Shown: positions 1 through 64,000 of the stretch, piece after piece
How positions within the stretch are numbered: position 1 is the stretch's first letter
How the letters are laid out: each line of letters begins with the position of its first letter
Origin: a bacterium
GTDB taxonomy: Bacteria > Patescibacteriota > UBA1384 > CAILIB01
DNA length: 64,000 nt
NCBI GenBank assembly: GCA_037131105.1
Contig: JBAXRQ010000001.1
Location: 701,465-765,464 of the forward strand
Reading direction: 5' to 3'
Notes under the pieces: model-generated
What the model was told of the DNA's origin: nothing
The model's database searches: none
Seen by the model: the letters and a program-made list of their open reading frames with translations, nothing else
Program-made: the position numbers and the translations under genes

Positions 1-822
1 CTTGCCCTCCATGGCGAAAATACCGGTCTCCGTCACATCACCGAAGCGGTTTTTTACCGCCCTCAAAATACGCAGCTGCTGTTGAGGCTCACCCTCAAGA
101 TACAGCACCACGTCCACTAGATGCTCCAAGGTCCGGGGGCCCGCCACCGTACCTTCCTTCGTGATGTGTCCCACCAATACCATGGGGACCCCCAGGCGCT
201 TGGCCAAATGTTGGATACGGACGGCGCACTCTCTGACCTGCACTATGCTTCCTGGCGTAGAGGGAAACTGGGGATCGTACATGGTCTGGATGGAATCTAC
301 GATGACCAGGGCTGGCTTCAGCTGCTCCACCACGGCCGTAATATGGTCGATATTGGTGGCTGCCAGAATCTGCACTTCGGAGGCAGTAGCTCCCAGACGC
401 TCCGCCCGCAGTTTGATCTGCTCGGGAGACTCTTCTCCACTGATATAGAGGATCTGATTCTTTGATACGCTACCCATGCGCTCCACGACCTGTAGAAGAA
501 GGGTGCTTTTTCCTATGCCAGGATCACCCCCCAAGAGAATAACGCTACCGGCCACTATCCCGCCTCCCAGCACCCGATCCAGCTCGGCAAACCCTGATAA
601 GGTCCGGCTTTCAGCTTGACCAGTAATAGCTGCCAAACTAATGGGGGCTGACGCCGTCTCTCCGCTGTAGCCGCCGCCCCGCTCAGCCACTACTGGGGCC
701 ACCTTAAACTCCTTGAGAGTATTCCAGTTATTGCAGTTGTTACAGCGGCCCTGCCACTGGATATATTCCTCGCCGCAGACCTCGCAGACAAAGACAGTGC
801 TGGAACGAGACTTTTTTGGCAT
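1..822 (-). CDS. radA: DNA repair protein RadA/Sms, partial; the C-terminus lies beyond the window start
   Basis: Minus-strand translation from the ATG at 820-822 reads MPKKSRSSTVFVCEVCGEEY...GGDPGIGKSTLLLQV. This gives an N-terminal C4 zinc ribbon and a RecA-like Walker A (GDPGIGKST). The plus-strand ORFs at 121-465 and 161-448 are antisense artefacts. Confidence 0.8.
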   Translation of the reverse strand, partial: MPKKSRSSTVFVCEVCGEEYIQWQGRCNNCNNWNTLKEFKVAPVVAERGGGYSGETASAPISLAAITGQAESRTLSGFAELDRVLGGGIVAGSVILLGGDPGIGKSTLLLQVVERMGSVSKNQILYISGEESPEQIKLRAERLGATASEVQILAATNIDHITAVVEQLKPALVIVDSIQTMYDPQFPSTPGSIVQVRECAVRIQHLAKRLGVPMVLVGHITKEGTVAGPRTLEHLVDVVLYLEGEPQQQLRILRAVKNRFGDVTETGIFAMEGK

Positions 823-982
823 GGCAGGAATTATTTGCTATCTAGGGACAACTATACCAGACGGCCTCGGCGCGTCTAGCTACTTCAATTCATTACTATT
901 CAAAGCACCTGATAACATCCTCAAGGAGCCTTGAGTGACAGCGTATCCACCAGTGTTCACAAACAGCTCTGTGAGGATGCCG

Positions 983-2641
983 TCAGGCACTCGGTTCTAT
1001 TCTCCGGATAAGGCAGCTGGGAGCCCGTACATTGTTCCACTCCTCAACTTCAAGTGCATACATGACCAGGTACTGCTGTTCAGGATCGACCTCAGTCTCG
1101 CCCTTGCCGAAGGCAATGGCTTTTCGCCGTACTGCACCATCCTCAAGAAAGCAGGCTAGATGCTTCTGCTCCCGGCCCACCCGTCTGACCGATCCCAGCT
1201 TACACTCCGACTCAAACAAGGGTGCTGAAAAGCCTATTCCAAAAGGCTCAAGGACTGCCAGTCCCTCAGCCAGCTCCATATCGGCATCTTGTAAAGAAAT
1301 CTCCAGATCGGCGCCCCGGCGCCAGGCCACCGCGAATCCTGCATGGTTCCAGCCTTGGCCGGCAGCCCATATATTGAGGCTGTCACGAAGCTGGTCAGGT
1401 AACACTCCCTCGCCAAGGCTCAGTCCTCCCGCCTTACTATGGCCACCGTAACGCTCCAGGAGCTCTCCAGCGCCTGCCATCAACTCGACTGCATGGAAAC
1501 CGTCCAGACTACGTACCGAGCCCTTGATGGCCCCTCCCTCAGTCGCCAGGGCTACTACCGGTCGCCCGAACCGCTCCAACATGCGTCCGGCCACCAAACC
1601 GATGACGCCCGTGGACCATGTCTCACCATACAAAACCAGGCACAAGTCATCTCCCTGAGCTACTGCCAACGCTTCAGCTTCCTTGAGATGCTGTTCCAAG
1701 AGTCTCTGGCGGCCGGCATTTTGATCATTCAGATAGCCTGCAAGTCGACGAGCCTCGGTACTATCAGGTTCAGTAAGAAGAGAGAGAGCCACGTTTCTTC
1801 CCCCCTCCATTTCCTGGTGCATACGGGAAGGGGCGTTGATGCGCGGCGCCAGCTGGAAACCAACCGAACCAGAGGAAAGCTTTGAAAGCTCGATTCCGGC
1901 CACTTCAGCCAAGGCCTTGAGGCCGACGTTTCGGGTCTTCCTGAGTACTTGCAGGCCATAGGTGACCAACACCCGGTTCTCTCCCAGCATCGGCACCATG
2001 TCAGCAATGGTAGAGAATGCTACCAGATCCAACTCCCACTTAAGCGGGGTCCAATCCCTACCGAGCTCGCCATAGAGGCTAATCATCAGTTTCCAGGCGA
2101 TGGCACAGCCGCATAACTCCTTGAAAGGATAGGGGCAGTCAGGCTGCTTGGGGTTGAGAATGGCCAGGGCTGAATATGCCAGATGGCCTTCCTGCGGCTC
2201 ATGGTGGTCGCAGACTATCGTGTCTATCCCCGCCTCTTTCAATGCGGCAATCTCTGACTCTGAGACGGTGCCATTGTCCACGGTAATCAGAAGGGTAATG
2301 CCCTGGCTAATTATCTCAGCTACCGCTCCAGGATTCAGTCCATATCCAGCTGCCCGGGTCGGAATAAGGGCCACAGGCTCAACACCCAGGCCGCGCAGGG
2401 CCCGTACCAGAAGCGCTGTCGCCGGCACCCCGTCTGCGTCATAATCCCCAAAGATACCTATCGTCTCATCCTCACGTATAGCCACGGAAAGCCGGGCTAC
2501 GGCGACAGACATCCCCTTCATCAGTCCTCCGTCATGGGTGTCTCGTGAGAAGTCAGGGTGGAGAAATACCTCCTGGGCAGTCCCTGTTATGCCCCTCTGC
2601 TCGAGAAGGGATGTAATAACCGGATGAAGGTGTGCACTCAT
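983..2641 (-). CDS. recJ: Single-stranded-DNA-specific exonuclease RecJ (DHH/DHHA1)
   Basis: 552 aa. Shows the DHH-family motifs GDYDADGV and VCDHHEP and a typical RecJ N-terminus (LLEQRGI). Confidence 0.85.
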   Translation of the reverse strand: MSAHLHPVITSLLEQRGITGTAQEVFLHPDFSRDTHDGGLMKGMSVAVARLSVAIREDETIGIFGDYDADGVPATALLVRALRGLGVEPVALIPTRAAGYGLNPGAVAEIISQGITLLITVDNGTVSESEIAALKEAGIDTIVCDHHEPQEGHLAYSALAILNPKQPDCPYPFKELCGCAIAWKLMISLYGELGRDWTPLKWELDLVAFSTIADMVPMLGENRVLVTYGLQVLRKTRNVGLKALAEVAGIELSKLSSGSVGFQLAPRINAPSRMHQEMEGGRNVALSLLTEPDSTEARRLAGYLNDQNAGRQRLLEQHLKEAEALAVAQGDDLCLVLYGETWSTGVIGLVAGRMLERFGRPVVALATEGGAIKGSVRSLDGFHAVELMAGAGELLERYGGHSKAGGLSLGEGVLPDQLRDSLNIWAAGQGWNHAGFAVAWRRGADLEISLQDADMELAEGLAVLEPFGIGFSAPLFESECKLGSVRRVGREQKHLACFLEDGAVRRKAIAFGKGETEVDPEQQYLVMYALEVEEWNNVRAPSCLIRRIEPSA

Positions 2642-3450
2642 TGGACGTAGGCCCAGCGGTCTATTCTCAGGTCAACTTTTGAGGTCGTAGTCACCTTCTT
2701 TTGTTGCACCAAGCGGGAAAGGTTGCGAATCTGCACACCTGGATCAGCCAGGCTACTCAGGCGTACCTGCATTCCCGGCTTAGTCACTATTGTCACATCA
2801 TAAGTGGTGTCGGCAACTTCGAAGTGATCAACGGGAACGGTAGGCAGAAGTATTCCCATCTGCTTGGAAACTTCAGCAACAAAAGCCGTGAAGCCGCCAG
2901 CTACCACACTCTGGCCCAGACTGACCGGTAGACTCTTGGTATCCTGCACCTTCGGCAGTGTTGAAATAAGCGTTCCGGCCGGCGTCGATGGAGAGGGAGC
3001 TGAGACAAGCGGATACTGGGCAAAGGCCAGCCCTGTCACATCAAGAAGGGTAAGGTTACTCCCAGAGGTCCAGGCCAAAGCCGGCTGTCGCTCATGCACC
3101 ACCACCCTGATACTGTCAGGTAAACCCTTAAGAATATCCACTGACTGGATGCGCGGGTCAACCATAATCTGGCTACTAACCCTCTCCTTAGGGAAGAACC
3201 AGATCGGATCACCAGTAGGAACCAGTCCCTTGATCTGATCAGCAGATACCAAGCTAGTGCCTTGCACGTCCACCTTGCGCACCGAAAACCAGCCGCTAAA
3301 AAAGACCACATAGAGCAGGCACCCCGCCACAGCCACCCAAAATAGTGAGGATACGAAACGGGCAAGTCCCGCGTAAGAGCGTCGGGGCTTTTGAAGATTG
3401 CCGTAAATCTTCGGCATTTGGCGAGCGTAGTGTCGACGTGACCTGGCCAT
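2638..3450 (-). CDS. ftsQ: Cell division protein FtsQ/DivIB-like (POTRA domain)
   Basis: 270 aa with an N-terminal transmembrane helix followed by a POTRA-like segment (VRKVDVQGTSLVSADQIKGLV). It sits in the dcw cluster directly after the murB genes, and its stop overlaps the recJ start. Confidence 0.55.
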   Translation of the reverse strand: MARSRRHYARQMPKIYGNLQKPRRSYAGLARFVSSLFWVAVAGCLLYVVFFSGWFSVRKVDVQGTSLVSADQIKGLVPTGDPIWFFPKERVSSQIMVDPRIQSVDILKGLPDSIRVVVHERQPALAWTSGSNLTLLDVTGLAFAQYPLVSAPSPSTPAGTLISTLPKVQDTKSLPVSLGQSVVAGGFTAFVAEVSKQMGILLPTVPVDHFEVADTTYDVTIVTKPGMQVRLSSLADPGVQIRNLSRLVQQKKVTTTSKVDLRIDRWAYVQ

Positions 3451-3459
3451 AGCCTTATA

Positions 3460-4413
3460 TTACCATACTCCCCCAAACTCATACCGACAGGAAAGCTCTC
3501 GTCCGCTCTGGGTTTTGACCATAGACTGCATCTCCTCTATGAGTGCTTTAATGTCGGATGAACGGGCAGCAGTTCCGTCAAAGCGAAGGAAATTGGGCAA
3601 ATACCTGTCAGGATATATCCCTCCGACTAGCATTTTTGCCACGCACGCCTCGCGCAGTAGCTGGTCGGCAGTTACATCGTCAAAGTCAGCAAAAAGCGGT
3701 CCGAGAAACCGCCCATTCGGCACCCTTCCTTCTCGTACCTCCGAATAGTCCCGCAGTCTGTCTCTCACCTCGTCCTGACGCAAGCTGGTCAACTGAAACA
3801 GGACGGTCAAAATAATCGGAGAAGGCTCACCGAAGGGGCGAGTGGCCCTCAAATGCTGTAAACGCGTACCACCTTCCGGTCGCTCCAACCAGTCCCGTTT
3901 GTAACGATTTACCGTCGCCTCTCGATCAATCTTGGCAGGAGGCATAATCATGGTCAGGTAGCGAACCGAGGAAAGTAGCGGCTGATCGCCCCTGGTAAGG
4001 CCGGCATACAGCGCTCCGCCCACCGTACCTCCCTCCCCAAAAAAATCAGTAAGACCTCCTAGCCCATGTCCGGCCGCCGTAGCTACGAATCTCGCCAACG
4101 AAAGACCGCTGTCCACTACCACCTGGCTCTTATCTAGGGCAAAGGCACAAGAATCAGCCTGGTTATGGATTATTAGTCCGGGATATCCAGCGTCGGAAAA
4201 TATCATGCCCTGACCCTGGCCTATTACTTGGTAGGGAAGCTGGATATCAATGGCTGCCTTGATAGCGGCCGCCAACTCTACCGTAGTTCGGGCGACTGTA
4301 AAATAATCAGCACTACCGCCGCCGCCCAGCGGATTGAACTCGCCCAAGGGACGCTGTTCCTCAAGGTGAGCCAACTGCTTAAGTAGTCCTAGTCGGTTGG
4401 AGTCGTCGGCCAT
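3460..4413 (-). CDS. Divergent MurB-like FAD-binding protein; a tandem paralog that is probably non-catalytic
   Basis: 317 aa. Matches the MurB template (GGGGSAD...QGQGMIFSDAGYPGLII...GEGGTVGGALYAG), but the region aligning to the catalytic SAGSxFKNP is replaced by GRFLGPLFAD. It sits where ddl is normally found in a dcw cluster. Confidence 0.5.
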   Translation of the reverse strand: MADDSNRLGLLKQLAHLEEQRPLGEFNPLGGGGSADYFTVARTTVELAAAIKAAIDIQLPYQVIGQGQGMIFSDAGYPGLIIHNQADSCAFALDKSQVVVDSGLSLARFVATAAGHGLGGLTDFFGEGGTVGGALYAGLTRGDQPLLSSVRYLTMIMPPAKIDREATVNRYKRDWLERPEGGTRLQHLRATRPFGEPSPIILTVLFQLTSLRQDEVRDRLRDYSEVREGRVPNGRFLGPLFADFDDVTADQLLREACVAKMLVGGIYPDRYLPNFLRFDGTAARSSDIKALIEEMQSMVKTQSGRELSCRYEFGGVW

Positions 4414-5468
4414 TGCCTGCGCTGTGCGTGGATGTCGATAAGCTCAACCTCTGGCTCCAGGGAGATCTGGAACCGTTCGTATACCCTTCCACGGATAGTC
4501 TCAATGAGGGAAATAAGGTCTGCCTGAGTGCCACCACCGATATTCACAATGAAGTTGGCATGGCCGGGAAACACCTGCATGCCACCCACCTGGTGCCCCT
4601 TGAGTCCAACCTGATCTACATACCAGGCAGCAGAAACAGCTTCCTGGCCGGACGACAGCGCCTGTTCAGGGGTAATGTTTTGAAAGACCGACCCGCAGTT
4701 AGCGCCCGATGGCTGCACTCGTGACTTCTCCTTGGTCCATTCCAGGTAATGTGACAGATTTTCAGCAGCAGCCTCGGGCCCGGCATCAGTAAGCTTGAAT
4801 ATAACTGAGATAATAAGTAATCCGTTTCGATGAAAGACGCTGGTGTCATAGCCAAATCCCAGCTCCGCGGCAGGAAGTAGACCAGTTTCGCCATTAACCG
4901 GATCAAACGTGCGGACTGCAACCACTGCCTCGGAAAGCAGACGGCGCTCACCGTGAATATTATTATAGACAGCCCCTCCCACCTGACAAGGAATGCGGGC
5001 AAACCAGTGCAGACCGGAAAAGCCCAACCGCAGACTCTGAGTGACCGCCAGTCCCCACGGCACTGAGGCACCCATCTCAACAAAAACTGGATTGCCTGAG
5101 ATATCTTCTACAGTATGGAGCTGGAGAAAGTCCTCGCCAGCTCCAGGCTTGTAGCGCGACTCGACAGTAACCGGTTCCAGAGATATTCCCAGTCCCCCGA
5201 CCTCCTCGTCGGTCAGTACTCGAATTTCTTTGAAAGAAGGCTGCACCAGAACTGCCTGGAGCTCATCGTCAGGCAATACCAAGTCGCTACCGCCTCCCAG
5301 ACCCTTCCAGGGCAGACCCAGCTCTTTAATACACTCGAATGTCTCCCGTATCTCATCAACGGTCGACGGCCGGGCCAGATAACGTACAGGGCCGCCCACC
5401 TTCATACTTACGAGGGTTGCGCCGCTGACCTGCTCCTGCCAATAGGAAGGTGTCGTCATGCCATCCAT
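4389..5468 (-). CDS. murB: UDP-N-acetylenolpyruvoylglucosamine reductase MurB
   Basis: 359 aa with the MurB motifs LGGGSDLVL, RIPCQVGGAVYNN, GANCGSVFQN and AAWYVDQVGLKGHQVGGMQVFPGHANFIVN. Confidence 0.8.
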   Translation of the reverse strand: MDGMTTPSYWQEQVSGATLVSMKVGGPVRYLARPSTVDEIRETFECIKELGLPWKGLGGGSDLVLPDDELQAVLVQPSFKEIRVLTDEEVGGLGISLEPVTVESRYKPGAGEDFLQLHTVEDISGNPVFVEMGASVPWGLAVTQSLRLGFSGLHWFARIPCQVGGAVYNNIHGERRLLSEAVVAVRTFDPVNGETGLLPAAELGFGYDTSVFHRNGLLIISVIFKLTDAGPEAAAENLSHYLEWTKEKSRVQPSGANCGSVFQNITPEQALSSGQEAVSAAWYVDQVGLKGHQVGGMQVFPGHANFIVNIGGGTQADLISLIETIRGRVYERFQISLEPEVELIDIHAQRRQWPTTPTD

Positions 5469-6772
5469 CCTTCCATAAGACCCCTGATTGAACCGGCTCC
5501 CATGCTCACCAGTATGCCAGGCTGCGAGCTAGCATTTTTTACCAGCTGAGCGAGCTCGTCATTGGTAGTGGCTACCGTTACCTTCATATTCTTAGTATCC
5601 TTAGCCATGATATGGTCAGCGATGTCCTGGCTACTTATGGTATCGGCTTCCTCTCGGCCGGCCACCTCGTAAATAGGTGCCAAAATCAGCTCGTCAGGAG
5701 AGTTCGCATCAAAGCAGCGTCCGAAGTCCTCAAGCAAGAGGCGGGTACGGGACTTCTGGTGGGGCTGGAAGACCAAAGTCATGCGGTCGGCAGGATAGCG
5801 CTCACGAAACGCTTGCAGGGTGGCGGCTATCTCCTTAGGATGATGGGCATAATCGTCATAAGCCTGGACTTTATTCCAGGTTCCCAGATGCTCAAAACGA
5901 CGCCCGACGCCTGGAAATGTCGCCAATGCCTCCTGAATATCTTTATTCGAAATACCTATTTCATGGGCAATGCGAGCGGCAGCCGTGGCATTGAGCAGGT
6001 TGTGCTTTCCGGGAATCAGCAACTTGAGACCAGGCCAGATATGCTGCTCATCATACCAGCGGAACCGGTAGGAAAAGCCCTTGCAAACCTTTCTGATACT
6101 GGCGTTGCGCCCATAAGCTGTCACTAGTCCCCGCTTGGCTGGCAGATTGCGCAGGAAACGGCGGAAGGAGTGCTCGATCTCAGCCAGCCCTCCCTTGTAG
6201 TAGTCCAGGTGGTCGCTGTCGATATTGAGGATGATAGCCATCTCAGCCTTAAACTGATGAAAGCTGCGGTCGAACTCATCAGCCTCAAGTACCAGCCAGT
6301 CACTATAACCTATCAGGGTCGTACGACCCCAGGCAGCCAGCGTACCTCCCACAAACACCGTCGGTTTCAAACCGGCCACCTCAAGTATCCAGCCCAGCAT
6401 TGCGGTAGTAGTGGTCTTGCCATGGGTACCAGAAACGGCCAGGGTGCGGTGCGACTTGGTGAGACGTCCGATCCACTCAGCCCGCTTTCGAACCGGCAGT
6501 CCTCGCCCCTGCACCTCAAGAAGTTCAGGATAACTAGGCGCAGTCTCAGTAATGGCAGAGTTTATAACCACCTCAGTGATATCACCAGGAATGTTTTCTG
6601 GCTGCGAGCCATAGTGAATGTCAGCCCCTCGCTCCACATAGGAGCGTGTGACTGCGGTTTCAACCATATCGCTCCCGGACAGCTTCCAGCCCTTGGCCAG
6701 AGCATAGTCGGCGATCCAGGCCATGCCGACACCGCCAATACCGATACAGTACATATGTGGGTTTGTCTTCAT
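5456..6772 (-). CDS. murC: UDP-N-acetylmuramate--L-alanine ligase MurC
   Basis: Mur ligase with HMYCIGIGGVGM at the N-terminus and GTHGKTTTTAM. The start is trimmed to MKTNPHMY (6770-6772); the longer ORF running to 7000 would overlap murG. Confidence 0.85.
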   Translation of the reverse strand: MKTNPHMYCIGIGGVGMAWIADYALAKGWKLSGSDMVETAVTRSYVERGADIHYGSQPENIPGDITEVVINSAITETAPSYPELLEVQGRGLPVRKRAEWIGRLTKSHRTLAVSGTHGKTTTTAMLGWILEVAGLKPTVFVGGTLAAWGRTTLIGYSDWLVLEADEFDRSFHQFKAEMAIILNIDSDHLDYYKGGLAEIEHSFRRFLRNLPAKRGLVTAYGRNASIRKVCKGFSYRFRWYDEQHIWPGLKLLIPGKHNLLNATAAARIAHEIGISNKDIQEALATFPGVGRRFEHLGTWNKVQAYDDYAHHPKEIAATLQAFRERYPADRMTLVFQPHQKSRTRLLLEDFGRCFDANSPDELILAPIYEVAGREEADTISSQDIADHIMAKDTKNMKVTVATTNDELAQLVKNASSQPGILVSMGAGSIRGLMEGWMA

Positions 6773-6800
6773 AGTTTCATTGTTAGCGGGTTTTGTCCGC

Positions 6801-7922
6801 TTACTCCAGTCCTTCGAGAATAGTACGGGCCATCTCCTCCGCCGCTTCCGGGCGGGCAAAGGTACTGATCGCCTCAGAAAGCCTCCGCCGCTCAGCTGCG
6901 TCATCCATAAGCGCACAAACCACTTCCACCAGTTTCTCAGAATTAGTACCTGTCTCCAAGAATATCTTGGCAGCGCCTGCCGCCTCCAACACCTTGGCAT
7001 TGGCCAACTGATGGCCCTGGGCAGCTGTGGAAAGTGGGACTAGCACGGTAGGCGTCTCGCTGGCAGCCAGCTCAAAGACCGTCCCGCCGGCCCGACTAAT
7101 CGCCAATGAGGCACTGGCGAACAACTCAGGCATTCCTTCCAATAGAAATTCACTAAGATACAGATTCTGGCGCAGATGAGGATTCATGCGGGCAGCCTCA
7201 CGGTACAGCTCGTCATAGTCCAGCGATCCGCACAGATGCACCACCCGATACGAGGCAAGCAGTGTAGGCCAGGCACCCTGCACCAACCGGTTAAGGCGTC
7301 TCGCACCCTGGCTTCCCCCGATCACCACCAGAAGTGGCAGCCCGTTCTTCCCCACTCTTCCTTGGTCAATCAAGGGAACAAAAGTCGGACTCGGATGATA
7401 GAAGGCCGCCCGCACCGGCTGTCCGGTGGCCTGGAGCTTACTGGGCAGGAGATTGTCATACCAGTCGACGGGAAATGACGTAAATATTCGCTTGGCGTAT
7501 CGAGCCACCAACCGGTTAGCCAGGCCGGGGACCACATCGGTCTCATGGGTGAAGACAGGAATGCCACGCCTAGCAGCTGCCTTAGCAATGGGAAAGCTCA
7601 GCATACTCCCCTTACACAGGACGGCGGCCGGCTTCAGCTTACCCACCAGACGTTCAGCCTGAATGAGGCCGATGATAGCGCGGTAGCCTTGACGAAGCTG
7701 GTCAGGAGTCAGAAACCTATGTAGTTTTCCCGCCGTGATCGAATATCTGGCAAAGGTCAGGCCAGACGCGTCAAGCAAGGGAGACTGCAGATCGGAAGCC
7801 TGCCCCACATAGATGCAGGGCCGATCCGGATCCAGACGCCTCACCTCCCCCATCACAGCAAGCAGAGGAACAATATGCCCTCCGGAACCGCCACCGGCAA
7901 ATAAAATAGGTGCTTTACTCAT
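6801..7922 (-). CDS. murG: Undecaprenyl-PP-MurNAc-pentapeptide UDP-GlcNAc transferase MurG
   Basis: 373 aa with an N-terminal ILFAGGGSGGHIVPLLAV motif (GT28 family). Confidence 0.85.
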   Translation of the reverse strand: MSKAPILFAGGGSGGHIVPLLAVMGEVRRLDPDRPCIYVGQASDLQSPLLDASGLTFARYSITAGKLHRFLTPDQLRQGYRAIIGLIQAERLVGKLKPAAVLCKGSMLSFPIAKAAARRGIPVFTHETDVVPGLANRLVARYAKRIFTSFPVDWYDNLLPSKLQATGQPVRAAFYHPSPTFVPLIDQGRVGKNGLPLLVVIGGSQGARRLNRLVQGAWPTLLASYRVVHLCGSLDYDELYREAARMNPHLRQNLYLSEFLLEGMPELFASASLAISRAGGTVFELAASETPTVLVPLSTAAQGHQLANAKVLEAAGAAKIFLETGTNSEKLVEVVCALMDDAAERRRLSEAISTFARPEAAEEMARTILEGLE

Positions 7923-9109
7923 GAACGGGTCTGACGGGAAACACGTGACGGCTTAGTATCGGCATCTTCTCGCGGCTTAATGAAACGAGAAATGTTTAAC
8001 AGTACTCCTACTGCCAGTAGTGATATCAGCAAGTTAGTACCTCCATAGCTAATAAATGGAAGCGGTACCCCCACCAGAGGCACCAAGTGAACCATCGAAC
8101 CCACATTCACGAAGGCCTGGAAGGCAAACCAGCTGGTAATACCCACAGCCACCAGCCGCCCGAACAGATCAGTGGATAGTGAGGCGATGAGGTAGCCCCT
8201 ATAGATGAGAAACACATAGGCCAAGATAAGGGCAGCGGACCAGAGAAAACCCAGCTCCTCGCCGATAATGGCAAATATCGAGTCAGTCTGCGGCTCAGGC
8301 AAGTAGCGGCGCTTCTGCTTGCTCTGCCCGAAGCCAACTCCCGTCCAACTGCCGGAACCAATGGCTATCGAAGCATTATCCACCTGGTAGGTGTTCGATT
8401 TTGAGGTAGTCTCTCCTGATTGTGAGGTACTGTTTGCGCCTTGAGCGGGATTCAGAAAGGTAAGTAGACGGTCACGACGATAGGGGCTACTAATACTTAT
8501 TACTGCCACCGCCACGACCAGGGCGACCAGCCCAATAGAAGCCTGCTTCCAGGTAAGTCCAGCCACCACATACACGGCAATGGCCGAGGTAAGAATGATG
8601 GCGAGAGTACCAAAGTCCGGCTGCTTCAGCATTAGTACCGAGATAGCCACCAGCACTACGACATAGGGGATAAAGGTCTCCTTAATACTATTAATAACCT
8701 TCTGCCGCTCTACCAACCAGGCCGAAAGATAGATAATAAAGGTCAGCTTAGCCAGCTCGGAAGGCTGGAACGTCTGCCCGGCCACTACTATCCAGCGGTG
8801 CGCCCCGTTGATCTCCCCCTTACTGAAGAGAAACACACTGATAAGCAGAATAAGGGTGATCACCAGCATGGCGCCAGCCCATTTCTTCCAGACGTGGTAG
8901 TCAATGTTTGCCGTGGTAGCCATGCCAATAAGACCGACGATGGCCCAGACTATCTGGTGCTTAAAGAAATACTTGTCATCCCCGAAGAGGTTGTAGGCGA
9001 CAATGACCGAGGCAGAATAGATCATGACTATGCCAAACATCACCAGCCCGAAAACGGTGAGGGCTGTCCAGCTGTCGATACGATGGCTGTAAGCCGGTTT
9101 GGTACTCAT
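7919..9109 (-). CDS. ftsW: SEDS-family peptidoglycan glycosyltransferase FtsW/RodA
   Basis: 396 aa polytopic membrane protein in the ftsW position between murD and murG, with ATGA-type overlaps to both neighbours. Confidence 0.8.
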   Translation of the reverse strand: MSTKPAYSHRIDSWTALTVFGLVMFGIVMIYSASVIVAYNLFGDDKYFFKHQIVWAIVGLIGMATTANIDYHVWKKWAGAMLVITLILLISVFLFSKGEINGAHRWIVVAGQTFQPSELAKLTFIIYLSAWLVERQKVINSIKETFIPYVVVLVAISVLMLKQPDFGTLAIILTSAIAVYVVAGLTWKQASIGLVALVVAVAVISISSPYRRDRLLTFLNPAQGANSTSQSGETTSKSNTYQVDNASIAIGSGSWTGVGFGQSKQKRRYLPEPQTDSIFAIIGEELGFLWSAALILAYVFLIYRGYLIASLSTDLFGRLVAVGITSWFAFQAFVNVGSMVHLVPLVGVPLPFISYGGTNLLISLLAVGVLLNISRFIKPREDADTKPSRVSRQTRS

Positions 9110-10524
9110 GGCTCCAGCTTACCATACCGCTCCCTAACCGCTGCCGCGAACAAATCACCCCTCTCCTTATAATTCTTAAATGAAGCGAAGCTGGCAGCGG
9201 CAGGAGCCAGCAGCACTACGTCACCCGGCTCGAGATACAAGTTTATCCCACTCAGCAAGGCAGGAAACGAGACCTTTTCAGGCGACTCGAAGATCTGGCA
9301 TTCGGAGCGTTTCTTCTGCTTGCGCAATGCGGCGCTCAGACGCTTGGTAGCGGCACCCGGCAGCAAGGTCACCGACACGCACCGATTCAGTATCTCCCCG
9401 GCCAGCGCCGTATAATCCGCCCCCTTGTCAGAGCCTCCAGCAATCAGATGGATACGCCTGCCAGAGAAAGCCTGCATAGCCACCAGACAGGACTCAGGCA
9501 TAGTAGCTATGCTGTCGTCGTAAAAGTCATACTCACCGTAGTGTCCTATATGAGAAAGGCGATGCTCAAGCCCGGCAAAGTCCACTACTTCCTGCTGGAT
9601 GACACTGACCGGAATACCCTCAAGCCGCGCTACCAAGGCAGCCGGCAGAATATTGTCCAGATTGTGCTCACCTAGAAGCCTACGTCCGGTACTCACGAAC
9701 GAATCAATCTCCTCACCGATCTGAATAAAGACTGTCTCGGCCCCATCCTGAATATCTACCCAGGCCGACTGCCTGGCGGGATAAAACCGATTATAAGCAA
9801 AGAGCCTCCCCTTGCAAAGTGGCAGGTAACGCTTCATGGCAGGATCCTGCACGTTGATCACAGCCACGTCATTCTTACCTTGGAATCTGAGTAGCGAGGA
9901 CTTGGCATCCTGGTATTCAGCCAGGCTCTTGTGGTGGTCAAGGTGGTCTGAGCCCACGGTAAGGAGTATGGCTGTCTGAGGGCTCTTCTCGAGGTCCTGC
10001 AGTTGGAAGCTAGAAAGCTCAAGTATCACCCGGTCCGACGGCTGTAGATCATCGAGAAAGGAAAAAGGATCGACACCGATATTGCCTGCCAAATAAGATG
10101 CGCCACCCTTGTAGCCAGCGCTCAGAATCTTATGAAGCAGCGTGCAGGTCGTGCCCTTCCCCTTAGTCCCACTAACTCCGATAATGGGGCAGGGGCACAG
10201 ATCAAAGAAGAGCCGGGTCTGAGAGTAAACCACCACTCCTTTTTTAGATGCCTTCACCAGGGCAGGCGAATGTACGGGAATCGACGGACTACGAAACACT
10301 ACCTGGTACCGGTCAAGGCCATCCAAGATGTTCTTGCCGATCTTCCAAGTAACGTGCTCTTTGATCTTCGGAAAGGCCTTTTCAAAATCGATCTGACGAC
10401 TGGCGTCACGCTCGCATACTTCAAGGCGCACCCCGTGCTGGGCCAGATACCTGACAAGTTCCCAGTTGTTGACACCGAGGCCAAGTATCGCCACCCGCTT
10501 TTCCTGCAGCTCGCCGATGGTCAT
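9106..10524 (-). CDS. murD: UDP-N-acetylmuramoylalanine--D-glutamate ligase MurD
   Basis: Mur ligase with GVSGTKGKGTT and an N-terminus KRVAILGLGVNNWEL. The start is trimmed to MTIGEL, an ATGA overlap with the mraY stop. Confidence 0.8.
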   Translation of the reverse strand: MTIGELQEKRVAILGLGVNNWELVRYLAQHGVRLEVCERDASRQIDFEKAFPKIKEHVTWKIGKNILDGLDRYQVVFRSPSIPVHSPALVKASKKGVVVYSQTRLFFDLCPCPIIGVSGTKGKGTTCTLLHKILSAGYKGGASYLAGNIGVDPFSFLDDLQPSDRVILELSSFQLQDLEKSPQTAILLTVGSDHLDHHKSLAEYQDAKSSLLRFQGKNDVAVINVQDPAMKRYLPLCKGRLFAYNRFYPARQSAWVDIQDGAETVFIQIGEEIDSFVSTGRRLLGEHNLDNILPAALVARLEGIPVSVIQQEVVDFAGLEHRLSHIGHYGEYDFYDDSIATMPESCLVAMQAFSGRRIHLIAGGSDKGADYTALAGEILNRCVSVTLLPGAATKRLSAALRKQKKRSECQIFESPEKVSFPALLSGINLYLEPGDVVLLAPAAASFASFKNYKERGDLFAAAVRERYGKLEP

Positions 10525-11567
10525 AGGGCGCGTCCTACTAACGTAACGAAGAGTCCCACTGTGGCACCGACAGCGGCAATCACCCAAAACCGCATGGTGA
10601 CCTTGCTCTCAGGCCATCCCAGGGCCTCAAAATGATGGTGGAGCGGCGCTACTAGAAACACCTTCCTGCCGAATCCCTTTTTAGACACTATCTGAATAAC
10701 CGTGGAAATTCCCTCCAGGAAGGGTATCAGAAGGATGAGAGGTAGCACGATGACACTATTGGTAAGAAAGGCCAGGACGGGAAGCACCATCCCCAGAGCC
10801 ATGCTGCCGGTATCCCCCATGAAGAAGCGGGCCGGATAGATGTTGAACCAGAGAAAGGCTAGCAGGGAGCCCATGAGAGTAGCGGTGAAGATGGCAAGGT
10901 GGGTCTTGCCCTGGACCAGACAGATGATTGTGAAGACAAAGCAGGCCACCATACTCACTCCTCCAGCCAGGCCGTCCAGCCCGTCAGTCTGATTGACGCT
11001 AAAAGCCGAGAATATCACCGTAACCAGGAAGAGCGGCACATACCACGAGCCGATGACGACCTGGTCACCAATGCCGGGAACATACATCGAGTTGAAACCC
11101 AGCTTCTCATAGAACCACCAGGCACCGATAGCGGCTACCAGGGTGAAAATCCAGAACTTATGCTTCAGCCTGATCCCTCCACCGTTATTCCCTTTTCCCG
11201 CCACGTTCATTAGGTCATCAACCAGCCCGATCACACCGGCGGCCACCAAGGTGAACAACGGCAGCCAGGTCTGTGAACGATCAAGGTTAAAAACAATGGT
11301 AAGAATGGCGGTCGTCACCCAGAAGAGCAGCCCGCCCATGGCAGGTGTCCCTTCCTTGCCGGCATGCAGCTTGGCAAATATGGGAGTAGCCTTTCCATCG
11401 ACACCATGCTCACGCAGACGTTTACCCATACGATTCTTATAGAGAAAACCGGTAAGGGCCGGAGCCAGAAGAAAGGCTATCAAGAAAGAAATAGCGATAA
11501 AGAACGATACCTGCTTCAGATCATTCACAGAAATGGTAAAGGCGGTGTTCATGGGTGGTGTCTCCAA
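10521..11567 (-). CDS. mraY: Phospho-N-acetylmuramoyl-pentapeptide transferase MraY
   Basis: 348 aa polytopic membrane protein with MraY-like D-rich loops (NQTDGLDGLAGG, FMGDTGS). Confidence 0.85.
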   Translation of the reverse strand: METPPMNTAFTISVNDLKQVSFFIAISFLIAFLLAPALTGFLYKNRMGKRLREHGVDGKATPIFAKLHAGKEGTPAMGGLLFWVTTAILTIVFNLDRSQTWLPLFTLVAAGVIGLVDDLMNVAGKGNNGGGIRLKHKFWIFTLVAAIGAWWFYEKLGFNSMYVPGIGDQVVIGSWYVPLFLVTVIFSAFSVNQTDGLDGLAGGVSMVACFVFTIICLVQGKTHLAIFTATLMGSLLAFLWFNIYPARFFMGDTGSMALGMVLPVLAFLTNSVIVLPLILLIPFLEGISTVIQIVSKKGFGRKVFLVAPLHHHFEALGWPESKVTMRFWVIAAVGATVGLFVTLVGRAL

Positions 11568-12871
11568 AAAGCTGATTGGCGGGCTAATAACTGTTCGGCG
11601 TGCTCGGGGTGGGCCATCAGTGCCTTCACCGCTCGCTCCAGGCGCACCTTGTTCTGGGAACCCTTGATATAGACCAGGTCGCCTTTATTGACTATCTGGT
11701 CAATCTTGTCGAGCAACTGCTCAGGAGTCTGGAAGGCTAGGACCTGATGGGAAGGCATACCCGCTTCCTCGGCCGCGCGCACCATCGGAGTAGATTGGGG
11801 ACCAACTGCCACCAGATAGTCCACCTTTCCGGCGGCGTGCCTGGCTACTTCGATATGAGATGACTCGGTCAACTCCCCCAGCTCGTTCATATTTCCCAAG
11901 ATAGCTACTACCCGTCGTTTCCTGGCAAACGGCCGCAGCATCTCCAGGCCAGCTTTGGCACTTTCAGGTGACGAATTATAGCTGTCATCAATAATTTCCA
12001 CGTCCCTGCGACCAGGTATCAGGCGACCTCGTCCCGGCGGGACCTGGTAGCCCTGCAAGGCGGTGCGAATAGCGTCAAACGGTATGCCCTGCTGGAATCC
12101 GACGGCGGCGGCAGCCACCAGACAATCTACTTGGTGACGACCTATGAGAGAACTCTCCACCTGGATGGTCTGCATCTGCTGTCGGGCAATCGAATCCATC
12201 TTCTTGGCAATGACAAAGTCTATCTGCACTATCCAGCCCTTCTCGCCTAGTCTCAGGGAATGCCCCCAGATGCCAGGCTGCTTCAGTGCCGACTCTCTCA
12301 CCCCATACCACAGTACATTGGAGAGTTCCTTTCCCTTTGCCACCTGAATAGGGTCATCTGCATTCAAAACGGCCTGCCCCTCGGACTTGAGGCCGGCCAC
12401 CAATGAGAACTTTTCAGCAGCAAGGTCTTCTAGTGAAGCATAGGACTGCATATGGACGGGAACGACGCGGGTAAGTACCGCTACATTCGGCGCCAGTTTG
12501 GAGGCAAGATAGGCAATGTCGCCAGGCTTGTCGGCTGAGTATTCCAGGACATAATAGGCTCCCTTATGTACTCTCAAGCGTGGGGGCATCAGCAGTACCC
12601 GGGCCAGAACCTTGAGCCAGCCAGCCGATGTGGCCGGCGACTGGTCAAAACCACACAGTGACAAAGGAACTCCTATGTCGCTGTTCAGGCCGCCGACAGT
12701 CTTAACCACCTGACGCTTTCCCTTTTCAAGTACCAGGGCAATCGCATCCTTAGTAGAAGTCTTACCAACGCTTCCTGTAACCGCGATCACGACGGGCCGC
12801 TCTCTGAGTACCCGAAGCCCCACTCGTTTCCAGAGCAGGCCGATCACCAGGTTCTTAAGCAGCTGTTTCAT
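11549..12871 (-). CDS. murF: UDP-MurNAc-tripeptide--D-Ala-D-Ala ligase MurF
   Basis: 440 aa with VIAVTGSVGKTSTKD and GGLNSDIGVPLSL, which matches the MurF GNxNNxIGxPLTLL motif rather than MurE. Confidence 0.8.
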   Translation of the reverse strand: MKQLLKNLVIGLLWKRVGLRVLRERPVVIAVTGSVGKTSTKDAIALVLEKGKRQVVKTVGGLNSDIGVPLSLCGFDQSPATSAGWLKVLARVLLMPPRLRVHKGAYYVLEYSADKPGDIAYLASKLAPNVAVLTRVVPVHMQSYASLEDLAAEKFSLVAGLKSEGQAVLNADDPIQVAKGKELSNVLWYGVRESALKQPGIWGHSLRLGEKGWIVQIDFVIAKKMDSIARQQMQTIQVESSLIGRHQVDCLVAAAAVGFQQGIPFDAIRTALQGYQVPPGRGRLIPGRRDVEIIDDSYNSSPESAKAGLEMLRPFARKRRVVAILGNMNELGELTESSHIEVARHAAGKVDYLVAVGPQSTPMVRAAEEAGMPSHQVLAFQTPEQLLDKIDQIVNKGDLVYIKGSQNKVRLERAVKALMAHPEHAEQLLARQSAFWRHHP

Positions 12872-12883
12872 GGGCGGAACGGA

Positions 12884-14671
12884 TTAACGATTGGTGGGCG
12901 GAATCTGATAGTAGTTTAACAGAAAGGTGGAGAGGCGGCCAAAAAGCGGCACGGCGGTACCTTCCGCATAGAGGCCTACTTTCTTGATATCCGGATGATC
13001 AAGTTTCACTAGCATGACGTACCGAGGATTGTCGCTGGGACCAATACCTACGAAGGAGTGGTTATAGGCATCAGGAAGGTAGCCTCCATTCACCGGATCC
13101 GGAATCTGGGCAGTACCCGTCTTGCCCCCGATCTTATACCCTGGTGTGCCGGCCCGGTTATGAGCGTGTTCGACAGTTGCCACCATCATGTCCTTCAGCT
13201 GGTCAGCGGTCTGTGACTTGATAACCTGGGCGCCTTCTACCGTAGCGATAGGTTGCTTGGTACCGTCAGGGTTGATGATAGCGTGGACCATGCGAGGCTG
13301 AACCAGGCGGCCACCGTTGGCAATAGCCCCGAAGGCAGATACCATCTGGATAGGCGTGACGGCGACACCCTGACCAAAAGAAGTGGTCGAACGGCTGATA
13401 TCGCTCCATTTGCTCACGCCAGGAAGATTCCCATCAATCTCATTCTTAAGATCAATCCCGGTGGATTGGCCCAGTCCAAATTTCTGCAGGTAATTGTACA
13501 TGTTCTGATTACCTAGCTTGTCAGCCACCCAGACCATGGCCACATTGTCTGAGTTTTCCAGTACCTGGGTCATGGTCTCTACTCCATAGGCCTTTCGCAA
13601 GGCTGTCTCGATCTTATACCCGTCCACCGTGACCGACTCAGGAAAATCATTCTTGGTATCAGGTGTTACCAAACCCATATCCATGGCTGCTGCCATTACC
13701 AGGGGCTTAAAGATACTTCCCGGCTCCCAGAGATTGCTGATGGCGGGATTATCGAAGACGCCGATATCCGACTGCTTCACCTCACGGAAGGCGGCCGGGT
13801 CATACGAAGGATTGCTGGCCATGGCCATGATCTCCCCAGTCTTTGGGTCCATCACAATAACGGTCCCCCCAGTCGAGCCACTGTCCTTGATTTCCTGGGC
13901 GAGCTGCTGCTCAGCCTCTGACTGGACATTTCTGTCGATTGACAGCTCATAATTGGTACCATCCTCCCCCTGTACGGTAGTCTGCTGATCCAGCGAGGTA
14001 CCGGTACTATCCTGTTCGACGGCAATCTTTCCGGAGTAGCCTTTCAGGGCCGTATCATATTCACCTTCCAAACCGTACTGACCCTTGCCCTGGTCATTGA
14101 CGAAGCCAAGCAGCTGGGCTGCCAACGGTCCCTCGGGATATACCCGCTCATATTCCCTGACAAAATAAACGCCCCCTACAAAGATGAGGATGTTTCCCTG
14201 GGAGGAATCAAAATCAACCTTCTCATCGACCCAGCGCGGGTCGGCGGCACGCTCCAGCTGGTTAATCTGGTCGGCCAAATGAGTCATATCGCTTTGGTTG
14301 AGACCGTGCTGAAGCGGAGGCGTATACTCGCCACCTGCCTTCATGATCTTCAGCAGGCTAACCTCATCAGTGCCAGTGACGCCAGCCAGCATATGGGCGT
14401 ACTCAGCCTTCTTAGTTACTTCTTTTGGTGTAACCGAGACAGAATAGCGCTGGACACTCTGAGCCACTACCACGTCCTTACCGCTGGCTGCATTCTGAAA
14501 ATATACATCGCCCCGGCGGGGCAACACGTCGCGCTGCACTATCTGCTGCTTCTGGGCTTTAGCAAGGAAGCTATCGTGCTGGAGTATGGAAATCGAAAAG
14601 AGACGGGCTATGAGTCCGCTGGCGATCACTAAACACACGAGGACAAGTCCCCCGATCCGTCTATCTTGCAT
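12884..14671 (-). CDS. ftsI: Penicillin-binding protein 2 / FtsI-type transpeptidase
   Basis: 595 aa with an N-terminal transmembrane helix and the transpeptidase motifs SIFK (SxxK), SDN and KTGT. Confidence 0.8.
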   Translation of the reverse strand: MQDRRIGGLVLVCLVIASGLIARLFSISILQHDSFLAKAQKQQIVQRDVLPRRGDVYFQNAASGKDVVVAQSVQRYSVSVTPKEVTKKAEYAHMLAGVTGTDEVSLLKIMKAGGEYTPPLQHGLNQSDMTHLADQINQLERAADPRWVDEKVDFDSSQGNILIFVGGVYFVREYERVYPEGPLAAQLLGFVNDQGKGQYGLEGEYDTALKGYSGKIAVEQDSTGTSLDQQTTVQGEDGTNYELSIDRNVQSEAEQQLAQEIKDSGSTGGTVIVMDPKTGEIMAMASNPSYDPAAFREVKQSDIGVFDNPAISNLWEPGSIFKPLVMAAAMDMGLVTPDTKNDFPESVTVDGYKIETALRKAYGVETMTQVLENSDNVAMVWVADKLGNQNMYNYLQKFGLGQSTGIDLKNEIDGNLPGVSKWSDISRSTTSFGQGVAVTPIQMVSAFGAIANGGRLVQPRMVHAIINPDGTKQPIATVEGAQVIKSQTADQLKDMMVATVEHAHNRAGTPGYKIGGKTGTAQIPDPVNGGYLPDAYNHSFVGIGPSDNPRYVMLVKLDHPDIKKVGLYAEGTAVPLFGRLSTFLLNYYQIPPTNR

Positions 14672-14691
14672 GGGGAAGCTGCTTGTTAGGC

Positions 14692-15078
14692 TTAGGGCTT
14701 CTCGGTGGAAACTCCGGCCACCGTGCCCTTTTCAACGTAATCAACCTGGGTAGTCGGGGTCATCTGGTCCTTGATAGGACTCTGCTGAACCGTCTGCAGG
14801 CTCTGGGCCCGCTTGGCCTCCAGCTGCAGCTGCTCGATATCCTGCTGTGACTGGCTAATCTGGGTCCGCACCGCCGTCTGCTTGTAGGCGCTGGTGGCAT
14901 TGGTGCTGGACTGGGTAAGCATCACGACTGCAAGGATAGCCAGAACGGCCAGACCAAGAAACTTGGCGGTGGTCGGACCGAACTTCACCCGACGCTGCAC
15001 GGTACGAACTGCCTGGCGTCTGGCCGGAGCCCTACGTGTAACAGTATAGCCTGATTTGTGGGAATATCTGGCAGCCAT
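14692..15078 (-). CDS. FtsL/DivIC-like small bitopic division protein
   Basis: 128 aa: a basic N-terminus, one transmembrane helix, then a coiled-coil-like QQDIEQLQLEAKRAQSLQ segment. It sits between mraZ and ftsI. Confidence 0.4.
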   Translation of the reverse strand: MAARYSHKSGYTVTRRAPARRQAVRTVQRRVKFGPTTAKFLGLAVLAILAVVMLTQSSTNATSAYKQTAVRTQISQSQQDIEQLQLEAKRAQSLQTVQQSPIKDQMTPTTQVDYVEKGTVAGVSTEKP

Positions 15079-15101
15079 TGGCTGATCTTCCTTATTCTTG
15101 C

Positions 15102-15533
15102 TTAGATCCCCATTTCCTTCAAGGTCTGACTGGATGAATCGCTGTTAGCATCCACTCCTTCCAGATAGCGTGACCACTGGCTTTCATCCCATAGTTCTAG
15201 ATGGTCATGCAATCCTGCCAGTACCGTCTGCTTGCGCAGGCTGGCAAAGGTCCTCAGGTATGCGGGGATAATAACCCTGCCCAATTTGTCGAGTTCCACG
15301 TCTACCGCACCCGCTAGGGTCTGGCGAACGTAGGCCCGCGCTTCTGGCTGGCTCTGAGGAAGGGCGGCTAACTTGGCGGCGATCTCAGCCCAGGCGGCGC
15401 TCGGGTAACACTTGAGCGAACCGTCAAAGCCCTTAGTGATCACTGCGCCGTCAGCCAACTTGGAACGCCATTTGACCGGCACCTGCAAGCGTCCTTTGTC
15501 ATCGATGCTATGCCGGTACTCCCCAATAAACAT
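15102..15533 (-). CDS. mraZ: Transcriptional regulator MraZ
   Basis: 143 aa starting MFIGEYRHSIDDKGRLQVPVKWR, with the duplicated SpoVT/AbrB-like fold. It is the first gene of the dcw cluster. Confidence 0.8.
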   Translation of the reverse strand: MFIGEYRHSIDDKGRLQVPVKWRSKLADGAVITKGFDGSLKCYPSAAWAEIAAKLAALPQSQPEARAYVRQTLAGAVDVELDKLGRVIIPAYLRTFASLRKQTVLAGLHDHLELWDESQWSRYLEGVDANSDSSSQTLKEMGI

Positions 15534-15566
15534 CGTGTCGTCGGTTACTGGTTATTAGCCAAATGG

Positions 15567-15597
15567 CGTTCCCCCACTTTGCCCCACTTCGTACCAC
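15567..15597 (-). promoter_or_regulatory. Candidate MraZ operator: three direct AAGTGG(G) repeats at 10-nt periodicity upstream of mraZ
   Basis: On the minus strand the sequence reads AAGTGGtacgAAGTGGGGcaAAGTGGGGG, 35-65 nt upstream of the mraZ ATG. Direct GTGGG-type repeats are the known MraZ-box architecture. Confidence 0.4.
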
Positions 15598-15810
15598 TTG
15601 GAATCATTATGGAACGGCTGGGGTAGGCCTGTCAACCACTCAGAGTCTATCCGTACTCTTTTTTACGTGCGAACCTGGAATTTTTTCCAGCTGAAAGCCT
15701 GAGGCAGGAGGAGGCGTATCGGATATACGCCGACATCTGCCAAAGAGCTTGCAGGCGGAAGAAGGACAGGTGCAGCAAAGAACACAGAGTGCGGACAGAC
15801 TCTCATGCCG

Positions 15811-15842
15811 AACACGAAAAAGGACTCACACATGTGAGCCCC
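15811..15842. terminator. Bidirectional hairpin terminator downstream of glyQS
   Basis: AAAAAGGACTCACAcatgTGTGAGCCCCTTTTTG: a 9-bp stem with A and T runs on both sides. Confidence 0.5.
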
Positions 15843-15858
15843 TTTTTGTCCGTAGACC

Positions 15859-17298
15859 CTAGAAAATAAGGGTCTTCTCCAGATCCTCAATCTTCACCCG
15901 ATTCTGCTCCATGCTGTCTCGATCGCGCACCGTTACTGTCCCATCTTCCAAGGTCTGGTAGTCCACGGTCACACAGTACGGAGTACCGATCTCATCCTGA
16001 CGGCGGTAGCGGCGGCCGATGGCGCCAGACTCGTCATATTGGGAGGCTAAGGTCTGCTTGAGCTGCTCATGGATCTCTCTCGCCTTCTCACCCATGCCGT
16101 CCTTCTTCATCAAAGGAAGCACGGCCACTTTGACCGGGGCTATCTTCTTAGAGATATGCAGCACCGTCTCCATCTCGCCACTCTTGCCGTCACGGCCCTG
16201 GGGGTACTCCTTATAGGCATCCACCAAGATGGTCAGCATCAGGCGGCCCAGACCCACCGAAGGCTCGATGACATACGGAATATAGCGCTCGCGGGTTTCT
16301 TCGTCAAAATAGGTCATGTCCTTGCCGGAATGCTCCTGGTGCTGCTTCAGGTCATAGTCAGTCCGGTTAGCGCAACCCCAGAGCTCCGCAAAGCCACCGA
16401 AGGGATAGTTGTACTCGATATCTACTGTCCGAGACGAATAGTGCGAAAGCGACTCCTTGGGGTGCTCCAGACGGTGCAGGTTCTCCTTGGCAATGCCGAT
16501 GTCATTCCAAAGGAAGGCCTCGATGGCATCCAGCCAGGCGTCATGAGCGGCAGCATCCTCTCCCGGCTTCACAAAGTACTCGATCTCAGCCTGCTCGAAT
16601 TCACGAACGCGGAACAGTGAGTTTCCGATGGTGATCTCGTTTCGGAAGGCTTTACCAATCTGGCCAATACCAAACGGCACCTTGCGGCGGCTGGTATCCA
16701 GTACGTTCTTAAAGTTGACGAAGATGCCCTGGCAGGTCTCGGGACGCAGGTAAGCAACTGAGCCCTCATTGACCACGGCACCCATATTGGTCTGGAACAT
16801 CATGTTGAACTGGCGAGGCTCGCCGTACTTCTGTTCACCGCAATTAGGGCAGACCAAAGGCGCCTTCTCTTCAAAAAGCTTGATAGCGGCTTGATTGGCT
16901 TCCTCAGTGGCCTTCTTCTCACCGATGCCGCGGTTCTTCATAGCCTCGTCGCGCCACCTGATGATCCACATGTCGCGATTCGGCTCATCCATATAATGGT
17001 CGGCGCGCAGGCGGATATGGCAGTTGCCACACTCGATCAAGGGATCTGAGAAGCTGTCCACGTGGCCCGAGGCCTTCAGGACCGCATATGGCGTCAGGAT
17101 GGCTGAATCCAGACCCACCATGTCGTCACGCTGGCGGATGAAGCGCTGCCACCAGAGCTGCTTGATATTGTTATTCAGCTCAACCCCCAGCGGCCCCAGG
17201 TCAAGGATACCGCCAGCACCGCCGTAGATCTCGGCGGACTGGAAAAGGAAGCCGCGGCGCTTCATCAGGTTGACTATGGGGTCGAGAGATTCGAGCAT
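15859..17298 (-). CDS. glyQS: Glycine--tRNA ligase, alpha2-type (GlyQS)
   Basis: 479 aa with N-terminus MKRRGFLFQSAEIYGGAGGILDLGPLGVELNNNIKQ and class II aaRS motifs. Confidence 0.85.
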   Translation of the reverse strand: MLESLDPIVNLMKRRGFLFQSAEIYGGAGGILDLGPLGVELNNNIKQLWWQRFIRQRDDMVGLDSAILTPYAVLKASGHVDSFSDPLIECGNCHIRLRADHYMDEPNRDMWIIRWRDEAMKNRGIGEKKATEEANQAAIKLFEEKAPLVCPNCGEQKYGEPRQFNMMFQTNMGAVVNEGSVAYLRPETCQGIFVNFKNVLDTSRRKVPFGIGQIGKAFRNEITIGNSLFRVREFEQAEIEYFVKPGEDAAAHDAWLDAIEAFLWNDIGIAKENLHRLEHPKESLSHYSSRTVDIEYNYPFGGFAELWGCANRTDYDLKQHQEHSGKDMTYFDEETRERYIPYVIEPSVGLGRLMLTILVDAYKEYPQGRDGKSGEMETVLHISKKIAPVKVAVLPLMKKDGMGEKAREIHEQLKQTLASQYDESGAIGRRYRRQDEIGTPYCVTVDYQTLEDGTVTVRDRDSMEQNRVKIEDLEKTLIF

Positions 17299-17432
17299 TG
17301 AAGTGTATTAAGAAGATTTACAGGTATAGTGTAGCAGAAGGTGTAAGAATCTGACATAGCCCAACAGAGAGGACAGATTGCATCTCCCCACATGCTGATA
17401 TATGCTTAAGATAAGTCTTTACAAGAAATCAG

Positions 17433-18050
17433 ATGAGTATCCGACCACTAGCCAACCGCCGACTCTGGCTTATAGGCACAGTGACAGTAGTCATTATTGC
17501 CCTGCTCAGCAGTAGTATATTCATGTATCGCAAAAACCACGGTTCGGCAGTCAGCGTTACCGGTGCCGACCTCACTACCCTCACCACTGCCCCACCCTTT
17601 GTACTTAAAAAGTGCCCCGACCTAACTACAGTCGGCCCCATTACTCTTCGCAATCTTTTTTCCGGAGATACGCTCCCACAGACCTCACGGACCATCCTCA
17701 TAGGACTGCCTACCAGCGCCGCCTCACCTGCTCCCGGCAGTGACTGCACAGACCGTGACCCAGACCTGACTTATTTTTACACCAAGGTCGGAGGGACCAC
17801 TGAGACGCTTATCAGTGCGGCCGGATTCGACACCAACAGTCTCCCCGGGAGAACCACTGTCTCAGCCGACTGGGACATCGCCTCACTTGCTCTAGGCGCC
17901 TACAAGATAACTGCCCGTAACGCGGCAGGCACGGTACTGCTTCCACCCGTGACGGTCAACATCATCGACCCAAGCCCGACCGATCTTAATCTTCTCTGTT
18001 TCTCAGCAAGCTGTGACGCACCACCCTATGACCCCATTACCAATGACTAA
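17433..18050 (+). CDS. Hypothetical membrane-anchored secreted protein
   Basis: 205 aa ORF with an N-terminal transmembrane anchor (LWLIGTVTVVIIALLSSSIF). No recognisable domain. Confidence 0.4.
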   Translation: MSIRPLANRRLWLIGTVTVVIIALLSSSIFMYRKNHGSAVSVTGADLTTLTTAPPFVLKKCPDLTTVGPITLRNLFSGDTLPQTSRTILIGLPTSAASPAPGSDCTDRDPDLTYFYTKVGGTTETLISAAGFDTNSLPGRTTVSADWDIASLALGAYKITARNAAGTVLLPPVTVNIIDPSPTDLNLLCFSASCDAPPYDPITND

Positions 18051-18729
18051 GTCTCGACCCACTTCCTCACTCTGGCTGCGCGTCATGGCAACGATATTGT
18101 GCCTAGGCGCCAGCCTCTCTCAGCTACCGGCTCCCCTCCAAGCCCGCCAAAGGCCAAAGCTGCGCGCAGACTATCACATCACTCTCCATACCGCCATGCA
18201 GACCCACCATCTGTGCAATCGTTTCGCCATTGACGCCGTCCTTACCTATATCCGCTCAGGTCACAATGCTAATCCTTCCTGCAGCCCGCCCCTGCTCAAC
18301 TTTGCCGATGCACCAGCCAAGTTCAACTCGGTTGATCCTGACAGCATCGCCGGCAGAGGCAACTGGAGACTCATAACCGACTTTGACACCCATGACCCGA
18401 GCGACCTCCGCCAGAAAATCACGGCCTCAATCAAAATGCTCCGCCCGGTAATTCTCGCCAACGGCTACTTGAAACATGCAGGCGACTTAACCAAATATCC
18501 TGGTCATTGCTATATAATCAAAGGCTTTCAAATCACCGAGAACGGCACATTCAGGATGTACCTGCAGGACGGCCACAATAGAGCCAACCGCGACTTCACC
18601 ACAAATAGCGATGGCACCAACCCGACCATCCAGCAGTTGCAAGCCATGGGGAAGAACCATAACGTAGTACTTCCCGGCACCGACAACAGCCAGGGGCATG
18701 CGGTAATGCTGTACTTCGAGCCTTCTTAA
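18043..18729 (+). CDS. Hypothetical secreted protein, possibly a Peptidase_C39-like (papain-fold) domain
   Basis: Signal-peptide-like start MTKSRPTSSLWLRVMATILCLGASLS. QTHHLC...GHCYIIKGF resembles the Q/C...H pattern of C39-like peptidases. This is a weak call. Confidence 0.35.
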   Translation: MTKSRPTSSLWLRVMATILCLGASLSQLPAPLQARQRPKLRADYHITLHTAMQTHHLCNRFAIDAVLTYIRSGHNANPSCSPPLLNFADAPAKFNSVDPDSIAGRGNWRLITDFDTHDPSDLRQKITASIKMLRPVILANGYLKHAGDLTKYPGHCYIIKGFQITENGTFRMYLQDGHNRANRDFTTNSDGTNPTIQQLQAMGKNHNVVLPGTDNSQGHAVMLYFEPS

Positions 18730-18733
18730 CGCT

Positions 18734-18763
18734 AAAAGGCTGCCGATTGCTCGGCAGCCTTTT
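18734..18763. terminator. Bidirectional rho-independent terminator
   Basis: AAAAGGCTGCCGAttgcTCGGCAGCCTTTT: a perfect 11-bp stem flanked by A and T runs, lying between convergent genes. Confidence 0.6.
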
Positions 18764-18774
18764 AAACAGTCTCG

Positions 18775-19857
18775 TCATTTCGTCCTTAAGCGGTGCAGCA
18801 TATCCTGCATGCGGCGTTCACTTACCGCTATCGCGCCACGGTTAGTACCGTTGTGCGAAGAATCATCGAGAAGCTGATTGGCCCAGGTGGCGCCGTCAGC
18901 CTCAACCACACCTGCGCCGCCTTCCTCCAGCTCCTTCAAACTGGCGAAAGCATATGAATGATAACGACCGTAGAGCATCTGACGGATGTTGCTACGGCAC
19001 TGGGCAGTGAGTAGGAAGGCATCCCTGATAGGTGCCTTGTCCTGATGCACTGTTGCCAGTCGAAAAAGCTCACTGTCGCAGACATGCTGCTCTTCGCCCA
19101 GAACAGCCGTCTCGATTACTGCATCTGCGATACCGCGACGAAACCAAGCAGTATTGCCTGTCTTCAAATAGCCGGTACCCCACTGCTTCCAGTAGAGATG
19201 GTTCTTCGAGTTGGTCGCAGTCGCCGTGTAGGTTCCGTCATCGAACCGTTCGGCAATCAGCTGGCTCCTGGCCAACAGTGACTCGACGAACAGGGTAGAC
19301 TCTGGCCCCCTGGTTATCGCCCAAAGCCTATACGAGGCAGGGGCTGCCATGGTGACATTCTCTACCAGATCCATCCGGTACGGCGCAGCAGTACCATCGA
19401 AACCGTATACCGTACCTTTCTCACGACTGGCACTGATGCGACCCAGGATCACCGATACCACTCCTTCCGATTGAGACGGGTCCACAACAGTCAAAGACCA
19501 TCCCGCTGTTCTCAGGCGCTGTACCAACGGCCTCATGCGCTGGGCATAGTGTCCGTCAGCAATTTGCTCAGGCGTCTGCACGGGAATACTAACACCCTGG
19601 GCACGACAGGCAGTGACAAATTGGTTGTGAAGCACCGTGTAGCGTTTCAAGGCTACCGGCGGCCTTTCAGTAACCCAGGGCCGGTAATCAGTCACAAGCT
19701 GTCTGGCGGCAGCCACAAGGCTGTCGTTGGACGTTGCGGTGACCGGTCTGAAGCCGTGAGGAAGTGTGTACGGGGACGGATGTAAGACCATCCATGTGAA
19801 TACGACTCCCAGCACAGCAACCATGGAAACAGCTATTCCTACACATATTCTTTTCAT
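18775..19857 (-). CDS. Hypothetical membrane-anchored protein
   Basis: 360 aa with an N-terminal transmembrane helix (ICVGIAVSMVAVLGVVFTWMVL). No recognisable motifs. Confidence 0.4.
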   Translation of the reverse strand: MKRICVGIAVSMVAVLGVVFTWMVLHPSPYTLPHGFRPVTATSNDSLVAAARQLVTDYRPWVTERPPVALKRYTVLHNQFVTACRAQGVSIPVQTPEQIADGHYAQRMRPLVQRLRTAGWSLTVVDPSQSEGVVSVILGRISASREKGTVYGFDGTAAPYRMDLVENVTMAAPASYRLWAITRGPESTLFVESLLARSQLIAERFDDGTYTATATNSKNHLYWKQWGTGYLKTGNTAWFRRGIADAVIETAVLGEEQHVCDSELFRLATVHQDKAPIRDAFLLTAQCRSNIRQMLYGRYHSYAFASLKELEEGGAGVVEADGATWANQLLDDSSHNGTNRGAIAVSERRMQDMLHRLRTK

Positions 19858-19975
19858 AAACGTTCACTCCCCTTCAATTTTCAAACGCCGTGCCTACATG
19901 GCATCAGCCAAAGATGGGTAATCTTAGCATAATCCAGAGAAAAATGCAAGTAGTAAGCCCATCACAAAATAGTAC

Positions 19976-20012
19976 AAAAAAGCGGCTCCCGTATGTGGGG
20001 AAGCCGCTTTCT
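19976..20012. terminator. Rho-independent terminator downstream of typA
   Basis: AAAAAAGCGGCTCCCCgtatgtGGGGAAGCCGCTTTCT. On the minus strand the hairpin is followed by TTTTTTG. Confidence 0.6.
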
Positions 20013-20016
20013 CTAC

Positions 20017-21831
<1,815 letters not shown>

Positions 21832-21927
21832 AATAGAGTACAAATAAAAAATGGGCCGATAAAGACCGGTTCTTAGGTCGACCTGACTATAGCCTAAACC
21901 TGAGAAAATGTCCAGGCTTATACCCAA

Positions 21928-23676
21928 TTACCAGCTTCCGCCGCCTCCTCCGCCTCCACCCCCGCCCGAGAATCCGCCCCCGCCGGAACTGGCTGGCGAG
22001 GTAGCCGCTGCCATCTGGCTGGAAATCGAGTCGAGACTACTGGCAAACGAGTCAAACCCTCCTACTCCCCCGCTGGCCAGATACCAGGCCGGCATCATGC
22101 TCGTATAGCGATCCCCGTAGATCGACTTGATAGCGGCGATCCAGAGCCCGGTCATGCCGAAGGCGATAGCATAGGGTAGGTATTTCTCGAAGATATGCTC
22201 CTTCTCATAGAACTCCATCCGGTACTTCTCAGCTTTGCTCAGATAGAGCTTAAAGCCCTTTGTCTGGTATTCAAGATCCGCCCCCAGAGGGGTACGCCGA
22301 GGCATCAGGTAGGCAAACGCCAAAGCCGCCAACCCAGAGAGCACGCAGGCAATGATTGCCCAGACATCGAGATAGATCGAGGCAAGGTACGCAAGAAGGA
22401 AGGAGCCGATTAGCCCACCAGCGCCCCACAATATGGCAATGACCTGGCTCTGTCGGTCAAAGATCTTGCGATCAGTCATATTTTTGGAAACCAGCGAGAT
22501 AATACGCGGTCTAGCAGGTGAAAGGGTGGTCCGCAGACCCGAAAGGTTGGTAGTATCGCCCGTACCGTCAGCCGGGAATACTCCCCGCAGCACTTCCTGC
22601 TCATAAGCCGAAAGGTCGGCTGAGGACTTGGCCGTACGGGCAAGGGTCCAGTCCTTACCGGCAGTGAACCCAAGGATCTTCTTGCCTTCGACCTCCTGGA
22701 TGGTTAGGTAGCCCCGCACCGCCATATCGATAATGGTGGCGGTGACGAAACGATTGTTAACCGAACCCCCGCTGTCGATTGCGGCCAGCTCCAAAGGCAG
22801 CAGCTTTTGTGGTGGAGCATACTCGACCATAACCGGCCCCCGTGGACGCGGGTCCCTACCAAAACGGCGCCAGATTAAATACCCGATCATGAGGGTCATA
22901 AGTGGAAAAGCAAACACCAGGATATCCTGGTAACGCTGCCAGAAACTTGGCGTATAGAGCGTAATGATTCCCGTAGGAAATACCATTCTGGCAGTAATAC
23001 CATCACCGGAATACAGCGTGGTATTGGACTCTATACGAAAGGTGTCAGAAGCCGGCCAGCTGCTCCCCGCCAGGGTATTTCCCTTAGCGCCGGGCTGGCC
23101 GCTAGTGAGAGTCAGTGTCGTAGTAGCGTGTGTAAGACCCTTGGGCAGAACTACTGTAGCGAGATAGTGCTCGATGGGCAGCTGCCAGAAGGATCCATTC
23201 AGGTTCCAGTAGAACTCTACCTTATCGTTACTTGCCACATTTACGGCATTGGCAACCAGGTATTTTATACGGTACTGGTGCACGCCCTGGATAGTCACAT
23301 CGGCATCCCCGATCTTCCAAGTCAGTGTATGATCGGTACCCTTATGAATCGTCGTATAAGGTACGCTGTTGCCAGCAAAGTCAGTGATCGACTGCAAGGT
23401 GATCGGGGTACCCGTATACTGGCCGCTAGGGCGCGATGCCCGGGTGGGAAGAATCCGAAAAATACCATGCTTGTCAGGCAGAGCACCGCAGTCAGCCGTA
23501 ATGTCTTCAGTCACAGCCAAGGATGCGTCCAAGCGCACGGTGAACAGGCTTTGGAAGTCACGTATAACGCAGTCCCTCGTCTGGTCTGGAGAAAGGGCGG
23601 TCTGACTGGCTGCCAGGACAGAGGCAGGTGCCAGTAGTAGCATGAGGCCACCGAGAAATACTAAGTGCTTTTTCAT
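21928..23676 (-). CDS. DUF2207-like membrane protein: signal peptide, large ectodomain, C-terminal transmembrane helices and a poly-Gly tail
   Basis: 582 aa. Signal peptide MKKHLVFLGGLMLLLAPASVLA, hydrophobic helices near the C-terminus, and a SGGGGFSGGGGGGGGGGSW tail. The family assignment is from memory of this architecture. Confidence 0.45.
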   Translation of the reverse strand: MKKHLVFLGGLMLLLAPASVLAASQTALSPDQTRDCVIRDFQSLFTVRLDASLAVTEDITADCGALPDKHGIFRILPTRASRPSGQYTGTPITLQSITDFAGNSVPYTTIHKGTDHTLTWKIGDADVTIQGVHQYRIKYLVANAVNVASNDKVEFYWNLNGSFWQLPIEHYLATVVLPKGLTHATTTLTLTSGQPGAKGNTLAGSSWPASDTFRIESNTTLYSGDGITARMVFPTGIITLYTPSFWQRYQDILVFAFPLMTLMIGYLIWRRFGRDPRPRGPVMVEYAPPQKLLPLELAAIDSGGSVNNRFVTATIIDMAVRGYLTIQEVEGKKILGFTAGKDWTLARTAKSSADLSAYEQEVLRGVFPADGTGDTTNLSGLRTTLSPARPRIISLVSKNMTDRKIFDRQSQVIAILWGAGGLIGSFLLAYLASIYLDVWAIIACVLSGLAALAFAYLMPRRTPLGADLEYQTKGFKLYLSKAEKYRMEFYEKEHIFEKYLPYAIAFGMTGLWIAAIKSIYGDRYTSMMPAWYLASGGVGGFDSFASSLDSISSQMAAATSPASSGGGGFSGGGGGGGGGGSW

Positions 23677-23697
23677 AGGCTCATTCTATAGCATTCC

Positions 23698-24468
23698 TTA
23701 GCCACCCACCAGCGAGCGGAGTGGTTGCCCGATCTGAGTCTGCAGGTAGTCATAGATAAGCTGGCAGGCCTCCTCCTCGACATCGGCTCCCACATTCAAG
23801 CGCTCCGCTACAAAGCGCGGCTCGGCCAGCTGCCTCAGGACCACAATGGCGCGCGGCTGCGCGACTATCCGGCCCTGCCGACCAGACTGCTCATACCCCT
23901 CTTTGGACAGTACACCACCCAACTGGCTGTTCCAGGCCACGAATTCCTCTTGGATCGGCTGCTCAGTGACCAGACAGGCCCGCAGCTCCGGCCGGTATCC
24001 CAGCTCCACCAAGGCCTTTAGCAGAAACTCGGCTGCGACCAGTTTTGCCAAAGTAGTCGTTTCCTTGCTTTCGCACAGCGCCCGCAGACGGTCCAGGGTA
24101 TATGCCAGTCCGTCATATACCTCGGGATGCGGCTCCAGATCGGTAAAGAGCCGGTTGATAGCCTCGGAAAGCAGCGCAGCTTGGCGTGAGAAGGCAATGG
24201 CGTCAGCCGGATAGGTGCCGGCCTGGGAACTTACGCCGATGACCTGGGCCTGCACTACCAGAAAGAACCCTCCGCTGCTTTCAATAAGCTCGAGCTGGGT
24301 AGGTAGATACTCCAGCAGATGGCCGGTCAGACGACTGGTCGGTTTGCGCACCCCCTTGGCCCGCGCCCGCAGCTTGCCCAGCTCGCGGGTAAACAATAGG
24401 AAGAGACGATCGGCGTCAAAGACGTCGGTGGTATCGAGAATAATCGCCTCGGTCTTAACCTGTTTCAT
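23698..24468 (-). CDS. recO: DNA repair protein RecO
   Basis: Start trimmed to MKQVKTEAIILDTTDVFDADRLFLLFTRELGKL, a RecO N-terminal OB fold. It lies 13 nt downstream of the mutM stop. Confidence 0.65.
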   Translation of the reverse strand: MKQVKTEAIILDTTDVFDADRLFLLFTRELGKLRARAKGVRKPTSRLTGHLLEYLPTQLELIESSGGFFLVVQAQVIGVSSQAGTYPADAIAFSRQAALLSEAINRLFTDLEPHPEVYDGLAYTLDRLRALCESKETTTLAKLVAAEFLLKALVELGYRPELRACLVTEQPIQEEFVAWNSQLGGVLSKEGYEQSGRQGRIVAQPRAIVVLRQLAEPRFVAERLNVGADVEEEACQLIYDYLQTQIGQPLRSLVGG

Positions 24469-24481
24469 GGAAAGGATTGCG

Positions 24482-25417
24482 TCAGAACTGGCACTTTGGG
24501 CAAAAATGACTAGATCTTCCTCCGATTTTCTTCCGCTCAATAGTTCCCACTAGACAGCGGTTGCAGAGCTGGCCTTGGCGATGGTAAACATTGGCGACCT
24601 TCAGAAAGGTCCCCTTTTCCCCCACTGCGTTCACATAATCCCGCGAACTGGAACCTCCGTGCCTCAGGGCGACCTCCAGCGTCTCCTGGATGGCATCGAA
24701 CAGATTTCTGACCTCGCCACTCTTCAATGACCCAGTCAGGCGATCAGGCAGGATGGCAGCACGAAACAAACTTTCATCAGCATAGATATTTCCCAGGCCG
24801 GCGATATTGGTCTGGTCCAGCAAAAATGATTTGATAGGCTGCTTGGGATGTTTGTTAAGGCGTTCGGCTAGATAGTCCCTCGTGAATCCACCTTCTAGTG
24901 GCTCGGGACCCAGACTCTGTAAAAAGGGAAGGTCACTGAGAGTATGGGCGGGAAGCACCTGAAGGCGGCCGAACTTACGCAGGTCATTGAAATAGAGGGT
25001 CGACCCGTCATCAAACCGTAGAATCACATGGGTATGCTTGTGGGGCAACGGTTCCAGGTACGCCTTTTCGGGGTGTCCTCCCACTACGGCACCGTCATCC
25101 TCATCATCGTCGTCTGATGCCTCAAACTCCAGCTCGGCATTGTCCACGTCATCTTCAACTTCAACCTGCTTTTCAGCCGGCTTCCATATGAGCTGTCCGG
25201 TCATCTTCAGATGGATGGTAAGCACCGAGTCTCCCTGGAACCTGAAAGCCAGCAACTTCCCCTGCCGGGCGATGCCTGCAATCGGGAGGTCGTAGACATC
25301 CTCGGGATTTCCCACAAACAGTTTTGGCGCCCGCACCTCAACGGCCACTATGCTTTTTTCCAGTAGACGGCTTTCCAGTCCCTTGCGAATAGTCTCAACC
25401 TCAGGTAGCTCTGGCAT
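24482..25417 (-). CDS. mutM: Formamidopyrimidine-DNA glycosylase Fpg/MutM
   Basis: Begins MPELPEVETIRKGLE (Pro2 and Glu3 are catalytic) and carries a C-terminal zinc finger (CNRC...CPKCQ). It has an unusual acidic insert, EVEDDVDNAELEFEASDDDDEDDG. Confidence 0.85.
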   Translation of the reverse strand: MPELPEVETIRKGLESRLLEKSIVAVEVRAPKLFVGNPEDVYDLPIAGIARQGKLLAFRFQGDSVLTIHLKMTGQLIWKPAEKQVEVEDDVDNAELEFEASDDDDEDDGAVVGGHPEKAYLEPLPHKHTHVILRFDDGSTLYFNDLRKFGRLQVLPAHTLSDLPFLQSLGPEPLEGGFTRDYLAERLNKHPKQPIKSFLLDQTNIAGLGNIYADESLFRAAILPDRLTGSLKSGEVRNLFDAIQETLEVALRHGGSSSRDYVNAVGEKGTFLKVANVYHRQGQLCNRCLVGTIERKKIGGRSSHFCPKCQF

Positions 25418-25420
25418 GAC

Positions 25421-26440
25421 TTAACTTAGGTATTTTTTGGCATCCTTGAAGTGGACAACTGCTTGCAAGACCTCGGCCAGCTTGGCTGGGTGATGGCGGA
25501 TAAGGGTGCGCTGCCGCTGCAGCGGATCCGCTTTGCTTACTGACGTCACCGGACGGGTATTAAGCAGAGGAGTTCCGATCAGCTGGTAGGAAAGACCATC
25601 CTTCCTCCTTCGGTCCAGTCGCACCGGCATTCGCTCCATCTCCTTCTTGTATCGCTCAAGCAAGTGGGCGCTTGGCACCCTCGTGTTATAGACTACGTAG
25701 TCAATCTCCCCCTCACCCAGGTAGGGCACCAGGGCCTCGACAAAGTCCTGTACATAAAAAGCGCCTGCCTGGCCTTTTTCAGTCATAAGGTTCGCCACGT
25801 ATACTAGGGGCGCTTTGGTCGTGGCAAGCGCCTCTCGCATTCCTTTGACCAGAAGGTTGGGTATCAGGCTGGTATAGAGGCTGCCAGGTGCTAGGACCAC
25901 CAGATCAGCCTTTAGGATGGCCTGCCGTGCCAGAGGGTGGATTTCACACTCAGGCTCCAGCCAGAGCCTTTGTATGCCAGCCCGCTCAGCCCAGATATGC
26001 TCGTCTATGTCATGCTGACCCTTCACTGTCTTACCCTGCACGGTCTCTGCCATGAGATGCACCTTGTCGGTGGTAACCGGAATGACGCTCCCTTGTACTC
26101 GCAGGATATGCCCCGCCTCGAGTACCGCTTGGTCAAAGCTGCCAGTAAGCTTTTCCAGGGCACCAAGCAGCAGGTTTCCGAAGGTGTGCCCCTTCAACCC
26201 ACCTTCTTCAAACCGGTAGCTCAGCAACTCCCGCATGATAGTTGCATCGTCTGAAAGGGCCACCAGGGCCTGGCGGATATCTCCGGGAGGCAGTATACCG
26301 AGCTCGTCACGCAGCACACCGGTGGATCCACCGTTATCTGCCGTTGAGACAATGGCGGAAAGGTCACAAGCGTACTCACGCAGGCCGGTAAGGACCGTGA
26401 AGGTCCCCGTGCCACCGCCGATGACCACAATCTGCTTCAT
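25421..26440 (-). CDS. yvcK: YvcK/CofD-family gluconeogenesis factor-like protein (UPF0052)
   Basis: MKQIVVIGGGTGTFTVLTGLREY...TADNGGSTGVLRDELGILPPGDIRQALVALS. These are the hallmark YvcK motifs. Confidence 0.8.
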   Translation of the reverse strand: MKQIVVIGGGTGTFTVLTGLREYACDLSAIVSTADNGGSTGVLRDELGILPPGDIRQALVALSDDATIMRELLSYRFEEGGLKGHTFGNLLLGALEKLTGSFDQAVLEAGHILRVQGSVIPVTTDKVHLMAETVQGKTVKGQHDIDEHIWAERAGIQRLWLEPECEIHPLARQAILKADLVVLAPGSLYTSLIPNLLVKGMREALATTKAPLVYVANLMTEKGQAGAFYVQDFVEALVPYLGEGEIDYVVYNTRVPSAHLLERYKKEMERMPVRLDRRRKDGLSYQLIGTPLLNTRPVTSVSKADPLQRQRTLIRHHPAKLAEVLQAVVHFKDAKKYLS

Positions 26441-26555
26441 GGCTACTGGAGTTAGATATCCTTATCAGCTTCCAGCATATCAGAAACGCCGGTTGTTTTT
26501 TACCGGTTGTTTGCTAGGATAAGGATATATCGACCATCGTTACTAACTCCCACGA

Positions 26556-26909
26556 ATGAGCGCTCCAGCCAATCCTACCTCCCCCCAGTACTGGCGCTCA
26601 CTCATTAACCAAAGCGCAATTCGTTTTTTTATTCTTAGGGCGCTGTGGGATAAGGACTCGTATGGTTACATTCTCTCAAAGCAGATCGAGGAGTTGTCCT
26701 GGGGCTTCTGCACTCCGACCGAAAGCACATTGTATCCTGCCCTGAACGAGCTCGAGAAGCGCGGCCTGATCCGCAGCGCTGCTATCAACGCCAACTCCCG
26801 CACCCGCAAGGTCTACCACATCACCGATTCCGGAAAGCTGGCCTTCAGGACCGCCGCCAAGACCTGGGGCGAGATCATACCCGCCCTTCGACAGAGTACC
26901 ACACTGTAA
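26556..26909 (+). CDS. PadR-family transcriptional regulator
   Basis: 117 aa with a winged HTH: RALWDKDSYGYILSKQIEELSWGFCTPTESTLYPALNELEKRGLIRS. Confidence 0.75.
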   Translation: MSAPANPTSPQYWRSLINQSAIRFFILRALWDKDSYGYILSKQIEELSWGFCTPTESTLYPALNELEKRGLIRSAAINANSRTRKVYHITDSGKLAFRTAAKTWGEIIPALRQSTTL

Positions 26910-26923
26910 GGACGGATCATCTA

Positions 26924-26957
26924 AAAAGCGCCGATCCCTGGGGATCCGCGCTTTTTG
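26924..26957. terminator. Bidirectional hairpin terminator
   Basis: AAAAAGCGCCGATCCctggGGATCCGCGCTTTTT, lying between the convergent padR and a small ORF. Confidence 0.5.
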
Positions 26958-26965
26958 ATTGGTGG

Positions 26966-27139
26966 TCATCCGAGATAGGCTTGGCTGGCCTGTTCGGAGA
27001 TCTGAGAAGCCTCGACGGCATCCCGGATCAGGTAGTGTAGATCTTGCACGTTGCAATCAAGGAACTTACATATTTCGTCTGCCGAAAGCCCCCGTGAGAC
27101 CATGTGCTTCAATCGCAATATTGTCCAGTAGCGTTCCAT
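26966..27139 (-). CDS. Small hypothetical HTH-like protein
   Basis: ~57 aa (MERYWTILRLKHMVSRGLSADEICKFLDCNVQDLHYLIRDAV). The helix-turn-helix pattern resembles sigma-70 region 4 or LuxR. This is a weak call. Confidence 0.25.
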   Translation of the reverse strand: MERYWTILRLKHMVSRGLSADEICKFLDCNVQDLHYLIRDAVEASQISEQASQAYLG

Positions 27140-27484
27140 AACTCCTCCTACATACACTGTACCTCGCCGCTTTTTAGAAACTTGATACTATGTCCAAACG
27201 GGACCTTAGTCAGACTTTCATCTCTACCAGATCCTCTCACCATGATGATACCTGAGCTTGGGGTGCCCACGAACAGATGTGGCTGCGAGCCATCGTATCG
27301 TAATCCTTCCTTATGAAACGGCCAGATGTTCCATCCATGAGCAGATGCGAGCAACTCAGTGTAGGTTATCAGCACGTGGCTGACATCAGCTTTTAAGTTC
27401 AGCATACAACATCAACCTCCTCTGTTTTCTAGGCTAATGCTGTACCGTACACCTATATAAGTCAAGGTTCTGTAATCTAGCATA

Positions 27485-27514
27485 CACAAAAACAGGCTCT
27501 TATAGCCTGTCTCG
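27485..27514 (-). terminator. Candidate terminator of the rRNA operon, downstream of 5S
   Basis: Minus strand: CGAGACAGGCTATAAGAGCCTGTTTTTGTG, a hairpin followed by a U-run. Confidence 0.4.
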
Positions 27515-27535
27515 TGTCTTTGTAAGAGTGCTTAG

Positions 27536-27651
27536 TCTTGGCGGCGACCTACTTTCCCAGGTCCTTGCGGTCCAAGTATCATCGGCGCTGACGGTCTTCG
27601 CTTCCGTGTTCGGAAAGGGAACGGGCGGTACCCCGTCGCACATACCACCAA
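27536..27651 (-). rRNA. rrf: 5S ribosomal RNA
   Basis: The reverse complement reads CTTGGTGGTATGTGCGACGGGGTACCGCCCGTTCCCTTTCCGAACACGGAAG...GGGAAAGTAGGTCGCCGCCAAG, with canonical 5S helices and conserved CCGAAC/GGGAA motifs. Confidence 0.85.
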
Positions 27652-28190
27652 GACAAAGCACTCTTTACTATCCACACAATTGTGCCGATAGTGTCGGGCG
27701 AATAGCCATCCGGACACCGACAAACCAAGCCGAAGCTCGAATTATCGATGCCGGACAGCATCCACCGCAGATTTTGAAGGCGTTCAGCAAAAGCCAAACA
27801 TTGCCATCACGGCCTGAGCCGTGATCTGGCCATCCCTGCAACCAGGGAAGTTAATTCCAGAAATTACCCGTCACCCTGACGACAGGATGCACCTCTTGCG
27901 AGGTATCTCCTGTCACCATAGGAGTAAAAGTATATGATCAATTAGTACTCCACGGCTGAAACTGTTGCCAGTCTTACACCTAGAGCCTATCAAGGTCGTT
28001 ATCTACAACCGATCTAGAAATCTAATCTTGTGGCCGGCTTCCCGCTTATATGCTTTCAGCGGTTATCCGAACCTAACGTAGCTACCCTGCACTGCCGTTG
28101 GTACGACAACAGGCACACCAGAGGTTAGTCCCCCTCGGTCCTCTCGTACTAGAGGGAGGCCCACTCAAATTTCCGCGCCCACAGAAGATT

Positions 28191-28242
<52 letters not shown>

Positions 28243-28255
28243 TGGCGAACAGCCA

Positions 28256-28286
<31 letters not shown>

Positions 28287-28302
28287 CGACGAGCCGACAT
28301 CG

Positions 28303-28646
28303 TACTATTTTCCAGGATTTCGCCTGGCGCAGACTATATCTTGTTCCTACACTTCGATGGTAGGCCTTCATAAGACACCGTACATAAGTGTCTAAGCCAA
28401 TGATCGTAAGTTTTTGCTGTAGGACTCGGCGTGTTAGCTCTCTAAAAGAAGAAAGCTCTGCTCTTTCGAGCAAGTCGTTACGGGGTCATGCCTCTTGCGA
28501 GACAGACTTCCCACGGTATCGCCCTTGTGCCATAGATAGCGTTTTATCCACGTCTATCTTATGGTCAGTCGGGATTCACCGTTATAAGCCGAATTTTTGG
28601 TATAGGATTACTCCTAAAGCACCCCAATGTTAAATTAGGTGCCAAA
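28303..28646 (-). other. ORF-less ~345-nt intervening sequence in 23S between the equivalents of E. coli U2500 and C2501, in the peptidyl-transferase centre; intron or IVS of undetermined class
   Basis: The flanks GGTTTGGCACCT and CGATGTCGGCTC are contiguous in E. coli 23S. The insert begins AAUUUAACAUUGGGG and ends GGAAAAUAGUA, so there is no canonical terminal G by this alignment. The only ORFs (28189-28473, 28388-28633) run into exon sequence or are antisense. Confidence 0.6.
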
Positions 28647-28679
28647 CCGCGCCGTCGCTGTGGACGCTTGGGCGCGATC

Positions 28680-28710
<31 letters not shown>

Positions 28711-29164
28711 ATGATCGACGCGAATCTCACACTAACGCGTCGGTTCACTACTGCCTACTTTCGTATCTGCTCGGATCGTAGTCCTTACAGTCAAGCTAGC
28801 TTCTGCAGTTGCACTTTGAAGCCTGATTTCCATCCAGGCTAAGCTAACCTTTGCACGCCTCCGTTACCATTTAGGAGGCAACCGTCCCAGTTAAACTACC
28901 CATCAGACACTGTCCTCAGGTCATTACCCTAAGTTAGTATACGTCAAATACAAGAGAGGTATTTCACATTGCGTCTCCACCTCACCCGAAGGCAAGGCTT
29001 CAAAGACTCCCTCTTATGCTACGCATGCATACAACATATACAATGCCAAACTATAGTAAAGCTCCACGGGGTCTTTCCGTCTTTCTGTGGGTAAACGGCA
29101 TCTTTACCGCTATTGGAATTTCACCGATGTCCTCGTTGAGACAGTGTTCAAAACCGTTATGCCA

Positions 29165-29206
<42 letters not shown>

Positions 29207-29925
29207 ATAGGACCGTTCATCAATGTTACGCACAATTGCTTGTGGGCCAGTTATTTCTAACTGACACTGCATGTCGCCATGCAGATCGGACTATATCATC
29301 TCAAGCCTGGCTTGAGTTCGGCGTGTAGTCTCTGAGGATTCCAATCGAAACGAATTTAAGATTTCACCCGAAGTAAACTTGCGTTTGCCTCCGGCATTCA
29401 TGGACTCTCTAGCTTCTAATAACCGCTGCAGTCCCGCTTTGGTTAAATGAGTTTTAGAAAACACCATGTCCGCGATAATGCTGAACACTTCAAAGTCTTT
29501 TCGCTTTTTAGTCTTAAGAGAATACGTTTTAAAGAAGGGAATGATGATATCTCTCAGATCTGTAAAATTACAGACTTCGAAATATCCTACTCCGTCCTTG
29601 CGGAAACGAATTGTCCCACATTCCAAAGTCTCTTGCAGCATCCGAAGGATGTTACCGTCCTTTTGGGATATGTTGAATGACAATCCAACTTTCCACCCTA
29701 TTCCATATGACCGTTTGCGAAAGGAAACATTGAAGCTTCCTTCACCATCAGTAAAACCGACAATATACCAAGCCATATCGGCCGATATCTTTGCAAAACG
29801 CTCAATTGGCCTTTCCTGCTGATTGTCTGCACTTAACGCGTTATCACTGTCATCCATAAATGAATGTTAGTAGCGTAAGATACTCAGATGTTCCAGCAAA
29901 TAGCCAAATTTTATAACTACAATGG
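29207..29925 (-). mobile_element. Group I intron in 23S helix 69, after the equivalent of E. coli U1917, carrying a homing-endonuclease gene
   Basis: The 5' exon ends GGCGGCCGTAACTAT (U) and the 3' exon resumes AACGGTCCTATGGTAGCGAAATTCC. The insert is 719 nt, and its last nucleotide is G (…CAUUGAUG), as expected for a group I intron. Confidence 0.75.
29291..29857 (-). CDS. LAGLIDADG homing endonuclease, single-motif type, encoded inside the 23S intron
   Basis: 188 aa with YIVGFTDGEGSF (the LAGLIDADG motif) near the N-terminus. Its size fits homodimeric I-CreI-like enzymes. It is in the same orientation as the rRNA. Confidence 0.85.
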   Translation of the reverse strand: MDDSDNALSADNQQERPIERFAKISADMAWYIVGFTDGEGSFNVSFRKRSYGIGWKVGLSFNISQKDGNILRMLQETLECGTIRFRKDGVGYFEVCNFTDLRDIIIPFFKTYSLKTKKRKDFEVFSIIADMVFSKTHLTKAGLQRLLEARESMNAGGKRKFTSGEILNSFRLESSETTRRTQARLEMI

Positions 29926-31275
29926 TCAGTTCATAGTTACGGCCGCCATTCACCCGGGCTTCGGATCAAGCCTTGATGTTATCTCAGCTCTCCCCTTAAC
30001 CTTCGGGCATTGGGCAGGCATCACCCCCTATACATCCTCTTGCGAGTTAGCAGGGAGCTAAGTTTTTGCTAAACAGTCGTTTGAACTCTTTTACTGTGGA
30101 TCAGCTTGCGCTGATCAGTCCTTATCCCGAAGTTACGGACGTTGTTTTGCCGAGTTCCTTAACGAGGATTCTATCGATCACCTTAGTCTACTCGACTCAC
30201 CCACCTGCGTCGGTTTGCGGTACGGATCTGTGCCTTAAGTCTCGGACCCTTTTCTAGTCACCTTCGCCCCCACTGTGAACATATCCATAGCACACAGTGA
30301 GCTAAAAAATGCGTCAGGCCGGACATACAACACAAAGTTCAGGAATATTAACCTGATGTCCATCGACTTCCCCCTTCGGGTACGCCTTAGGACCGACTAA
30401 CCCAGGGACGATTAGCGTTGCCCTGGAAACCTTGGGTATGCGGTGGGCAGGTTTTTCACCTGCCAAATTCGTTACTCATGCCAACATTCTCACTTCTGTA
30501 CGCTCCACGTCGGTTTCCACCTTCGCTTCACTGCATACAGAACGCTCCTCTACCGACAGTCATTGACGAATCAACAACTGCCCCGCGTCTTCGGCACAAT
30601 GCTTAGCCCCGTTAAATTTTCGGCGCATGACTTCTTAAATAGATCAGTGAGCTGTTACGCACTCTTTAACTGATGGCTGCTTCTAAGCCAACAGACTGAC
30701 TGTCTTGGAAATCACACAACCTTTTCCACTTAGCATTGATTTAGGGGCCTTAGACGGCGATCTGGGTTCTTTCCCTTTTGACTATGAAGCTTAGCCCCCA
30801 CAGTCTGACTCTGTAACTCAAAGCTGGTCAGAATTCGGAGTTTGGTTGGGTGCAAGAGGCGAACCCCCTACGACCCATTCAGTATCTCTACCTCTGCCAG
30901 AAGCATTACAGGCTATACCTAAATATATTTCGAGGAGAACCAGCTATCTCCCGGTTCGATTGCTATTTTAGCTCTTACCACAAGTCATCCCGCAGCTTTG
31001 CAACGCTGCCGAGTTCGGTCCTCCCGCCCCTTTTACGGAGCGTTCAACCTGCTCATGGCAAGCTCACCGGGTTTCGGGTCTAGTGGCACGGACTACATCG
31101 CCCTATTCGGACTCGCTTTCGCTACGCCTCCAGGATAAACCCCTTAGGCTTGCCCGTACCAGCTAACTCGTTGGCGCATTCTACAAAAGGCACGCCGTCA
31201 CCCGTCCGAAGACAGGCTCCGACCTCTTGGAAGCAAACATGGTTTCAGTACTATTTCACTCCCCTCACCGGGGTG

Positions 31276-31312
<37 letters not shown>

Positions 31313-32203
31313 ATCTTGCAATGTATTTAGCCTTGGAGAGTGATCTCCCCAGATTCCCACCGGATTTCACGTGTCCAGTGGTACTCAGGTACCGTATCAA
31401 GGAGTCTAATGTATTTCGCTTACCGGGCTCTCACCGTCTATGGCCGTCCGTTCCAGGCTCATTCAGCTATACAAAAGATTTCTTACTCCTCGGGATATCC
31501 CCATACGGCCCTACAACCCCGCTATGATAAATCATGCGGTTTGGGCTGTTCCGCGTTCGCTCGCCACTACTAACGGAATCTCGTTGATTTCTATTCCTCG
31601 TGGTACTTAGATGTTTCAGTTCCCACGCTTACCATCACTACGGATTCGCACCGTAATGTACACCTTAAAGGTGTGGGTTACCCCATTCGGAAATGTCCGG
31701 ATCAAAGCTCTGTTGCCAGCTCCCCGAACCTTATCGCAGGCTCATACGTCCTTCATCGGCATTGCAAGTCAAGGCATCCACCATGTGCTCGTAACGTACC
31801 TTTCTCCTTGAAACATGTCATTGCTGACACATTTCAGGTGACGGGTAATTTCTAGAATAAACTAGGAATCACTCCGCTACTCTCCACACTTTGCAAAGTG
31901 TGGGGCATGAGTAATTTCTGGAAACACATGCATCTCTGCATGCACCCCCGACATTGCTGCCAGAGGATTTTGCCGTTTTACCTTCAAAATCTGATTGTCA
32001 AAGAAATCGATACTTCCGAACTTGCGTCCGGACAACCAGCTCAGAGTGACTCTGAAACGGCATGTCCGCCTGCAAACAAATAAAAAAGAGCGACGAGGTA
32101 GTTGGTATGTACGTACGTTCGCTCGCGAGAGTGGGCCGTTGCTCACTCGATGTCATGATAGCGCACCTGAACGGTGCCTAGAGCATTTCCTGCGTGCCTA
32201 CTT

Positions 32204-32232
32204 TTTATATCACTACCAGGAGAGGGTGTCAA
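32204..32232 (-). promoter_or_regulatory. Candidate sigma70-type promoter for the 23S-5S operon
   Basis: Minus strand reads TTGACA-(17 nt)-TATAAA: -35 at 32227-32232 and -10 at 32204-32209, about 380 nt upstream of the 23S 5' end. No 16S lies between it and the 23S. Confidence 0.5.
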
Positions 32233-32321
32233 CACTTTTGCAGATAAAAGAAAAACGCCCAACGGATATAGGGTCCGTGGACGTAATTCAGATCTGTTCT
32301 GGGAGCTGGTTTGGCGGACAA

Positions 32322-32768
32322 TTAGCGTGCCCGTCTTCTGAACTGCGGGACCAGAACCAGGTAGGGCTCATGATCCTCAAACGCATCCGGTGCGTCAACG
32401 AGACGAAGATGCCCTTTCGGGTTTCTCATTCTCGCCAACGTTTCGCTGGCTGCCATCCTCTGGCCGGCTACCAGCAGACTATCGGTGAGTTTCCACCTTT
32501 CTTCCTCCTGGTGGTCGACGCGCGCGTGTTTTTTAAAGTCAGCTTTTGTGGCGAGTTCCCTGATAAGGCCGGCCGCAGCTGCTGCAACGATAAGCACGAG
32601 GACCCCAACGTAGCAGTTCCTCTGGAGCATCCACGTATCATTGAGCTCCATCGCCGAAACATCGTCTCGGCTCCAGGGTAGCGCAAGTCCGTTGCAGAGC
32701 ACCCAAGTGGCTGCCAGGTACGCGACTACACCCACCATCTTTTCAAAAATTCCCATCATTAAACGCAT
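32322..32768 (-). CDS. Hypothetical small membrane protein
   Basis: 148 aa with two predicted transmembrane helices. A 228 aa ORF on the opposite strand (31995-32681) overlaps it, so only one of the two can be real. Low confidence. Confidence 0.3.
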   Translation of the reverse strand: MRLMMGIFEKMVGVVAYLAATWVLCNGLALPWSRDDVSAMELNDTWMLQRNCYVGVLVLIVAAAAAGLIRELATKADFKKHARVDHQEEERWKLTDSLLVAGQRMAASETLARMRNPKGHLRLVDAPDAFEDHEPYLVLVPQFRRRAR

Positions 32769-32949
32769 ATACTCTCCTTTTGTGAACAGGGTTCAAACAA
32801 TCAGACCCCGTCCTCGAAAGTGCCAGCATTTAACCATAAATTACTCCTTTTGTCAACCCCTGTACAGCTCATCAGCGCCAAATGTTTGCTCTCCCCACCT
32901 CTGGGGCGTATCATTATGCTACTAACCCCTAAAGGAGGGATCCAGGGAA

Positions 32950-34377
32950 ATGGGAAAGTCTTTCAACGATATCCGTCCCAGCGCTAAAAAGGCGCAGGAG
33001 CGTTATACCCCCCAGGTGGAGAAGACCAACGTCATTCTTCCTATCGACGCGCAGGCTATCGAGGGCAAGATCGGCGAACTCACCGAGATGTCCACCAAGC
33101 CGGTGCGCCGCTTCTTTAGTATCCTCGGGCCCGGCGTCATTACCGGTGCCTCTGATGATGATCCGTCAGGCATCGCTACTTACTCTGTCGCGGGCGCCCA
33201 GTTTGGCTACCAGACCCTCTGGCTAGCCCTGGTCACCTACCCTCTTTCCGCTGCCGTCCAGGAGGTCTGTGCCCGCATTGGCATCGTCACCGGCCACGGT
33301 CTGGCTGCCGTCACCAAGAAACACTACTCTCGCACCCTATTGGTAGGCATCGTTCTATTACTGGTCATTGCCAACACCATTAACATAGGCGCTGACATCC
33401 AGGCTATGGCCGCCTCTTACCAGCTCCTTCAGCCAGGGGCAAACTTTGCCATAGTAGCAGTCGCCATCACCTTTCTTATCTTGTTCTCCCTGATTATTCT
33501 TTCGTATAAGACCTACGCCAAGTACCTGAAAATCGCCACTCTCACCCTCTTTTCTTATGTGGCAGTGGCCTACTTCTCAAACGTAGACTGGGGATCCGCC
33601 CTTCGTCATTTCCTGGTCCCTACTATTTCCTTGCAGCCGGCTTACCTGCTCACCCTGGTAGGTATCCTGGGTACCACCATCTCTCCGTACATGTTCTTTT
33701 GGCAGGCCAATGAAGAAGTGGAGGAGGAGATCTCCAAGGGCATTATCAGGAATGACGGACCCACTGTGAACCACGATGGGCTCCGCAAGATCGGCCGCCC
33801 CCTGATCAAGGCCATGTATATCGATGTGAATATGGGCATGCTCTACTCAGAGATCATCATGTTCTTCATTATCACTACTGCTGCCGCCAATCTCTACGTC
33901 AGCGGAGCCGTCACTAATGTAAGCGATCTGAGTCTCGACCAGCTGGCCTCGGTACTGCGCCCATTAGTGGGAGACACCGCCTTCCTGCTCTTCACGATCG
34001 GTATCCTCGGGGTCGGACTGTTGGCAGTTCCGGTACTTGCTGGCAGCGCCTCCTACGCTATTGCCGAGCTGTTTGATTGGAGCGAGGGCCTGAATAAGAA
34101 GTTCCATGAGGCTAAAGGCTTCTATATCTTCATCGTACTGGCCACTCTGATCGGTCTGGCCCTGAACTTCATCGGCATTAAGCCGGTAGCCGCCCTTTAT
34201 TACACCGCCATCCTGAACGGAGTCGTGGCTGTGCCGCTAATGATAGTGATCTGGATGATCGGCAACAACAAAAAGATCCTTGGCGAGCACACCAGCGGCC
34301 CGCTCTCCAACGTACTGATGATCATCGGAATATTGGTGATGGCCTCCGCCTGCGGAGCCATGTTCCTCTTGGGCTAA
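32950..34377 (+). CDS. mntH: NRAMP-family divalent metal (Mn2+/Fe2+) transporter
   Basis: 475 aa polytopic protein with LGPGVITGASDDDPSGIATYSVAGAQFGYQTLWLAL (the Nramp DPGN/GAQFGY-type signature). A strong RBS, AAAGGAGGG, lies 8 nt upstream. Confidence 0.75.
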   Translation: MGKSFNDIRPSAKKAQERYTPQVEKTNVILPIDAQAIEGKIGELTEMSTKPVRRFFSILGPGVITGASDDDPSGIATYSVAGAQFGYQTLWLALVTYPLSAAVQEVCARIGIVTGHGLAAVTKKHYSRTLLVGIVLLLVIANTINIGADIQAMAASYQLLQPGANFAIVAVAITFLILFSLIILSYKTYAKYLKIATLTLFSYVAVAYFSNVDWGSALRHFLVPTISLQPAYLLTLVGILGTTISPYMFFWQANEEVEEEISKGIIRNDGPTVNHDGLRKIGRPLIKAMYIDVNMGMLYSEIIMFFIITTAAANLYVSGAVTNVSDLSLDQLASVLRPLVGDTAFLLFTIGILGVGLLAVPVLAGSASYAIAELFDWSEGLNKKFHEAKGFYIFIVLATLIGLALNFIGIKPVAALYYTAILNGVVAVPLMIVIWMIGNNKKILGEHTSGPLSNVLMIIGILVMASACGAMFLLG

Positions 34378-34394
34378 CTCCTCTCACACTATTC

Positions 34395-34877
34395 ATGCCA
34401 ACTGTAGAGATCCTGGAGCAAAAAGGCTACCACTTCCTATGGATAGATGATGAACTCTGGATGTGGGACGTACCTGGAGAGATTGATGATCAGAAGTCAA
34501 TCGCCAAAGAGGCTTGGGGCGACATACTAGTAGCTGGATACGGCCTAGGCCTGGTCCAGAAGTACCTTTTTGAGAATCCTCGTGTACGTTCAGTATTAAC
34601 TATTGAAAAGTACCAGGAGGTACTAGACTGTGCCAAGGAGACCTATGGGACGCTCTACGGAAACATACTGGTCGGTGATTTTAACACTTACACCTCACGT
34701 AAGCGCTATGACTGTGTGATCGGTGATACTTGGAAGGACCAGTCATTCCGGGAGATCGGCGACTACCTGGACTTTAAAAGACAAGGAACTACTTTACTAA
34801 AGAAGGGGGGCTCTCTTCTTGGGTGGGGCGCTGACTACTTTGAATTTATCGCACACTCAACTTCGATAGAGAGCTAG
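34395..34877 (+). CDS. Hypothetical protein, possibly a Rossmann-fold SAM-dependent methyltransferase
   Basis: 160 aa. ILVAGYGLGLVQKYL resembles motif I (hhhDhGxGxG) and YDCVIGD resembles a post-I acidic motif. Weak call. Confidence 0.3.
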   Translation: MPTVEILEQKGYHFLWIDDELWMWDVPGEIDDQKSIAKEAWGDILVAGYGLGLVQKYLFENPRVRSVLTIEKYQEVLDCAKETYGTLYGNILVGDFNTYTSRKRYDCVIGDTWKDQSFREIGDYLDFKRQGTTLLKKGGSLLGWGADYFEFIAHSTSIES

Positions 34878-34880
34878 TTA

Positions 34881-37403
34881 CTAGGTATCTCGTCTCAGAA
34901 AACGAGATTTCACAAACTCCACAATAGCCAGGTAGGTAATGATAAGCCCAAGCAGCGAGACAAAGAACAGCGGTGGCAGCGCCACCAGGTGCAAGTAGCC
35001 TCCCACCGGACTGAACGGCAAGGCGAAGGCCAGTACCAGCACCAGGAAGCAGAGCACCTGCAAGGACCTTCCCGGTCGGCTCTTAAAGAACGGCACCCGG
35101 GCCGTACGGATCACAAACACCACCAATACCTGGGTGGCGATAGACTCCAGGAACCAGCCGGTCTGGAACTGAGACTCAGTGGCATGCAGCCAGTACCAAA
35201 GTAAGCCAAAGCTGACATAGTCGAAGATTGAGCTAATCGGGCCGAAGAAGAGCATATACCTGTAGATATGCTTGATATCCCAGTGGTGCGGCTTCATCAG
35301 CTGCTCAGCATCCACCTCGTCGCTGGGAATGCCTATCTGGAAAATGTCATAGAACGAGTTGTTCAACAGGATCTGGGACGGCGTCATGGGCAGGAACGGC
35401 AAGAAGAACGAGGCACCGGCCACGCTGAACATATTGCCGAAGTTGGAGCTGGTCCCCATCAGTATGTACTTGATGGTATTGGCGAAGATGCGCCTCCCCT
35501 CCTTTACGCCTTCAGCTATCACATCCAGGCCCTTCTCAAGCAGAACCACGCTGGCCAGGTCCTTAGCCACGTCCACGGCTGTATTTACCGACATACCAAC
35601 GTCTGCAGCATGCAGCGCCCCGGCGTCATTTACCCCGTCTCCCAGATAACCGACCGTATGGCCGGATTTCTTCAGGGCCAGGATAATCGCCTCCTTCTGC
35701 TCAGGAGTCACCCTGGCAAAGACATTGGTCTCCTGGGCCGCCTTCTCCAGCTGATGGGGCGTCATACGGGCCAAGTTCGGACCAGTAAGAATAGGACCCA
35801 GATCAAGACCAATGTCATGGCAGATCTTGTCAGTCACCAGCTCGTTGTCACCGGTGAGGATCTTTACCGCCACCCCTAGCTTGGCCAGGGTCTCCAAAGC
35901 ATGCTTAGCAGATGGCTTCGGCACGTCCAGGAAGCAGAGGTAGCCCATCAGTTCGAGATGCACAGCGTCATTGTGCGAATACTCCTCCTTGGCCTCAATG
36001 CGGCGCTGGCCGATGACAATGAGCCGAATGCCGTCCTGGTTCAGCTTACGGAACTGCTCACGTAACAGGGAACGCCGGTCAGCGTTTATAGGTACCAGCT
36101 GTCCGGTAGCATCCTCGTAAGTCTGGCAGCGGTCCAGCACCGAGTCGGCAGCGCCCTTGAAGATGATCTGCCGCGCACTCCCGCGCTTCACCACCGTATA
36201 CTGACCCCGGTAGTCATAGTTGAACTCCTCCTCGGCTAGCTTCTCTATGGAAGGATGCTTTACACGGTGGGCGATGGCGTATTGCCAGATAGCTACGTCC
36301 ATAGGATTTCCCAGTACCCGGTGATGATGACTAGCTGTATTGCAGGCCAGGGCCAACTCTAGGATATGGGGGTCCTGAGCGCCGCGCATAGTATAGAAGC
36401 CGGTGAGATTGATGGTCCCCTCAGTGAGGGTGCCGGTCTTGTCGGTGCAGAGGACGTCCATGTTGCCCAGATCCTCAATGCTAACAAGACGCTTCACCAC
36501 CACCCTCAGTTTGGCCATCCTATGAGCGCCGCGTGCCATGCTGATAGTTACGATCACCGGAAGTAGTGCAGGAGTCAGTCCGATGGCCACAGCCAAGGCA
36601 AACAGCACCGACTGCAATGGGTCACGTCCCAGGGCAATGTTTAGTACGCAGATCAGTAAGGCCATAACCACAATGACCTTGGTCATCAGCGAACCAAGAC
36701 TGGCCAGCCCTTTTTGGAAGGTGGTACGCTCTTTCACCCGGGTTGCACCTTCAAACAGCCGCCCGAATTCAGTGTCCCCGGCTATTGCCTGCACCAGTCC
36801 CCGGCCGCAGCCGCTCATTACTACCGTTCCCATGTTGGCCCGGTTCAGCTTGGCATCAGGGCTGTCAAAACGTTTAACTGTCGGCAATGACTCACCGGTA
36901 AGGCTAGACTCGTCTATCGTCAAACCCAGGCTTTCCAGGAGCTTCACGTCAGCCGGCACCACAGTGCCCTGGTGTAACAGTACTAAGTCACCGACCGCCA
37001 CCTCTGACACCGGTATCTCCTGCTTAATGCCGTTTCGGATGACCAGGGCCGAGAGCGAGACCTTCTTAAGCAGATCAGTCACCGTCTTTTCAGAAGAGTA
37101 TTCATTTACCAGGCCAAGTACCACGCTTAGGGTCATGATCCCGAAGATGATGGCGGCATTGGTGTGGTCCCCAAAGGAGAATGAGACCACCGTAGTCACC
37201 ATTAGTATCACTAGCAGAGGACTGTTGAACTGGCGGAAAAAGATATTCCAAAAGGAGGTACGGTGCAACGCCAGCTCGTTTCTTCCGAAACGCCTCTGCG
37301 CCTGCTGTACCTCTGCGGTTGTCAGTCCGTAGTCATTGTCAGTATTCAAAGAAGGGTGCCCCGCTGCATGCATAGATTCAGTATACCCGCCTTTTAGCAT
37401 CAA
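34881..37403 (-). CDS. P-type cation ATPase, MgtA-like (Mg2+ importing, P3B), subtype tentative
   Basis: 840 aa with CTDKTGTLTEG (phosphorylation site), LTGDNELV, GDGVNDAGALHAADVG, an N-terminal RRFGRNELA typical of MgtA/MgtB, and 10 predicted transmembrane helices. Confidence 0.75.
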   Translation of the reverse strand: MMLKGGYTESMHAAGHPSLNTDNDYGLTTAEVQQAQRRFGRNELALHRTSFWNIFFRQFNSPLLVILMVTTVVSFSFGDHTNAAIIFGIMTLSVVLGLVNEYSSEKTVTDLLKKVSLSALVIRNGIKQEIPVSEVAVGDLVLLHQGTVVPADVKLLESLGLTIDESSLTGESLPTVKRFDSPDAKLNRANMGTVVMSGCGRGLVQAIAGDTEFGRLFEGATRVKERTTFQKGLASLGSLMTKVIVVMALLICVLNIALGRDPLQSVLFALAVAIGLTPALLPVIVTISMARGAHRMAKLRVVVKRLVSIEDLGNMDVLCTDKTGTLTEGTINLTGFYTMRGAQDPHILELALACNTASHHHRVLGNPMDVAIWQYAIAHRVKHPSIEKLAEEEFNYDYRGQYTVVKRGSARQIIFKGAADSVLDRCQTYEDATGQLVPINADRRSLLREQFRKLNQDGIRLIVIGQRRIEAKEEYSHNDAVHLELMGYLCFLDVPKPSAKHALETLAKLGVAVKILTGDNELVTDKICHDIGLDLGPILTGPNLARMTPHQLEKAAQETNVFARVTPEQKEAIILALKKSGHTVGYLGDGVNDAGALHAADVGMSVNTAVDVAKDLASVVLLEKGLDVIAEGVKEGRRIFANTIKYILMGTSSNFGNMFSVAGASFFLPFLPMTPSQILLNNSFYDIFQIGIPSDEVDAEQLMKPHHWDIKHIYRYMLFFGPISSIFDYVSFGLLWYWLHATESQFQTGWFLESIATQVLVVFVIRTARVPFFKSRPGRSLQVLCFLVLVLAFALPFSPVGGYLHLVALPPLFFVSLLGLIITYLAIVEFVKSRFLRRDT

Positions 37404-38314
37404 GAGCTAGCCACCTCAACAGGTCGGAGGGTAATCTCCTGGACGTCTGGTGGTATAAGGAATCTCAGAGGCAGCCAGGAGCCCTGAATTCCTCGACTAA
37501 CAATCAATGTAGTCCCCTGCACTTCTTTCCGACCTGACCAAGCGATAAAGCTGGACTGAGGCATAAAGTGGGAGATATACCGACCAAATAGGCGATGAAA
37601 CAGGGTCTGGCCTCCATGGGTATGTCCTGAAAGCACCAAGTCGGCAGGCTGTTTTCCCGGCAGATAGGCGGCGTCGGGATTATGGGCGAGTATCACCCGA
37701 GGAAGACCTGGCGACACCTGGTCAAACTGTGAGTAAAGACTAAGGCTGGCCGCCCGGCGGGAATATTCTTCCCAGGCAGGATATTCTGCTTGGCTTTCGC
37801 GGTAGCCCTGATCAGTCTCCAGATCATTCAGTCCTATCAAAAGCACTGTCTGGCCAGCACAGGAGACTTCGACCGCCTCACCACATAGCAACTGACACCT
37901 CACTTCAGCCAAGGCTGCTTTCAAGGGAGAAAGCTCAGAAAAGGCAAAGTAGTCATGATTGCCTAGCACCGCAAAGAATGGCAGCTGCCATCCTGCCAGA
38001 ATATTCAGCGACTTAGTAAGGTCAGGAAGAAAACGTGCCTCCCTGTCGATGAGATCACCTCCCAAAAGTATCAGATCAAAAGGGTGACGCCGGTGCAGGC
38101 GCTCCAGACGCCTACACTTGGCTTTCAGGAGCGACGTACTATTGTAACGTCCCACATGCAGGTCAGAGATAAAGAGTATCCGCAGCTCGTTCTGCAGCCT
38201 GTCAGACGCAACCCCTACTTCCTGCCGCTTTACCTGTAGAAAGCGAGGCTCAATGTACCAGGCATATATACCAAGCATGACCATGGCGGCCAGCACGATC
38301 AGGACAGCTGTCAT
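37400..38314 (-). CDS. Calcineurin-like metallophosphoesterase (YkuE-like), membrane anchored
   Basis: 304 aa with an N-terminal transmembrane helix and the phosphoesterase motifs ILFISDLHVG, LGGDLID, GNHDYF and GHTHGGQ. Confidence 0.75.
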   Translation of the reverse strand: MTAVLIVLAAMVMLGIYAWYIEPRFLQVKRQEVGVASDRLQNELRILFISDLHVGRYNSTSLLKAKCRRLERLHRRHPFDLILLGGDLIDREARFLPDLTKSLNILAGWQLPFFAVLGNHDYFAFSELSPLKAALAEVRCQLLCGEAVEVSCAGQTVLLIGLNDLETDQGYRESQAEYPAWEEYSRRAASLSLYSQFDQVSPGLPRVILAHNPDAAYLPGKQPADLVLSGHTHGGQTLFHRLFGRYISHFMPQSSFIAWSGRKEVQGTTLIVSRGIQGSWLPLRFLIPPDVQEITLRPVEVASS

Positions 38315-38324
38315 CAGAATCAGA

Positions 38325-39062
38325 CTAGAGGTTAGTCCCTCCAGTGTAACTCAGTTTAGTGTCATCAGTCACCCGCTCCCCCAGCACCACCAAGCGATTT
38401 AGATTAGTCAGCAGCGGCCAGCAGGTCACTACCGCTACGCGCTGGGTGCTTGAACCTCCAGCCAGATTAGCCTCGGAAAAGGCCAGAACATTGCGCGGAT
38501 TCACTACCTGGGAGCTCACTACCTTGTAGGTACGGATCTCACCATGGCCAGTGATGACGAACTGGTCTCCCACTTTCGCTTGACCCAGACTGGCAAATAC
38601 CGATGAGTAGGGATGCGGATAGGTGTCGCTGGAATGGCCGGTGACATAGGCCAACTTGGCGCCATCAAGGGTTGATGTGGAGTAATTTAGGCTTACCCCT
38701 TTGGTCAAAGCCGTGCGAATACTATCCCAATCTTGAAAGTTGAGCGGTGAACTAGACGGACTTTCAGTAAACGGCGCATCAATGGCTAGGCGCGGAAATA
38801 CGAAGCGGTTCTGATCAGCCTGATAGTCAGGTGTAGCCGGCTGCTTGCCGATAGCCACCATGATGGCATGGAACTGGGGCTGACTTAGAGACGCAAGGGT
38901 GGCCCAGTTCCAGGCTGCAAAGATGATTACAAAAAGGTAGAACGCCAGCAGAAGCTTCTTGGCGACTGACCGCGCCTTGGAAGAGCGCGGTCGTTCTTTA
39001 TGCGATTGTTCGACGCTTGGCAATGACATTGAGTATCTCCGTTCCCAGCCAGAGTACAGCAC
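38325..39062 (-). CDS. Sortase-family transpeptidase; the exact start is uncertain
   Basis: 245 aa with an N-terminal transmembrane anchor, a catalytic His (AYVTGHSSD), a Cys in the TLxTC-like motif (RVAVVTCWP) and a conserved Arg (NRLVVLGERV). Confidence 0.7.
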   Translation of the reverse strand: MLYSGWERRYSMSLPSVEQSHKERPRSSKARSVAKKLLLAFYLFVIIFAAWNWATLASLSQPQFHAIMVAIGKQPATPDYQADQNRFVFPRLAIDAPFTESPSSSPLNFQDWDSIRTALTKGVSLNYSTSTLDGAKLAYVTGHSSDTYPHPYSSVFASLGQAKVGDQFVITGHGEIRTYKVVSSQVVNPRNVLAFSEANLAGGSSTQRVAVVTCWPLLTNLNRLVVLGERVTDDTKLSYTGGTNL

Positions 39063-40899
39063 CGAGGCCGAGCAGGGAAAGGATAATCACTGAAAGTGGT
39101 GAGCTTGAGTCTCCATCAGTACTGGCTCCGGCGACTTCACCCTTGGTAGGAACGGTTGCCAGAGTAAGCTGCTTACCAGTACTTGAGGTCAGGGTGACGC
39201 TCGGTGTGGCAGCGGCTGCAGCAACAGCTGGATTAACCTGGATAGGAGTAATCGCGAGATTGACCTTCTTGCCACTTGCCGTAGTGATCTTTAGCTCGGG
39301 AACCTGGCCCTGACTGATACTGGGCATCAGCTGCTCAGCGGTAGAAACGACTCCACCCTGATTCTGAGGCACTGCAGGATCGTTCTGCGAGCTACTACTA
39401 CCTGCAGGAGCACTGAAGATATTGATGATGCCAAGGCGGAATTTGCCCTGGATACCGCTCCAGGAGTTGAGGATGTTGATAAGGTTAGCCAGCACGTTCA
39501 CAGAGCCGGTCTTCAGGCCTCCTACCGTAGTGTTGCCTACCAGACTGTTGCCACCCGTGTTGGCATGTACGTTCAGGTGGTTATTGACGGTGGCCTGCTG
39601 GTTTACGGTCAGGTCCTCTTCATTAGTGTTGTTCACACTGTTCTGGTTGTTCGAGTTGCTGCCGGTCTGGGAGTTATCCAGGTGATTGATGACATAGCTG
39701 CCTTCAGGAATGCCTTGGATCTGGCCGTTCCAGTCGCCCATTACATTGACTATATAGAAGGTAGGATCGTCATCATTGGCAATGGTCACCTCGCTGCCGC
39801 CAACCTTGGTCTGGCCGGTAGTGACGTCACCCGACTCGGTGTTACCCGCGACGGTGTTAGAGCCGGTGGTGGCATTGACGTTCACGTCATTATTAGCCTG
39901 TGCGTTCTTGGTGATCTGAATGTTCTTGGTATTGCTGCTGGTCACTGAATTGGCGTTGTTGGAGTTGCTGCCGGTCTGGGAGTTGTCAGAAGGCACGCTA
40001 ATGATAGAGTCAATGTTTGAGGTCAGCAGGGACCAGACATCCACGCTTAGTTCAAGGTTCGGCATCATCAGATTCATGAGGTTGATGACGTTCACCGCGA
40101 GGTTGATATCGCCTGTCTTTAGATTCCCTGCCTTAGTGTTTTGCGCCAGGGTGTTGTCGCCGGTGTTGGCATTTACATCGACATTGTTGTTAGCGGTAGC
40201 CTGGTTATTGCTCACTACCTTCAGAAGGTTGTTAGTGACGAAGGCGTTCCCATTGTCAGAATTGCTACCGGTCTGGGAGTTGCTCTGGCCAGAAAGACTG
40301 GTGCGGGTAGCCGAAGGAGCCAGGTTAATATGGCCGCTGCCGCCAGCATTGAGGCTTTGCATGCCAACACTGCTACCGGGTGCCAGAATTGAGTTGCCCA
40401 CGTTAATCAGGTTGAATGATCCGTTTACGGCGCCGGTGGTGACATCGCCCAGCTCAGTGTTCTGGTTCAAGTCGTTGTTGCCAGTAGTGGCATCGGCCGC
40501 CACATTATTATTGAAAGTAGCCGAATTATTCTCGGTACCAGTCGACGTATTATTGGCCGTGGTGGAGTTCTGGTTGTTCGAGTTGCTGCCAGTCTGGGTA
40601 TTTGAAGCACCACCGCTAGTACCCGTGGCACTGGCTGCGGGAGAGGAGGTAGGATCAGGAGAAGGTGCGGCCTGGGGGGAAGGATCTGGCTGGGGGCCAA
40701 CAAGCCCTATCGGACCGACAACACCTTGGGGACCGACAGGAAGCTGAGGACCGACAGGCTCAACGGGCCCCACCACCGGGGACGGGCTTGGTGAGGGATC
40801 AGGGTCAGCAGCTAAAACTGGACCTGCCAAAGTAAAGGAAAGCAGTACAAAGACGGCCGATCTAATCTGGAGTTTTCGCAGCCAGGACAGATTACTCAT
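38998..40899 (-). CDS. Repetitive Asn/Thr/Gly-rich secreted surface protein, paralog 3: signal peptide, Pro-rich linker, four ~95-aa repeats, C-terminal hydrophobic anchor with a basic tail
   Basis: 633 aa. Signal peptide MSNLSWLRKLQIRSAVFVLLSFTLAGPVLA, then PDPSPSPSPVVGP. Four repeats each begin SQTGSNSNN and contain N-V-x-A-N-T-G-x-N-x-x-x-x-N-T-x-x-G-x-x-x-T-G. The C-terminus is LSVIILSLLGLGAVLWLGTEILNVIAKRRTIA. Confidence 0.6.
   Translation of the reverse strand: MSNLSWLRKLQIRSAVFVLLSFTLAGPVLAADPDPSPSPSPVVGPVEPVGPQLPVGPQGVVGPIGLVGPQPDPSPQAAPSPDPTSSPAASATGTSGGASNTQTGSNSNNQNSTTANNTSTGTENNSATFNNNVAADATTGNNDLNQNTELGDVTTGAVNGSFNLINVGNSILAPGSSVGMQSLNAGGSGHINLAPSATRTSLSGQSNSQTGSNSDNGNAFVTNNLLKVVSNNQATANNNVDVNANTGDNTLAQNTKAGNLKTGDINLAVNVINLMNLMMPNLELSVDVWSLLTSNIDSIISVPSDNSQTGSNSNNANSVTSSNTKNIQITKNAQANNDVNVNATTGSNTVAGNTESGDVTTGQTKVGGSEVTIANDDDPTFYIVNVMGDWNGQIQGIPEGSYVINHLDNSQTGSNSNNQNSVNNTNEEDLTVNQQATVNNHLNVHANTGGNSLVGNTTVGGLKTGSVNVLANLINILNSWSGIQGKFRLGIINIFSAPAGSSSSQNDPAVPQNQGGVVSTAEQLMPSISQGQVPELKITTASGKKVNLAITPIQVNPAVAAAAATPSVTLTSSTGKQLTLATVPTKGEVAGASTDGDSSSPLSVIILSLLGLGAVLWLGTEILNVIAKRRTIA
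39645..40600 (-). repeat. Near-identical intragenic DNA repeats at ~300-bp periodicity inside the repeat-protein gene
   Basis: Core GAGTTGCTGCCGGTCTGGGAGTT and flanks recur at 39645-39675, 39956-39985, 40256-40285 and 40572-40600. On the coding strand each encodes the NSQTGSNSN repeat start. Confidence 0.7.
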
Positions 40900-41681
40900 A
40901 GCCGCCCTCCGAAGGGTAGAAGCGCCCAGTTGAGCTTACGGGCGGCGGCAGCCAATGGGCCACTGGCAAATACTACGGCGACTACTGCTACCAGAAGTGG
41001 AAGTGCCTCGCTACCGAGAACATTGGCACCTGAGGGGAAATAGCCGGGTGCACTGGCCAATACGACGCTTCCCGCAGGAATACCCTCGCCTCCCCTTCCG
41101 AAGGGAATGACACCGATAGGCACCGGGCTTTCAGGAGTAGGTAAGGGTGTAGGTACCGGCGTAGCGGGAGGTGTGCCCGGGCCATTTACCACAGTAGTCG
41201 CACCAGCGATAATAGTAACCGAGCCCGTATGCAGAGAGCCGACGGTGGTATTGTTGTTCAGATTGTTTCCACCCGTGGTCACGGAAGCCAGGTAGGCGTT
41301 GGTGACGTGGGAGCTATTATTGACGGTCAGAGCGGTATTATGCGCAAAGCTTGCCGTACTGGTGTTGGTACTGCCGCTGCCAGTATTGCTGTTGCTGGAA
41401 AGATAGTTCAGTGTGCCTCCGTTTGAGGCGGCCGCGTAGGTACCAGTGTTAGCCTGAGTGTCGGCATGCATATGTATCAAGGTGTCGCCGGTAGTGACAT
41501 CTCCGGCCGTAGTATTGCCTGCTACGTTGTTGTGGCCAGTGTCTACCGTAAAGTTGAAACTGTTAGTGACGTTCGAGCTGTTAGTGACTGAGGTCGAGCT
41601 GTTAGAAGCCACGGAAGTAGTACTCTGGTTTGTCGAACCGGATCCGGTGTTAGAGTTGTTGGAAGTGATCTGACTGTCCAT
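40896..41681 (-). CDS. Repetitive Asn/Thr/Gly-rich surface protein, paralog 2: no obvious signal peptide, C-terminal hydrophobic anchor
   Basis: 261 aa with the same repeat signature (NTGSGSTN...NNNTTVGSLHTGSVTI). The C-terminus is ALPLLVAVVAVVFASGPLAAAARKLNW. There is an ATGA overlap with paralog 3. Confidence 0.5.
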   Translation of the reverse strand: MDSQITSNNSNTGSGSTNQSTTSVASNSSTSVTNSSNVTNSFNFTVDTGHNNVAGNTTAGDVTTGDTLIHMHADTQANTGTYAAASNGGTLNYLSSNSNTGSGSTNTSTASFAHNTALTVNNSSHVTNAYLASVTTGGNNLNNNTTVGSLHTGSVTIIAGATTVVNGPGTPPATPVPTPLPTPESPVPIGVIPFGRGGEGIPAGSVVLASAPGYFPSGANVLGSEALPLLVAVVAVVFASGPLAAAARKLNWALLPFGGRL

Positions 41682-41715
41682 AGTAGCTCCGTGGTTAAGG
41701 GTACGTTACCGGTGG

Positions 41716-41738
41716 GGCCCGGGGAATATCCCCGGGCC
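41716..41738. other. Perfect GC-rich inverted repeat between paralogous repeat-protein genes
   Basis: GGCCCGGGGaatatCCCCGGGCC: a 9-bp perfect stem with no U-tract on either side, so it is not a canonical terminator. Confidence 0.35.
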
Positions 41739-41765
41739 GACACCCGCATCCTACCTATTCGCTAA

Positions 41766-42629
41766 TTAGTTAGCGACGTTGATAGCGGTGAAGGTCAGGT
41801 TGGCGTCACCAGTTGTGACGTTTCCTGCTGTGGTGTTCTGGTTCACGTTGTTGTTACCAGAGTCTGAGGTAACGCTGAAGCCGTTGCTGATGTTAGCAGT
41901 GTTGTTCACTGTCGTAACATCAGTGCTGACGCTGGTCAGCGAGTTACTGTTGGTGGAGTTCGACCCAGTGTGGTCGTTTCCGCCGCTCACGTTTACCATG
42001 CTAGTACCGCCGCCGCCAAGGATAGCTGAAGCTCCGCTGTTGGCAGTGGTGCTGTAGGCAATGTTGGCATTGGTTCCGCCGGTGCTCACCGATCCCAGAG
42101 TAGTATTCTGGTTGGCGGTGTTGTTACCGGTGTTCACTGCGATGTTTGCAGCGTTAGCTACTGCAGCGCTGTTGGTCAGGGTCGTAACAGAGGTCCGGGT
42201 AATTGTAGCAGTATTGGTGTTGCTAGAATTGGATCCGGTAACGCTGTTGCTGCCGCTTACCATGTCAGTGCTGTTGAACGAAGGCATGATGACGCCTGCA
42301 CCAACATTTAAAGCGTTACTGAAGAGGCCGCCAACGTTAGCTGTACCGGTGTGCAAGCCGCCGACAGTGGTGTTGTTGTTGGTAGCGTTTCCACCGCTGG
42401 TGAAGGCTGCAGCTGCAGCGTTGTTAAGAGCGGCAGCGTTGGTCCAGGCCTGTGTCGCAAGACTGGCTAGAGTCTGGGAGCTGGTGTTTACCGAGTTCGA
42501 GCCGGTCGTGGAGTTGGTATTGGTGATAGTAGCCGATGATGCATGGACCATACCGGCGCTTCCAGCTAGGAGAGCTGTACCGATACCAGCAACCCGCATC
42601 AGGTTACGTACGTGTTCGAGCTTTGTCAT
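41766..42629 (-). CDS. Repetitive Asn/Thr/Gly-rich secreted protein, paralog 1: signal peptide, no C-terminal anchor
   Basis: 287 aa with signal peptide MRVAGIGTALLAGSAGMVHA and the repeats VNTGNNTANQNTTLGSVSTGG and NNNVNQNTTAGNVTTGDANL. This is the first gene of the apparent operon. Confidence 0.6.
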   Translation of the reverse strand: MTKLEHVRNLMRVAGIGTALLAGSAGMVHASSATITNTNSTTGSNSVNTSSQTLASLATQAWTNAAALNNAAAAAFTSGGNATNNNTTVGGLHTGTANVGGLFSNALNVGAGVIMPSFNSTDMVSGSNSVTGSNSSNTNTATITRTSVTTLTNSAAVANAANIAVNTGNNTANQNTTLGSVSTGGTNANIAYSTTANSGASAILGGGGTSMVNVSGGNDHTGSNSTNSNSLTSVSTDVTTVNNTANISNGFSVTSDSGNNNVNQNTTAGNVTTGDANLTFTAINVAN

Positions 42630-42770
42630 AGAACTCCTTTACTTAGTTTGATAGGCTTATAAGTAATGATGCACGGGAGGTAATCGACCGACTCACTCCT
42701 ATGTGCCACTTCATAGTATAGTCGATCTTTTGGCTCGACAGTATGCTCAGCTACATAAAAAGTGTGAGCC

Positions 42771-43097
42771 ATGTCACAGTTCAGCTCTAGTAGCTATGAT
42801 TCATTTCAAAAACTCATCCTTCGCATACCAGCGGGTAGGGTAATGAGCTATGGACAAGTGGCCAAAATGGCGGGTCTTCCACGCGGTGCACGGATGGTTG
42901 GTTGGTCACTGCGGACTCTCCCACCAAACACCAACATACCGTGGCACCGAGTGGTAAACCGACTCGGGAGACTAAGCATTGTTCATCCCTATCTTGGCGC
43001 TGAACAGCAGGCGGCCCTACTAAGGAAGGAAGGCGTGGAAGTCGCCGAAGTAGACGGCTGCCTCACCCTCATTAATCCCCCCTGGCATACGTTTTGA
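42771..43097 (+). CDS. Alkyltransferase-like protein (ATL): O6-alkylguanine-DNA alkyltransferase fold lacking the catalytic Cys
   Basis: 108 aa with an MGMT-family DNA-binding domain. The active-site PCHRV is replaced by PWHRVV (Trp for Cys), which defines ATL proteins such as YbaZ or Atl1. Confidence 0.7.
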   Translation: MSQFSSSSYDSFQKLILRIPAGRVMSYGQVAKMAGLPRGARMVGWSLRTLPPNTNIPWHRVVNRLGRLSIVHPYLGAEQQAALLRKEGVEVAEVDGCLTLINPPWHTF

Positions 43098-43220
43098 GAA
43101 GTAGTATGAACATGTATTGTACGGCTGGGTCAGCCATGATATAACCGTAGGCATAGCACACTGACGTTTGGACCGAAACGTAGGTGTGTGATTTTGTTTT
43201 TTTGACAGGAGCAGAGAACC

Positions 43221-43382
43221 ATGTCTTTGGTAAATGGCGAATCGACCAAGCGCCGCACCGAACGGATCAAAGGCCAAGCAGTCACCTGCTGTCGCAATGG
43301 CACCAGTACCTATACCGGAAGCTCAAAAGCACCACTCACCCCATTGACCGGTAGCGCCCACAACCTTCCCCGTATTCGTTGA
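43221..43382 (+). CDS. Candidate 53-aa small protein
   Basis: MSLVNGESTKRRTERIKGQAVTCCRNGTSTYTGSSKAPLTPLTGSAHNLPRIR. Preceded by AGGAG 9 nt before the ATG, a candidate promoter TTGTAC-17-TATAAC at 43117-43145, a perfect 11-bp hairpin at 43410-43440, and a terminator at 43483-43507. It falls below the 60 aa ORF-track cutoff. Confidence 0.3.
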   Translation: MSLVNGESTKRRTERIKGQAVTCCRNGTSTYTGSSKAPLTPLTGSAHNLPRIR

Positions 43383-43482
43383 GCACTCCGACACACCATC
43401 TGCCGTACCGTGGCCTCCCCGATTGGTTCGGGGAGGCCACACCCCCTTTATACGGCATGGCGCTCCTCAAGTTCTGCAAACA

Positions 43483-43507
43483 CCTCCTCCCGGAGGCTTT
43501 TTTTTTG
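43483..43507 (+). terminator. Rho-independent terminator-like hairpin followed by T9
   Basis: CCTCCtcccGGAGGCTTTTTTTTTG. Confidence 0.4.
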
Positions 43508-43737
43508 ACCAGCTGATCCTCCCATATTTGCAATACCCGCCAGCCAACCTCTTGTACGTTTATTCAATTACACACATCCCGCCGTATGATCTACTCTATT
43601 TCTCTGGTAAAGAAATCTTCCACTCGTCTCTCAAATTATAATAAGCGTATGTCAGTTCATACACACGAAACCGGCACCCTCTGGGCAAGAAGGCATCCCC
43701 TGGATTATACTAGTATATATATTAGCTAGCTCTTTCT

Positions 43738-44928
43738 ATGCCTGACTCGAAGCCTTCCTCAGTCCTCATCATCGGTGGTGGCTTCGCCGGCCTGCGCACC
43801 GCCCTTGATCTGACCCGCCGCGCACGCCCAAACCTACATATTACCCTTGTCAGCGACCGACCAGATTTCCAATACCCACCTACCCTTTACCGAGTAGTGA
43901 CCGGTCGTGACAAGCGCTCCAGCTCTGTCCCCTTGAAAGAACTCCTTAAAGGAAGGGACATTAAGATCGTCACCGACACCATCACTGCCGTTGACCCGGC
44001 CGCCCACACCGCCACCGGGAAGTCCGGTGGCAGCTATTCCTTTGATTATCTGGTTCTTGCCATCGGTAGCCAGCCTTCCTACTTCCATATAGAAGGCCTG
44101 CAGGAACTTTCCTATGGCTTCAAGACACTCGATGAGGCATTGCGTCTGCGCAAACACCTTGACGAGGTACTAACCCTAAAGCCAGGAGAGGAAAAGGACG
44201 AGCAAGTGGTCTCGGCCAACTTCATGATAGTCGGCGGCGGCCCCTGCGGTGTCGAGCTAGCTGGAGAGCTTGGTCACTATGCCCGTTCTCTCGCTAAAAA
44301 GCATAAGTTTGACCCCTCTCTCATCACCATCGACCTCATCGAGGCGGCTCCGCGAGTACTACCACCTATGACCCCTGCGGTGTCGGCCAAAGTGGAGGCC
44401 CATCTGCGCGACCTAGGCGTCAATGTCTTCATTAACAAGACAGTAGTTAAAGAAGAGGTAGAACAGCTCCTCCTTAAAGACATGTCAGTAAAGACCAAAA
44501 CCGTGGTCTGGACCGCCGGAGTCAAGCCCCATGCCCTTTATAGCCAGATCGCCGGACTAGAGCTGGATAAGCGAGGTAAAGTTGTGGTAGATGAGCTACT
44601 CCAGGCCAAGGGCTTCCCCGGAATCTTTATCCTCGGTGACGCCGCCTCCACTCAGTACGCCGGACTTGCCCAGACCGCCCTGCACGATGGCAACCATGCC
44701 GCCCAGGCCATACTCGCTCACGCTTCTGGATCAACACCCCTACCCTACGCTCCCGCCAAGCCGGCCAGCGCCATTCCGGTCGGTGACGGCTGGGCAGTTA
44801 CCGTATATATGGGCATGACCTTCTACGGCCGCATGGGCTGGTGGCTGCGCCGGGCCGCCGACCTACGCTTTTTCTTTACTATCATGTCTCCCGCTCTCGC
44901 CATATCGACATTCAGACGCGACCGTTAA
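43738..44928 (+). CDS. ndh: Type II NADH dehydrogenase (NDH-2) / FAD-dependent pyridine nucleotide-disulfide oxidoreductase
   Basis: 396 aa with two Rossmann GxGxxG motifs (VLIIGGGFAGLRTA and MIVGGGPCGVELAGEL) and an overall NDH-2 layout. Confidence 0.65.
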   Translation: MPDSKPSSVLIIGGGFAGLRTALDLTRRARPNLHITLVSDRPDFQYPPTLYRVVTGRDKRSSSVPLKELLKGRDIKIVTDTITAVDPAAHTATGKSGGSYSFDYLVLAIGSQPSYFHIEGLQELSYGFKTLDEALRLRKHLDEVLTLKPGEEKDEQVVSANFMIVGGGPCGVELAGELGHYARSLAKKHKFDPSLITIDLIEAAPRVLPPMTPAVSAKVEAHLRDLGVNVFINKTVVKEEVEQLLLKDMSVKTKTVVWTAGVKPHALYSQIAGLELDKRGKVVVDELLQAKGFPGIFILGDAASTQYAGLAQTALHDGNHAAQAILAHASGSTPLPYAPAKPASAIPVGDGWAVTVYMGMTFYGRMGWWLRRAADLRFFFTIMSPALAISTFRRDR

Positions 44929-44999
44929 CACCTGAAACGTACTTGACAAGACCCGTCTCTCTTCCGGATACTTAAACTACCTACATCTTAAGCTCTAGC

Positions 45000-46493
45000 A
45001 TGCCGACGCCATCCATCAGCCTCACCACCGGGGTCAAGCAAGGCGCTGCCGCTCTTGTCGCACTTGCCATGGTTGGCACTGCCGGCACCCTTGCCTACCT
45101 ACAGAACCGTTCCGGCGCTTCAGTAATCTCAGGCGAGAGCCACTACTATAGCCAGGATGCCGCAGTCATGCAGGGGTATTTCACTAACGCCGAACCTGGT
45201 TATAACGCCAGCGTCAGCCTGAGCTTCCAGTCTGGTGACCGGGTACTTCCCGACAAGACAACTGGGACACTGGCAACTATCGACATTTCTAAGGCCGACT
45301 CAGCCTACTGGAGCCAAGCCGCCCCTATCGAAATTACTCATTACCTAGGCCGCAAGACCACCGCTATCGCCACAAACTCAACTACCACGGTGGCGCCGAT
45401 TCCTACCGATGTAAAGAAGTATATCGAAGTCCTTACCATCAACAGCCTCAGACTAGCTCCCCGGCCTGCCACGATGGCGGTGACTGCAGCCTCGCTCGTC
45501 CTCTACCAACAGGCTGGCACCAACGGTGGCGTCAAGTCCGGCAAACTTTTCCAGGACCTCACCAATCTTCTGGAGCCTGCCTTTAGCGCCTACTCCTATA
45601 GCGGAAATGCCGGCGTCACACCCGCACCGACCGACCCTAACCCGGCCTACGCCACTCCAGTCGAGCCTCTGGTAAGCGATACAACACCAGCAGCGTCTGC
45701 AGCCCTTACGGACACTAAGAACAAGCTGGTCAACGATGTCCGAAGCTATCTCGTCACCACCGACTCACTAAATTCTTACGCCCAGGGCAACGCTCTCACC
45801 ATTCCTGCTAACTACCTTCTGACCACTACCGACCTCAATCTGCTAGAAGGGTTTATCATGGAGAAATACTCACTGCTACCCAACTACAACCGTATACAGA
45901 CGGTCATCGCCCGTTTCATGACCAATCCTTCGGATCCCTCCTTCCCGAACCGGGCCATTATTACCGAGGCCTCCAATGACCTACTGGTAGCCTATACCTA
46001 TACACCCGTCATTGATCCTACTGCTAATCCTCCTACCCTTAACTCTTACCTCCCTGCAAACCTACTGATCGCCAAGCCTGCTCTTTCAGGGAGCTACACC
46101 GTATTCAAAAGCAACGGTACCCAGGTTTATTCCCTGAAAGGCTTCTCGTTGCCTGACCTTGATCCTACCACCGTCAGTTCGACCGATAGCTTCACCCTGC
46201 GAGCCAACGCCAACTTCTACGACTACCGGACCGACTCGCGAAACCCGACCATTACGCCAGCCAAAGTCACCCTATCATTTAACCACGATGCCACCAGAAA
46301 CATCGAGCTGACCAACGTAAGCATTATCAAGGTCAACTCCAACGATACGGACAGAGTACTGGTGTCGAAGCAGTATGCCGCCTTCGCCGACCTGGACAAG
46401 TCCTCAGCCTTTAAGGTGGCTACCGTCTCAGGACGCCGGCTGTTCACCTACTCGACAGCAACCCCCACGCCAAGCGCCAGCCCGACTCCTTAG
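45000..46493 (+). CDS. Hypothetical secreted or anchored Thr/Pro/Ala-rich protein
   Basis: 497 aa. The N-terminal hydrophobic anchor is AAALVALAMVGTAGTLAYL; the tail is low-complexity, ATPTPSASPTP. Confidence 0.4.
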   Translation: MPTPSISLTTGVKQGAAALVALAMVGTAGTLAYLQNRSGASVISGESHYYSQDAAVMQGYFTNAEPGYNASVSLSFQSGDRVLPDKTTGTLATIDISKADSAYWSQAAPIEITHYLGRKTTAIATNSTTTVAPIPTDVKKYIEVLTINSLRLAPRPATMAVTAASLVLYQQAGTNGGVKSGKLFQDLTNLLEPAFSAYSYSGNAGVTPAPTDPNPAYATPVEPLVSDTTPAASAALTDTKNKLVNDVRSYLVTTDSLNSYAQGNALTIPANYLLTTTDLNLLEGFIMEKYSLLPNYNRIQTVIARFMTNPSDPSFPNRAIITEASNDLLVAYTYTPVIDPTANPPTLNSYLPANLLIAKPALSGSYTVFKSNGTQVYSLKGFSLPDLDPTTVSSTDSFTLRANANFYDYRTDSRNPTITPAKVTLSFNHDATRNIELTNVSIIKVNSNDTDRVLVSKQYAAFADLDKSSAFKVATVSGRRLFTYSTATPTPSASPTP

Positions 46494-46524
46494 CTCCAGA
46501 AGTAGTACTAGCTACATTCAATGG

Positions 46525-46555
46525 GAAAGCCGCCGGCACTATGCCGGCGGCTTTC
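46525..46555. terminator. Bidirectional rho-independent terminator
   Basis: GAAAGCCGCCGGCactaTGCCGGCGGCTTTC: a 13-bp perfect stem lying between convergent genes. Confidence 0.6.
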
Positions 46556-46588
46556 TACGATCATTATCAGCTTCCTATGTGCTGCCAG

Positions 46589-47089
46589 TTATTGTTGCTG
46601 CCTACCGATCTTCTCATTGAAATCCCTGAAGCGCTCCTGTATGTCCTCAGGGATGACCTGAACGTTATCGTCTATAAGATCTGCCGCATCCTGTAGAAGC
46701 TCTCCGACGAAGTCGCCGGGATCTGCATGGTAAAGGCGAAATGAAATCCGTGCGATCGTTGCCCCGAGCTGACCGAGGACCAGCGATACCCCTTGCACAA
46801 CCACCCTTTCTTCGCCGTCTTCCCCCGCTTCATGCTTCGTCTGAGGAGTATTCTCCTCTCCGGCCGCCATAGCGGCAATAGCGTAGCCCTTACTGTTCTC
46901 AGGTGAGAACTCGGCCTCGCGAAGCGCGACCATTTCAGGAGTCTCCACTACATACAAATCCGCAGCAAGCCGGAGACCTATTTCCGCCAATTCCTTGGGA
47001 GTCTCCACTACGGGAGCAGCCTCTGCGGCTGGCGCCGTCTGCTCAGTCTTATTACCACCTGTTCCAACCGGCAAATCTTCTATGGACAT
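46589..47089 (-). CDS. Hypothetical acidic protein
   Basis: 166 aa ORF, Glu/Ala-rich, with no transmembrane helix. Confidence 0.35.
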   Translation of the reverse strand: MSIEDLPVGTGGNKTEQTAPAAEAAPVVETPKELAEIGLRLAADLYVVETPEMVALREAEFSPENSKGYAIAAMAAGEENTPQTKHEAGEDGEERVVVQGVSLVLGQLGATIARISFRLYHADPGDFVGELLQDAADLIDDNVQVIPEDIQERFRDFNEKIGRQQQ

Positions 47090-47154
47090 AATTACACCTC
47101 TCTATTAGGGCTTTGCCCTAGTATCTCTCACGATCCGATACTATACCAGAGCCC

Positions 47155-47913
47155 CTATTTAAATACAAGATAGGCCTTCTGGCCATCCTGGATGTTGTCA
47201 GGGTCCCAGTCATGGATAGCATTATAGAACGGCTGGTAGTCGTAATGGTAATGCAGCCCTCGCCAGGTCCCCGGCTCATTGGTAATGATCCCGGTTGCGT
47301 CATAGCCGGTAGCCACCAGCATGTGGTAATTAGGCCCGCCAGCACTGAAGTAGGGATTAGGCAGCAACTTGCCAGCCATGCCGAGGATGACCGGATGCCC
47401 AGCCGCCAGCTCCTGTTTTACCTGATCTATGGAATCGATGGAAAGCACTTTGCCGTTATTCATCCCATAATCGTCCTTAGCAATCTGGTTGAGCTGGTCC
47501 AGGGTAATGCTCAGGCCGTATCCATGAGCCTCCTCCCAGTGCACCAGGGCGGTAATCTCGGTATCAGCCTGGGTAGGCGAAGAGATCGGGGTACCGTCCA
47601 GGAAATGCTTGACCATGATCAAGCTGGTCTCTTCGCAAGCGTCCTCATGTAAGGCGTCCCAGACATTGAAAGGAGCCTGCAGAGTGTAGGGCACGGTTAT
47701 TAGGGTAGACGCGGGCAAAGGAGAGCTACTAGGCGTGGCAGCAGGAGTCGCAGTAGGCTTGGCAGTAGGAAGCGTGGTGCCGACCTGGGTATTGCCTGCC
47801 TCGATATCGCCTAGTTGACTGTACTGGACGTGGATGGCATAGGCAATTCCCGCTACAGAGATACCGAGAGCGGCAACCAGGAAAGCGATGAGATAGCTTA
47901 CGCCGTTTTTCAT
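47155..47913 (-). CDS. Peptidase_C39-like (papain-fold) domain protein, membrane anchored
   Basis: 252 aa with a signal anchor and a Pro/Thr linker. TLQAPFNVWDALHEDACEETSLIMV gives the Q…C nucleophile region, and YHMLVATGYD gives the His. Confidence 0.5.
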   Translation of the reverse strand: MKNGVSYLIAFLVAALGISVAGIAYAIHVQYSQLGDIEAGNTQVGTTLPTAKPTATPAATPSSSPLPASTLITVPYTLQAPFNVWDALHEDACEETSLIMVKHFLDGTPISSPTQADTEITALVHWEEAHGYGLSITLDQLNQIAKDDYGMNNGKVLSIDSIDQVKQELAAGHPVILGMAGKLLPNPYFSAGGPNYHMLVATGYDATGIITNEPGTWRGLHYHYDYQPFYNAIHDWDPDNIQDGQKAYLVFK

Positions 47914-47934
47914 AATGAGTTCATAGTATCTATA

Positions 47935-50421
47935 TTAAAACACCACAACGCCCATAGCCCCAAAGGCACTCCAGTTCGACTGCAGCTGAGCCGTAGTCCA
48001 ATGCAAGCGGCCGAAGATGGGATCGTTGATGATGAATCCGGTAGGATGCGCGACCGGTCCGGTGAAACCCACTAACAGGCGCACATGTTCACCTATCCAG
48101 CCGTTCACAGCCCGGCCGGCCGGAGTCACCCAGGGATCAGGCCGCGGATTACTACCGGCCACTCCCCAGAAGACGACGGGGTTTCCGGCGGCAATGTTCG
48201 AAGCCACGCTAGCGGCACTCAAGGTAAGTATCTGCGAGGAACGGTATTGGTTGGCCACGTTAGCGATGGGAGCCGTATACACCCCATACCCGGTCGAGTC
48301 CTGATGACCGTTCACATCGCCGACAAAGGCCGCATAAGGATCACCCCAGACATTCCCACTGCGAGGCGTCGTGTCCACCGGGAGGGCACCCAGTACGGTA
48401 GCCTCGCTGACGCCAACCCCCTTGTATCTGAGGGCCATGGTAAGCGATGCCGCCTCGCAGGAAAGCGGCTTCTGTTGGTAGTACACCGGAATAGATAACA
48501 GCGTCGACGACTCCTCAGTCTGGAATGAGCTAGAGGCAACACTCGTGGAGGGAAGCCCGATCTGACTTACCACTCCGGCTGCCACAGTGACTTGGTACCC
48601 AGCATCCTTACTAAGGCTGGCGGCATAACTCATGGTCTGTCCTGACCAGCTGAATGTACCTGCGACGGCAGGAGAGATCGAGAAGGCCTGCTGGGCCGAG
48701 TCATGGTCTACAGGCTGATCAAAGGCTACCTTTATCGGTGTGCCCACACTGACTCCCCCGCTCCCAGAACGCGGCGTAATCGAGCTTACCCGTACATGCC
48801 CGATAGTAGTAAAGGTGAACGACGCGGCATCGGGAAGAAAGCCTTCGTGGGCGTCCTTCAGGCCCTTGGCCACCGTGACGGTATATTTGGTATCCAGCTG
48901 TAGAGCGCCGGTCATGGTGTAGACGAGGGTCTTGTTGTCTACCCACTTCCAGGTCCCAGCGACTGCAGGCTGAACCGTAATCTGGGAAGTCGGATCCACT
49001 GAGGCCATTGCCTCGCTAAACGTGAGTGTTAGTGACTTCTGGCTGAGCAGTACCCCGCCGCCCTGTGGCGTGAAGCCGCTGATACCTGGCGCCCCTTTGG
49101 TAGTAAATGAGGCAGTCGCCACCGTGACAGGCAGATCGGTGGAGTTGCGCAGGGTGCCGTCTTCACCATAGATAGTCAGAACCCGTTTGACCGCCAGACT
49201 ATAGTCAGTACTCTGGTCGAGACAGCCCTTCGGGGTGAGCGTATAGGTCTTGCCGTCACTGCTTAAAGCGCTGGTCAGGTCGATGGCAGGAGTCATCTGA
49301 AAACTGAACTCGGCCACATGGTCTGCCGACTCGTTCAAGGTGACCGTTATAGGGTCGCAGATGCCTACCTGCTTGGAATCGGCACTCACTGATACGTTCT
49401 TCACGCTGGGAAGCGCCGGAGTCTTAAAAGTAAGGCTGTAGTCGCTGTTTTCGCGGCTCAGGACATTGGCAAGGTGAGTAATCCTAAGAGTATAGGTGGT
49501 GCCAGGCTCCAGGTGCTGGCTTGGCGTGAAGATCAGCTGCCTGACGAAGATCCGCTGAAGGTAGGAGTCCGCGAAAGAAATGTCACCCTTCACTGGCGGT
49601 GAGAGAGTCACTTCTATCTGGCTGCGGTTTATGGGGCGGTCAAAGGTAACGGTAATAGGGGCTACCAGGCTTTCCAGCTGGGTGCCGTCAGTCGGTGCAG
49701 CGGCATTGGCTACAGGCAGACGGATAAAACTGTCATAGGTCCAGTACGTCCCCCCGGCAACCGCCACTGCGAACACAAAGACCGCCACCTGCTTCATGAA
49801 GTGGTGGCGACGATGAAACGGATCGGTATGCTCAGGATCAGTAGGCAGGCGATAGGCAGCACAAACCGGACCCCACAAAGCCCCGAACAGGAACACCATG
49901 GCAATCTCCTCAATGGGATGGCCAGCCGCCACTATGCCCGAGAACGAGGAGATGGTCTCCACAGGCCCCACTACTGGAATGCTCAGGAAGTAATACAGCG
50001 CGACATAGAATATCCCGAATCCCAGGGCCGAGGCCAGGGCGTCCCAGATCAGTGCTCTCCCCATCACAAAGCTTGCCGCCAGGATGAGCAGCAGGGCTAT
50101 GCCAGCCGCTACCAGCATCTGCACATGGAGTAACCAGAGTAACAGAAGGGCAAGCAAAGGACCGGCCAATAGCCAGCGCAGGTGAATGCGGGAAGGATGC
50201 AGAGCCGGAGTCAGCAGTCGGCGTAGAGTCAGGCAGTAGATGACGTCGGCGACGCCTCCCAGCACGAAAACGGTGACAAGCTGCCACCAAAAGCTGCCAT
50301 AAAATCCTATACCGGCAAGCAGGGGCAGTCCAAGCAGCGGCAAGGTGACAAAGGCGGCAACCAAGCCCTCCTTCCAGAGAGGACGGATGGGGGCTGCCGG
50401 TCTGTTACCAAAGGTGAGCAT
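47935..50421 (-). CDS. Large membrane protein: N-terminal ~6-TM region + four or more bacterial Ig-like (SbsA/Big_5-type) repeats + C-terminal Peptidase_C39-like domain
   Basis: 828 aa. After the N-terminal hydrophobic block come repeats of the T-V-T-F-D-R-P...Y-T-L-x-V type, and the C-terminus has QQKPLSCEAASLTMALRYKG...GEHVRLLVGF. Confidence 0.55.
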   Translation of the reverse strand: MLTFGNRPAAPIRPLWKEGLVAAFVTLPLLGLPLLAGIGFYGSFWWQLVTVFVLGGVADVIYCLTLRRLLTPALHPSRIHLRWLLAGPLLALLLLWLLHVQMLVAAGIALLLILAASFVMGRALIWDALASALGFGIFYVALYYFLSIPVVGPVETISSFSGIVAAGHPIEEIAMVFLFGALWGPVCAAYRLPTDPEHTDPFHRRHHFMKQVAVFVFAVAVAGGTYWTYDSFIRLPVANAAAPTDGTQLESLVAPITVTFDRPINRSQIEVTLSPPVKGDISFADSYLQRIFVRQLIFTPSQHLEPGTTYTLRITHLANVLSRENSDYSLTFKTPALPSVKNVSVSADSKQVGICDPITVTLNESADHVAEFSFQMTPAIDLTSALSSDGKTYTLTPKGCLDQSTDYSLAVKRVLTIYGEDGTLRNSTDLPVTVATASFTTKGAPGISGFTPQGGGVLLSQKSLTLTFSEAMASVDPTSQITVQPAVAGTWKWVDNKTLVYTMTGALQLDTKYTVTVAKGLKDAHEGFLPDAASFTFTTIGHVRVSSITPRSGSGGVSVGTPIKVAFDQPVDHDSAQQAFSISPAVAGTFSWSGQTMSYAASLSKDAGYQVTVAAGVVSQIGLPSTSVASSSFQTEESSTLLSIPVYYQQKPLSCEAASLTMALRYKGVGVSEATVLGALPVDTTPRSGNVWGDPYAAFVGDVNGHQDSTGYGVYTAPIANVANQYRSSQILTLSAASVASNIAAGNPVVFWGVAGSNPRPDPWVTPAGRAVNGWIGEHVRLLVGFTGPVAHPTGFIINDPIFGRLHWTTAQLQSNWSAFGAMGVVVF

Positions 50422-50487
50422 GGAAGCGTGGTATCTTTACCACTAATCATATCATGAGGCAGGCCCTAATAACGCAAATAGCGGGCC

Positions 50488-50513
50488 CCCGGAGGGACCC
50501 GCTACTGTTATCA
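50488..50513 (-). terminator. Hairpin terminator downstream of the secreted-protein gene
   Basis: TAGCGGGCCCCcggagGGGACCCGCTA. On the minus strand it is followed by a T-rich stretch. Confidence 0.4.
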
Positions 50514-50524
50514 TGGAGCCGCGA

Positions 50525-51679
50525 TTATCTGCGGTCCAGGAAGAGTGTCCGATTGTCATCGGTGATGACGGTGACATTGCCGCCCCCGTCGATGCCTGTC
50601 GCATCGGTAAACCATACGGCACCCTCACCCGACGGCGGCTCAGTGACTTTGGTCAGCATCACCGGTGGTCCACCGGCCTGACGCCATTCGGCAGCGTAGG
50701 TGGTGGTGATGGTACCGCCGTTGGTCTGGGCGCCCGCGCTGGAGGCCGATGTGACCGGAACGTTTCCGACGATGTCGTAACCGTTCGTCGCACTGGCAAT
50801 ACCGGGCCCAAGGTCCAAGATCTTGCCACTGACTATCTCCCACCGGCAAGCATGGGATGAGGCGCCCGGATAGTCGCGAACGGTAACCGCTACGACCCCG
50901 TTGTCGGCCACATCCGCCGCATAGGCCGGATGGGTTCCCGTATTGAGCTGACGGGGTAGAAAGTGGCGGCCATCGGCTGCCCGTTCCCAGACCCGTGCCT
51001 TGGGAAGACCAGCGATGACTTCATAGCCAGCGGCGTACTTCCCATTCGGCGAGGAATTGAGGACGTAGGCACTGTCAGCGTTATCCGACATGGGCAGCGC
51101 ATTCAACACTGTGTCGCCCGGCAGCCACATGGCAGGCTGTACCGTGTTGTTTCCCCACGTGTTAAGGTAGAGGATTCCACGGGACATCCGGGCCGGACTG
51201 CCGACGATCGTACGGAACGGCCATTTGACTGGTCGACCCGGCGAAACGACGCCATTCACGGTGCTCGGAGCGGTGCGATACGAGATGGCACCGATACCTC
51301 CGGCAAGACCGCCATTGGTCTGGGCGCCGCCCTTTGTGGGGACGTTGACTTGATAGACTCCGGCGATGTCGCCGTTGTCTCCCAAAGCGACGAGGGTTTC
51401 CCCCGCCAGGGGCGGGATCACCTGCGCGCCATCCTTCAACTTCCACTTGGTAAACGCCGACGTTCCACCCATGCCCGCGACACTTGCGAAAGCAGTGCCG
51501 TCGGTTAGGAGCTTCGCCGGCGTTCCCCCGAAGGGGATCAGGATGCTATCATACTGCGCCGGATCCAACGGGATCCCGCCGCGCGTTACGAGTGCGACCT
51601 CCGGTTGGGCCTGCACTACTGCAGCCATACCGACAACTCCCACTGCCAACGACAACGTCTTCTTCAAGATGCTCTTCAC
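50525..51679 (-). CDS. Hypothetical secreted Gly/Thr-rich protein
   Basis: 384 aa with signal peptide MKSILKKTLSLAVGVVGMAAVVQA and no recognisable catalytic motifs. Confidence 0.4.
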   Translation of the reverse strand: MKSILKKTLSLAVGVVGMAAVVQAQPEVALVTRGGIPLDPAQYDSILIPFGGTPAKLLTDGTAFASVAGMGGTSAFTKWKLKDGAQVIPPLAGETLVALGDNGDIAGVYQVNVPTKGGAQTNGGLAGGIGAISYRTAPSTVNGVVSPGRPVKWPFRTIVGSPARMSRGILYLNTWGNNTVQPAMWLPGDTVLNALPMSDNADSAYVLNSSPNGKYAAGYEVIAGLPKARVWERAADGRHFLPRQLNTGTHPAYAADVADNGVVAVTVRDYPGASSHACRWEIVSGKILDLGPGIASATNGYDIVGNVPVTSASSAGAQTNGGTITTTYAAEWRQAGGPPVMLTKVTEPPSGEGAVWFTDATGIDGGGNVTVITDDNRTLFLDRR

Positions 51680-51883
51680 GTTCTCTTCTCCCGTGTCGCA
51701 AGCTTATTATTCGCCTGACAAAGCGGCTTGCTGACTATTTTCAAAGTGTCGGCGGGATATTATCACATTTCCCCCACTTTGTCAATGACTTTTGGCTCTG
51801 ACAAGGATATACATTTCGACCTTCCGAAGTGACTACACTGATGGTATAGTGAGACTACTATCTACCAGATTGCTCTTTTTCCG

Positions 51884-52216
51884 ATGGTAAGCGAACACCT
51901 CCTCATCTACATCAAGTCATCCCTCGACCAGGGCCTTGACCTGAAAAGCATTAGCGCCACCCTGGTAAACAAGGGCTGGCAGAATACGTATATAGATGAG
52001 GGAATGGCCGAAGTGCAGGCAGACCCCACGTTCGCTAAGTACTTCAAGGCACCCGCTCCCAAACGCTCCTTCGCGCCCATTCTTCTTATCGCCCTCCTCA
52101 TGCTCCTCGGAGCAGCCGGCGCTTTTGCTTGGAAAAATGGCAGGTTGGACGGCCTGAAACGGACCCTAGGCATACCGGTTACCGACACCAGCTACACCCC
52201 TACCAGCCCCTATTAA
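51884..52216 (+). CDS. Hypothetical small bitopic membrane protein
   Basis: 110 aa with a single transmembrane helix (ILLIALLMLLGAAGAFAW). An upstream inverted repeat TTGTCA-N14-TGACAA lies in the promoter region. Confidence 0.3.
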   Translation: MVSEHLLIYIKSSLDQGLDLKSISATLVNKGWQNTYIDEGMAEVQADPTFAKYFKAPAPKRSFAPILLIALLMLLGAAGAFAWKNGRLDGLKRTLGIPVTDTSYTPTSPY

Positions 52217-52320
52217 CCAGGATGACTTGTTCAACCTGTTCACCAGGGTGGGCAAAGCGGATTCTTCAGGTTAGAGTGTCCAGGTGTCCTAATACCCCCT
52301 GATTAGCTATACTGGGATCA

Positions 52321-54219
52321 ATGAGCCGCACCAGGACTACCCTTTTTGCCCTCTCCCTCGGTGCCCTCGGCATCGTTTTCGGCGACATCGGCACCAGCCC
52401 CCTCTATGCCCTCAACGTCCTCTTTGGTCCTGTAGGCTATCACCTGGTTCCCAGCCAAGAAAACATCTTTGGCATCATCTCCCTTCTTCTCTGGTCAGTG
52501 ACATTAGTGGTCTCGGTCAAGTTCGTCGGCTTCATAATGAGGGTAGATAATGCCGGCGAGGGTGGCATTATGGCTCTGGTGGCCAAAATCAAAGGCAGCA
52601 AGCTCCCTGCACACTCACAGTGGATCTTTATTCTATTGGGTCTGGTCGGCGTCTCACTTTTTTACGGGGACATCACTATCACGCCCGCCATCTCAGTGCT
52701 TTCAGCCGTGGAAGGCCTCAAGGTAGTAGCCCCCGGCCTGGACTCACTGATCATCCCGGTAACCCTGATCCTTTTGGTTCTACTTTTTGGCATCCAGCGC
52801 TACGGTACCTCGCTTATTGGCGAACTGTTCGGCCCGGTCATGCTCCTCTGGTTCCTTACCATTGCGGCTGGAGGCGGCTGGCAGATCTGGCAACACCCTG
52901 ATATTCTCACTGCCCTTCTTCCTCAGACCGCTGTCAATTTCTTTCTAGCCCAGCCCGCGGTGGCCTTTGCCGCCTTGGGAGCAGTAATCCTAGCCATCAC
53001 CGGAGCTGAGGCACTCTACGCAGACATGGGGCATTTCGGAAAATCCCCGATCACCCGGGCTTGGTTCTTCGTGGTATTCCCCGCCCTACTACTCTGCTAC
53101 ATGGGACAGGGTGCTCTGATGCTGCACAATACCGCAGCACTGAGTAATCCGCTGGTCTTACTCTACCCCACTGCTCTTCAGCTTCCCGTGGTAATCCTAG
53201 CGACACTTGCCACCATCATCGCCTCCCAATCGGTCATCTCAGGCGCTTTCTCACTCACCCGCCAGGCGGTTCAGCTGAATTTCCTGCCCAAGATGCTGGT
53301 GCGTCACACCTCAACCAAGGAAAGTGGCCAGATCTACTTACCTTTTGTAAACGGTGCCCTGTTTCTCAGCGTAGTCCTGCTAGTACTCCTATTCGGCTCT
53401 TCAGCCCACTTAGCCGGCGCCTATGGCATCGCGGTAAGCGGCACCCTGGCTGTCGACACCATCCTCTATCTAGTAGTACTCACGGCCAGCTCCCGAACAC
53501 CATTGCAGTACATTATCCTAGCTGCCCTGGCCTTTCTTCCCATTGACCTTCTGTTTGTAGGCGCCACCCTGCCCAAGATCATGCAGGGAGGCTGGTTCCC
53601 CCTGGCTGTTGGCGCCCTGATGCTCACCGTAATCACGACCTGGAGAAAAGGCCAACGCATTACCTCGGCTGAGCGCATGACCCTGGAAGGACCGCTGCAG
53701 GACTTCGTGGATGAGATCCGCCACATGAAACCCGCCCTGATGCGGGCACCCGGCACGTCAGTATATATCGGTCACCATCCCGGTTTCGCTCCCCTGGCCC
53801 TCCGAGCTACCGTCCAAGACCTGCACGAATTGGCCGAAAAAGTGATCATCGTCACGGTGAACGTTACTACCGAGTCGCATGTGCCGGAGGAGGAGCGGGC
53901 CGTTTTCGATAATCTAGGCCATAATGACGGCATCGCCTATGTCAGCCTTACCTATGGATATCACGACGTGCCCCATGTCCCCCATGCCTTGGAAGAGCTT
54001 TCGGCTAAGGATCCCCACAATGTGGAGCTGAAGATCGACGCTGAACACGCCTCATACTTCGTCTCAACCAGCCGGGTAGTACCTAGCCGCAGCCTGAACA
54101 TGGCTGGCTGGCGCAAGTATATGTATACGGTCATGTCGCACAATGCTACCAGCTCCAGTGACTACTTCCATCTGCCTATCGAGCGGACTGTGGAGATGCA
54201 GTCGCTTATTCCCCTTTAG
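52321..54219 (+). CDS. kup: KUP/HAK/KT-family potassium uptake transporter
   Basis: 632 aa with the hallmark N-terminal LGALGIVFGDIGTSPLYALN, 12 transmembrane helices and a cytoplasmic C-terminal domain. Confidence 0.85.
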   Translation: MSRTRTTLFALSLGALGIVFGDIGTSPLYALNVLFGPVGYHLVPSQENIFGIISLLLWSVTLVVSVKFVGFIMRVDNAGEGGIMALVAKIKGSKLPAHSQWIFILLGLVGVSLFYGDITITPAISVLSAVEGLKVVAPGLDSLIIPVTLILLVLLFGIQRYGTSLIGELFGPVMLLWFLTIAAGGGWQIWQHPDILTALLPQTAVNFFLAQPAVAFAALGAVILAITGAEALYADMGHFGKSPITRAWFFVVFPALLLCYMGQGALMLHNTAALSNPLVLLYPTALQLPVVILATLATIIASQSVISGAFSLTRQAVQLNFLPKMLVRHTSTKESGQIYLPFVNGALFLSVVLLVLLFGSSAHLAGAYGIAVSGTLAVDTILYLVVLTASSRTPLQYIILAALAFLPIDLLFVGATLPKIMQGGWFPLAVGALMLTVITTWRKGQRITSAERMTLEGPLQDFVDEIRHMKPALMRAPGTSVYIGHHPGFAPLALRATVQDLHELAEKVIIVTVNVTTESHVPEEERAVFDNLGHNDGIAYVSLTYGYHDVPHVPHALEELSAKDPHNVELKIDAEHASYFVSTSRVVPSRSLNMAGWRKYMYTVMSHNATSSSDYFHLPIERTVEMQSLIPL

Positions 54220-54241
54220 ATATCAAGCGTGTTGCCTGGCA

Positions 54242-54850
54242 TTATTTCTTTCGTAGTCCCAGGAAGCATCCCGCCACCGCTACGATGAGGGCCACCGCTG
54301 CCAAAGCCCGGGAAGCAGAGTCCCGACCGGTAGAAGTCGCACCAGTTACCGGGGTCGGTGTGGCGGCCAGGTCATTTATTATTGTTGTCTCTGAATACGG
54401 GGTCAGACTGTCATCATTGGCCCGTCCAGCTACGGGAGCCTGGTCCCAGGAAGTAATAGTCCCGTCGGAAAAGGTCTGGTAGGCCTTCCAGTTCAAGGCT
54501 CCCTGGGTTCCCGGCACCTGAGCCCTAAAAGTAAAGTCCAGGCGCTGCCCGGCGGGAATGACCCCACCGATCCAACTGATTTCGGTAAGCTTGCCCTTGT
54601 CATCTGCCTTGGTGGCAATATTCCAGCCTAGCTGGACGGTAGGCATGACGTCGGCAAGACCCCCTGGTAGAACCAAGCGCAGGCCAGTCACCGAGACATT
54701 ATCCTTTTCGTTTGGCACGCTGATGCTGAAGGTCTGGGTAGTGGCAACACCAACCTGAGAAGGTGTGATAACGACATGGGCGGAAGCGACACCAGCACTA
54801 AGCATGACAAGACCGAGCGTAGCGACAAAGCCTAATAGTGACTTTTTCAT
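54242..54850 (-). CDS. YcnI-like (DUF1775) copper-binding protein, membrane anchored
   Basis: Start trimmed to MKKSLLGFVATLGLVMLSAGVASA. The mature N-terminus is HVVITP (His1), as in YcnI Cu-binding proteins. It has a C-terminal transmembrane helix. Confidence 0.55.
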   Translation of the reverse strand: MKKSLLGFVATLGLVMLSAGVASAHVVITPSQVGVATTQTFSISVPNEKDNVSVTGLRLVLPGGLADVMPTVQLGWNIATKADDKGKLTEISWIGGVIPAGQRLDFTFRAQVPGTQGALNWKAYQTFSDGTITSWDQAPVAGRANDDSLTPYSETTIINDLAATPTPVTGATSTGRDSASRALAAVALIVAVAGCFLGLRKK

Positions 54851-54860
54851 GACTAAATGA

Positions 54861-55373
54861 TTAATGACGGGATCGTGGCTTTCTGGGCTCATACCTACTC
54901 CAGGCCACATAGCCCACTATAGCTACGAAGATGGCTCCCAACAAGGTCCAGAGCAGAAAGCCTCCCTTATTTGAAGAAGACGTCGTGATACCTCGCTCCA
55001 CCCGGGTCTGCCACTTCAGGTCAAATTTGGAAAAGTCGCCGGCAACATAGGGGAAACCGGACAACTCCACCTGGTAGATACCTGCGGCTGGAAAAGTATA
55101 GGAAACATACGGAGTAGCGGCATTGTCGGTCAGTGGCTGTTGACTTACTACTCTTCCGTCAGACGACAGTATTATCTGACACTGGCAGTTAGCGAGCTGG
55201 AATTTCCCTTTAGTATCCTTCAGATCAAAGAACAGGGTGGCCGACTGGCCGGCGACCGGGGCATCCCCCGGCTCAATATGCAGTACCGCCCCGATAGTTC
55301 CGTCGCGCTCGAGGAAATGGGCCTGGGCGACAGACGGCGCCAAAAACAGCAGGATAATCAACAGGTACTTCAT
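54861..55373 (-). CDS. CopC-like or other His-first cupredoxin-fold periplasmic protein with a C-terminal transmembrane anchor; tentative
   Basis: 170 aa. After signal peptide MKYLLIILLFLAPSVAQA the mature N-terminus is HFLERDG (His1). It has a CQCQ motif and a C-terminal transmembrane helix, and a 4-nt overlap with the upstream gene. Confidence 0.4.
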   Translation of the reverse strand: MKYLLIILLFLAPSVAQAHFLERDGTIGAVLHIEPGDAPVAGQSATLFFDLKDTKGKFQLANCQCQIILSSDGRVVSQQPLTDNAATPYVSYTFPAAGIYQVELSGFPYVAGDFSKFDLKWQTRVERGITTSSSNKGGFLLWTLLGAIFVAIVGYVAWSRYEPRKPRSRH

Positions 55374-56953
55374 TGGACGTTGATGGTGAAGTCGGCAACG
55401 AACAAATGGCCAGCCGGATTGAACTCGGCAAAGAGCCGGTAGGTTCCAGGATGGATGGGCCCGTACAGCCCGAGCGGCAGGAAGGTGACGGTCGGCCCTG
55501 AAAGATCGCTGGCAGCTGGGATGGTCAGGTTATTGGGATGTACATGCAGGTAGTCAAAGCCGTCCTCTCGGATCATCACCAGATGGCCAAACGCCTCTAA
55601 GTAAGGTCTTAGGTCAGTGACCGCCTTCCCGGTGGCAGCGTCCTGGATGGTAAAGGTCAGGGTCTGGCTACCCACTGACAGCTCCGATGCCTTGAGGGGC
55701 GCACTAGTCTGCAGACTCACTTTGTAGTCACCAAAGGTCTTGGTCTGGGTGTTGTCAGGCTTCTGGGCAGGCGCTTCAGACCCCACCGTACCCACCGCCA
55801 AGGTAAAGGCCTGCTGCTGCTCAATGGCACCGAACGGCTGGTAGTTGACGTACAGATGGTAGAGCCCATCGGCCGGCAGGGCGGTGGTCACGACAAAGCT
55901 CCCATTCACAAAGTCCGGATGAATATGACTGAAATAGTCGAGTTTCTCATTGACGATGACCAGGTGCACGTACTGGCTGTAGACTTTCGAATAGCTGCTG
56001 ACCGCATAACCGGAGCTGGCGTCATAGACCTTAAATGCCAGTTGCACCGGTTGGCCTGCCTTCACCACGGCAGGGGCCGAAAAGCTCACCGTATAGCGCT
56101 TGGTCTTATCCCCTCGCAAACCGGCATAGGCAGGACTGTTCAGGTTCACATTTGAACTGAAGCCGAAAGCGGAAGTAGCTGACTGCTGCGCCTGCTGGGC
56201 CAGCTGAATATGGGCGGAGTGGATATTGATACCCAGGCTGGCACTTCCCTCTGGCGCGAGATACTGCGCGCCGAGGCCGACAACTAACGCGACCACTACG
56301 GCAGAAAAGCCGAACCGCGCTACGACCTGATACTTCCGCTCCAACAGCTTATCCACCCGAAGCGCCTCCAAGAACAGCAGGATTGCCAGCAGCACGAAGG
56401 CGACCTTAGCCACGGGCGACGTAGCTAGATCGGCAAAGTCGCTTCCTAGAAGCAAGGCATGCAGGACGAGCAGGACTCCGGCTGCATAGACCAGTCGGTG
56501 CAGTCGCTTCCACCATTTCCCCAGCCGACGGACCATGTAGTCAAACGAGGTAGAGGCCATCATGGCCACTATTACCAGGGCGGTGCCGCTGCAGGTTATG
56601 GCAAACAAATAGCGATTATCCAGGAAGGGAAGGCCGGAAAACCCTCCCAGCTCACCAAAGAATGAGTAGGCAAGATGGAAGCAAGCCAGAATGAACACGG
56701 AGAACCCGGTCGCCCGTCGGGCCTTGGTCACTATCCCCCGCCATGGCAAGGTCGGAAGGGCTTCGTACAACGGGCTAACCAACAGTGAGATATAGAGAAA
56801 GCCGAGCGCCAGAAGCCCAAAATCCTGGGCAAGCAGCGATACCTGGAGCGGCCCCTCAGGCACCTCGCTTCCCACCCGTAGGTAGACCCCGGCGATGACA
56901 AGGCCAGTAAGGCAGAGGACATGGAAGCGAACATTGCGAAGCAAGGCATGCAT
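55370..56953 (-). CDS. Ferric-reductase-like transmembrane heme domain protein (FRD/YedZ-type), fused to two extracytoplasmic repeat domains carrying H-x-H-P motifs
   Basis: 527 aa. The transmembrane region has His pairs with FRD-like spacing (ACFHLAYSFF…LHRLVYAAGVLLVLHALLLG). The C-terminal half has two ~110-aa repeats: DYFSHIHPD…YHLYVNYQPFG and DYLHVHPNN…YRLFAEFNPAG. Confidence 0.5.
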   Translation of the reverse strand: MHALLRNVRFHVLCLTGLVIAGVYLRVGSEVPEGPLQVSLLAQDFGLLALGFLYISLLVSPLYEALPTLPWRGIVTKARRATGFSVFILACFHLAYSFFGELGGFSGLPFLDNRYLFAITCSGTALVIVAMMASTSFDYMVRRLGKWWKRLHRLVYAAGVLLVLHALLLGSDFADLATSPVAKVAFVLLAILLFLEALRVDKLLERKYQVVARFGFSAVVVALVVGLGAQYLAPEGSASLGINIHSAHIQLAQQAQQSATSAFGFSSNVNLNSPAYAGLRGDKTKRYTVSFSAPAVVKAGQPVQLAFKVYDASSGYAVSSYSKVYSQYVHLVIVNEKLDYFSHIHPDFVNGSFVVTTALPADGLYHLYVNYQPFGAIEQQQAFTLAVGTVGSEAPAQKPDNTQTKTFGDYKVSLQTSAPLKASELSVGSQTLTFTIQDAATGKAVTDLRPYLEAFGHLVMIREDGFDYLHVHPNNLTIPAASDLSGPTVTFLPLGLYGPIHPGTYRLFAEFNPAGHLFVADFTINVQ

Positions 56954-56992
56954 GAAGCGAGTATAGCAGGTTAGGCAAACCCGAGCAGAAAC

Positions 56993-57814
56993 TTAGAGGA
57001 AGCGAAAGCTGTCAGCCATGTGCTGGTCATAGGTAGTGCTGCCGTCCGCCCCAGTAAGCACTGCCTCCTGGCCTCTCTCCCAATAAATCACTTCCTGTCG
57101 AGCCGGAGAGTAATTAATGGCATGGTCGGAATCAACATAACACTGGCTCACCTCCTCCGGCTTGCCGTCTCCTACCAGCAATATTGTGAACGCCCCGTTT
57201 TGGGCAGAAGGCTTCTTGGTAAAGTGACAGCCCGTGCCGTACTGCTTCTTAATAAAAGCAGATAACTCCGAATCAGAGGCAACGGGAGCTCTTCCTAGAT
57301 CAAGCAAATGGACGGCATTCGACTTGGCATCCTCAAGGGAAGCCAGCGTAGTGGGCTGCGAGCCGCATTGGCTATCGCCAGCAGACAGAACCGAGTAGTT
57401 GCTGGAGGCCACATAGATCGTTCCCGTTCCCTCAAAAACCTGGAGTGGGGCGGGGCGCTCTCCTGCCAACCAGTAAGCTCCCGACGAACCCTTGAAGCAA
57501 TCAAGGGCCATAGCCTGCTTGGGAAGCTTTACTGAAAACTGCCAGCTCTGATTGGTATACAGATTCCACGTGTCATCCACCGATACAAGGCTACCAGCAG
57601 CCGTTACAGGAAGATGGACGCTGGAAATCGGAGAAGCAGTGGCAGATGCAGACGGCGATACGGTAGTCGTTGCAGATGCCGGTGATGAATGATGCGAACG
57701 ATACAGAAATGCCCCTCCCAGAGACGCGATGACCAAAATGCCGAGACCGACCAGCATATACTGGTCACGGGTAAAGCGGGAAACCGTCTGCGACTTCTTT
57801 TTCTTAGTAGGCAT
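56993..57814 (-). CDS. Hypothetical membrane-anchored Ser/Thr-rich protein
   Basis: 273 aa. After the KKKK N-terminus there is one transmembrane helix (MLVGLGILVIASLGGAFL) and then an extracellular domain with several Cys. Confidence 0.4.
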   Translation of the reverse strand: MPTKKKKSQTVSRFTRDQYMLVGLGILVIASLGGAFLYRSHHSSPASATTTVSPSASATASPISSVHLPVTAAGSLVSVDDTWNLYTNQSWQFSVKLPKQAMALDCFKGSSGAYWLAGERPAPLQVFEGTGTIYVASSNYSVLSAGDSQCGSQPTTLASLEDAKSNAVHLLDLGRAPVASDSELSAFIKKQYGTGCHFTKKPSAQNGAFTILLVGDGKPEEVSQCYVDSDHAINYSPARQEVIYWERGQEAVLTGADGSTTYDQHMADSFRFL

Positions 57815-57834
57815 ACCCCCAGTATAACCTGATT

Positions 57835-58560
57835 CTAGAAACCTGCGAAATGAACGGCCAGGAAAATGACCACGGCACCAGCGACCGTCATAACACTGGT
57901 AATGAACTTTGGGTGATGGTGGTGACTCTCGGGTAGCAGGTCTCCCGCTCCGATATAAAGGAAGAAGCCAGCAAAGAGCGCCAGCAGCAGACCAAGCTCA
58001 GGACCTGGTACGGTAAAGAAGAAGGTGGCCAGCACACCTAGTACCGGCGCCACAGCGTCTATTCCAAGCCAGATCAAGGCGCGACGGTCCCGCCCCTTGT
58101 CCCGCAGAATAACCGTAACGGTGTTAATGCCGTCCGAAAAATCGTGGGCCAGCACCGCCGCTGCCACTACTACGCCCACCGCTGGAGATACCTGGAAGGC
58201 CAGTCCAATGCCGATACCATCCAAAAAACTATGCAATGACAGGCTAGCGGCTCCGAGGATCCCTCGGTGCCCGGTAGTATCGCAGTCATCATCATGCTCG
58301 GTATGTGGATGTAGCAGAATCACCCGGCTTAACAGCATATAGAGAAGAAAGCCTACCGCCGTCACTGCCGTAACCTGACTAAGGTCATAGTGCTTGGTCG
58401 CCAGGTCTATGGACTCGGGCAAGAGGTCAAAAAATGCCACCCCGATGACTGCACCGGCGCTGAAGCCCAGGATGAGATGCAGGCTGTCCCGCTTCCAGAA
58501 GGCAAACAATCCCCCGCAGAGGGTGGCGACCAGAGTGGCAAGAGCTATGAGAATGATCAT
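57835..58560 (-). CDS. zupT: ZIP-family zinc transporter (ZupT-like)
   Basis: 241 aa with 8 transmembrane helices, the ZIP signatures HSFLDGIGIG and HDFSDGINT, and a His-rich loop HHHHPKF. Confidence 0.75.
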   Translation of the reverse strand: MIILIALATLVATLCGGLFAFWKRDSLHLILGFSAGAVIGVAFFDLLPESIDLATKHYDLSQVTAVTAVGFLLYMLLSRVILLHPHTEHDDDCDTTGHRGILGAASLSLHSFLDGIGIGLAFQVSPAVGVVVAAAVLAHDFSDGINTVTVILRDKGRDRRALIWLGIDAVAPVLGVLATFFFTVPGPELGLLLALFAGFFLYIGAGDLLPESHHHHPKFITSVMTVAGAVVIFLAVHFAGF

Positions 58561-58654
58561 CGGTGAAAATAAGTGTTATGGTGAGATACTAGCCCGACCA
58601 GAGATATAGTGCAAGTAATTTGCATTAGTATGCTGTATTTGATAGTCTTAGACC

Positions 58655-59044
58655 ATGAATACGTCCCGTCAGACCAAGGCCCGACAGGCCCTTATCCAGA
58701 TACTGCGTCGCCACGACTCCCCCCTTTCCCTAGCTGAACTATGGGAAGAGCTGCAGCGTACCCTGCCGGCTGTCGCCCATTCCACTGTCTTTCGCCTGAT
58801 TACGCGACTTGAGGAAGAGGGTCAGGTAGTCAGAGTGGACTGGCGTGAACGAGGCAGCCGCTATGAGTGGGCCGGCCTCCCCCACCATCACCACATCGTC
58901 TGCACCGGCTGCGGAGAGATCCGCGATCTGGCCGACTCCGACCTGGATTTCGACAGCGACAGGTTGCGCCGAGCCACCGGCTACGATGTCACTTATCATT
59001 CCATTGAGCTTGAGGGCCTCTGCCCTCGGTGCCAGCCGGCCTAA
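58655..59044 (+). CDS. zur: Fur-family metalloregulator, likely Zur
   Basis: 129 aa with a winged helix plus HHHHIVCTGCGEIRDL…CPRC (Fur-family metal sites). It is divergent from zupT across a 94-bp intergenic region containing TGCAAgtaatTTGCA. Confidence 0.7.
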   Translation: MNTSRQTKARQALIQILRRHDSPLSLAELWEELQRTLPAVAHSTVFRLITRLEEEGQVVRVDWRERGSRYEWAGLPHHHHIVCTGCGEIRDLADSDLDFDSDRLRRATGYDVTYHSIELEGLCPRCQPA

Positions 59045-59050
59045 CGTGAA

Positions 59051-59083
59051 GAGTCGGCGCTTCCAAGAGGTGGAAGCGCCGAC
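59051..59083. terminator. Strong perfect hairpin immediately after zur; no U-tract
   Basis: AGTCGGCGCTTCCAagaggTGGAAGCGCCGACT: a 14-bp perfect stem. Confidence 0.45.
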
Positions 59084-59575
59084 TGCAACGGAGGAGTTCA
59101 GGCGGGGAACGACAAAAGTAGAGTCAGGGGATGGCCAAACGGGCCAGGGAACATATACGGGCATTGCCTACCCAAACGACGGCTGCAATGTACCCAGTCC
59201 GCGGCGACGGGTTCGAATCCGCAGCGGCGGGTTCAAACCTGGAAGACTAACCGGGTTGGAGGGGTCGCCGGGCACACCTGACGGGCAGGTAGGCAGACGA
59301 CGGCCCAGGCTAGAGGTCGCTGGAATAACAGTCGTTGAGGATCGAAAGGGAGGCGTAATGACACCCCTTTTCTTCACCCATAACTTCAAAAACTGCGCAC
59401 TCATAGGACTCCTTTTTCACGGGCCAGGTTGACTACCCTGTCCGTATTCACCGATACTACTGCTGCACGGAACTCCTGTCAATGCAGCCTCATACTACTG
59501 GCGCCGCAGAACCAAAAACGGCGGACTCCACTAGGGAATCCACCGTCTCAGACAACACACTTCGATTCACTCCGC

Positions 59576-60028
59576 CTACGATGCTGGTTGCGGGTTCGCG
59601 GGAGCAAAGAATGTCCGCACAGTGGCCTCATGGAGCTCAATGCCATCTTGGCCATCTACGATAAACAGCTCTCCCGGCTTCCGAACGACGGGTGACTGGC
59701 TGGGCGCACGAACAATATCGGCCCCTCCCTGGCGTACTTCCGAGTACAGTCGGCTCAGATCAGCGTCCATTCTCTCGATATCGAGCCTGTTTTGCTCGTG
59801 CTGTTCGCGTACCCGCTCCGCAAGCCTCAAATACGAGCTCCACACTTTTGAGAACAGAAGGAAAAGGCCCAGTACCGCGACCAGCGTGACTCCGGAAGGA
59901 TTCTGGAGAAACTCCGTCACCCTCACCCAGTTAGTCGTCTGCGCTGAAAAGGCCAGCTCGTCCATTGCAGTAGCGCAGAGGCTGATAACGGCAACAGCCA
60001 CTAGAAAAAAACCAATCAATATTCTCAT
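59576..60028 (-). CDS. Hypothetical secreted or membrane protein
   Basis: 150 aa with an N-terminal signal or transmembrane segment (MRILIGFFLVAVAVISLCATA) and a second hydrophobic helix. Confidence 0.3.
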   Translation of the reverse strand: MRILIGFFLVAVAVISLCATAMDELAFSAQTTNWVRVTEFLQNPSGVTLVAVLGLFLLFSKVWSSYLRLAERVREQHEQNRLDIERMDADLSRLYSEVRQGGADIVRAPSQSPVVRKPGELFIVDGQDGIELHEATVRTFFAPANPQPAS

Positions 60029-60119
60029 CTCAAGACCCCCTGGCAGTTATATGGGATGCCAGCCCGTTTCGTAAAACTTACGAAAAGATACTCCAATTAT
60101 CTGGAATTGTCAATGCAAA

Positions 60120-60632
60120 TTACGCAATTTCGATATCCAATGACCTCACAATAGTTGTGACGGCCTCTGCCGGCGAAGACTCCGAGGTGTCCAGCATAAG
60201 CTCTTGGGGGCCAGGAGTCCTAGTCTTCAAGACTCTGTTTGAGGCAGCTGACCGCTCTACGTCAGTAAACCCTTCAGTGCGAGCCCCTACCCGCCGCCGC
60301 AGTTCAGCCTCTTCCACTACCAGGGTGACGGTAAGGCAGAAGATCTCTGCAAAGACCTCCCCTAGCTTCTCCACCTGCAGCACAGTCAGGTCATCTGTTA
60401 TGACGTACCGGTACCCGTGTCGAAAATAATTTCGAATGATAAAGACCAGATTCTCAAAAGCCATAGCCGATTCCTCCGGCGACTCATCACTCCAGTCTGG
60501 CTTCAGGTGGAACACTCGTAACTCGCCAAAGTCGATCAGGGGGCACTCAAGCTTTTCGGCCAGAATCTCTCCGATAGTGGTCTTGCCACTGCCGGGAGCG
60601 CCGTTAAACAGAATCAGAATTGGTGGCTTCAT
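60120..60632 (-). CDS. P-loop NTPase / small-molecule kinase-like protein (AAA_33-like)
   Basis: 170 aa with Walker A LILFNGAPGSGKTT at residues 6-19 and Walker B-like VITDD. Confidence 0.5.
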   Translation of the reverse strand: MKPPILILFNGAPGSGKTTIGEILAEKLECPLIDFGELRVFHLKPDWSDESPEESAMAFENLVFIIRNYFRHGYRYVITDDLTVLQVEKLGEVFAEIFCLTVTLVVEEAELRRRVGARTEGFTDVERSAASNRVLKTRTPGPQELMLDTSESSPAEAVTTIVRSLDIEIA

Positions 60633-60703
60633 ATGTACTCATCCTAACAAATTATTGAAAGAACGGCTGTCAACCCCAAGGGATCGGCAGCCGGAATGTC
60701 TCG

Positions 60704-61192
60704 TTACAGCACTTTCAGCATCTCAATGTCCCTCGGGCGGTAGCCCTGTGACTTGTAAAAGTCCCGGGCCAGCTGGTTAGCAGCCATAACGCTGAGAACC
60801 ACCGTATCGCAGCCAAGGCCGGCGAGAAAATCCTCTACGGCTGCCAGCAGTCGCTTACCGACTCCGGTTCCCCGCGCCGCGTCCGACATATACAGCTCCT
60901 CGACCCTGCCCAGCCTTGAGGGATGGTGGTCAAGCAGGTAGCTCTCAGGTCGCAGCTCTTCAGCGCCGGCGGCAAGGCCGATGATCTGCCCCTCCAGCTC
61001 AGCGACCAGAAAGGTTCCGCCGCTGTCAGCCAGCTGACAGACGTTGTCCACATAGAACTCGCCGTACCCGGGCTCCCTTCGCAGCCTCCCCAACGGGTCA
61101 AGCGCCACCAGGTAGTCCAGGAACTGCTCGAACAGTCGCACCAGCGCCTCCCTGTCGGTCCCATGATAGGGCCTGATAAGCACTTCACTCAT
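60704..61192 (-). CDS. GNAT-family N-acetyltransferase
   Basis: 162 aa. The acetyl-CoA binding motif A reads Q/RxxGxG/A: MSDAARGTGVGKRLL. Confidence 0.65.
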   Translation of the reverse strand: MSEVLIRPYHGTDREALVRLFEQFLDYLVALDPLGRLRREPGYGEFYVDNVCQLADSGGTFLVAELEGQIIGLAAGAEELRPESYLLDHHPSRLGRVEELYMSDAARGTGVGKRLLAAVEDFLAGLGCDTVVLSVMAANQLARDFYKSQGYRPRDIEMLKVL

Positions 61193-61764
61193 TTCTCCCT
61201 CCTTCTTACCATATGCTTCTGAGGCAGGTAGGCGCCACTTTGGAAGTGGCCGCCCGTAAACTCAGGCCCTTCCACGCTGTCGCAGAAGCCGAAACGCTCA
61301 TAGAAGCGAATGGCACGCTCATTGTATGACGCCACATTAAGGTAGACGGTCTCATAGTCCTCCACCTCTTTCAGCGCCTGAACTATGAGTGCAGCCCCGA
61401 TGCCACAGGAGAAGTACTCTGGCAACACGTACAACGCCCGCAGATAGCCGTAGCCTTCGCACAGCTCCACTCCGAACAGTCCGATTATCTCACCGTTCAG
61501 TTCAGCCACTCCCCGCCGTGAAGCGGGATCCTGTCTGGTCAGGCTCTCAAAACGCCTTTGGGTATTCTCCTCGCCCGCCAGATCCAAGGAAAGAATGTCC
61601 TCCCTAGTAATCTCCATCCCCTCATGGGGATAGGTGGCCAACCATGACTCCTGGAACACTCTACCCATGGCAGTCGCGTCCTCCGGCCGGGCCGGACGGA
61701 TAATCACTCCACGTGCACTCATTTCGCGCCTCCATACTGATAAGGTCCTTTTTGCGCAAAACAA
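61189..61764 (-). CDS. GNAT-family N-acetyltransferase
   Basis: 191 aa with LYVLPEYFSCGIGAALI (motif A). It has a 4-nt overlap with the downstream GNAT gene. Confidence 0.65.
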   Translation of the reverse strand: MFCAKRTLSVWRREMSARGVIIRPARPEDATAMGRVFQESWLATYPHEGMEITREDILSLDLAGEENTQRRFESLTRQDPASRRGVAELNGEIIGLFGVELCEGYGYLRALYVLPEYFSCGIGAALIVQALKEVEDYETVYLNVASYNERAIRFYERFGFCDSVEGPEFTGGHFQSGAYLPQKHMVRRREK

Positions 61765-61927
61765 AAAGGCGAGCCCGTAAGCTCGTCTTCAATATGTGAC
61801 CATACGAAAAACCAACCTACGCGTTAGGGGGTAAGGGATGTAATGAAGCCGACTAGAGTCATATATGAAGCTACTGATTGATAGGTGATGATATCAGAAT
61901 TCCGCAGAAAGGTCAACCTCCTGGAGG

Positions 61928-62800
61928 TTAGAACGGCTCGTCATCCTGCTCGCCACTTCCCGAGATATATACCTCTTTATTCATCTCAGTATCCACCCCT
62001 ACGTATTCAGCCTTCCCATCGATGATCTCCTCATACGGAGTACAGGCAAAGCAGCCACCCCGCGGACAGTCGAATAGGCGCTTCTCCCTCGCCAGCTTCA
62101 CCGACAAAGCCACGTCCATCACCTGCTTCTCGCTAGTGGCTAGGTCAGGCAATGTCACCTGAGTAGGCGCGTCCTTCGAGTCCACATACCAGTAACTCGC
62201 CTTAGTCACTACCCGCTTCTGACAGTTCTTCACCAGCAGATGGTAGATAGGCAGCTGCAATGACCCGGCCTTCTCCTCGTGCTTGCCGGTCTTAAAATCG
62301 AGGATGTGGACGCTGTCAGTCTCGGGAAGGTATTCCAGCCAGTCGATCTTGCCGCAGAGAATTATGTTCTCAGCCTCAGATAGGTAGAAGCTGGGCAATC
62401 CCTTGATCATCATCGAGTCTTCAGGGATGCGCAGCGCCTTGTTCAAGAGAGGGCCAGGGTGCTTCTCTACCCGCTCCAGCATCTCCCGGCCCCGCTTCTT
62501 GTAACCCTCCTCTTCCGTAGTATCAGTAAAGCCTCCCCACTTCCCACTCACCTTCTTCCAGACGTCTTCATACTTGTCGAGCAGCGAGTCATTGAGCCGC
62601 ACATCTACCGGCAAGTCCTGCAGTGACTCCAGCACGGTGTGCACCGCCTGACCCAAGGCCAAGGCCGGCTGCATAAGGGCCAGCTTCCTGCCGGTCTTGG
62701 GGTTCTTGTAGAGGTTTTTCAGATAATAGGCGCGCGGGCACTTCAGGTAGTCCCCGATGGAGGAATGAGAAAGCCAGACGGCGGTACGGGTATCGGGCAT
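61928..62800 (-). CDS. PD-(D/E)XK nuclease with a 4-Cys Fe-S cluster (Cas4/RecB-nuclease-like, DUF83-type), standalone
   Basis: 290 aa. The N-terminus has YLKCPRAYYL (Cys1). Nuclease motifs are GQAVHTV, GKIDWLE, ILDFKTGK and QLPIYHLL (QxxxY). The C-terminus has CPRGGCFAC (Cys2-4). No cas1/cas2 or CRISPR array is nearby. Confidence 0.6.
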   Translation of the reverse strand: MPDTRTAVWLSHSSIGDYLKCPRAYYLKNLYKNPKTGRKLALMQPALALGQAVHTVLESLQDLPVDVRLNDSLLDKYEDVWKKVSGKWGGFTDTTEEEGYKKRGREMLERVEKHPGPLLNKALRIPEDSMMIKGLPSFYLSEAENIILCGKIDWLEYLPETDSVHILDFKTGKHEEKAGSLQLPIYHLLVKNCQKRVVTKASYWYVDSKDAPTQVTLPDLATSEKQVMDVALSVKLAREKRLFDCPRGGCFACTPYEEIIDGKAEYVGVDTEMNKEVYISGSGEQDDEPF

Positions 62801-62818
62801 GGCAATGAGTTAATGGCT

Positions 62819-63649
62819 CTAGCGTACCATATCCGTCGACTCGGCGACGAGAAATGCCTCCGCCCCCACTGGCGCCTCCTGCCAGGGAAAAATGATGCAG
62901 GACGGATAGTCCGGGGCACAATACTGTTCAGCGCCATCAGTGGCAATACGCTCCCCCGGCTTCAGCGCCTGGAAGCCCCTGAACTTCCTGGTGAACCGGA
63001 ACTGCTCCGATTTCTTAAACACCGGATACTTCACCGCCACCACCCTCTGCTGGACAGTCCCCGGCTCTACCCCGTCGATCATCCCAAAATAGGCCAAGAG
63101 CTGCCGGATGGCCTCCACCGCCAGCGGCGTCATCTTCTCAGCTTCCGCCCTGTCTCCGCATTCGATACAGATCGCTGGCTTGCCCTGCCGGTACATATAC
63201 TCGTCAGTCGACCCTGGCTCCGCCTTTACCCACCCGGTAGAAAGAATGGACACTGGCATACGCCTGGCGATCTCAAAGCCATTCTCCTCGCAAATGATAA
63301 ACGGCGGCTCCCCGCCCATACCGGCGTGGATATCCAGCAAAGCGTCGGCCGAGTCGAGAATAGGCATGAGGGATAGAGCCAATTGGCCTTCAATAGTATC
63401 ACTAGAGGCGCTAGGCGTCAGTGCCCGGTTCAGGTTCTCGTCAAGAAACCGCTCACCCGCCGCAAGCGCTGGCGGATTGGCCATCACGGTTACAAGTGTG
63501 CCCCGCAGCAACTTCAGATTCGGTAGCACATTTTTGAGTGCCAGCACCCCTACCGGCTCATCCCCGTGCACACCGGCACAGATGACTACGGTAGGACCGG
63601 ACAAAGCACCCGAAATAATCTTCACAATCGGTTCATACTTCATATACAT
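62819..63649 (-). CDS. Succinylglutamate desuccinylase / aspartoacylase (AstE/AspA) family zinc hydrolase-like protein
   Basis: 276 aa with VVICAGVHGDEPVG (H-x-x-E zinc motif) and a later DIHAG, matching the M14-like AstE/AspA pattern. Confidence 0.5.
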   Translation of the reverse strand: MYMKYEPIVKIISGALSGPTVVICAGVHGDEPVGVLALKNVLPNLKLLRGTLVTVMANPPALAAGERFLDENLNRALTPSASSDTIEGQLALSLMPILDSADALLDIHAGMGGEPPFIICEENGFEIARRMPVSILSTGWVKAEPGSTDEYMYRQGKPAICIECGDRAEAEKMTPLAVEAIRQLLAYFGMIDGVEPGTVQQRVVAVKYPVFKKSEQFRFTRKFRGFQALKPGERIATDGAEQYCAPDYPSCIIFPWQEAPVGAEAFLVAESTDMVR

Positions 63650-63697
63650 AGTTAGGTGGGTTCCCGGGCGGCATTACGCCGCCCGGGATAAATATCC

Positions 63698-64000
63698 TCA
63701 CACGCTGCGGCCCAGGACCACCCGCATATCAGGATTCGGATATGAGGCAATCACCTCGTAGCCCTGGCGCTGATACCAGCCATAGACCACGGTAGGCGGA
63801 TCCGACTGGGTACGGGCCGCCACCTGTCTGAGACCGCTGACCTGGATATGCTCCATCCAGCCCGCATACAACTCCCGGCCAATTCCCTTCCCCTGCCAGT
63901 CGGGACGCACCACCACCTCGTCGTTGTAGGCGACCAGGGCGTCCCCGACCAGACCATGGACCGGCAGTCCCAGATGCGATTCCAGTTCAGGGACGGCAAG
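63698..64000 (-). CDS. GNAT-family N-acetyltransferase, partial; the N-terminus lies beyond the window end
   Basis: The C-terminal part contains RPDWQGKGIGRELYAGWMEHI (motif A), and the ORF continues past 64000. Confidence 0.5.
   Translation of the reverse strand, partial: LAVPELESHLGLPVHGLVGDALVAYNDEVVVRPDWQGKGIGRELYAGWMEHIQVSGLRQVAARTQSDPPTVVYGWYQRQGYEVIASYPNPDMRVVLGRSV

Follow-up and report, generated by a model that had tools for sequence, protein, structure and literature searches.

The insertion in the peptidyl-transferase centre (PTC) of the 23S rRNA gene encoded in the 64-kb stretch of DNA analysed here (the window) is clearly a group I intron, with the architecture of subgroup IA. 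It is ORF-less and 334 nt long (28303..28636, minus strand) and occupies site L2500, an assignment based on the alignment with E. coli 23S rRNA, on the matches to Rfam RF00028 and to our covariance model R1, and on the z-score of its minimum free energy (MFE) fold. Its last base, at the position termed omega, is A. Group I introns are taught to end invariably in G (omega-G), as one and the same pocket binds the free guanosine in the first step of splicing and the terminal G in the second, and to our knowledge only one other natural omega-A group I intron is known, in Coxiella. The reading that we favour, with a probability of about 75%, is that of an ORF-less group I intron which would be removed by guanosine-initiated self-splicing with omega-A serving in the second step.

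The host 23S rRNA gene (27922..31806, minus strand) matched Rfam RF02541 over its full length (model positions 1-2925, 2338.8 bits), and measures 3885 nt with its two introns and 2836 nt without them. A 5S gene lies at 27652..27536, 3' of the 23S gene, and no 16S or tRNA gene was found anywhere in the 64 kb. The TypA protein of the window's host is identical to MEI6478112.1, and the matches that come after it, all at 77% or less, are from Patescibacteria, Berkelbacteria, CPR2, and Chloroflexi. Pairwise alignment to E. coli 23S revealed two large insertions in the 3' half of the gene, one after U1917 and one between U2500 and C2501. The 3' part of the former was matched by Rfam Intron_gpI (32.9 bits), and the terminal base of this L1917 intron is G. 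The latter lies, as originally predicted, exactly between ...GGUUUGGCACCU and CGAUGUCGGCUC, and in about 40 uninterrupted 23S loci among the matches listed one flank follows directly on the other.

The L2500 insert starts with AAUUUAAC and ends with AAAAUAGUA. The upper end proposed earlier, 28646 (about 345 nt), was 10 nt too high, and included the last exon bases UUUGGCACCU in the insert, which actually runs from 28636 to 28303. The boundaries cannot be slid, because the last exon base is U while the last insert base is A, and because the first insert base is A while the first base of the 3' exon is C. Consequently, provided that the mature rRNA is canonical, the insert ends in A28303. Shifts of 1-3 nt toward a terminal G were rejected, as they would alter universally conserved PTC bases. 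Thus, the earlier observation that the insert ends in A and not in G by exact exon alignment stands, and at least five other contigs are alike in this respect.

Rfam Intron_gpI (RF00028) aligned with 28646..28311 over the full length of the model (positions 1-253), with a score of 40.4 bits and E = 5e-8. At the Rfam gathering thresholds no family was reported inside the 23S gene, the cut-off of RF00028 being 50 bits; we ascribe the sub-threshold score of the window's intron to long peripheral insertions in P5, P7.1/7.2, and P8. Relatives at the same site in contigs L051 (57.1 bits) and L141 (50.5 bits) scored above the gathering threshold. Covariance model R1, built from nine relatives with the window left out, gave a single match in the 64 kb, which was full-length and located at 28644..28295 on the minus strand (203.6 bits, E about 1e-68). 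The MFE of the insert, as calculated with ViennaRNA, is -112.7 kcal/mol (z = -5.04 relative to shuffled sequences). By these three measures the insert is far removed from a random sequence. The original prediction had described the insert as being of unclear class and had envisaged that a clean group I match with shifted boundaries might turn up. A group I match was indeed found, but the 3' boundary did not shift, and the unclear class gives way to a group I intron with P1 (closed by U·G), P10, P3-P9, a G-binding P7, and P7.1/P7.2, which has at least 18 homologues at the same site, two of them above the Rfam threshold.

Other kinds of element were considered for the insert and rejected. It starts with AAUUU, not with GUGYG, and gave no group II match at E up to 10, in line with the earlier dismissal of a group II intron; nor did any other RNA family match the insert at E up to 10, spurious miRNA-type matches aside. 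An rRNA intervening sequence (IVS) was rejected as well, since the site is the PTC strand U2500/C2501 and not helix 25 or 45. IVSs form a long terminal stem, and the ends of the insert pair by 2 bp only in the MFE fold. Two ORFs, of 94 aa with a TTG start and of 81 aa with a GTG start, overlap the insert; neither has a Pfam match, and a coding function was rejected on that ground. The previously noted lack of a credible ORF is thereby borne out, and by the same evidence the window's L2500 intron does not count as one that encodes a homing endonuclease.

The secondary structure of the intron, all parts of which are given here on the minus strand, was drawn by hand (88 pairs) and checked by a script, and its pairs were counted on ten aligned ORF-less copies. 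In P1, the 5'-exon strand GCACCU (28637..28642), the last base of which is U2500, pairs with the internal guide sequence GGGUGC (28619..28624; intron positions 13-18), with the U2500·G13 wobble located at the 5' splice site; 100% of P1 cells are paired in the ten homologues. Directly adjoining the P1 guide is the guide strand of P10, ACAUUG (28625..28630; intron positions 7-12), whose partner CGAUGU (28297..28302; C2501-U2506) constitutes the first six bases of the 3' exon. This 6-bp P10 abuts P1, is paired in 95% of cells in the ten homologues, and sets the 3' splice site between A334 and C2501. The P2 hairpin (UAGGA-GUAA-UCCUA, with a GNRA loop; 28603..28616) has double compensatory changes in five of its five pairs. 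The 5' strand of P3, UUCGGC (28588..28593), pairs with GCCGAG at 28425-28430, with three pairs changed on both sides, and P3 forms the classical pseudoknot with P7 (GACU/AGUC). The P4-P5-P5a-P6-P6a domain occupies 28482..28581, with 100% of cells paired in P4, 100% in P5, and 98.6% in P6/P6a.

The 5' strand of P7, GACU (28473..28476), contains G28476, which is intron G161, the G of the guanosine-binding G-C pair; the role of this P7 pair as the guanosine pocket has been described (PMC2588497). Its partner, C28332 (intron C305), lies in the segment made up of J8/7 and the 3' strand of P7, ACAAGAUAU-AGUC (28332..28344). The J8/7-P7 motif AAGAUAUAGUC (ACAAGAUAUAGUC), a hallmark of the group I core, is thus present in the insert, is conserved in the homologues, and agrees with the Rfam consensus AAGAUAUAGUCU in the full-length RF00028 alignment. 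Two further hairpins with partial covariation, together spanning 28436..28472, are P7.1 (UGCUC-GAAA-GAGCA; 28472-28459) and the 8-bp P7.2 (28457-28436). Both lie between the 5' strand of P7 and P3', which is the signature of subgroup IA. P8 (28345..28424) consists of a 7-bp base, UCCUACA/UGUAGGA, and an extended arm, with 96.7% of cells paired and five pairs double-changed, and the P9 hairpin CCAGG-CGAAAU-CCUGG (28312..28327) has 98% of cells paired and four pairs double-changed. Finally, the J7/9 strand of P9.0, UGC (28329..28331), pairs with the last three intron bases, GUA (28303..28305), of which A28303 is the omega position.

In the ten homologues, standard pairs account for 86.2% of the 782 cells, a share that drops to 34-43% if the 3' partners are displaced by 1-3 columns. 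Pairs changed on both sides number 45 out of 88, and none of 500 shuffles reached the observed values. The compensatory changes are mostly in P2, P3, P4, P8, and P9; P1 and P7 are unvarying, and P10 varies on one side only. The MFE fold, computed by ViennaRNA with no prior scheme, recovers P2, P3, P4, P5, P5a, P6, P6a, P7.1, P7.2, part of P8, and P9.

The relatives were gathered by exon and guide-sequence pattern scans of genome_contigs and metagenome_contigs and then filtered; the patterns were loose, and most matches were ordinary 23S variants (with GGGGGUG downstream) or unrelated genes. The at least 18 other complete introns all sit at exactly L2500, with both exons present. The longer ones among the matches listed are of 810-1001 nt and encode proteins of 150-214 aa, and a LAGLIDADG_2 domain (PF03161) was found in all three ORF-bearing relatives that were scanned (E 1e-40 to 1e-43). 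As its site-mates encode LAGLIDADG_2, the window's intron belongs to a mobile family of LSU-rRNA group I introns, of which it is a derivative that lacks the ORF. Model R1 also matched an intron at site L1951 in contig L106, and the scan of viral_contigs gave truncated organelle-like copies only.

Of 19 complete introns at L2500 among the matches listed, 6 have a terminal A and 13 a terminal G; the sample behind this ratio is small, and its members were picked by the 5' guide pattern. The A-ending introns are those of the window and of contigs L216, L210, L042, L160, and L206. The 3' domains of A- and G-ending introns are collinear, and the terminal A is neither a miscall nor the product of a 2-nt insertion: the A-ending intron of L210 reads AGUC-UACAC-P9-...AUGUA and the G-ending one of L051 reads AGUC-UACAC-P9-...GUGUG up to the splice site, just as G-ending L192 (UGCG.../...CGUG) compares with the window (UGCG.../...AGUA). 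In both groups, P9.0 is formed between J7/9 and the final 3-4 bases of the intron, the terminal one of which faces the U that follows P7. P9.0 covaries among the A-ending introns (UGCA/UGUA, UACA/UGUA, and, in L206, UAUG/CAUA). As L206 has no G two bases upstream of its end, and its J7/9 partner has changed in concert, the G of the terminal GUA serves in P9.0 pairing and is no displaced omega-G. The simplest history suggested by these alignments would be a G-to-A transition at omega, by which a U·G opposition became U-A.

No such adjustment was seen in the guanosine pocket. P7 (GACU/AGUC), including G161:C305, is invariant in 10 out of 10 aligned L2500 introns, A- and G-ending alike, and neither the P7 pocket nor any other part of the core was found to have a compensating change: of the 197 ungapped columns, only omega and position -4 (column 642) separate the two classes. 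Over the same 197 core columns the A-ending introns are 68-84% identical to each other, and they cluster in a rough NJ tree, with G-ending L011 nested among them. The endonuclease ORF is absent from all six A-ending copies among the matches listed. Their hosts are diverse: among the matches listed, the host exons of L160 and L206 have their nearest counterparts in Planctomycetales and Pirellulales MAGs, those of L210 in Uhrbacteria loci, and L042 is a Saccharibacteria MAG. The 23S genes of A-ending hosts are otherwise intact (L160, full-length LSU at 2517.7 bits; the window, as given above). Taken together, these comparisons point to omega-A as an old, shared feature of apparently working genes.

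That the insert must be removed had been rightly judged in the original prediction, which held the mechanism of its excision to be an open question. With a group I core in place the mechanism is no longer wide open, and what is left of the question is exon ligation with omega-A. By homology, the guide GGGUGC would pair with the exon strand GCACCU to form P1, presenting U2500·G at the splice site, and a free guanosine held on the P7 pair G161:C305 would attack the bond after U2500. Next, P10 (ACAUUG:CGAUGU) and P9.0 (UGC:GUA) would place the 3' splice site in the active site, where the 3'-OH of U2500 would attack the A334-C2501 bond, restoring the canonical PTC sequence GGCACCU-CGAUGUC. The two splicing steps would thus use different purines. 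With an A at omega and a pocket that remains G-specific, the weak point should be the second step, and we expect exon ligation to be slower than in the G-ending relatives, or to be more reliant on P9.0 and P10 or on a helper protein.

Against this explanation count the sub-threshold Rfam score of the window's intron and the standard G-C pocket pair, which should disfavour the docking of A. In the Tetrahymena ribozyme, a G-to-A change at omega is said (Been and Perrotta 1991) to block exon ligation unless the pocket is changed too. Work on ribozymes with an altered nucleoside pocket (Michel et al. 1989; Been and Perrotta 1991) reportedly showed that omega and the P7 pocket act in concert, an omega-A being ligated when the pocket can take it. 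In contrast to the engineered Tetrahymena ribozymes, in which the G-C pocket pair was mutated, the A-ending L2500 introns retain G161:C305 with no compensation. A more far-reaching proposal, which we regard as rather doubtful, is that in an ORF-less omega-A lineage with a G pocket, spread over CPR-like and Planctomycetes-like hosts, the 3' splice site would be chosen mainly by P9.0 and P10 if ligation is efficient, the 23S rRNA otherwise being broken or interrupted in the PTC. If efficient ligation were true, P9.0, extended by U-A to the last base, and P10 would largely replace omega docking, and this would be a natural relaxation of a supposedly universal rule.

It is also conceivable, but unlikely, that the intron performs the first step only, or that its splice sites are hydrolysed, so that the exons stay unligated and the 23S rRNA is split at U2500/C2501 and held together by base pairing. 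Such an rRNA would resemble those fragmented at IVSs, but its break would lie inside the PTC. The combination of a terminal A with an unchanged G-specific pocket, which should handicap the second step, speaks for a split, as does the occurrence of fragmented bacterial 23S rRNAs that arise from IVSs processed by RNase III (PMC4990558). On the other hand, the 6-bp P10 is conserved and P9.0 covaries in the A-ending introns, which makes sense only for a 3' splice site that is still positioned to be ligated. We know of no break at the universally conserved single-stranded segment of the PTC, which also counts against a split. Moreover, the omega-A intron of Coxiella was reported to be self-splicing, as stated in the title of the paper by Raghavan et al. 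2007 (J Bacteriol 189:6572).

Improbable, too, is that the intron has become a decaying relic with impaired splicing, in a 23S copy that is not essential because the organism relies on another, intron-free rRNA gene. The loss of the endonuclease ORF in all six A-ending copies among the matches listed fits slowly decaying elements. However, the remainder of the gene scores high as a 23S over its full length and has canonical flanks at the PTC, and the six A-ending introns, from hosts of different phyla, have kept all of their core helices through compensatory changes. Furthermore, the nearest relatives of the host are CPR-type bacteria, and the MAG contig with the identical TypA measures 949 kb; such genomes usually contain a single rRNA operon.

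Retention of the intron in the mature rRNA, as reported for the L1931 intron of Simkania negevensis (Everett et al. 1999, whose title begins 'An unspliced group I intron in 23S rRNA...'), is thus not without precedent but appears very improbable here: a structured insert of 334 nt would part the bases of the peptidyl-transferase pocket, A2503-U2506 being in the 3' flank, and P1, P10, and the catalytic core are intact. The conserved P10, the covarying P9.0, and the intact host genes thus disfavour a split 23S rRNA, a relic, and retention.

The two remaining explanations are effectively excluded. The first is that the true omega is G28305 (...UAG followed by UA), with the UA left in the mature rRNA or with the 5' splice site shifted as well. 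Five of the six A-ending introns among the matches listed do end in GUA, but L206 ends in ...ACAUA, with the co-changed J7/9 partner described above; P10 begins exactly at C2501 and abuts P1; other registers would add or alter universally conserved PTC bases; and the ...GUG tail of the G-ending relatives has its G in the column of the A. The second, that assembly or sequencing produced a chimeric insertion or a wrong last base, is conceivable for a short-read metagenome contig such as the window, but the same family with the same site and both exons is present in at least 18 other contigs from independent projects, at least five of which have the terminal A, and flanking protein genes are present on three contigs.

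Self-splicing with omega-A, the reading that we favour, has a counterpart in Coxiella burnetii. According to the title of Raghavan et al. 2007, one of the two self-splicing introns in its 23S rRNA 'lacks the canonical omegaG'. Given one published self-splicing member without it, omega-G is near-universal and not absolute. Like that intron, Cbu.L1917, the L2500 intron is a bacterial 23S group I intron without a terminal omega-G, here with a normal G-specific pocket, and like C. burnetii, the window's host carries two group I introns in its 23S rRNA. A follow-up of 2009, which calls Cbu.L1917 a 'natural splice mutant', reportedly describes a terminal A, the use of guanosine in the first step and of another nucleoside in the second, and slow splicing, and the Coxiella authors are said to have seen omega-A as a curiosity tied to the slow growth of the pathogen. 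Cbu.L1917 is reportedly of the IB type, unlike the window's intron with its IA-type P7.1/P7.2, and it interrupts helix 69 at site L1917, unlike the window's intron, which is located in the PTC. Beyond the core, the two have no detectable sequence relationship. In addition, Cbu.L1917 represents a single species, whereas the terminal A at L2500 occurs in at least six diverged introns from hosts of more than one phylum. The two introns are not of common descent, and as the site is L2500 and not L1917, and the window's own L1917 intron ends in G, the terminal A arose independently of that of Cbu.L1917.

In its architecture and its target in the core of 23S domains IV/V, the L2500 intron resembles the LAGLIDADG-encoding subgroup IA introns of organellar and bacterial LSU genes (e.g., Cbu.L1951), with which its family also shares the presence of ORF-containing and ORF-less copies at one site; unlike them, the window's copy lacks an ORF and ends in A. 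A survey of CPR rRNAs (J Bacteriol 2024, PMC11270868) describes group I introns clustered round the PTC, some at sites new for bacteria, and an intron at L2500 is expected from such clustering. Bacterial 23S IVSs, in turn, occupy helices 25 and 45, and the rRNA is not ligated after their removal (PMC4990558; PMC11270868). Like an IVS, the L2500 insert is ORF-poor, lies within the 23S gene, and must be removed, but unlike an IVS, it is inserted in a single-stranded PTC segment and contains a complete ribozyme core. Our literature search, the coverage of which was incomplete, yielded no paper on site L2500 or on further omega-A introns.

The PTC insert is thus a normal kind of element and not a new excision system; what is rare about this otherwise ordinary group I intron is the variant at its end, with one earlier case, in Coxiella. 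For the annotation of rRNA introns in metagenomes, this means that boundaries should be taken from the exons and not from a search for a terminal G. The G- and A-ending relatives with the same P9.0 form a natural series on how the second step of splicing copes with the change. The same substitution in a second, unrelated intron family, at another 23S site, and in at least six diverged copies from several phyla suggests that the loss of omega-G has been tolerated repeatedly, and perhaps selected.

Among the matches listed, the loss of the homing gene coincided with that of the usual terminal G (omega-G) in the sampled introns at site L2500 of the 23S rRNA gene. The endonuclease ORF was absent from all six introns ending in A (those of the window and of contigs L216, L210, L042, L160 and L206; 295–472 nt), whereas an ORF of at least 150 aa was present in 8 of the 13 ending in G, although this association of the ORF with the last base is not an independent statistic, as the 6 A-ending and 13 G-ending introns are related copies. 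Each of the three ORFs of G-ending introns that were scanned contained LAGLIDADG_2.

Short repeated motifs were observed in the P5, P6 and P8 peripheral loops of two A-ending introns, those of L206 (positions 464–935, GCAGATT...) and L160 (positions 3140–3568, GGCTAGT...). They look like tandem repeats expanding inside the intron.

The 23S gene of the window carries, besides its L2500 intron, a second group I intron at site L1917 (29218–29932, minus strand, 715 nt). Its P1 is formed by AACUAU/GUAGUU, with the U·G wobble included, the Rfam group I model matched its 3' part with 32.9 bits, and an ORF within it (29291–29857) encodes a LAGLIDADG_1 endonuclease of 188 aa (PF00961, E = 4.9e-22). The insertion site is shared with the omega-A intron of Coxiella, Cbu.L1917, but the window's intron ends in ...UUGAUG, that is, with a normal omega-G.

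Related IA introns occupy several 23S sites in the genomes represented by contigs L106 and L070. In L106, an intron at site L1951 (6395–6715, minus strand), which directly follows ...CUUGUCGGGU and has G as its last base, matched R1, the covariance model built from nine relatives of the L2500 intron with the window excluded, with 128 bits; the 23S gene of L070, with several matches, contains at least four group I introns.

The length of the window's 23S rRNA after the subtraction of introns is only 2836 nt. No 16S rRNA or tRNA genes were found within the whole 64-kb window (1–64000), in which the 23S and 5S genes are isolated; therefore, the rRNA genes of this genome appear to be unlinked. The TypA/BipA protein encoded at 20017–21927 (minus strand) is 100% identical to MEI6478112.1 of NCBI, recorded as 'MAG: bacterium' on a 949-kb contig, and its runner-up matches, at no more than 77%, are from Patescibacteria, Berkelbacteria, CPR2 and Chloroflexi, a pattern suggesting that the host has a small genome of the CPR type.

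With the intron present, the Rfam LSU model wrongly aligned the last ~25 bases of the L2500 intron, GCGAAAUCCUGGAAAAUAGUA, to the 3' strand of the helix that precedes the PTC strand (alignment at window positions 28200–28750). Automatic annotation relying solely on this alignment would thus put the boundaries of the L2500 intron in the wrong place.

Follow-up and report, generated by a model that had tools for sequence, protein, structure and literature searches.

A likely mobile L1917 group I intron encoding a LAGLIDADG endonuclease in the 23S rRNA gene of an uncultured, probably CPR bacterium

The stretch of DNA analysed here (hereafter, the window) comprises 64 kb of a contig from a metagenome assembly. 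The Rfam scan of the window identifies a complete gene for bacterial large subunit (LSU) rRNA, with a score of 2338.8 bits, and a gene for 5S rRNA (Table 1), and the genes that flank this rRNA locus are ordinary housekeeping genes. No 16S rRNA or tRNA genes were found within the window by the Rfam scan and a tRNA search; because the 23S-5S pair comes without either, the rRNA operon is split. The exons of the 23S gene show 87% identity to those of a metagenome-assembled genome (MAG) labelled ‘Patescibacteria group bacterium’ (L004) and 83% identity to those of a Berkelbacteria MAG, compared with about 70-73% for all other loci compared, and the host is probably an uncultured bacterium of the CPR. 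Compared with the E. coli gene, this 23S gene is expanded by 51 nt after position 272 (window 31489-31539) and lacks positions 1411-1436, 1469-1479, 1519-1561, 1746-1769 and 2788-2808; these deletions recall the loss of rRNA regions mentioned for CPR bacteria (PMC11270868).

In the alignment to the LSU covariance model, the gene is interrupted by a single large insert, flanked by ...CGUAACUAU and ACGGUCCUA. Exact string matches on the reverse complement place the final base of the 5' exon GGCGGCCGTAACTAT at 29933 and the first base of the 3' exon AACGGTCCTA at 29217, and these boundaries are unambiguous because the conserved exon sequence no longer matches after a shift of one base either way. 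The original prediction was correct on the exon-insert-exon junction, including the U at the end of the 5' exon and the G at the end of the insert, but its coordinates (29207-29925) and length (719 nt) were off by 7-11 nt and 4 nt, respectively, and both the gene and the insert lie on the minus strand, as follows from the Rfam placement and the exact exon matches. When the gene is aligned pairwise to an annotated 2903-nt copy of the E. coli 23S gene, the 715-nt insertion falls after base 1916, which corresponds to U1917 in the standard 2904-nt numbering; the helix 69 site reads GGCCG-U1911-AAC-U1915-A-U1917/AACGGUCC. The insert thus separates U1917 from A1918 (E. coli numbering) in the helix 69 loop of 23S rRNA, the site that had been predicted and on which the LSU model alignment and the E. 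coli 23S alignment agree.

Three public assemblies, made independently from different data sets (L001-L003), contain the 715-nt insert with an identical protein, and dozens of genomes carry homologues at the same site, so the insert is not a chance pattern. A metagenome contig, exon flanks that are nearly universal and related introns in many co-occurring taxa are the setting in which an assembler could have joined another organism's intron to this 23S gene via the conserved exon. However, the intron-plus-exon arrangement is identical in the three separate assemblies, and the nearest 23S relative (L004) also has the nearest endonuclease gene (72%), at the same site; a chimera deserves next to no credence, and, given the three assemblies, an artefact of this kind was rejected.

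Table 1. Coordinates of the rRNA genes, introns, ribozyme elements and ORF in the 64 kb window. Subtraction of an intron position from 29933 gives the window coordinate.
Feature	Intron positions	Window positions	Strand	Sequence and remarks
LSU (23S) rRNA gene		27922-31806	minus	complete
5S rRNA gene		27536-27652		
Second group I intron		28303-28636	minus	334 nt, ORF-less
L1917 group I intron		29218-29932	minus	715 nt, G first and G last; exact exon matches
P1	13-20	29913-29920	minus	guide GUAGUUAU with 5' exon GUAACUAU (29940-29933, exon -8 to -1)
P10	6-12	29921-29927	minus	GACCAUU with 3' exon AACGGUC (29217-29211, exon +1 to +7)
P3	25-30 / 611-616	29903-29908 / 29322-29317	minus	UUUGGC with GCCGAA
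P4-P5-P5a-P5b arm with return strands		29812-29899	minus	contains the classical Q element AAUCAGCAGG
P4	34-39 / 112-117			
P5	45-48 / 104-107			
P5a	54-60 / 94-101			
P5b	67-72 / 77-82			
P6	124-132 / 584-592	29801-29809 / 29349-29341	minus	CCAAUUGAG with UUCGAUUGG
Catalytic core, 3' half		29289-29337	minus	J6/7 with R element, P7, P3', P8, J8/7 with S element GAUAUAGUCC
P7	603-607 / 640-644			GACUA with UAGUC
P8 hairpin	617-623 / 627-633			
3' domain		29218-29284	minus	P9, P9a, P9b, conserved GUAACA block, terminal G 715 (29218)
P9	649-655 / 660-666			GCGA loop
P9a	670-675 / 680-685			GAAA loop
P9b	689-693 / 698-702			GCAA loop
Endonuclease ORF (188 aa)		29857-29291	minus	sole long ORF in the rRNA sense; contains YIVGFTDGEGSF
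Alternative start ATG (Met28)		29774-29776	minus	inside the P6 loop; protein would be 161 aa

The secondary structure of the insert was derived comparatively from a MAFFT alignment of 68 related L1917 introns, to which the following pairing values refer. The splice-site helices have the features expected of group I introns: P1 is 98.3% paired, with the U.G pair at the 5' splice site in all 68 introns, six of the seven P10 positions pair in the window intron, with 75-96% conservation of the pairs, and the intron ends with G in 65 of the 68 cases, the window intron included. Among the core helices, P3 is 99.5% paired, with compensatory changes at five of the six pairs, P7 is 100% paired (two compensatory pairs) and P8 is 89% paired, with all seven pairs covarying; in the P5 arm, P5, P5a and P4 are 100%, 89% and 84% paired, respectively, again with compensatory changes, and P9 is 100% paired, with six of the seven pairs covarying. 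The R element CAGAGACUACA and the S element GAUAUAGUCC that flank P7 match the Rfam consensus and are nearly invariant in the 68 introns; we take the G603-C644 pair and the bulged A602 to be the equivalent of the G-site of the Tetrahymena intron. All three hairpin loops of the 3' domain are GNRA, and P2 is absent.

Four helices, P6, P5b, P9a and P9b, are out of register in the MAFFT alignment, so that their apparent pairing of 36-63% reflects the alignment. When P6 was re-tested by a script anchored on GGAAAG and (A/G)AATCC, it was found in the same register in every one of the 68 introns, with differing sequences and a mean of 6.5 contiguous base pairs (9 in the window intron); the 451-nt loop between its strands holds the core of the endonuclease. 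The support for P5b, P9a and P9b comes from the window intron's own fold and from partial covariation. For the 68 introns together, 85.0% of the cells are paired, compared with 31.5-39.5% when the partners are slid by one to three columns; the covariation score is 0.389, compared with 0.146 in shuffles, and was reached in none of the 500 shuffles; double changes are found at 51 of the 80 pairs. The minimum-free-energy fold of a mini-intron without the P6 loop recovers P4, P5, P5a, P5b, P7, P8, P9, P9a and P9b, the P4-P6 arm folded alone forms P6 as well, and the 3' segment folded alone forms the three hairpins P9, P9a and P9b. The P1-P9 folding proposed as a check on the original prediction therefore yields a group I core (P3-P7) with covariation support, and the group I secondary structure is complete and evolutionarily conserved, with the correct splice-site features.

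The 3' domain contains one further conserved block, (G)UAACA, at intron positions 705-710 (window 29223-29228), 5-10 nt upstream of the 3' splice site. It is conserved in most of the L1917 introns (alignment columns about 1059-1066) and repeats the GUAAC of the 5' exon. No covarying partner of this block was found in the 68-intron alignment; pairing of GUAACA with an extension of the guide sequence, GUUAC, was considered and dropped because the variants GGAACA and GCAACA do not covary.

In the Rfam scan proposed earlier, there is a significant match to Intron_gpI (RF00028) at 29267-29455, with E=1.8e-6 over 851 nt and E=9.7e-6 over 4.6 kb, but its score of 32.9 bits falls below the curated gathering threshold of 50 bits, and in gathering mode there is no Intron_gpI match in the window, only the LSU and 5S rRNAs being returned. 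In the Intron_gpI alignment, the R element, P7, P3', P8, the S element, P7' and P9 are placed with high posterior probability, whereas the 5' half (P3-P6) is aligned incorrectly. Both the misalignment and the sub-threshold score are due to the ORF in the P6 loop together with the lack of P2. The low score is thus explained and does not count against the group I structure.

The same structural evidence bears on the possibility that the insert is an intervening sequence of the RNase III type, which would be excised without ligation and leave the 23S rRNA fragmented. The covarying core, P1, P10 and the terminal G would have no reason to be conserved in a spacer that is not spliced. Moreover, helix 69 is part of a universally conserved inter-subunit bridge, which a break in its loop would disrupt. 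Intervening sequences do exist in bacterial 23S genes, those of CPR and Coxiella included, but the known sites named in these two papers are elsewhere and less conserved, namely helix 45 in Coxiella and 23IS2 and 23IS4 in CPR (PMC11270868, PMC4990558). Although splicing of the window intron is a prediction from its sequence features, this alternative is extremely improbable and was rejected on the strength of the covarying group I core with its splice features.

The same 23S gene contains a second, ORF-less group I intron on the minus strand (Table 1), which scores 40.4 bits (E=4.5e-9) with Intron_gpI, also below the 50-bit threshold. It is inserted after about U2500 (E. coli numbering), in the peptidyl-transferase region, and its guide GGGGUGC pairs with GCACCU of the exon. 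On the assumption that the exon junction is GGCACCU/CGAUGUCGG, like that of E. coli, this intron ends with ...AAUAGUA, that is, its last base is A and not the canonical G. The L2500 inserts of L030 (Berkelbacteria) and L039 (Gemmataceae) also end with an A (...GGUA), and others end with G.

The ORF in the L1917 intron, a single-motif LAGLIDADG protein of 188 aa in the rRNA sense, is as originally predicted. The protein passes the Pfam test, with 79.2 bits against the cut-off of 23.1 for LAGLIDADG_1 (PF00961, E=5e-22) and a single domain at residues 32-127. Among the sequences in the PDB, it matches each half of the monomeric enzymes I-PanMI, I-OnuI and I-SmaMI with E about 1e-39, and the single-domain enzymes I-TnaI (5e-16) and I-Vdi141I (4e-10) more weakly. 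In the alignment of 30 homologues, the motif GFTDGEGSFN is invariant or nearly so, with D37, G38, E39 and G40 invariant; by analogy, from the alignment with the solved relatives, E39 would be the catalytic, metal-binding acidic residue. The AlphaFold model, built on the 30 homologues, has a pLDDT of 86, with low confidence only at residues 1-20 and 171-188, and the predicted core has the alpha-beta-beta-alpha-beta-beta-alpha topology (H26-39, E40-48, E55-65, H68-78, E82-85, E91-95, H98-111). All matches in the listed Foldseek top 50 are LAGLIDADG enzymes, I-SmaMI among them, with probability 1.00; the TM-scores normalised on the target are 0.81 for I-TnaI (PDB 5gkk) and 0.78 for I-Vdi141I (PDB 3e54).

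The protein is under purifying selection, as indicated by the dN/dS values of 0.117 and 0.133 in the core (residues 30-168) against two relatives, at saturating dS. The pS value against the closest relative is 0.24-0.26 in the N-terminal 27 and the C-terminal 20 codons, compared with 0.55 in the core; low values in the terminal codons are what constraint at the RNA level would give. Thus, the endonuclease gene is intact, belongs to the right family and evolves under purifying selection at the protein level.

The protein search yielded 2019 homologues, and a scan of one genome per species identified 491 loci that encode a relative. Among the best 80 of these 491 loci, 67 have exact CCGTAACTAT/.../AACGGTCC junctions, with inserts of 676-830 nt; in the others, the alignment to E. 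coli 23S is broken at 1912-1916, or starts only downstream of the site, where the contig ends. The breaks at 1912-1916 are often due to further introns at 1931 or 1951. In the best 80 of the 491 loci examined, then, relatives of the endonuclease are found almost exclusively at the 1917 site. The 23S genes of several relatives contain tandem introns at 1917, 1931 and 1951, with tiny exons between them. The introns of three MAGs, of Bipolaricaulota, Acetothermia and Fraserbacteria (L034, L041, L062), end with ...GACA/AACGG, with a terminal A instead of G. On the contig of another relative (P0004), a protein of the LAGLIDADG_2 family is encoded about 2.6 kb downstream of the LAGLIDADG_1 gene (L086, 6186-6546) and might mark another rRNA insert.

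The phyla in which the endonuclease family is found include Omnitrophota, Acidobacteriota, Bacteroidota, Gemmatimonadota, Nitrospirota, Planctomycetota, Myxococcota and Proteobacteria (Thiomargarita and others). The view that such introns are typical of CPR and a few other lineages agrees with the published reports (PMC11270868, PMC1995217, PMC4990558), but the genome scan shows a broader spread: the range of the L1917 endonuclease family extends beyond CPR, Thermotoga, Coxiella and cyanobacteria and is far greater than the older literature implied.

The ORF and the ribozyme overlap extensively. The longest reading frame starts in P5b, runs through P4' and P6 into the P6 loop, where the endonuclease core is encoded, and continues through P6', P7, P3' and P8, and its stop codon UAG (29293-29291) consists of the first three bases of P7'. 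Because part of the ORF is ribozyme core, nucleotides of the Q, R and S elements serve two roles: the Q element encodes the invariant peptide ADNQQER (in P4') and the R element encodes ESSETTR (J6/7-P7). As a gauge of whether the N-terminal extension is translated, the frame of the Q element was compared with that of the LAGLIDADG motif; the two agree in 50 of the 68 introns, a count that the tblastn ranking by the 188-aa query tilts in favour of in-frame cases and that is therefore no guide to translation. Translation of the Q, R and S elements and the folded state of the ribozyme should exclude one another. It is conceivable that the overlap is a selected coupling device, whereby an endonuclease-maturase and its intron would gate or time the maturation of the large subunit, in an organism with one rRNA operon, where the precursor could not be translated while its helix 69 intron is folded; we consider this highly unlikely.

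The start codon is uncertain, with Met1 (29857) and Met28 (29776) as the candidates. In favour of Met1, the helix alpha-1 is predicted to begin at residue 26, that is, before Met28. In favour of Met28, an ATG in the P6 loop is present in nearly all relatives and is their usual start, and the Shine-Dalgarno-like GGAGG, where present, precedes that ATG. No Shine-Dalgarno sequence was found at either of the two candidate ATG codons.

Taken together, these observations are best explained, with a probability of roughly 0.9, by a mobile group I intron that belongs to the L1917 lineage, is IC1-like and lacks P2, occupies the loop of helix 69 and has a single-domain LAGLIDADG gene within the loop of P6. 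The element is intact and, judging from its sequence, probably active. The proposed mechanism follows the known chemistry of group I splicing and of LAGLIDADG enzymes, the required sequence features of which are present here. Once transcribed, the intron would fold, with the 5' exon held in P1 by the guide GUAGUUAU; an external guanosine, for which P7 is the binding site, would attack after U1917; P10 would align the 3' exon, and the freed 3'-OH of U1917 would attack after the terminal G, so that helix 69 is religated precisely and the intron is released. The endonuclease would be translated from the precursor or from the excised intron, dimerise and cut intron-less 23S genes around position 1917 (intron-less site GAATGGCGGCCGTAACTATAACGGTCCTATGGTAGCG), and repair from the intron-containing copy would spread the element by homing.

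That the enzyme acts as a homodimer is suggested by its single domain and, by analogy, by the biochemistry of I-ShaI (PMC11270868). The DNA target is weakly palindromic, with six of the 11 positions symmetric around U1915, and the site therefore lends little support to the homodimer argument. Because CPR genomes usually have a single copy of the rRNA genes (PMC11270868), homing within a cell would have no target, and the spread must be between cells.

The single rRNA copy also bears on the alternative that the protein persists chiefly or solely as a splicing helper (maturase) of the helix 69 intron and is not an active homing endonuclease. Such a role would make sense where there is one rRNA operon and correct splicing is essential, and homing endonucleases may also have maturase activity (PMC11270868). 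The strong purifying selection (dN/dS of about 0.12) points in the same direction, given that one rRNA copy is typical of the lineage (PMC11270868), and the presence of the closest endonuclease gene in the closest 23S relative suggests vertical retention. However, the DGEG of the catalytic motif is invariant, whereas maturase-only proteins need not keep the catalytic residues; the occupation of one site across many unrelated phyla is the signature of active homing and horizontal transfer; and the sister enzyme from CPR is an active nuclease (PMC11270868). An exclusive or predominant maturase function is thus unlikely, and the maturase and endonuclease roles are not mutually exclusive.

The closest described counterparts of this homing intron are two L1917 group I introns that encode single-motif LAGLIDADG proteins, one of 743 nt in Synechococcus sp. 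C9 (181-aa protein) and one of 774 nt in Thermotoga subterranea (168-aa protein) (Haugen et al. 2007, PMC1995217). The window intron shares with these the site, the size class, the IC1-like core, the complex P5 arm and the lack of P2, as well as the location of the ORF in P6, with its continuation through P7, P3 and P8, as judged against the published description (PMC1995217) of the type sequences (DQ421380, AJ556793). The differences are that the longest ORF in the window starts upstream, in P5b, passes through P4' and stops in P7' rather than P9, and that the host is an uncultured CPR-like bacterium.

Within the CPR, 82% of the 23S genes carry insertions, and position 1917 (‘23IS6’) is among the sites that predominantly encode LAGLIDADG_1 proteins (Tsurumaki et al. 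2024, PMC11270868). I-ShaI, the sister enzyme encoded at the adjacent 23IS7, was shown to dimerise and to cut its target (PMC11270868), and rRNA insertions of the CPR type are removed from transcripts, according to Brown et al. as cited in PMC11270868. The window element matches the 23IS6 class in host group, rRNA position, protein family and single-domain architecture; the CPR survey scored its inserts as group I-like with the same Rfam model as used here, presented the 1917 class without secondary structure or covariation, and characterised I-ShaI, which comes from 23IS7 and not from 1917 (PMC11270868).

More distant are the single-domain enzymes I-TnaI (PDB 5gkk) and I-Vdi141I (PDB 3e54), which have the single-domain fold in common with the window protein at 30-36% identity in the Foldseek alignments. 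These enzymes recognise different target sites, and the window protein is closer by sequence to the halves of the monomeric I-OnuI, I-PanMI and I-SmaMI than to either of them. I-Vdi141I itself comes from an archaeal rRNA intron. In Coxiella burnetii, the single rRNA operon contains Cbu_L1917, a spliced group I intron at 23S position 1917, in the account of Raghavan and Hicks as cited in PMC4990558. It resembles the window intron in its 23S position and in being a group I intron in a bacterium. Cbu_L1917 presumably has neither an endonuclease gene nor a terminal G, in which case it differs from the window intron, which has both.

The window element is a routine new member of a described, widespread class of mobile elements. 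With the intron annotated, the 23S gene is not mistaken for a truncated gene, nor the ORF for a free-standing hypothetical protein, and the coordinates of the mature rRNA for phylogeny are correct; beyond annotation, it matters little. The by-products of the analysis are a covariation-supported structure for the L1917 class, from 68 introns, and a set of about 490 loci across many phyla. Both could help to improve the Rfam group I model, which at the curated threshold misses the ORF-bearing L1917 introns.

Follow-up and report, generated by a model that had tools for sequence, protein, structure and literature searches.

Inspection of the window, that is, the whole 64 kb stretch of DNA analyzed here, reveals four co-oriented genes on the minus strand, all verified as open reading frames, that encode three paralogous repeat proteins and a sortase. 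The first gene (P1, b-type, 287 aa; 41766-42629) encodes a protein that begins with a Sec-type, signal-peptide-like leader and lacks a hydrophobic segment at its C-terminus. The second (P2, a-type, 261 aa; 40896-41681) encodes a protein with a hydrophobic C-terminal segment that lacks a signal peptide and starts straight in its first repeat; GGAG precedes the ATG, and in-frame stops lie 8 codons upstream. The third gene (P3, c-type, 633 aa; 38998-40899), which overlaps the P2 gene by ATGA, specifies a signal peptide, a Gly/Pro-rich tract, four repeats, a transmembrane (TM) helix and the tail KRRTIA. The sortase frame (38325-39062) is open up to a GTG at 39062, and translation probably begins at ATG 39029, with GGAG 8 nt upstream, which yields a protein of 234 aa (38325-39029). 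These layouts agree with the initial annotation of the locus, as does the absence of LPXTG from P1, P2 and P3; LAXTG, NPQTN and LPNTA are likewise absent from all three.

P1, P2 and P3 hold three, two and four copies, respectively, of one 72-residue repeat core with the consensus NS.TGSNS.N...(14)...N.A..nN...(7)...TG.N..n.NT..G.v.TG. The cores span aa 39-110, 128-199 and 218-287 in P1 and aa 9-80 and 97-168 in P2, and they start at aa 100, 207, 306 and 409 in P3. All nine units align gap-free over the 72 residues, and paralog-versus-paralog phmmer scores of 48-70 bits lie far above those of composition-preserving shuffles (300 per comparison), for which the maximum never rose above -1.6 bits, bearing out the earlier claim of a repeat common to all three proteins. 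A search for a known family behind this unit returned no sequence match in Pfam, NCBIfam or PDB. The suggested likeness to curlin repeats did not hold, as no Pfam repeat family, Curlin_rpt included, was matched at E<=1, and the paralogs fit neither the curlin unit S-x5-Q-x-G-x-G-N-x-A-x3-Q nor the Curlin_rpt profile. The predicted repeat fold is weakly β-helix-like, and neither Pfam nor comparison of the predicted model matched the paralogs to CnaA/CnaB or other Ig-like domains. At E<=1e-3, the family comprises 1,585 metagenome cluster representatives (clusters at 50% identity) of diverse architecture (2-7+ repeats, 180-1,180 aa), and its named members all belong to Patescibacteria, Berkelbacteria, Saccharimonadales or Daviesbacteria. 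The repeat is a previously unclassified Asn/Thr/Gly domain of ~72 residues, specific to Patescibacteria and used in three formats.

The arrangement recurs as a cassette of a small anchored two-repeat a, an anchorless three-repeat b, a large four-repeat c, which is a membrane protein and contains a Gly-Pro tract, and a VTCWP sortase. At least 11 loci including the window carry it, the 10 others belonging to Berkelbacteria, Saccharibacteria and unclassified Patescibacteria. The gene order is two ~290-aa paralogs, one ~650-aa paralog and the sortase, arranged as a-b-c-sortase or, in the subclade of the window, with b-a-c (L001/L005, L003, L004, L006-L010, L013, L014, L015), and the c proteins of the 10 further loci are 33-48% identical. 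Such synteny in related genomes supports the earlier view that the genes form one functional locus, pairing a sortase with an undescribed repeat-protein family. It is quite unlikely, in our judgment, that the paralogs instead act independently as surface adhesins or coat proteins, members of a CPR repeat family in rapid expansion, with a general housekeeping sortase as operon neighbor and no joint structure. The size of the family and its diversity in repeats and length would fit such independence, as would more distant members that have no sortase within 6 kb (L012) and the wide occurrence of sortases in CPR genomes (PMC6744442). It accords poorly with the retention of the two-, three- and four-repeat trio plus sortase across lineages whose c proteins are so divergent. 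Moreover, L001 and L004 have a second, divergent sortase nearby (26% identity), so the cassette enzyme is not the sole sortase there, and the C-terminal motif [FY]F[PAQ][AS]G (FFxAG) is present in 10 of 10 a-type proteins from VTCWP-sortase loci.

In P2, this motif reads YFPSG (aa 214-218; 41028-41042, minus strand) and follows the repeats and a Pro-rich linker. It ends 8 residues ahead of a single hydrophobic segment (aa ~227-247; about aa 218-248 when delimited more broadly), which is followed by a 14-aa tail. Alignment of C-termini in search of a conserved pentapeptide recovered [FYLI][FVI][PAQ][AS]G before the a-type hydrophobic segment: 29 of 32 small anchored family members show, in order, this motif, a gap of ~5-9 residues, ~20 hydrophobic residues and a charged tail. 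The Pro of the motif is replaceable (FFAAG, FFQAG), which makes it unlike any characterized sortase signal. Distant relatives hold LPVTG, LPYTA or MPVTG (LPxT[GA]-like) at the same position, and next to one of these lies a sortase of a different type (QTCTG), a pairing suggestive of a joint change in motif and enzyme. On the strength of these alignments, YFPSG, or [FY]F[PAQ][AS]G across cassettes, is proposed as a non-canonical sorting motif, and P2 as a candidate sortase substrate. Besides the replaceable Pro, two features count against this assignment, namely a-type tails of ~15-25 aa, longer than those of classic sorting signals, and a sortase gene that adjoins c rather than a. The a-type proteins of the nearest relatives of the window (P0112, P0134, P0261) lack a signal peptide, as P2 does, and proteins of this kind sit uneasily as substrates of an extracytoplasmic sortase.

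The proposal of a non-standard sorting signal at the locus stands for P2, with its conserved motif, and weakens for P3, where the C-terminal end resembles a conserved membrane helix more than a clear-cut sorting signal. Behind its signal peptide, P3 carries the Gly/Pro-rich tract (aa 42-70) with the pattern (V)GP(Q/x)xx, mostly as a VGPxxx hexad; uninterrupted G-X-Y triplets in P3 number 5 at most, and the protein has no Pfam Collagen match. Among c-type homologs, 6 of 39 match Pfam Collagen (PF01391), and runs of at least 4 G-X-Y triplets occur in 12 of 38, the longest with 13. The C-terminal part of P3 comprises a 95-aa low-complexity linker, the TM helix (aa 601-627) and the KRRTIA tail, and an AF2 model shows four beta domains at pLDDT ~90 and a helix at 602-632. 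The TM helix itself, with its W-x3-E, is the most conserved C-terminal feature of c.

These features bear on whether the adjacent c, alone or with a, is the real sortase substrate, the FFxAG of a being merely a juxtamembrane motif, a reading that we regard as unlikely. The enzyme would then cut at a degenerate derivative of LPxTG, 10-35 residues ahead of the TM helix and possibly EVAGAS (aa 588-593) in P3, and transfer c to the wall. The sortase does lie directly downstream of c in every cassette, often within 2-20 nt, several c-type relatives have LPVTG, LPETG, LPEAG or LPAAG 25-40 residues before the TM helix, and cassette c proteins repeatedly show VLGA[TS] or [VT]AG[TSA][ST] strings ahead of it. 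However, the upstream strings fail to align into a single conserved column, and they stand much farther from the TM helix than do the motifs of known sorting signals from theirs. The conserved helix (W-x3-E, AF2 pLDDT ~90) argues for a retained functional anchor, not a discarded signal.

Mature P1 is 76% N/T/S/G/A, with 0 Lys, 0 Glu and 1 Arg, and ends in ...FTAINVAN. Its orthologs (286-291 aa) keep the architecture unchanged, and all b-type proteins end in ...N-x-x-N, with no hydrophobic segment and no sorting signal, and are never anchored. P1 is a candidate secreted major subunit. The element GGTCGATT (42682-42689, minus strand), which contains a copy of the 7-mer GGTCGAT, sits 53 nt upstream of the P1 start codon. 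Alignment places GGTCGAT at a similar distance upstream of b in 8 of 9 other loci (9 of 10 when the window is counted), with GGTCGAA in L014, and the 64 kb contain 4 copies against 2.9 expected. The 7-mer is a possible promoter or operator element. Downstream of P1, folding of the 84-nt spacer (dG -41.2, z=-4.9) reveals a GC-rich stem-loop, GGCCCGGGG-ATATT-CCCCGGGCC (41716-41738, minus strand), with no U-tract. The ten other b-downstream spacers have z=-2.9 to -7.8, such that a strong hairpin lies 3' of b in all 11 loci. This hairpin is a possible attenuator or 3'-end stabilizer that would put b in excess over a and c, and from the conserved upstream 7-mer and the strong 3' hairpin, b appears to be expressed separately.

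The sortase matches Pfam PF04203 (peptidase C60; 46.8 bits, cut-off 26.6, E=3e-12) and TIGR01076 (47.4 bits, cut-off 39.35). A TM anchor lies near its N-terminus (aa 26-48), and, as first annotated, the enzyme retains the catalytic triad as His132 (TGHSSD), Cys203 (VTCWP) and Arg212 (RLVV), residues that are invariant in 4 orthologs and in register with the solved sortases 2xwg and 4g1h. Its nearest likeness is to class C, or pilus, enzymes (2xwg, E=1.3e-9), with an NCBIfam NF033745 score of 53.7 bits that falls under the cut-off of 160; scores for classes D, E and GN in NCBIfam are also far under their cut-offs. In the alignment, the class C lid DP[FWY] is not conserved in the variable stretch between the TM anchor and F-x-[FY]-P-x-L-x-I.

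This likeness to class C in both PDB and NCBIfam, together with three paralogous subunits that are each anchored differently, speaks for the pilus-like organization first suggested for the locus, with the paralogs as major and minor pilins, here taken to mean a covalent pilus whose subunits the sortase links by isopeptide bonds. We now disfavor that model as very improbable. The b-type protein has no sorting signal of any kind and so cannot be an acyl donor. Lys is missing from mature P1 and from the P2 ectodomain (aa 1-213, 0 Lys), as well as from 8 of 32 b-type and 3 of 29 a-type homologs, which makes a conserved pilin-motif lysine impossible. A covalent pilus is also hard to square with the missing Ig-like match and with the sortase, which falls short of the class C cut-off and in which no DP[FWY] lid is conserved ahead of beta1.

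The cassette probably builds an undescribed cell-surface structure. We tentatively favor, with somewhat less than even confidence, a model in which a is fixed to the wall by the sortase, c is retained in the membrane, and b, once secreted, associates with both non-covalently. Sec would export b and c, and a as well in most lineages. The membrane-anchored sortase would recognize the a-type C-terminal signal of [FY]F[PAQ][AS]G, hydrophobic segment and charged tail, and cleavage at a putative site in this signal would leave a covalently attached to the cell wall. In turn, c would remain a type I membrane protein through its W-x3-E helix, with its four repeats and Gly-Pro stalk pointing outward. 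As the bulk subunit in the presumed stoichiometry, b would make non-covalent beta-edge or stacking contacts with the homologous repeats in a and c, and the three together would form a fiber or coat. Distant family members that have no sortase close by (L012) count against the model.

The logic of the cassette resembles that of chaplins or curli. In Streptomyces, class E sortases act alongside long chaplins with a sorting signal (ChpA-C) and short secreted ones (ChpD-H). Both systems draw their paralogs from one small domain, with some sortase-signaled and others anchorless and secreted, and the predicted outcome in both is a non-covalent beta-rich surface assembly. The likeness is organizational only, as neither P1-P3 nor 59 homologs match the Pfam Chaplin domain. 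The cassette repeat is 72 aa long and polar (N/T/S/G), in contrast to the chaplin domain, which is hydrophobic and ~40 aa long. FFxAG takes the place of LAXTG, the TM-anchored four-repeat c with its Gly-Pro stalk has no chaplin counterpart, and the hosts are CPR rather than Actinobacteria. With curli (CsgA/CsgB) and Fap (FapC), the cassette shares imperfect Asn/Gly/Thr-rich repeats and a secreted major subunit with a surface-bound paralog. In contrast to those systems, its repeat is about three times longer with no Curlin_rpt match, a CsgG/E/F-type outer-membrane secretion apparatus is absent, the host is presumed monoderm, and a sortase is present.

In the sortase-assembled pili of Gram-positive bacteria, no subunit lacks a sorting signal, and linkage runs through a lysine of the pilin motif. 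SpaA, RrgB and FimA pili share with the cassette a sortase gene, class C-like, clustered with several paralogous secreted-protein genes. They differ from it in that the cassette has an anchorless, unsignaled subunit, no pilin-motif lysine, no CnaA/CnaB fold and a lidless sortase below the class C threshold. The c-type resembles bacterial collagen-like surface proteins such as Scl1/2 and BclA in having a Gly-Pro tract after the signal peptide and in the Pfam Collagen matches of some homologs; unlike them, P3 has short G-X-Y runs, a tract at the distal N-terminus and a TM helix anchor in place of LPXTG. The Pam pilins of CPR (PamA/PamB) are two-domain Ig-like proteins that use donor-strand exchange and chaperone-like partners, and neither a sortase nor Asn/Thr/Gly repeats are reported for the pam operon (bioRxiv 10.64898/2026.03.03.709456). 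The cassette is similar in being a CPR-restricted extracellular assembly from previously unannotated genes, and its different architecture sets it apart from the system as described in that paper.

Patescibacteria (CPR) may account for a large part of bacterial diversity and lead a life attached to other cells, yet genes are known for few of their surface structures. The locus adds a large unannotated repeat family restricted to CPR (the 1,585 clusters above) and what may be a new recognition motif for sortases, paired with a sortase clade of its own and directly testable with peptides. Should the specificity prove new, the sortase would also find use in protein ligation. The three-component model of surface assembly is concrete enough to be searched for by cryo-ET, proteomics or Tn-seq in cultivable Saccharibacteria that bear the cassette. 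In a broader reading, possible though doubtful, the cassette would represent an unrecognized class of surface fiber or sheath found throughout CPR, in which a new beta-solenoid-like N/T/G fold is nucleated at the wall by a new VTCWP sortase clade. That is to say, three stoichiometrically tuned formats of one domain would be combined with a sortase that reads a proline-optional FFxAG, and one subclade would export its anchored subunit without a signal peptide. It could turn out to be the envelope or attachment structure long sought in many ultrasmall episymbionts.

The four minus-strand ORFs proposed in the initial annotation are present where it placed them. P1 (41766-42629, minus strand), the b-type protein of the cassette, has 287 residues and combines a basic-hydrophobic leader (ending VHA, then SS) with a C-terminus that lacks a hydrophobic segment, matching its initial description (signal peptide, no anchor). 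Its mature part of 257 residues contains no lysine, no glutamate, one arginine and five aspartates. P2 (40896-41681, minus strand; MEI6478126.1), the small anchored a-type protein, has 261 residues and starts MDSQITSNNSNTG, already inside the first repeat, with GGAG before the ATG and in-frame stops eight codons upstream. Its C-terminus carries YFPSG, then a hydrophobic stretch, then a tail of charged residues; a signal peptide is absent. P1 and P2 share a frame, but the spacer holds three in-frame stops, and read-through or fusion of the two was rejected. P3 (38998-40899, minus strand; MEI6478125.1), the large c-type protein of 633 residues, overlaps P2 by ATGA and presents a signal peptide, a Gly-Pro tract (residues 42-70), four repeats, a long low-complexity linker and a transmembrane helix (residues 601-627) followed by the basic tail KRRTIA, in agreement with the features first assigned to it.

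A search for conserved synteny, as initially recommended, reveals the same set of a, b, c and sortase genes in 10 other loci. Scanning with a sortase profile returned six loci from genome contigs and seven from metagenomes, one of the latter a duplicate of L006. In the metagenome scan, one contig encoding a sortase with the active-site string VTCWP was truncated upstream, and no repeat genes lay in the vicinity of the other sortases (28-34% identity). L008 and L009 come from Saccharibacteria MAGs. The set comprises an a protein of ~280-340 residues (signal peptide, two repeats, Pro/Gly linker, C-terminal hydrophobic segment), a b protein of ~286-301 residues (signal peptide, three repeats, no anchor) and a c protein of ~600-760 residues (signal peptide, Gly-Pro tract, four repeats, transmembrane helix), with a sortase of ~193-217 residues whose gene follows c after 2-20 nt. 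Identity of the c proteins to P3 is only 33-48%. Genes are ordered b-a-c in the window and in L015, the locus most closely related to it, and a-b-c elsewhere. Because the surrounding genes vary by locus, the four genes form the conserved unit. Two distant relatives (27% identity; L011, 3330-7836, and L012, 3338-8217) keep the small secreted, small anchored and large paralogues, their secreted proteins being shorter (two repeats, 193-196 residues), with the sortase elsewhere or absent; in L012 there is none within 6 kb.

The repeat said to be shared by the three paralogues was confirmed, with all nine units of P1, P2 and P3 aligning over 72 residues without gaps. Comparisons between paralogues with phmmer score 48-70 bits, against -1.6 bits for the best composition-preserving shuffle (300 per comparison), and the repeat is thus genuine at the sequence level and not an artefact of composition. 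P3 has 110 homologues in a 90%-clustered collection, all hypothetical proteins, and those with named sources all belong to Patescibacteria (Berkelbacteria, Saccharimonadales, Daviesbacteria, 'Patescibacteria group'). An exhaustive HMM search with the a-type profile yielded 1,585 representatives at E<=1e-3, of which 256 also pass E<=1e-30. No described family emerged from the profile and structure searches that the initial annotation had called for. Across P1-P3 and 59 homologues the repeat has no match in Pfam or NCBIfam, the sole family match being Collagen in six c-type homologues, and the Gly-Pro tract of c-type proteins is truly collagen-like in some homologues only. The b-type profile gave no matches at E<=10 among all PDB sequences. 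An AlphaFold2 model of P3 (39-sequence alignment) depicts four beta domains, each modelled with confidence (pLDDT ~90), with disordered linkers between them and a confident C-terminal helix; that of P1 (20-sequence alignment; pLDDT 48.5) was unusable. The P3 model has no significant match by Foldseek in the PDB (best E=1.4) or in the viral library BFVD (best E=6.7e-3, TM scores ~0.05), and since neither supports a fold, none is assigned. The same repeat occurs in two chemistries, strongly acidic and Asp/Glu-rich, as in a Berkelbacteria b-type protein (L004, 5001-5870), versus almost uncharged and Asn/Thr/Ser-rich, as in P1 (window 41766-42629), which suggests that lineages differ in surface chemistry or cation dependence.

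The C-terminal hydrophobic segments had been read as sorting signals with a non-standard motif, a reading that a conserved upstream motif supports for P2; in P3 the helix itself is conserved and no aligned motif precedes it. Alignment of C-termini places the a-type motif [FYLI][FVI][PAQ][AS]G (FFxAG for short) in 29/32 small anchored members, mostly as FFPAG and in the window as YFPSG, 5-9 residues upstream of the hydrophobic stretch. Three members depart from it, one with IIPAG, one with MPVTG and one, the a-type homologue P0105, with no comparable motif. Wherever an a-type protein was found in a locus with a VTCWP sortase (10 of 10), its motif is of the FFxAG form. At the equivalent position, the small anchored paralogues of L012 and L011 have LPVTG and LPYTA, respectively, and L011 has a nearby sortase with another type of active site, QTCTG. 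This pairing of motif and enzyme is as expected if FFxAG is a sortase recognition site that co-evolved with its sortase, as we infer. Among c-type proteins, conservation peaks in the transmembrane helix, with its W-x3-E and the basic tail behind it; ahead of the helix stand mixed strings (VLGA[TS], [VT]AG[ST], ...AYA, and LP[VE][TA]G in some relatives) with no single alignable column. Cleavage of c at such a string is a possibility; because the helix is the most conserved element and the strings do not align, our working view is that c stays in the membrane. No b-type homologue has an anchor.

The cassette sortase matches Pfam Sortase above threshold and keeps the predicted triad: the His of TGHSSD, the Cys of VTCWP and the Arg of RLVV line up with those of solved sortases. 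Translation probably starts at ATG 39029, behind a Shine-Dalgarno sequence, and less likely at GTG 39062. The nearest solved relatives are class C enzymes. The sortase scores 53.7 bits against a class C cut-off of 160 and lacks the conserved class C lid motif; an invariant DW was considered as a lid and rejected because it sits after beta1. It represents an unclassified sortase clade. In L001 (2357-3809, 8618-9808) and L004 (2351-3717, 8729-9871), three extra genes flank the cassette, namely those for a divergent second sortase (opposite strand, 26% identical to that of the cassette), for a ~240-residue transmembrane protein and, downstream, for a Peptidase_S8 protein; the window cassette has none of the three beside it.

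P2 and three cluster representatives of the a-type family (P0112, P0134, P0261) lack a signal peptide and start M-[DT]-x4-S-N-x2-TG. A frameshifted or mis-called P2 start was rejected, as the closest homologue, on an independent metagenome contig (L015), has the identical start, b-a-c order and hairpin. Given this agreement, the missing signal peptide is conserved and not an assembly error. In the window and L015, the two loci open to checking, its absence goes together with b-a-c order (P0112 corresponds to L015/L016).

Inspection of the b-gene flanks reveals a strong GC-rich stem-loop after b in 11/11 loci, whatever gene is next (z=-2.9 to -7.8) and in no case with a U-tract. In the window it lies within 41682-41765 (core 41716-41738, minus strand), in relatives at L015 435-524 and in the b-c spacers of L001, L003, L004, L007-L010, L013 and L014. 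Stem sequences vary by locus while position is conserved, and the a-b spacers hold weaker hairpins. The hairpin may attenuate transcription or stabilise the 3' end. In 9/10 aligned loci, GGTCGAT precedes the b start codon by 55-100 nt (window 42682-42689, minus strand, and the a-b spacers of L001, L003, L004, L007-L010 and L013); the a-b spacer of L014 has GGTCGAA. It is not a common word, GGTCGATW having four copies in the 64-kb window where 2.9 are expected, and may be a promoter or operator. Both elements fit with b having its own regulation, separate from that of a and c.

Two Peptidase_C39_2 proteins, one fused to Big_5 Ig-like domains, are encoded ~5 kb from the cassette (47155-47913 and 47935-50421, both minus strand), and in L014 (3122-3829) a C39_2 gene immediately precedes the cassette; a link to the cassette is possible but unsupported. 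A 497-residue ORF (45000-46493, plus strand) with an N-terminal hydrophobic segment, Thr/Pro-rich regions and no Pfam/NCBIfam match may be a further uncharacterised surface protein. The 23S rRNA gene (27922-31806, minus strand; 5S at 27536-27652, minus strand) spans 3,885 nt versus a 2,925-nt model and contains a LAGLIDADG endonuclease ORF (29291-29857, minus strand) in a low-GC stretch (GC 0.47). The ORF looks like an intron-encoded homing endonuclease, a type often reported in CPR rRNA genes.

Sortase-built pili, to which the locus had been likened, depend on subunits that each bear a sorting signal, on a lysine as nucleophile, on pilin domains of the Ig-like type and on a class C sortase with a lid. 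The analogy fails, as b has no sorting signal, no Ig-like match was found, the sortase is far below the class C cut-off with no lid motif, and lysine is absent from mature P1, from the P2 ectodomain and from many homologues. We propose instead that the sortase would anchor a to the wall via FFxAG, that c would be kept in the membrane, projecting its repeats and Gly-Pro stalk, and that b would be a free, abundant subunit, held by non-covalent contacts to the homologous repeats in a and c, the whole giving a fibre or coat. Confidence in this mechanism is lower for the window locus, because P2 would have to reach an extracytoplasmic sortase without a signal peptide. The organisation resembles that of chaplins, with sortase-anchored long forms and secreted short forms, and of curli, with a nucleator and a major subunit; membership of P1-P3 in either family fails on sequence. 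Sortases are common in CPR genomes (PMC6744442). The recently solved Pam pilus, a CPR filament, is Ig-like, assembles by donor-strand exchange without a sortase and is a different system from this cassette (10.64898/2026.03.03.709456). Full-text searches of the literature found neither the cassette nor its repeat family nor FFxAG described, though search coverage was incomplete and absence is unproven. A sortase-linked surface-protein locus is an already known kind; here the substrate family and the candidate motif are new, and the sortase clade is unclassified.

Follow-up and report, generated by a model that had tools for sequence, protein, structure and literature searches.

Three adjacent genes, A, B and C, encode a ferric-reductase-domain (FRD) membrane protein with two histidine ectodomains and two small membrane-anchored proteins that carry histidine at their predicted mature N-termini. 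They lie in a 64-kb stretch of DNA (the window; 64,000 nucleotides) from an ultra-small (CPR) bacterium. The copper role put forward in a preliminary description of this DNA is the best-supported reading of the cluster, on the basis of the fusions and neighbours of the tandem ectodomain in other organisms. We give an even chance to a specific form of it, in which the cluster is a membrane-anchored, extracytoplasmic relay for Cu(II) capture and reduction at the cell surface. Bacterial copper biology has yet to explain how Cu(II) is reduced once YcnI- or CopC-type proteins have captured it, and almost no bacterial enzyme is known for extracellular copper reduction. A 2020 review recognizes a single specific cupric reductase in bacteria, CcoG, and describes surface heme reductases in eukaryotes, and a 2026 study of B. 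subtilis reports no reductase associated with YcnJ. In the literature searched, the YcnI/YcnJ route is not assigned a reductase, and no paper links FRD proteins with YcnI/DUF1775 or describes the tandem 3-His domain family or the B family. The cluster, which joins a STEAP/MsrQ-type reductase core and a YcnI protein in one conserved operon, offers a specific candidate that can be tested. Two widespread but unannotated protein families also come to light, the tandem 3-His domain (>3,000 cluster representatives) and the B family, and the cluster is relevant to the handling of redox-active metals by minimal CPR cells, in which most redox machinery is missing.

Organization and conservation of the gene cluster

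Gene A (positions 55370..56953, minus strand; 527 aa) encodes an FRD membrane domain, a seventh transmembrane (TM) helix, a linker and two extracytoplasmic Ig-like 3-His domains. Gene B (54861..55373, minus strand; 170 aa) encodes a signal peptide, a β-sandwich and a C-terminal TM anchor. Gene C (54242..54850, minus strand; 202 aa) has an ORF that spans 54242..54910, and its MKKS start at 54850 agrees with the orthologues; it encodes a signal peptide (residues 1–24), a DUF1775/YcnI domain from His25, a Thr/Pro-rich linker and a TM anchor followed by RKK. The co-directional arrangement with 4-nt and ~10-nt junctions described previously is present: the stop of A and the start of B overlap in ATGA, and 10 nt separate B from C.

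To place the cluster among relatives, we compared 42 Patescibacteria loci with full-length A and at least 2.5 kb of downstream sequence, which represent 44 non-redundant A proteins (<70% identity). B directly follows A in 34/42 loci, C lies on the same strand no more than four genes away in 35/42, and both hold in 31/42; these counts are lower bounds, since ORF calling overlooked B in some loci that have it, such as L003. The A-B-C order thus recurs in most of the related loci and is not due to chance. Other neighbours are less frequent. Cupredoxin genes lie nearby in 5/44 non-redundant loci, and the gene directly upstream of A in two loci (L001/L002) codes for an FNR-like NAD-binding protein of 230 aa, an arrangement that matches the MsrQ-Fre pairing described in PMC12525009. 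An apparent adjacency of NiSOD/SodX in 8–9 loci shrinks to 3–4/44 non-redundant loci and was treated as coincidental. When the sequences of relatives were used in tblastn searches of the 64-kb window, neither an FNR-like gene nor the B-extension (HPCC) protein was found, and the PKD-like His1 protein gave a single weak match (E 8e-4, 61219–61461). CsoR, CopY, CopA, CopZ, CopD and cupredoxin genes are all missing from the vicinity of the cluster in the window; the cluster had already been described as lacking CopD.

The membrane domain and tandem ectodomains of A

Pfam Ferric_reduct (PF01794) matches residues 45–163 of A with 34.4 bits against a gathering cut-off of 28 (E 2.6e-8) and is precomputed for most of the 120 A homologues listed; full-length homologues share 43–61% identity. 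The AF2 model (mean pLDDT 84.5, pTM 0.50) contains seven TM helices and two β domains. The helices occupy residues 1–232 (56258..56953, minus strand), with an FRD core of the YedZ/MsrQ/STEAP type in the first six. The loop charge distribution points to an N-in/C-out topology, in which the seventh helix would place the ectodomains outside the cell. A PDB sequence match of the membrane domain to myomaker (E 0.045) was judged spurious, and a Foldseek search of the PDB with the full-length model returned only generic tandem Ig/FN3 matches.

H93 (TM3) and H165 (TM5) are invariant in 45 homologues, and R79, R80, S136, W148 and H152 are retained in at least 90% of them. The first heme position of TM3 is Arg (R79/R80) rather than His, and of the heme His positions only H93, H152 and H165 are conserved, so that A does not show the four-His pattern of the canonical bis-heme FRD of the NOX/FRE type (a TM3 pair ~14 apart and a TM5 pair 13 apart). 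Instead, A carries the YedZ/MsrQ/STEAP signature, R79/R80...H93 on TM3 and W148, H152...H165 on TM5, which in characterized members corresponds to one outer heme and a flavin pocket (PMC3591440, PMC12525009). We therefore predict that H93 and H165 are the outer-heme ligands, and that R79, R80, S136, W148 and H152 are equivalent to flavin-pocket residues, as which R77, R78, W147 and H151 serve in MsrQ (PMC12525009). The earlier assignment of an FRD/YedZ-like bis-heme domain accordingly stands for the FRD but not for the second heme.

The NCBIfam model of MsrQ (NF003831) is the best NCBIfam match of the membrane domain (residues 7–169, E 1.9e-14) and aligns H93/H165 with MsrQ H91/H164, which raises a true MsrPQ-type methionine-sulfoxide repair system as an explanation. 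We consider this highly improbable: the score of 53.7 bits falls short of the cut-off of 130, A has extra domains that MsrQ lacks, and no MsrP-like molybdoenzyme occurs among the recurrent neighbours in the 42 loci. Compared with E. coli MsrQ (YedZ) and mammalian STEAP, A shares the six-TM FRD core, an Arg where TM3 would otherwise carry the inner heme His, the two outer His residues and equivalents of the flavin-pocket residues, but differs in its seventh helix, its two 3-His ectodomains and the lack of an MsrP partner or a fused NADPH domain. A also resembles the MsrQ-like flavinylation-associated systems (Meheust et al. 2021, PMC8238504), in which a PF01794 membrane protein is a modular conduit to extracytosolic acceptors; in contrast to these, the cluster has different partner proteins and neither ApbE nor an FMN-binding protein. 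Such systems are under-represented in CPR and cyanobacteria (PMC8238504).

Both H-x-H-P ectodomains reported for A, with HIHPD (H343/H345) and HVHPN (H470/H472), are present. Ig-like domain 1 (residues 285–390; 55784..56101, minus strand) contains the triad H330, H343 and H345-P346, and domain 2 (residues 404–527; 55373..55744, minus strand) contains H457, H470 and H472-P473; AF2 predicts β strands in both. Each triad has the form H-x12-H-x-H-P, and all six His residues are invariant in A homologues and in distant relatives with 31–37% identity. A YtkA-like (PF13115) nature of these domains was not borne out: residues 409–449 give a sub-threshold match (15.1 bits against 25.9, E 0.038), and the strong YtkA matches in two relatives (P0359 and P0383) cover a separate N-terminal domain rather than the 3-His domain. 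The ectodomains share with YtkA/CtaK-like proteins a β-sandwich framework (P-x-AG...F-x-x-D, then FP-x-G-x-Y), seen in sub-threshold matches, and the two domain types co-occur in one polypeptide; the His hairpin of A (H-x12-H-x-H-P) contrasts with the Met/His loop in the YtkA domain of P0359.

Pfam contains no model of the tandem 3-His domain, and a profile of the domain finds no relative among PDB sequences, a match to ubiquitin being spurious. Its family comprises 3,028 cluster representatives at E <= 1e-3. Among 50 other architectures, HMBD is present in 15 and cupredoxin in 5, a separate YtkA domain accompanies it in some, and some members carry His- or Met-rich loop insertions. A tandem-domain gene directly follows CsoR-CopZ-CopA in one locus (L065), and the domain adjoins CusB/CzcB-type RND pumps in others (L059–L064 and L067). 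In a scan of soil metagenomes with a closer alignment set of the domain, a CxxCH protein is encoded by the next gene in 21/26 loci, and it is fused to the domain in L069 and L071; a PDB sequence search with this protein gave nothing real. Partners of the domain include CopA, RND pumps, HMBD, cupredoxin and heme proteins. It is tied to a heme protein in two distinct contexts, to the heme-b FRD in CPR and to the CxxCH protein in the soil-metagenome loci, and this argues that its metal site is redox-served.

Since the contexts outside CPR are mostly of the resistance type (CsoR-CopZ-CopA, and RND pumps with CusB/CzcB-type adaptors), the cluster might instead confer tolerance to copper or heavy metals, with the ectodomains and small proteins sequestering metal at the surface and A merely adjusting its redox state for export or storage. 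This seems improbable to us. Extracellular reduction of Cu(II) to Cu(I) raises toxicity, while known copper tolerance systems oxidize Cu(I) with CueO/PcoA-type oxidases; the CPR cluster has no conserved exporter, and YcnI supports growth under copper limitation.

Two small proteins with a predicted N-terminal histidine

Both small proteins had been described as starting with His after signal peptidase cleavage, and the cleavage contexts SVAQA/HFLERDG in B and GVASA/HVVITP in C are present. In B, H19 is invariant in the family and follows A-Q-A; the preceding residue is Ala in 43/44 orthologues. In C, a hydrophobic core is followed by A-S-A/H, and position -1 is Ala in 45/45 orthologues; position -3 is mostly V, A or T in both proteins. 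The -3/-1 rule and this conservation, taken together, predict cleavage that leaves His as residue 1 of each mature protein.

C is a genuine relative of YcnI/DUF1775, as proposed. Pfam DUF1775 (PF07987) matches with 67.4 bits against 25 (E 2.2e-18), and the alignment to B. subtilis YcnI (7ME6/7MEK, E 3.3e-11) places His25 on mature residue 1 of YcnI. His25, Glu48 and Trp135 align with the YcnI Cu(II) ligands His27, Glu50 and Trp137, and 45/45 orthologues retain all three. In the literature YcnI figures as a trafficking protein that binds Cu(II) with a mono-His brace.

B, on the other hand, is not the CopC-like protein it was taken for: it has no Pfam or NCBIfam match, and CopC (PF04234) matches 0/52 family members at E <= 0.1. 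Judged by its sequence, B belongs to a separate, unannotated family with a predicted mature His1, His14 and a CxC motif. It contains a signal peptide (residues 1–18), H19, H32, P35, D37, P39, C63-x-C65 and a TM anchor (residues 138–161). In the AF2 model (pLDDT 88.5), which has a β-sandwich domain, H19 and H32 flank a predicted β-hairpin (strands 21–24 and 27–34), and the two may face each other. The two-His brace of LPMO, CopC and PmoB pairs the N-terminal His with a second His placed so as to complete T-shaped Cu coordination. A predicted mature N-terminal His on a small β-sandwich is shared with CopC, and B may bind Cu(II) at its His residues and Cu(I) at CxC, two distinct sites that would recall the CopC redox switch cited in PMC8424229. 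B differs in its second His, which lies 13 residues after His1 and not near the C-terminus, in its CxC motif and in the TM anchor at its C-terminus.

A single-sequence search with B finds only 3 homologues, whereas a profile search finds 588, in CPR and cyanobacteria. The family profile has no matches among PDB sequences. The best specific Foldseek matches of the model are the small Cu-binding sandwiches PmoD, CrdA and FetP, all weak (E ~1e-4 to 5e-3, TM 0.4–0.65). In 3/3 cyanobacterial genomes B follows a DsbD_2+Ferric_reduct fusion, the FRD of which shows the RR..H / W..H..H pattern found in A, and the B family adjoins an FRD in every locus examined in CPR and cyanobacteria. Homology of B to the ectodomains of A is not claimed, as hhalign gave a probability of 4.5% (E 0.009) over the sandwich framework only. 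As a separate observation, B and the A ectodomains have the H-x12-H-x-[H/E]-P spacing in common.

The presence of three different families with a predicted mature His1 beside A (B, C and, in relatives, the PKD-like protein, which is fused to A in P0332) is in line with a role other than metal trafficking. A could supply electrons to surface redox enzymes, feeding copper centres of its own ectodomains and/or the N-terminal-His proteins much as MsrQ feeds MsrP, for reduction of O2 or ROS or for oxidative attack on polymers. MsrQ-type FRDs have an established role in passing electrons to extracytoplasmic enzymes, the six invariant His residues in two facing pseudo-repeats could make a binuclear site, and NiSOD and DsbA-like genes lie near A in a few loci. 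We nevertheless regard electron supply as unlikely: YcnI is described as a trafficking protein and not an enzyme, the tandem domain also occurs in HMBD lipoproteins of metal-efflux operons, where catalysis is less likely, and the cluster has no conserved substrate-related genes. A narrower version, to which we assign a small probability, makes A the dedicated membrane reductase of surface copper enzymes with N-terminal His, namely B, the PKD-like protein found in relatives and, perhaps, a binuclear site built from the six His residues of the two ectodomains, for oxidative chemistry or O2/ROS scavenging at the surface of an episymbiotic CPR cell rather than for copper nutrition. If true, A would be a bacterial counterpart of the reductase-LPMO pairing.

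A proposed copper relay and the neighbouring metal genes

In the relay that we favour, C, and probably B, would collect Cu(II) at the cell surface with their N-terminal His sites and pass it on to A. Cytosolic NAD(P)H would, via a Fre-like flavin reductase, reduce the flavin in the inner pocket of A; the electron would then pass to the single outer heme b (H93/H165) and on to the metal ion held by the 3-His ectodomains. The resulting Cu(I) would move to the CxC of B as a thiol site and from there to surface cuproproteins or an importer, for which the candidates are the adjacent ZIP protein in this window, the HPCC-motif membrane protein of many relatives and the fused DsbD_2 domain of cyanobacteria. 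The relay is supported by the conserved A-B-C order together with the Cu(II) ligands of C and the MsrQ/STEAP heme and flavin residues of A, by the recurrence of the tandem domain with copper and heavy-metal modules and its ties to heme proteins, and by the Foldseek matches of B, the cyanobacterial B-FRD adjacency, the FNR-like gene and the nearby cupredoxins. Copper specificity, heme binding, flavin binding and the fate of Cu(I) are what we infer from this evidence.

Several points argue against the relay. The metal specificity of the cluster rests on association, FRD and STEAP enzymes reduce Fe(III) too, and the other copper-linked contexts of the tandem domain mostly concern efflux or resistance rather than uptake. 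Among the related loci no importer is conserved in the cluster, and neither the B family nor the tandem domain has a characterized relative. Heme biosynthesis and respiratory chains are usually missing from CPR bacteria, which makes both the heme supply and the copper demand of the relay uncertain.

The proposed analogy to B. subtilis ycnKJI extends to YcnI and no further. C and YcnI share the fold family, the signal peptide, the N-terminal His/Glu/Trp Cu(II) ligands and the C-terminal membrane anchor, but the YcnJ importer (CopC-CopD-YtkA) and the YcnK regulator are absent from the cluster and from its recurrent neighbours, and the FRD electron carrier stands where ycnKJI has a CopD channel. 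The proposed logic is that of eukaryotic reductive copper uptake, in which a heme FRD (Fre1/FRO/STEAP) reduces surface Cu(II) before uptake by Ctr1; the cluster differs in being bacterial, in its split electron donor and dedicated His1 capture proteins, and in the lack of a Ctr-type channel, and the reductase activity of A is putative. CcoG is likewise a membrane protein shown or proposed to reduce Cu(II) for cuproprotein supply, but it contains two [4Fe-4S] clusters, is not an FRD and has no sequence relationship to A.

Upstream of A, across a 39-nt gap, lies a co-directional gene (56993..57814, minus strand; 273 aa) that encodes an N-terminal TM anchor and an extracytoplasmic part. It has no family match in Pfam or NCBIfam, stands alone when the neighbourhood genes of 65 loci are clustered, with no relatives in related loci, and is probably not part of the system. 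Further upstream, in the same direction, lies a gene for a ZIP-family (ZupT-like) divalent-metal transporter (57835..58560, minus strand; Pfam Zip E 2.8e-20, NCBIfam ZupT-like below cut-off), which is possibly the exit route for the reduced metal or an unrelated Zn/Fe uptake gene. Divergent from it is a gene for a Fur-family regulator (58655..59044, plus strand; Pfam FUR E 4.6e-22) with no NCBIfam subtype at cut-off. This protein is the sole adjacent regulator; a search for CsoR or CopY nearby, as the preliminary description advised, found neither. The co-directional ZIP gene and its Fur-family neighbour suggest Zn or Fe rather than Cu.

These neighbours bear on an alternative in which A is an assimilatory ferric reductase, acting on extracellular Fe(III) at the His-rich ectodomains or small proteins, with Fe(II) entering through ZIP under Fur-family control. 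The FRD family name, the STEAP/FRE precedent and the proposal of MsrQ-like proteins beside VIT1 as assimilatory iron reductases (PMC8238504) are consistent with it. So are the ZIP gene directly upstream of A in 5 loci, with a Fur-like gene beside the ZIP gene in several, and the match of the B fold to FetP, which belongs to an iron-uptake system. ZIP adjacency, however, occurs in only 5/44 non-redundant loci and hence lies outside the conserved core, and a pair of ZIP and a Fur-family protein without subtype could equally represent Zur with Zn uptake. The conserved partner C retains all YcnI Cu(II) ligands, and the fusions and neighbours of the tandem domain elsewhere are copper or heavy-metal modules, not iron modules. 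We consider the ferric role unlikely and retain the copper relay as the preferred reading.

Between the ZIP and fur genes lies a 7-1-7 inverted repeat, TGCAAGTAATTTGCA (58610..58624), which has 1 match in the window against 0.11 expected. It was spotted by eye and then checked; the automated repeat search reported no inverted repeat in the regulatory gaps. It is a candidate operator of the Fur-family protein, and similar sequences occur upstream of fur-like genes in two related loci (L043 and L023).

Organization and conservation of the A-B-C cluster

The putative copper-handling cluster consists of three minus-strand genes: A (55370–56953; 527 aa), B (54861–55373; 170 aa) and C (202 aa), for which the MKKS start at position 54850 within the ORF 54242–54910 was chosen to fit the orthologues. 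The stop codon of A and the start codon of B overlap in ATGA and a 10-nt gap separates B from C, which confirms the three tightly packed co-directional genes of the preliminary description. Two further minus-strand genes precede A, one for a 273-aa protein without a family match (56993–57814) and one for a ZIP transporter (57835–58560); a Fur-family gene (58655–59044) diverges from both. A convergent Kup K+ transporter gene lies downstream of the cluster.

Full-length homologues of A with 43–61% identity are found in Saccharimonadia, Daviesbacteria, Curtissbacteria and Woykebacteria, which places the host among the CPR/Patescibacteria. For the neighborhood comparison that had been proposed, one genome per species was scanned, which yielded 58 loci, mostly from MAGs, and the ORFs were called and clustered. 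Neighbors were counted in the 42 loci with full-length A and at least 2.5 kb downstream, which stand for 44 A proteins non-redundant at <70% identity. B is the next gene after A in 34 of the 42 loci, C lies on the same strand within four genes of A in 35, and both conditions hold in 31; the A-B-C arrangement thus recurs across relatives.

Electron-transfer core and ectodomains of A

A scores 34.4 bits against Pfam Ferric_reduct (ferric reductase domain, FRD; threshold 28), in agreement with its earlier assignment as an FRD membrane protein. NCBIfam MsrQ aligns to residues 7–169, far under its cut-off; A belongs to the MsrQ/STEAP subgroup but is not MsrQ proper, and MsrPQ-type repair by such a protein seems highly improbable. 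H93 and H165 are invariant in 45 homologues, of which ≥90% retain R79, R80, S136, W148 and H152. The YedZ/STEAP group is defined by an Arg in place of the first TM3 heme His, which leaves three His (FRD-superfamily study; PMC3591440). The MsrQ group has one outer heme (H91/H164 in MsrQ), the flavin pocket of MsrQ is lined by R77, R78, W147 and H151, and the cytosolic reductase Fre is its electron donor (2025 study; PMC12525009). The residues of A, including Arg at the first TM3 His position, equal this one-heme-plus-flavin pattern one for one, which predicts one heme b plus a flavin in A and not the two hemes implied by the former 'bis-heme' label. CPR bacteria usually lack heme synthesis.

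The AF2 model of A (pLDDT 84.5) has seven TM helices. Because basic loops (71–80, 135–153 and 209–215) alternate with acidic loops (31–37 and 170–179), we infer that the N-terminus is inside and that the seventh helix puts the remainder of the protein outside. In one lineage (loci L001 and L002), a 230-aa FNR-like NAD_binding_1 protein, which resembles the MsrQ partner Fre in size and family, is encoded directly upstream of A (L001 5304–5996); a role as a Fre-type donor to A is plausible.

Two Ig-like beta domains are modeled by AF2 at residues 285–390 and 404–527, each with an H-x12-H-x-H-P motif (H330/H343/H345 and H457/H470/H472, respectively). An exhaustive HMMER search with residues 280–527 recovered 3,028 cluster representatives of this tandem 3-His domain at E ≤ 1e-3, and the six His are invariant even in members that are 31–37% identical to the window sequence. 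Pfam contains no model of it, no PDB entry is a sequence relative, and Foldseek with A returned generic tandem Ig folds only. YtkA-like had been named among the families to check; the YtkA match of the ectodomains stays under the threshold and spans no more than the first 39 positions of the model, and the strong YtkA matches in relatives such as P0359 and P0383 fall on a separate N-terminal domain.

The tandem 3-His domain is repeatedly tied to copper or heavy-metal genes. Among 50 proteins with other architectures, it is combined with HMBD in 15, a C-terminal cupredoxin in five, PKD in two and YtkA in some. The genes of Bacteroidota lipoproteins with the tandem 3-His domain and HMBD share operons with those of a CusB-type adaptor and an RND pump, a tandem 3-His gene directly follows CsoR-CopZ-CopA in L065, and another adjoins an OEP/ACR_tran/CzcB set on a different contig. 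Such settings would suit copper tolerance as the function of A-B-C, which we nevertheless regard as unlikely. Of 42 host proteins of the domain from soil metagenomes, 39 contain HMBD, and a CxxCH protein is encoded by the next gene in 21 of the 26 loci with enough sequence and is fused to the tandem 3-His protein in L069 and L071. Two unrelated settings, with heme b in CPR and heme c type in soil bacteria, thus link the domain to a heme protein, and this is the main argument for regarding the metal site of the domain as a redox partner for heme. The CxxCH neighbor (L111 and other soil loci among L069–L148) has 385 aa and carries the motif in 28/28 members, and a ~640-aa unannotated protein is often encoded upstream of the HMBD + tandem 3-His protein (15 soil loci).

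Predicted His1 proteins and accessory families

C matches Pfam DUF1775 (E 2.2e-18), and phmmer aligns its His25 to residue 1 of the crystallized B. subtilis YcnI domain (7ME6/7MEK; E 3.3e-11). According to the YcnI paper, His27 binds Cu(II) through its amino terminus and N-delta, Glu50 is a further ligand, and Trp137 packs on the metal. The equivalents in C (H25, E48 and W135) are invariant in 45/45 orthologues from FRD-linked loci, and a TM helix at the C-terminal end is common to C and YcnI. C is a genuine YcnI/DUF1775 family member, as had been proposed for the third protein.

B has no Pfam or NCBIfam match. By profile search, 588 relatives were recovered from CPR and filamentous cyanobacteria, all unannotated except one labelled 'FixH family'. 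H19, which directly follows A-Q-A, and G28, H32, P35, D37, P39, C63 and C65 are invariant. The AF2 model (pLDDT 88.5) shows a beta-sandwich and then a TM anchor; H19 and H32, which flank the first hairpin, may face each other. The best specific Foldseek matches are weak (PmoD, E 1.4e-4; FetP, E 5e-3), as is that to CrdA (E 4e-3; target-normalised TM-score 0.65). Since 0/52 B-family members match the CopC HMM at E ≤ 0.1, the earlier term 'CopC-like' fails as a statement of membership; parts of the cluster resemble CopC and YtkA, but no part is a member of either. It is plausible that B works in a CopC-like manner, binding Cu(II) at a His-based site and Cu(I) at a distinct thiol site.

In cyanobacteria, B directly follows a DsbD_2+Ferric_reduct fusion gene in 3/3 genomes examined (Nostocales; L005 4773–6678, L006 4696–6597 and L066 3767–5642), sometimes overlapping it, and the DsbD_2 part has HCxxMCGP and PCG motifs. 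The FRD part of the fusion is 32–33% identical to residues 77–194 of A (E about 1e-12) and has the RR..H / W..H..H pattern in common with it. Because cyanobacterial B follows an FRD fusion with an A-like residue pattern, the B-FRD partnership spans two phyla. The Nostocales two-gene unit appears uncharacterized.

A PKD-like family of ~290 aa is encoded adjacent to A in 25/42 loci (e.g. L003 5123–6004; L001 9497–11385) and forms an N-terminal fusion with an A-type protein in P0332 (809 aa). The family has a signal peptide and a predicted mature N-terminal His (cleavage between A and H of AH-x-x-G-x-P-F) and is the third such family of the A-B-C system; the window lacks this component, with only one weak tblastn match (E 8e-4; 61219–61461). 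Immediately before the invariant His, at −1, Ala is found in 43/44 B, 45/45 C and 30/32 PKD-like proteins; V, A or T predominate at −3, and the segment before the site is an uncharged core. Cleavage by signal peptidase I, which would expose the predicted His1 in all three, is consistent with this pattern.

In about 20 related loci, B is followed by, or fused to, a small 'HPCC...RSPP' membrane protein (L001 8180–8638; fusion, L003 7565–8398). The family has an invariant H-[PSA]-C-C, a C-terminal R-S-P-P and no Pfam match, and tblastn found no match in the 64-kb window; it may be a Cu(I)-handling component. The remaining neighbor families are rare, each at no more than six of the 44 non-redundant loci (a 93-aa 'MCxNCGC' protein; cupredoxin, 5; ZIP, 5; NiSOD, 4; DsbA-like, 4). 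As the function of A-B-C, an electron supply to surface copper enzymes is considered improbable.

Other proteins also recur near the cluster. In 6/44 non-redundant loci, the gene directly upstream of A or one close by encodes a seemingly cytosolic protein of 91–98 aa that starts with MC[YF]NCGC (L001 5023–5298); Pfam gives no match for this family, a possible metal binder. Repeated H-x-H motifs (HYHA..., VHWHA..., HEH) mark a group of membrane-anchored proteins (L001 4481–5014, L003 9185–10006) that likewise have no Pfam match and are accompanied by DsbA-like thioredoxins; L003 in addition encodes an SfLAP-family membrane protein.

Proposed copper relay, regulation and other features of the window

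The functional claims for the cluster are all comparative. The system is built around two uncharacterized protein families, and its sequences show an MsrQ/STEAP-type electron-transfer core, His-triad domains predicted to face outward, a YcnI protein with a complete Cu(II) site and a conserved operon structure. Electrons would pass from NAD(P)H through flavin and the outer heme to metal on the A ectodomains, C and B would supply Cu(II) to A, and Cu(I) would exit via thiol sites to cuproproteins or an importer, for which the ZIP transporter (window), the HPCC protein (relatives) and the DsbD_2 domain (cyanobacteria) are candidates. We give this copper capture and reduction relay, which has the same logic as eukaryotic Fre/STEAP-Ctr1 uptake, an even chance of being correct. 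According to the literature searched, CcoG is the only specific bacterial cupric reductase and no reductase is known for the YcnI route; no FRD partner for YcnI is described there. Systems that pair MsrQ-like modules with other partners are already known (PMC8238504).

The Fur-family protein, which no NCBIfam subtype model claims, is the sole regulator near the cluster, where neither CsoR nor CopY was found. Together with the adjacent ZIP gene, it would suit iron reduction feeding ZIP under Fur control, to which we assign the same low probability as to the supply of surface copper enzymes; ZIP also serves as a candidate importer in the copper relay. A 7-1-7 palindrome, TGCAAGTAATTTGCA (58610–58624), lies between the fur and ZIP genes, with one match in the window against 0.11 expected, and may represent a non-canonical operator of the Fur family in CPR bacteria. 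The region upstream of the fur-like gene contains a similar sequence in L043 (TGCAAGTTAGTCGCA) and in L023 (TTGCAATTGGCTTGCGA). TATACT (−10-like) elements within about 15 nt of the A and 273-aa gene starts (56960–56975 and 57818–57830, minus strand) suggest short-leader or internal promoters. As the element sits 7 nt before its start codon, A may, speculatively, have its own promoter.

No 16S rRNA or tRNA gene was found in the 64 kb; a 5S rRNA is located at 27536–27652. The minus-strand 23S rRNA gene (27922–31806) spans 3,885 nt versus 2,925 nt for the model and encloses a 188-aa ORF (29291–29857) with the LAGLIDADG-type motif GFTDGEGSF, suggesting an intron that encodes a homing endonuclease.
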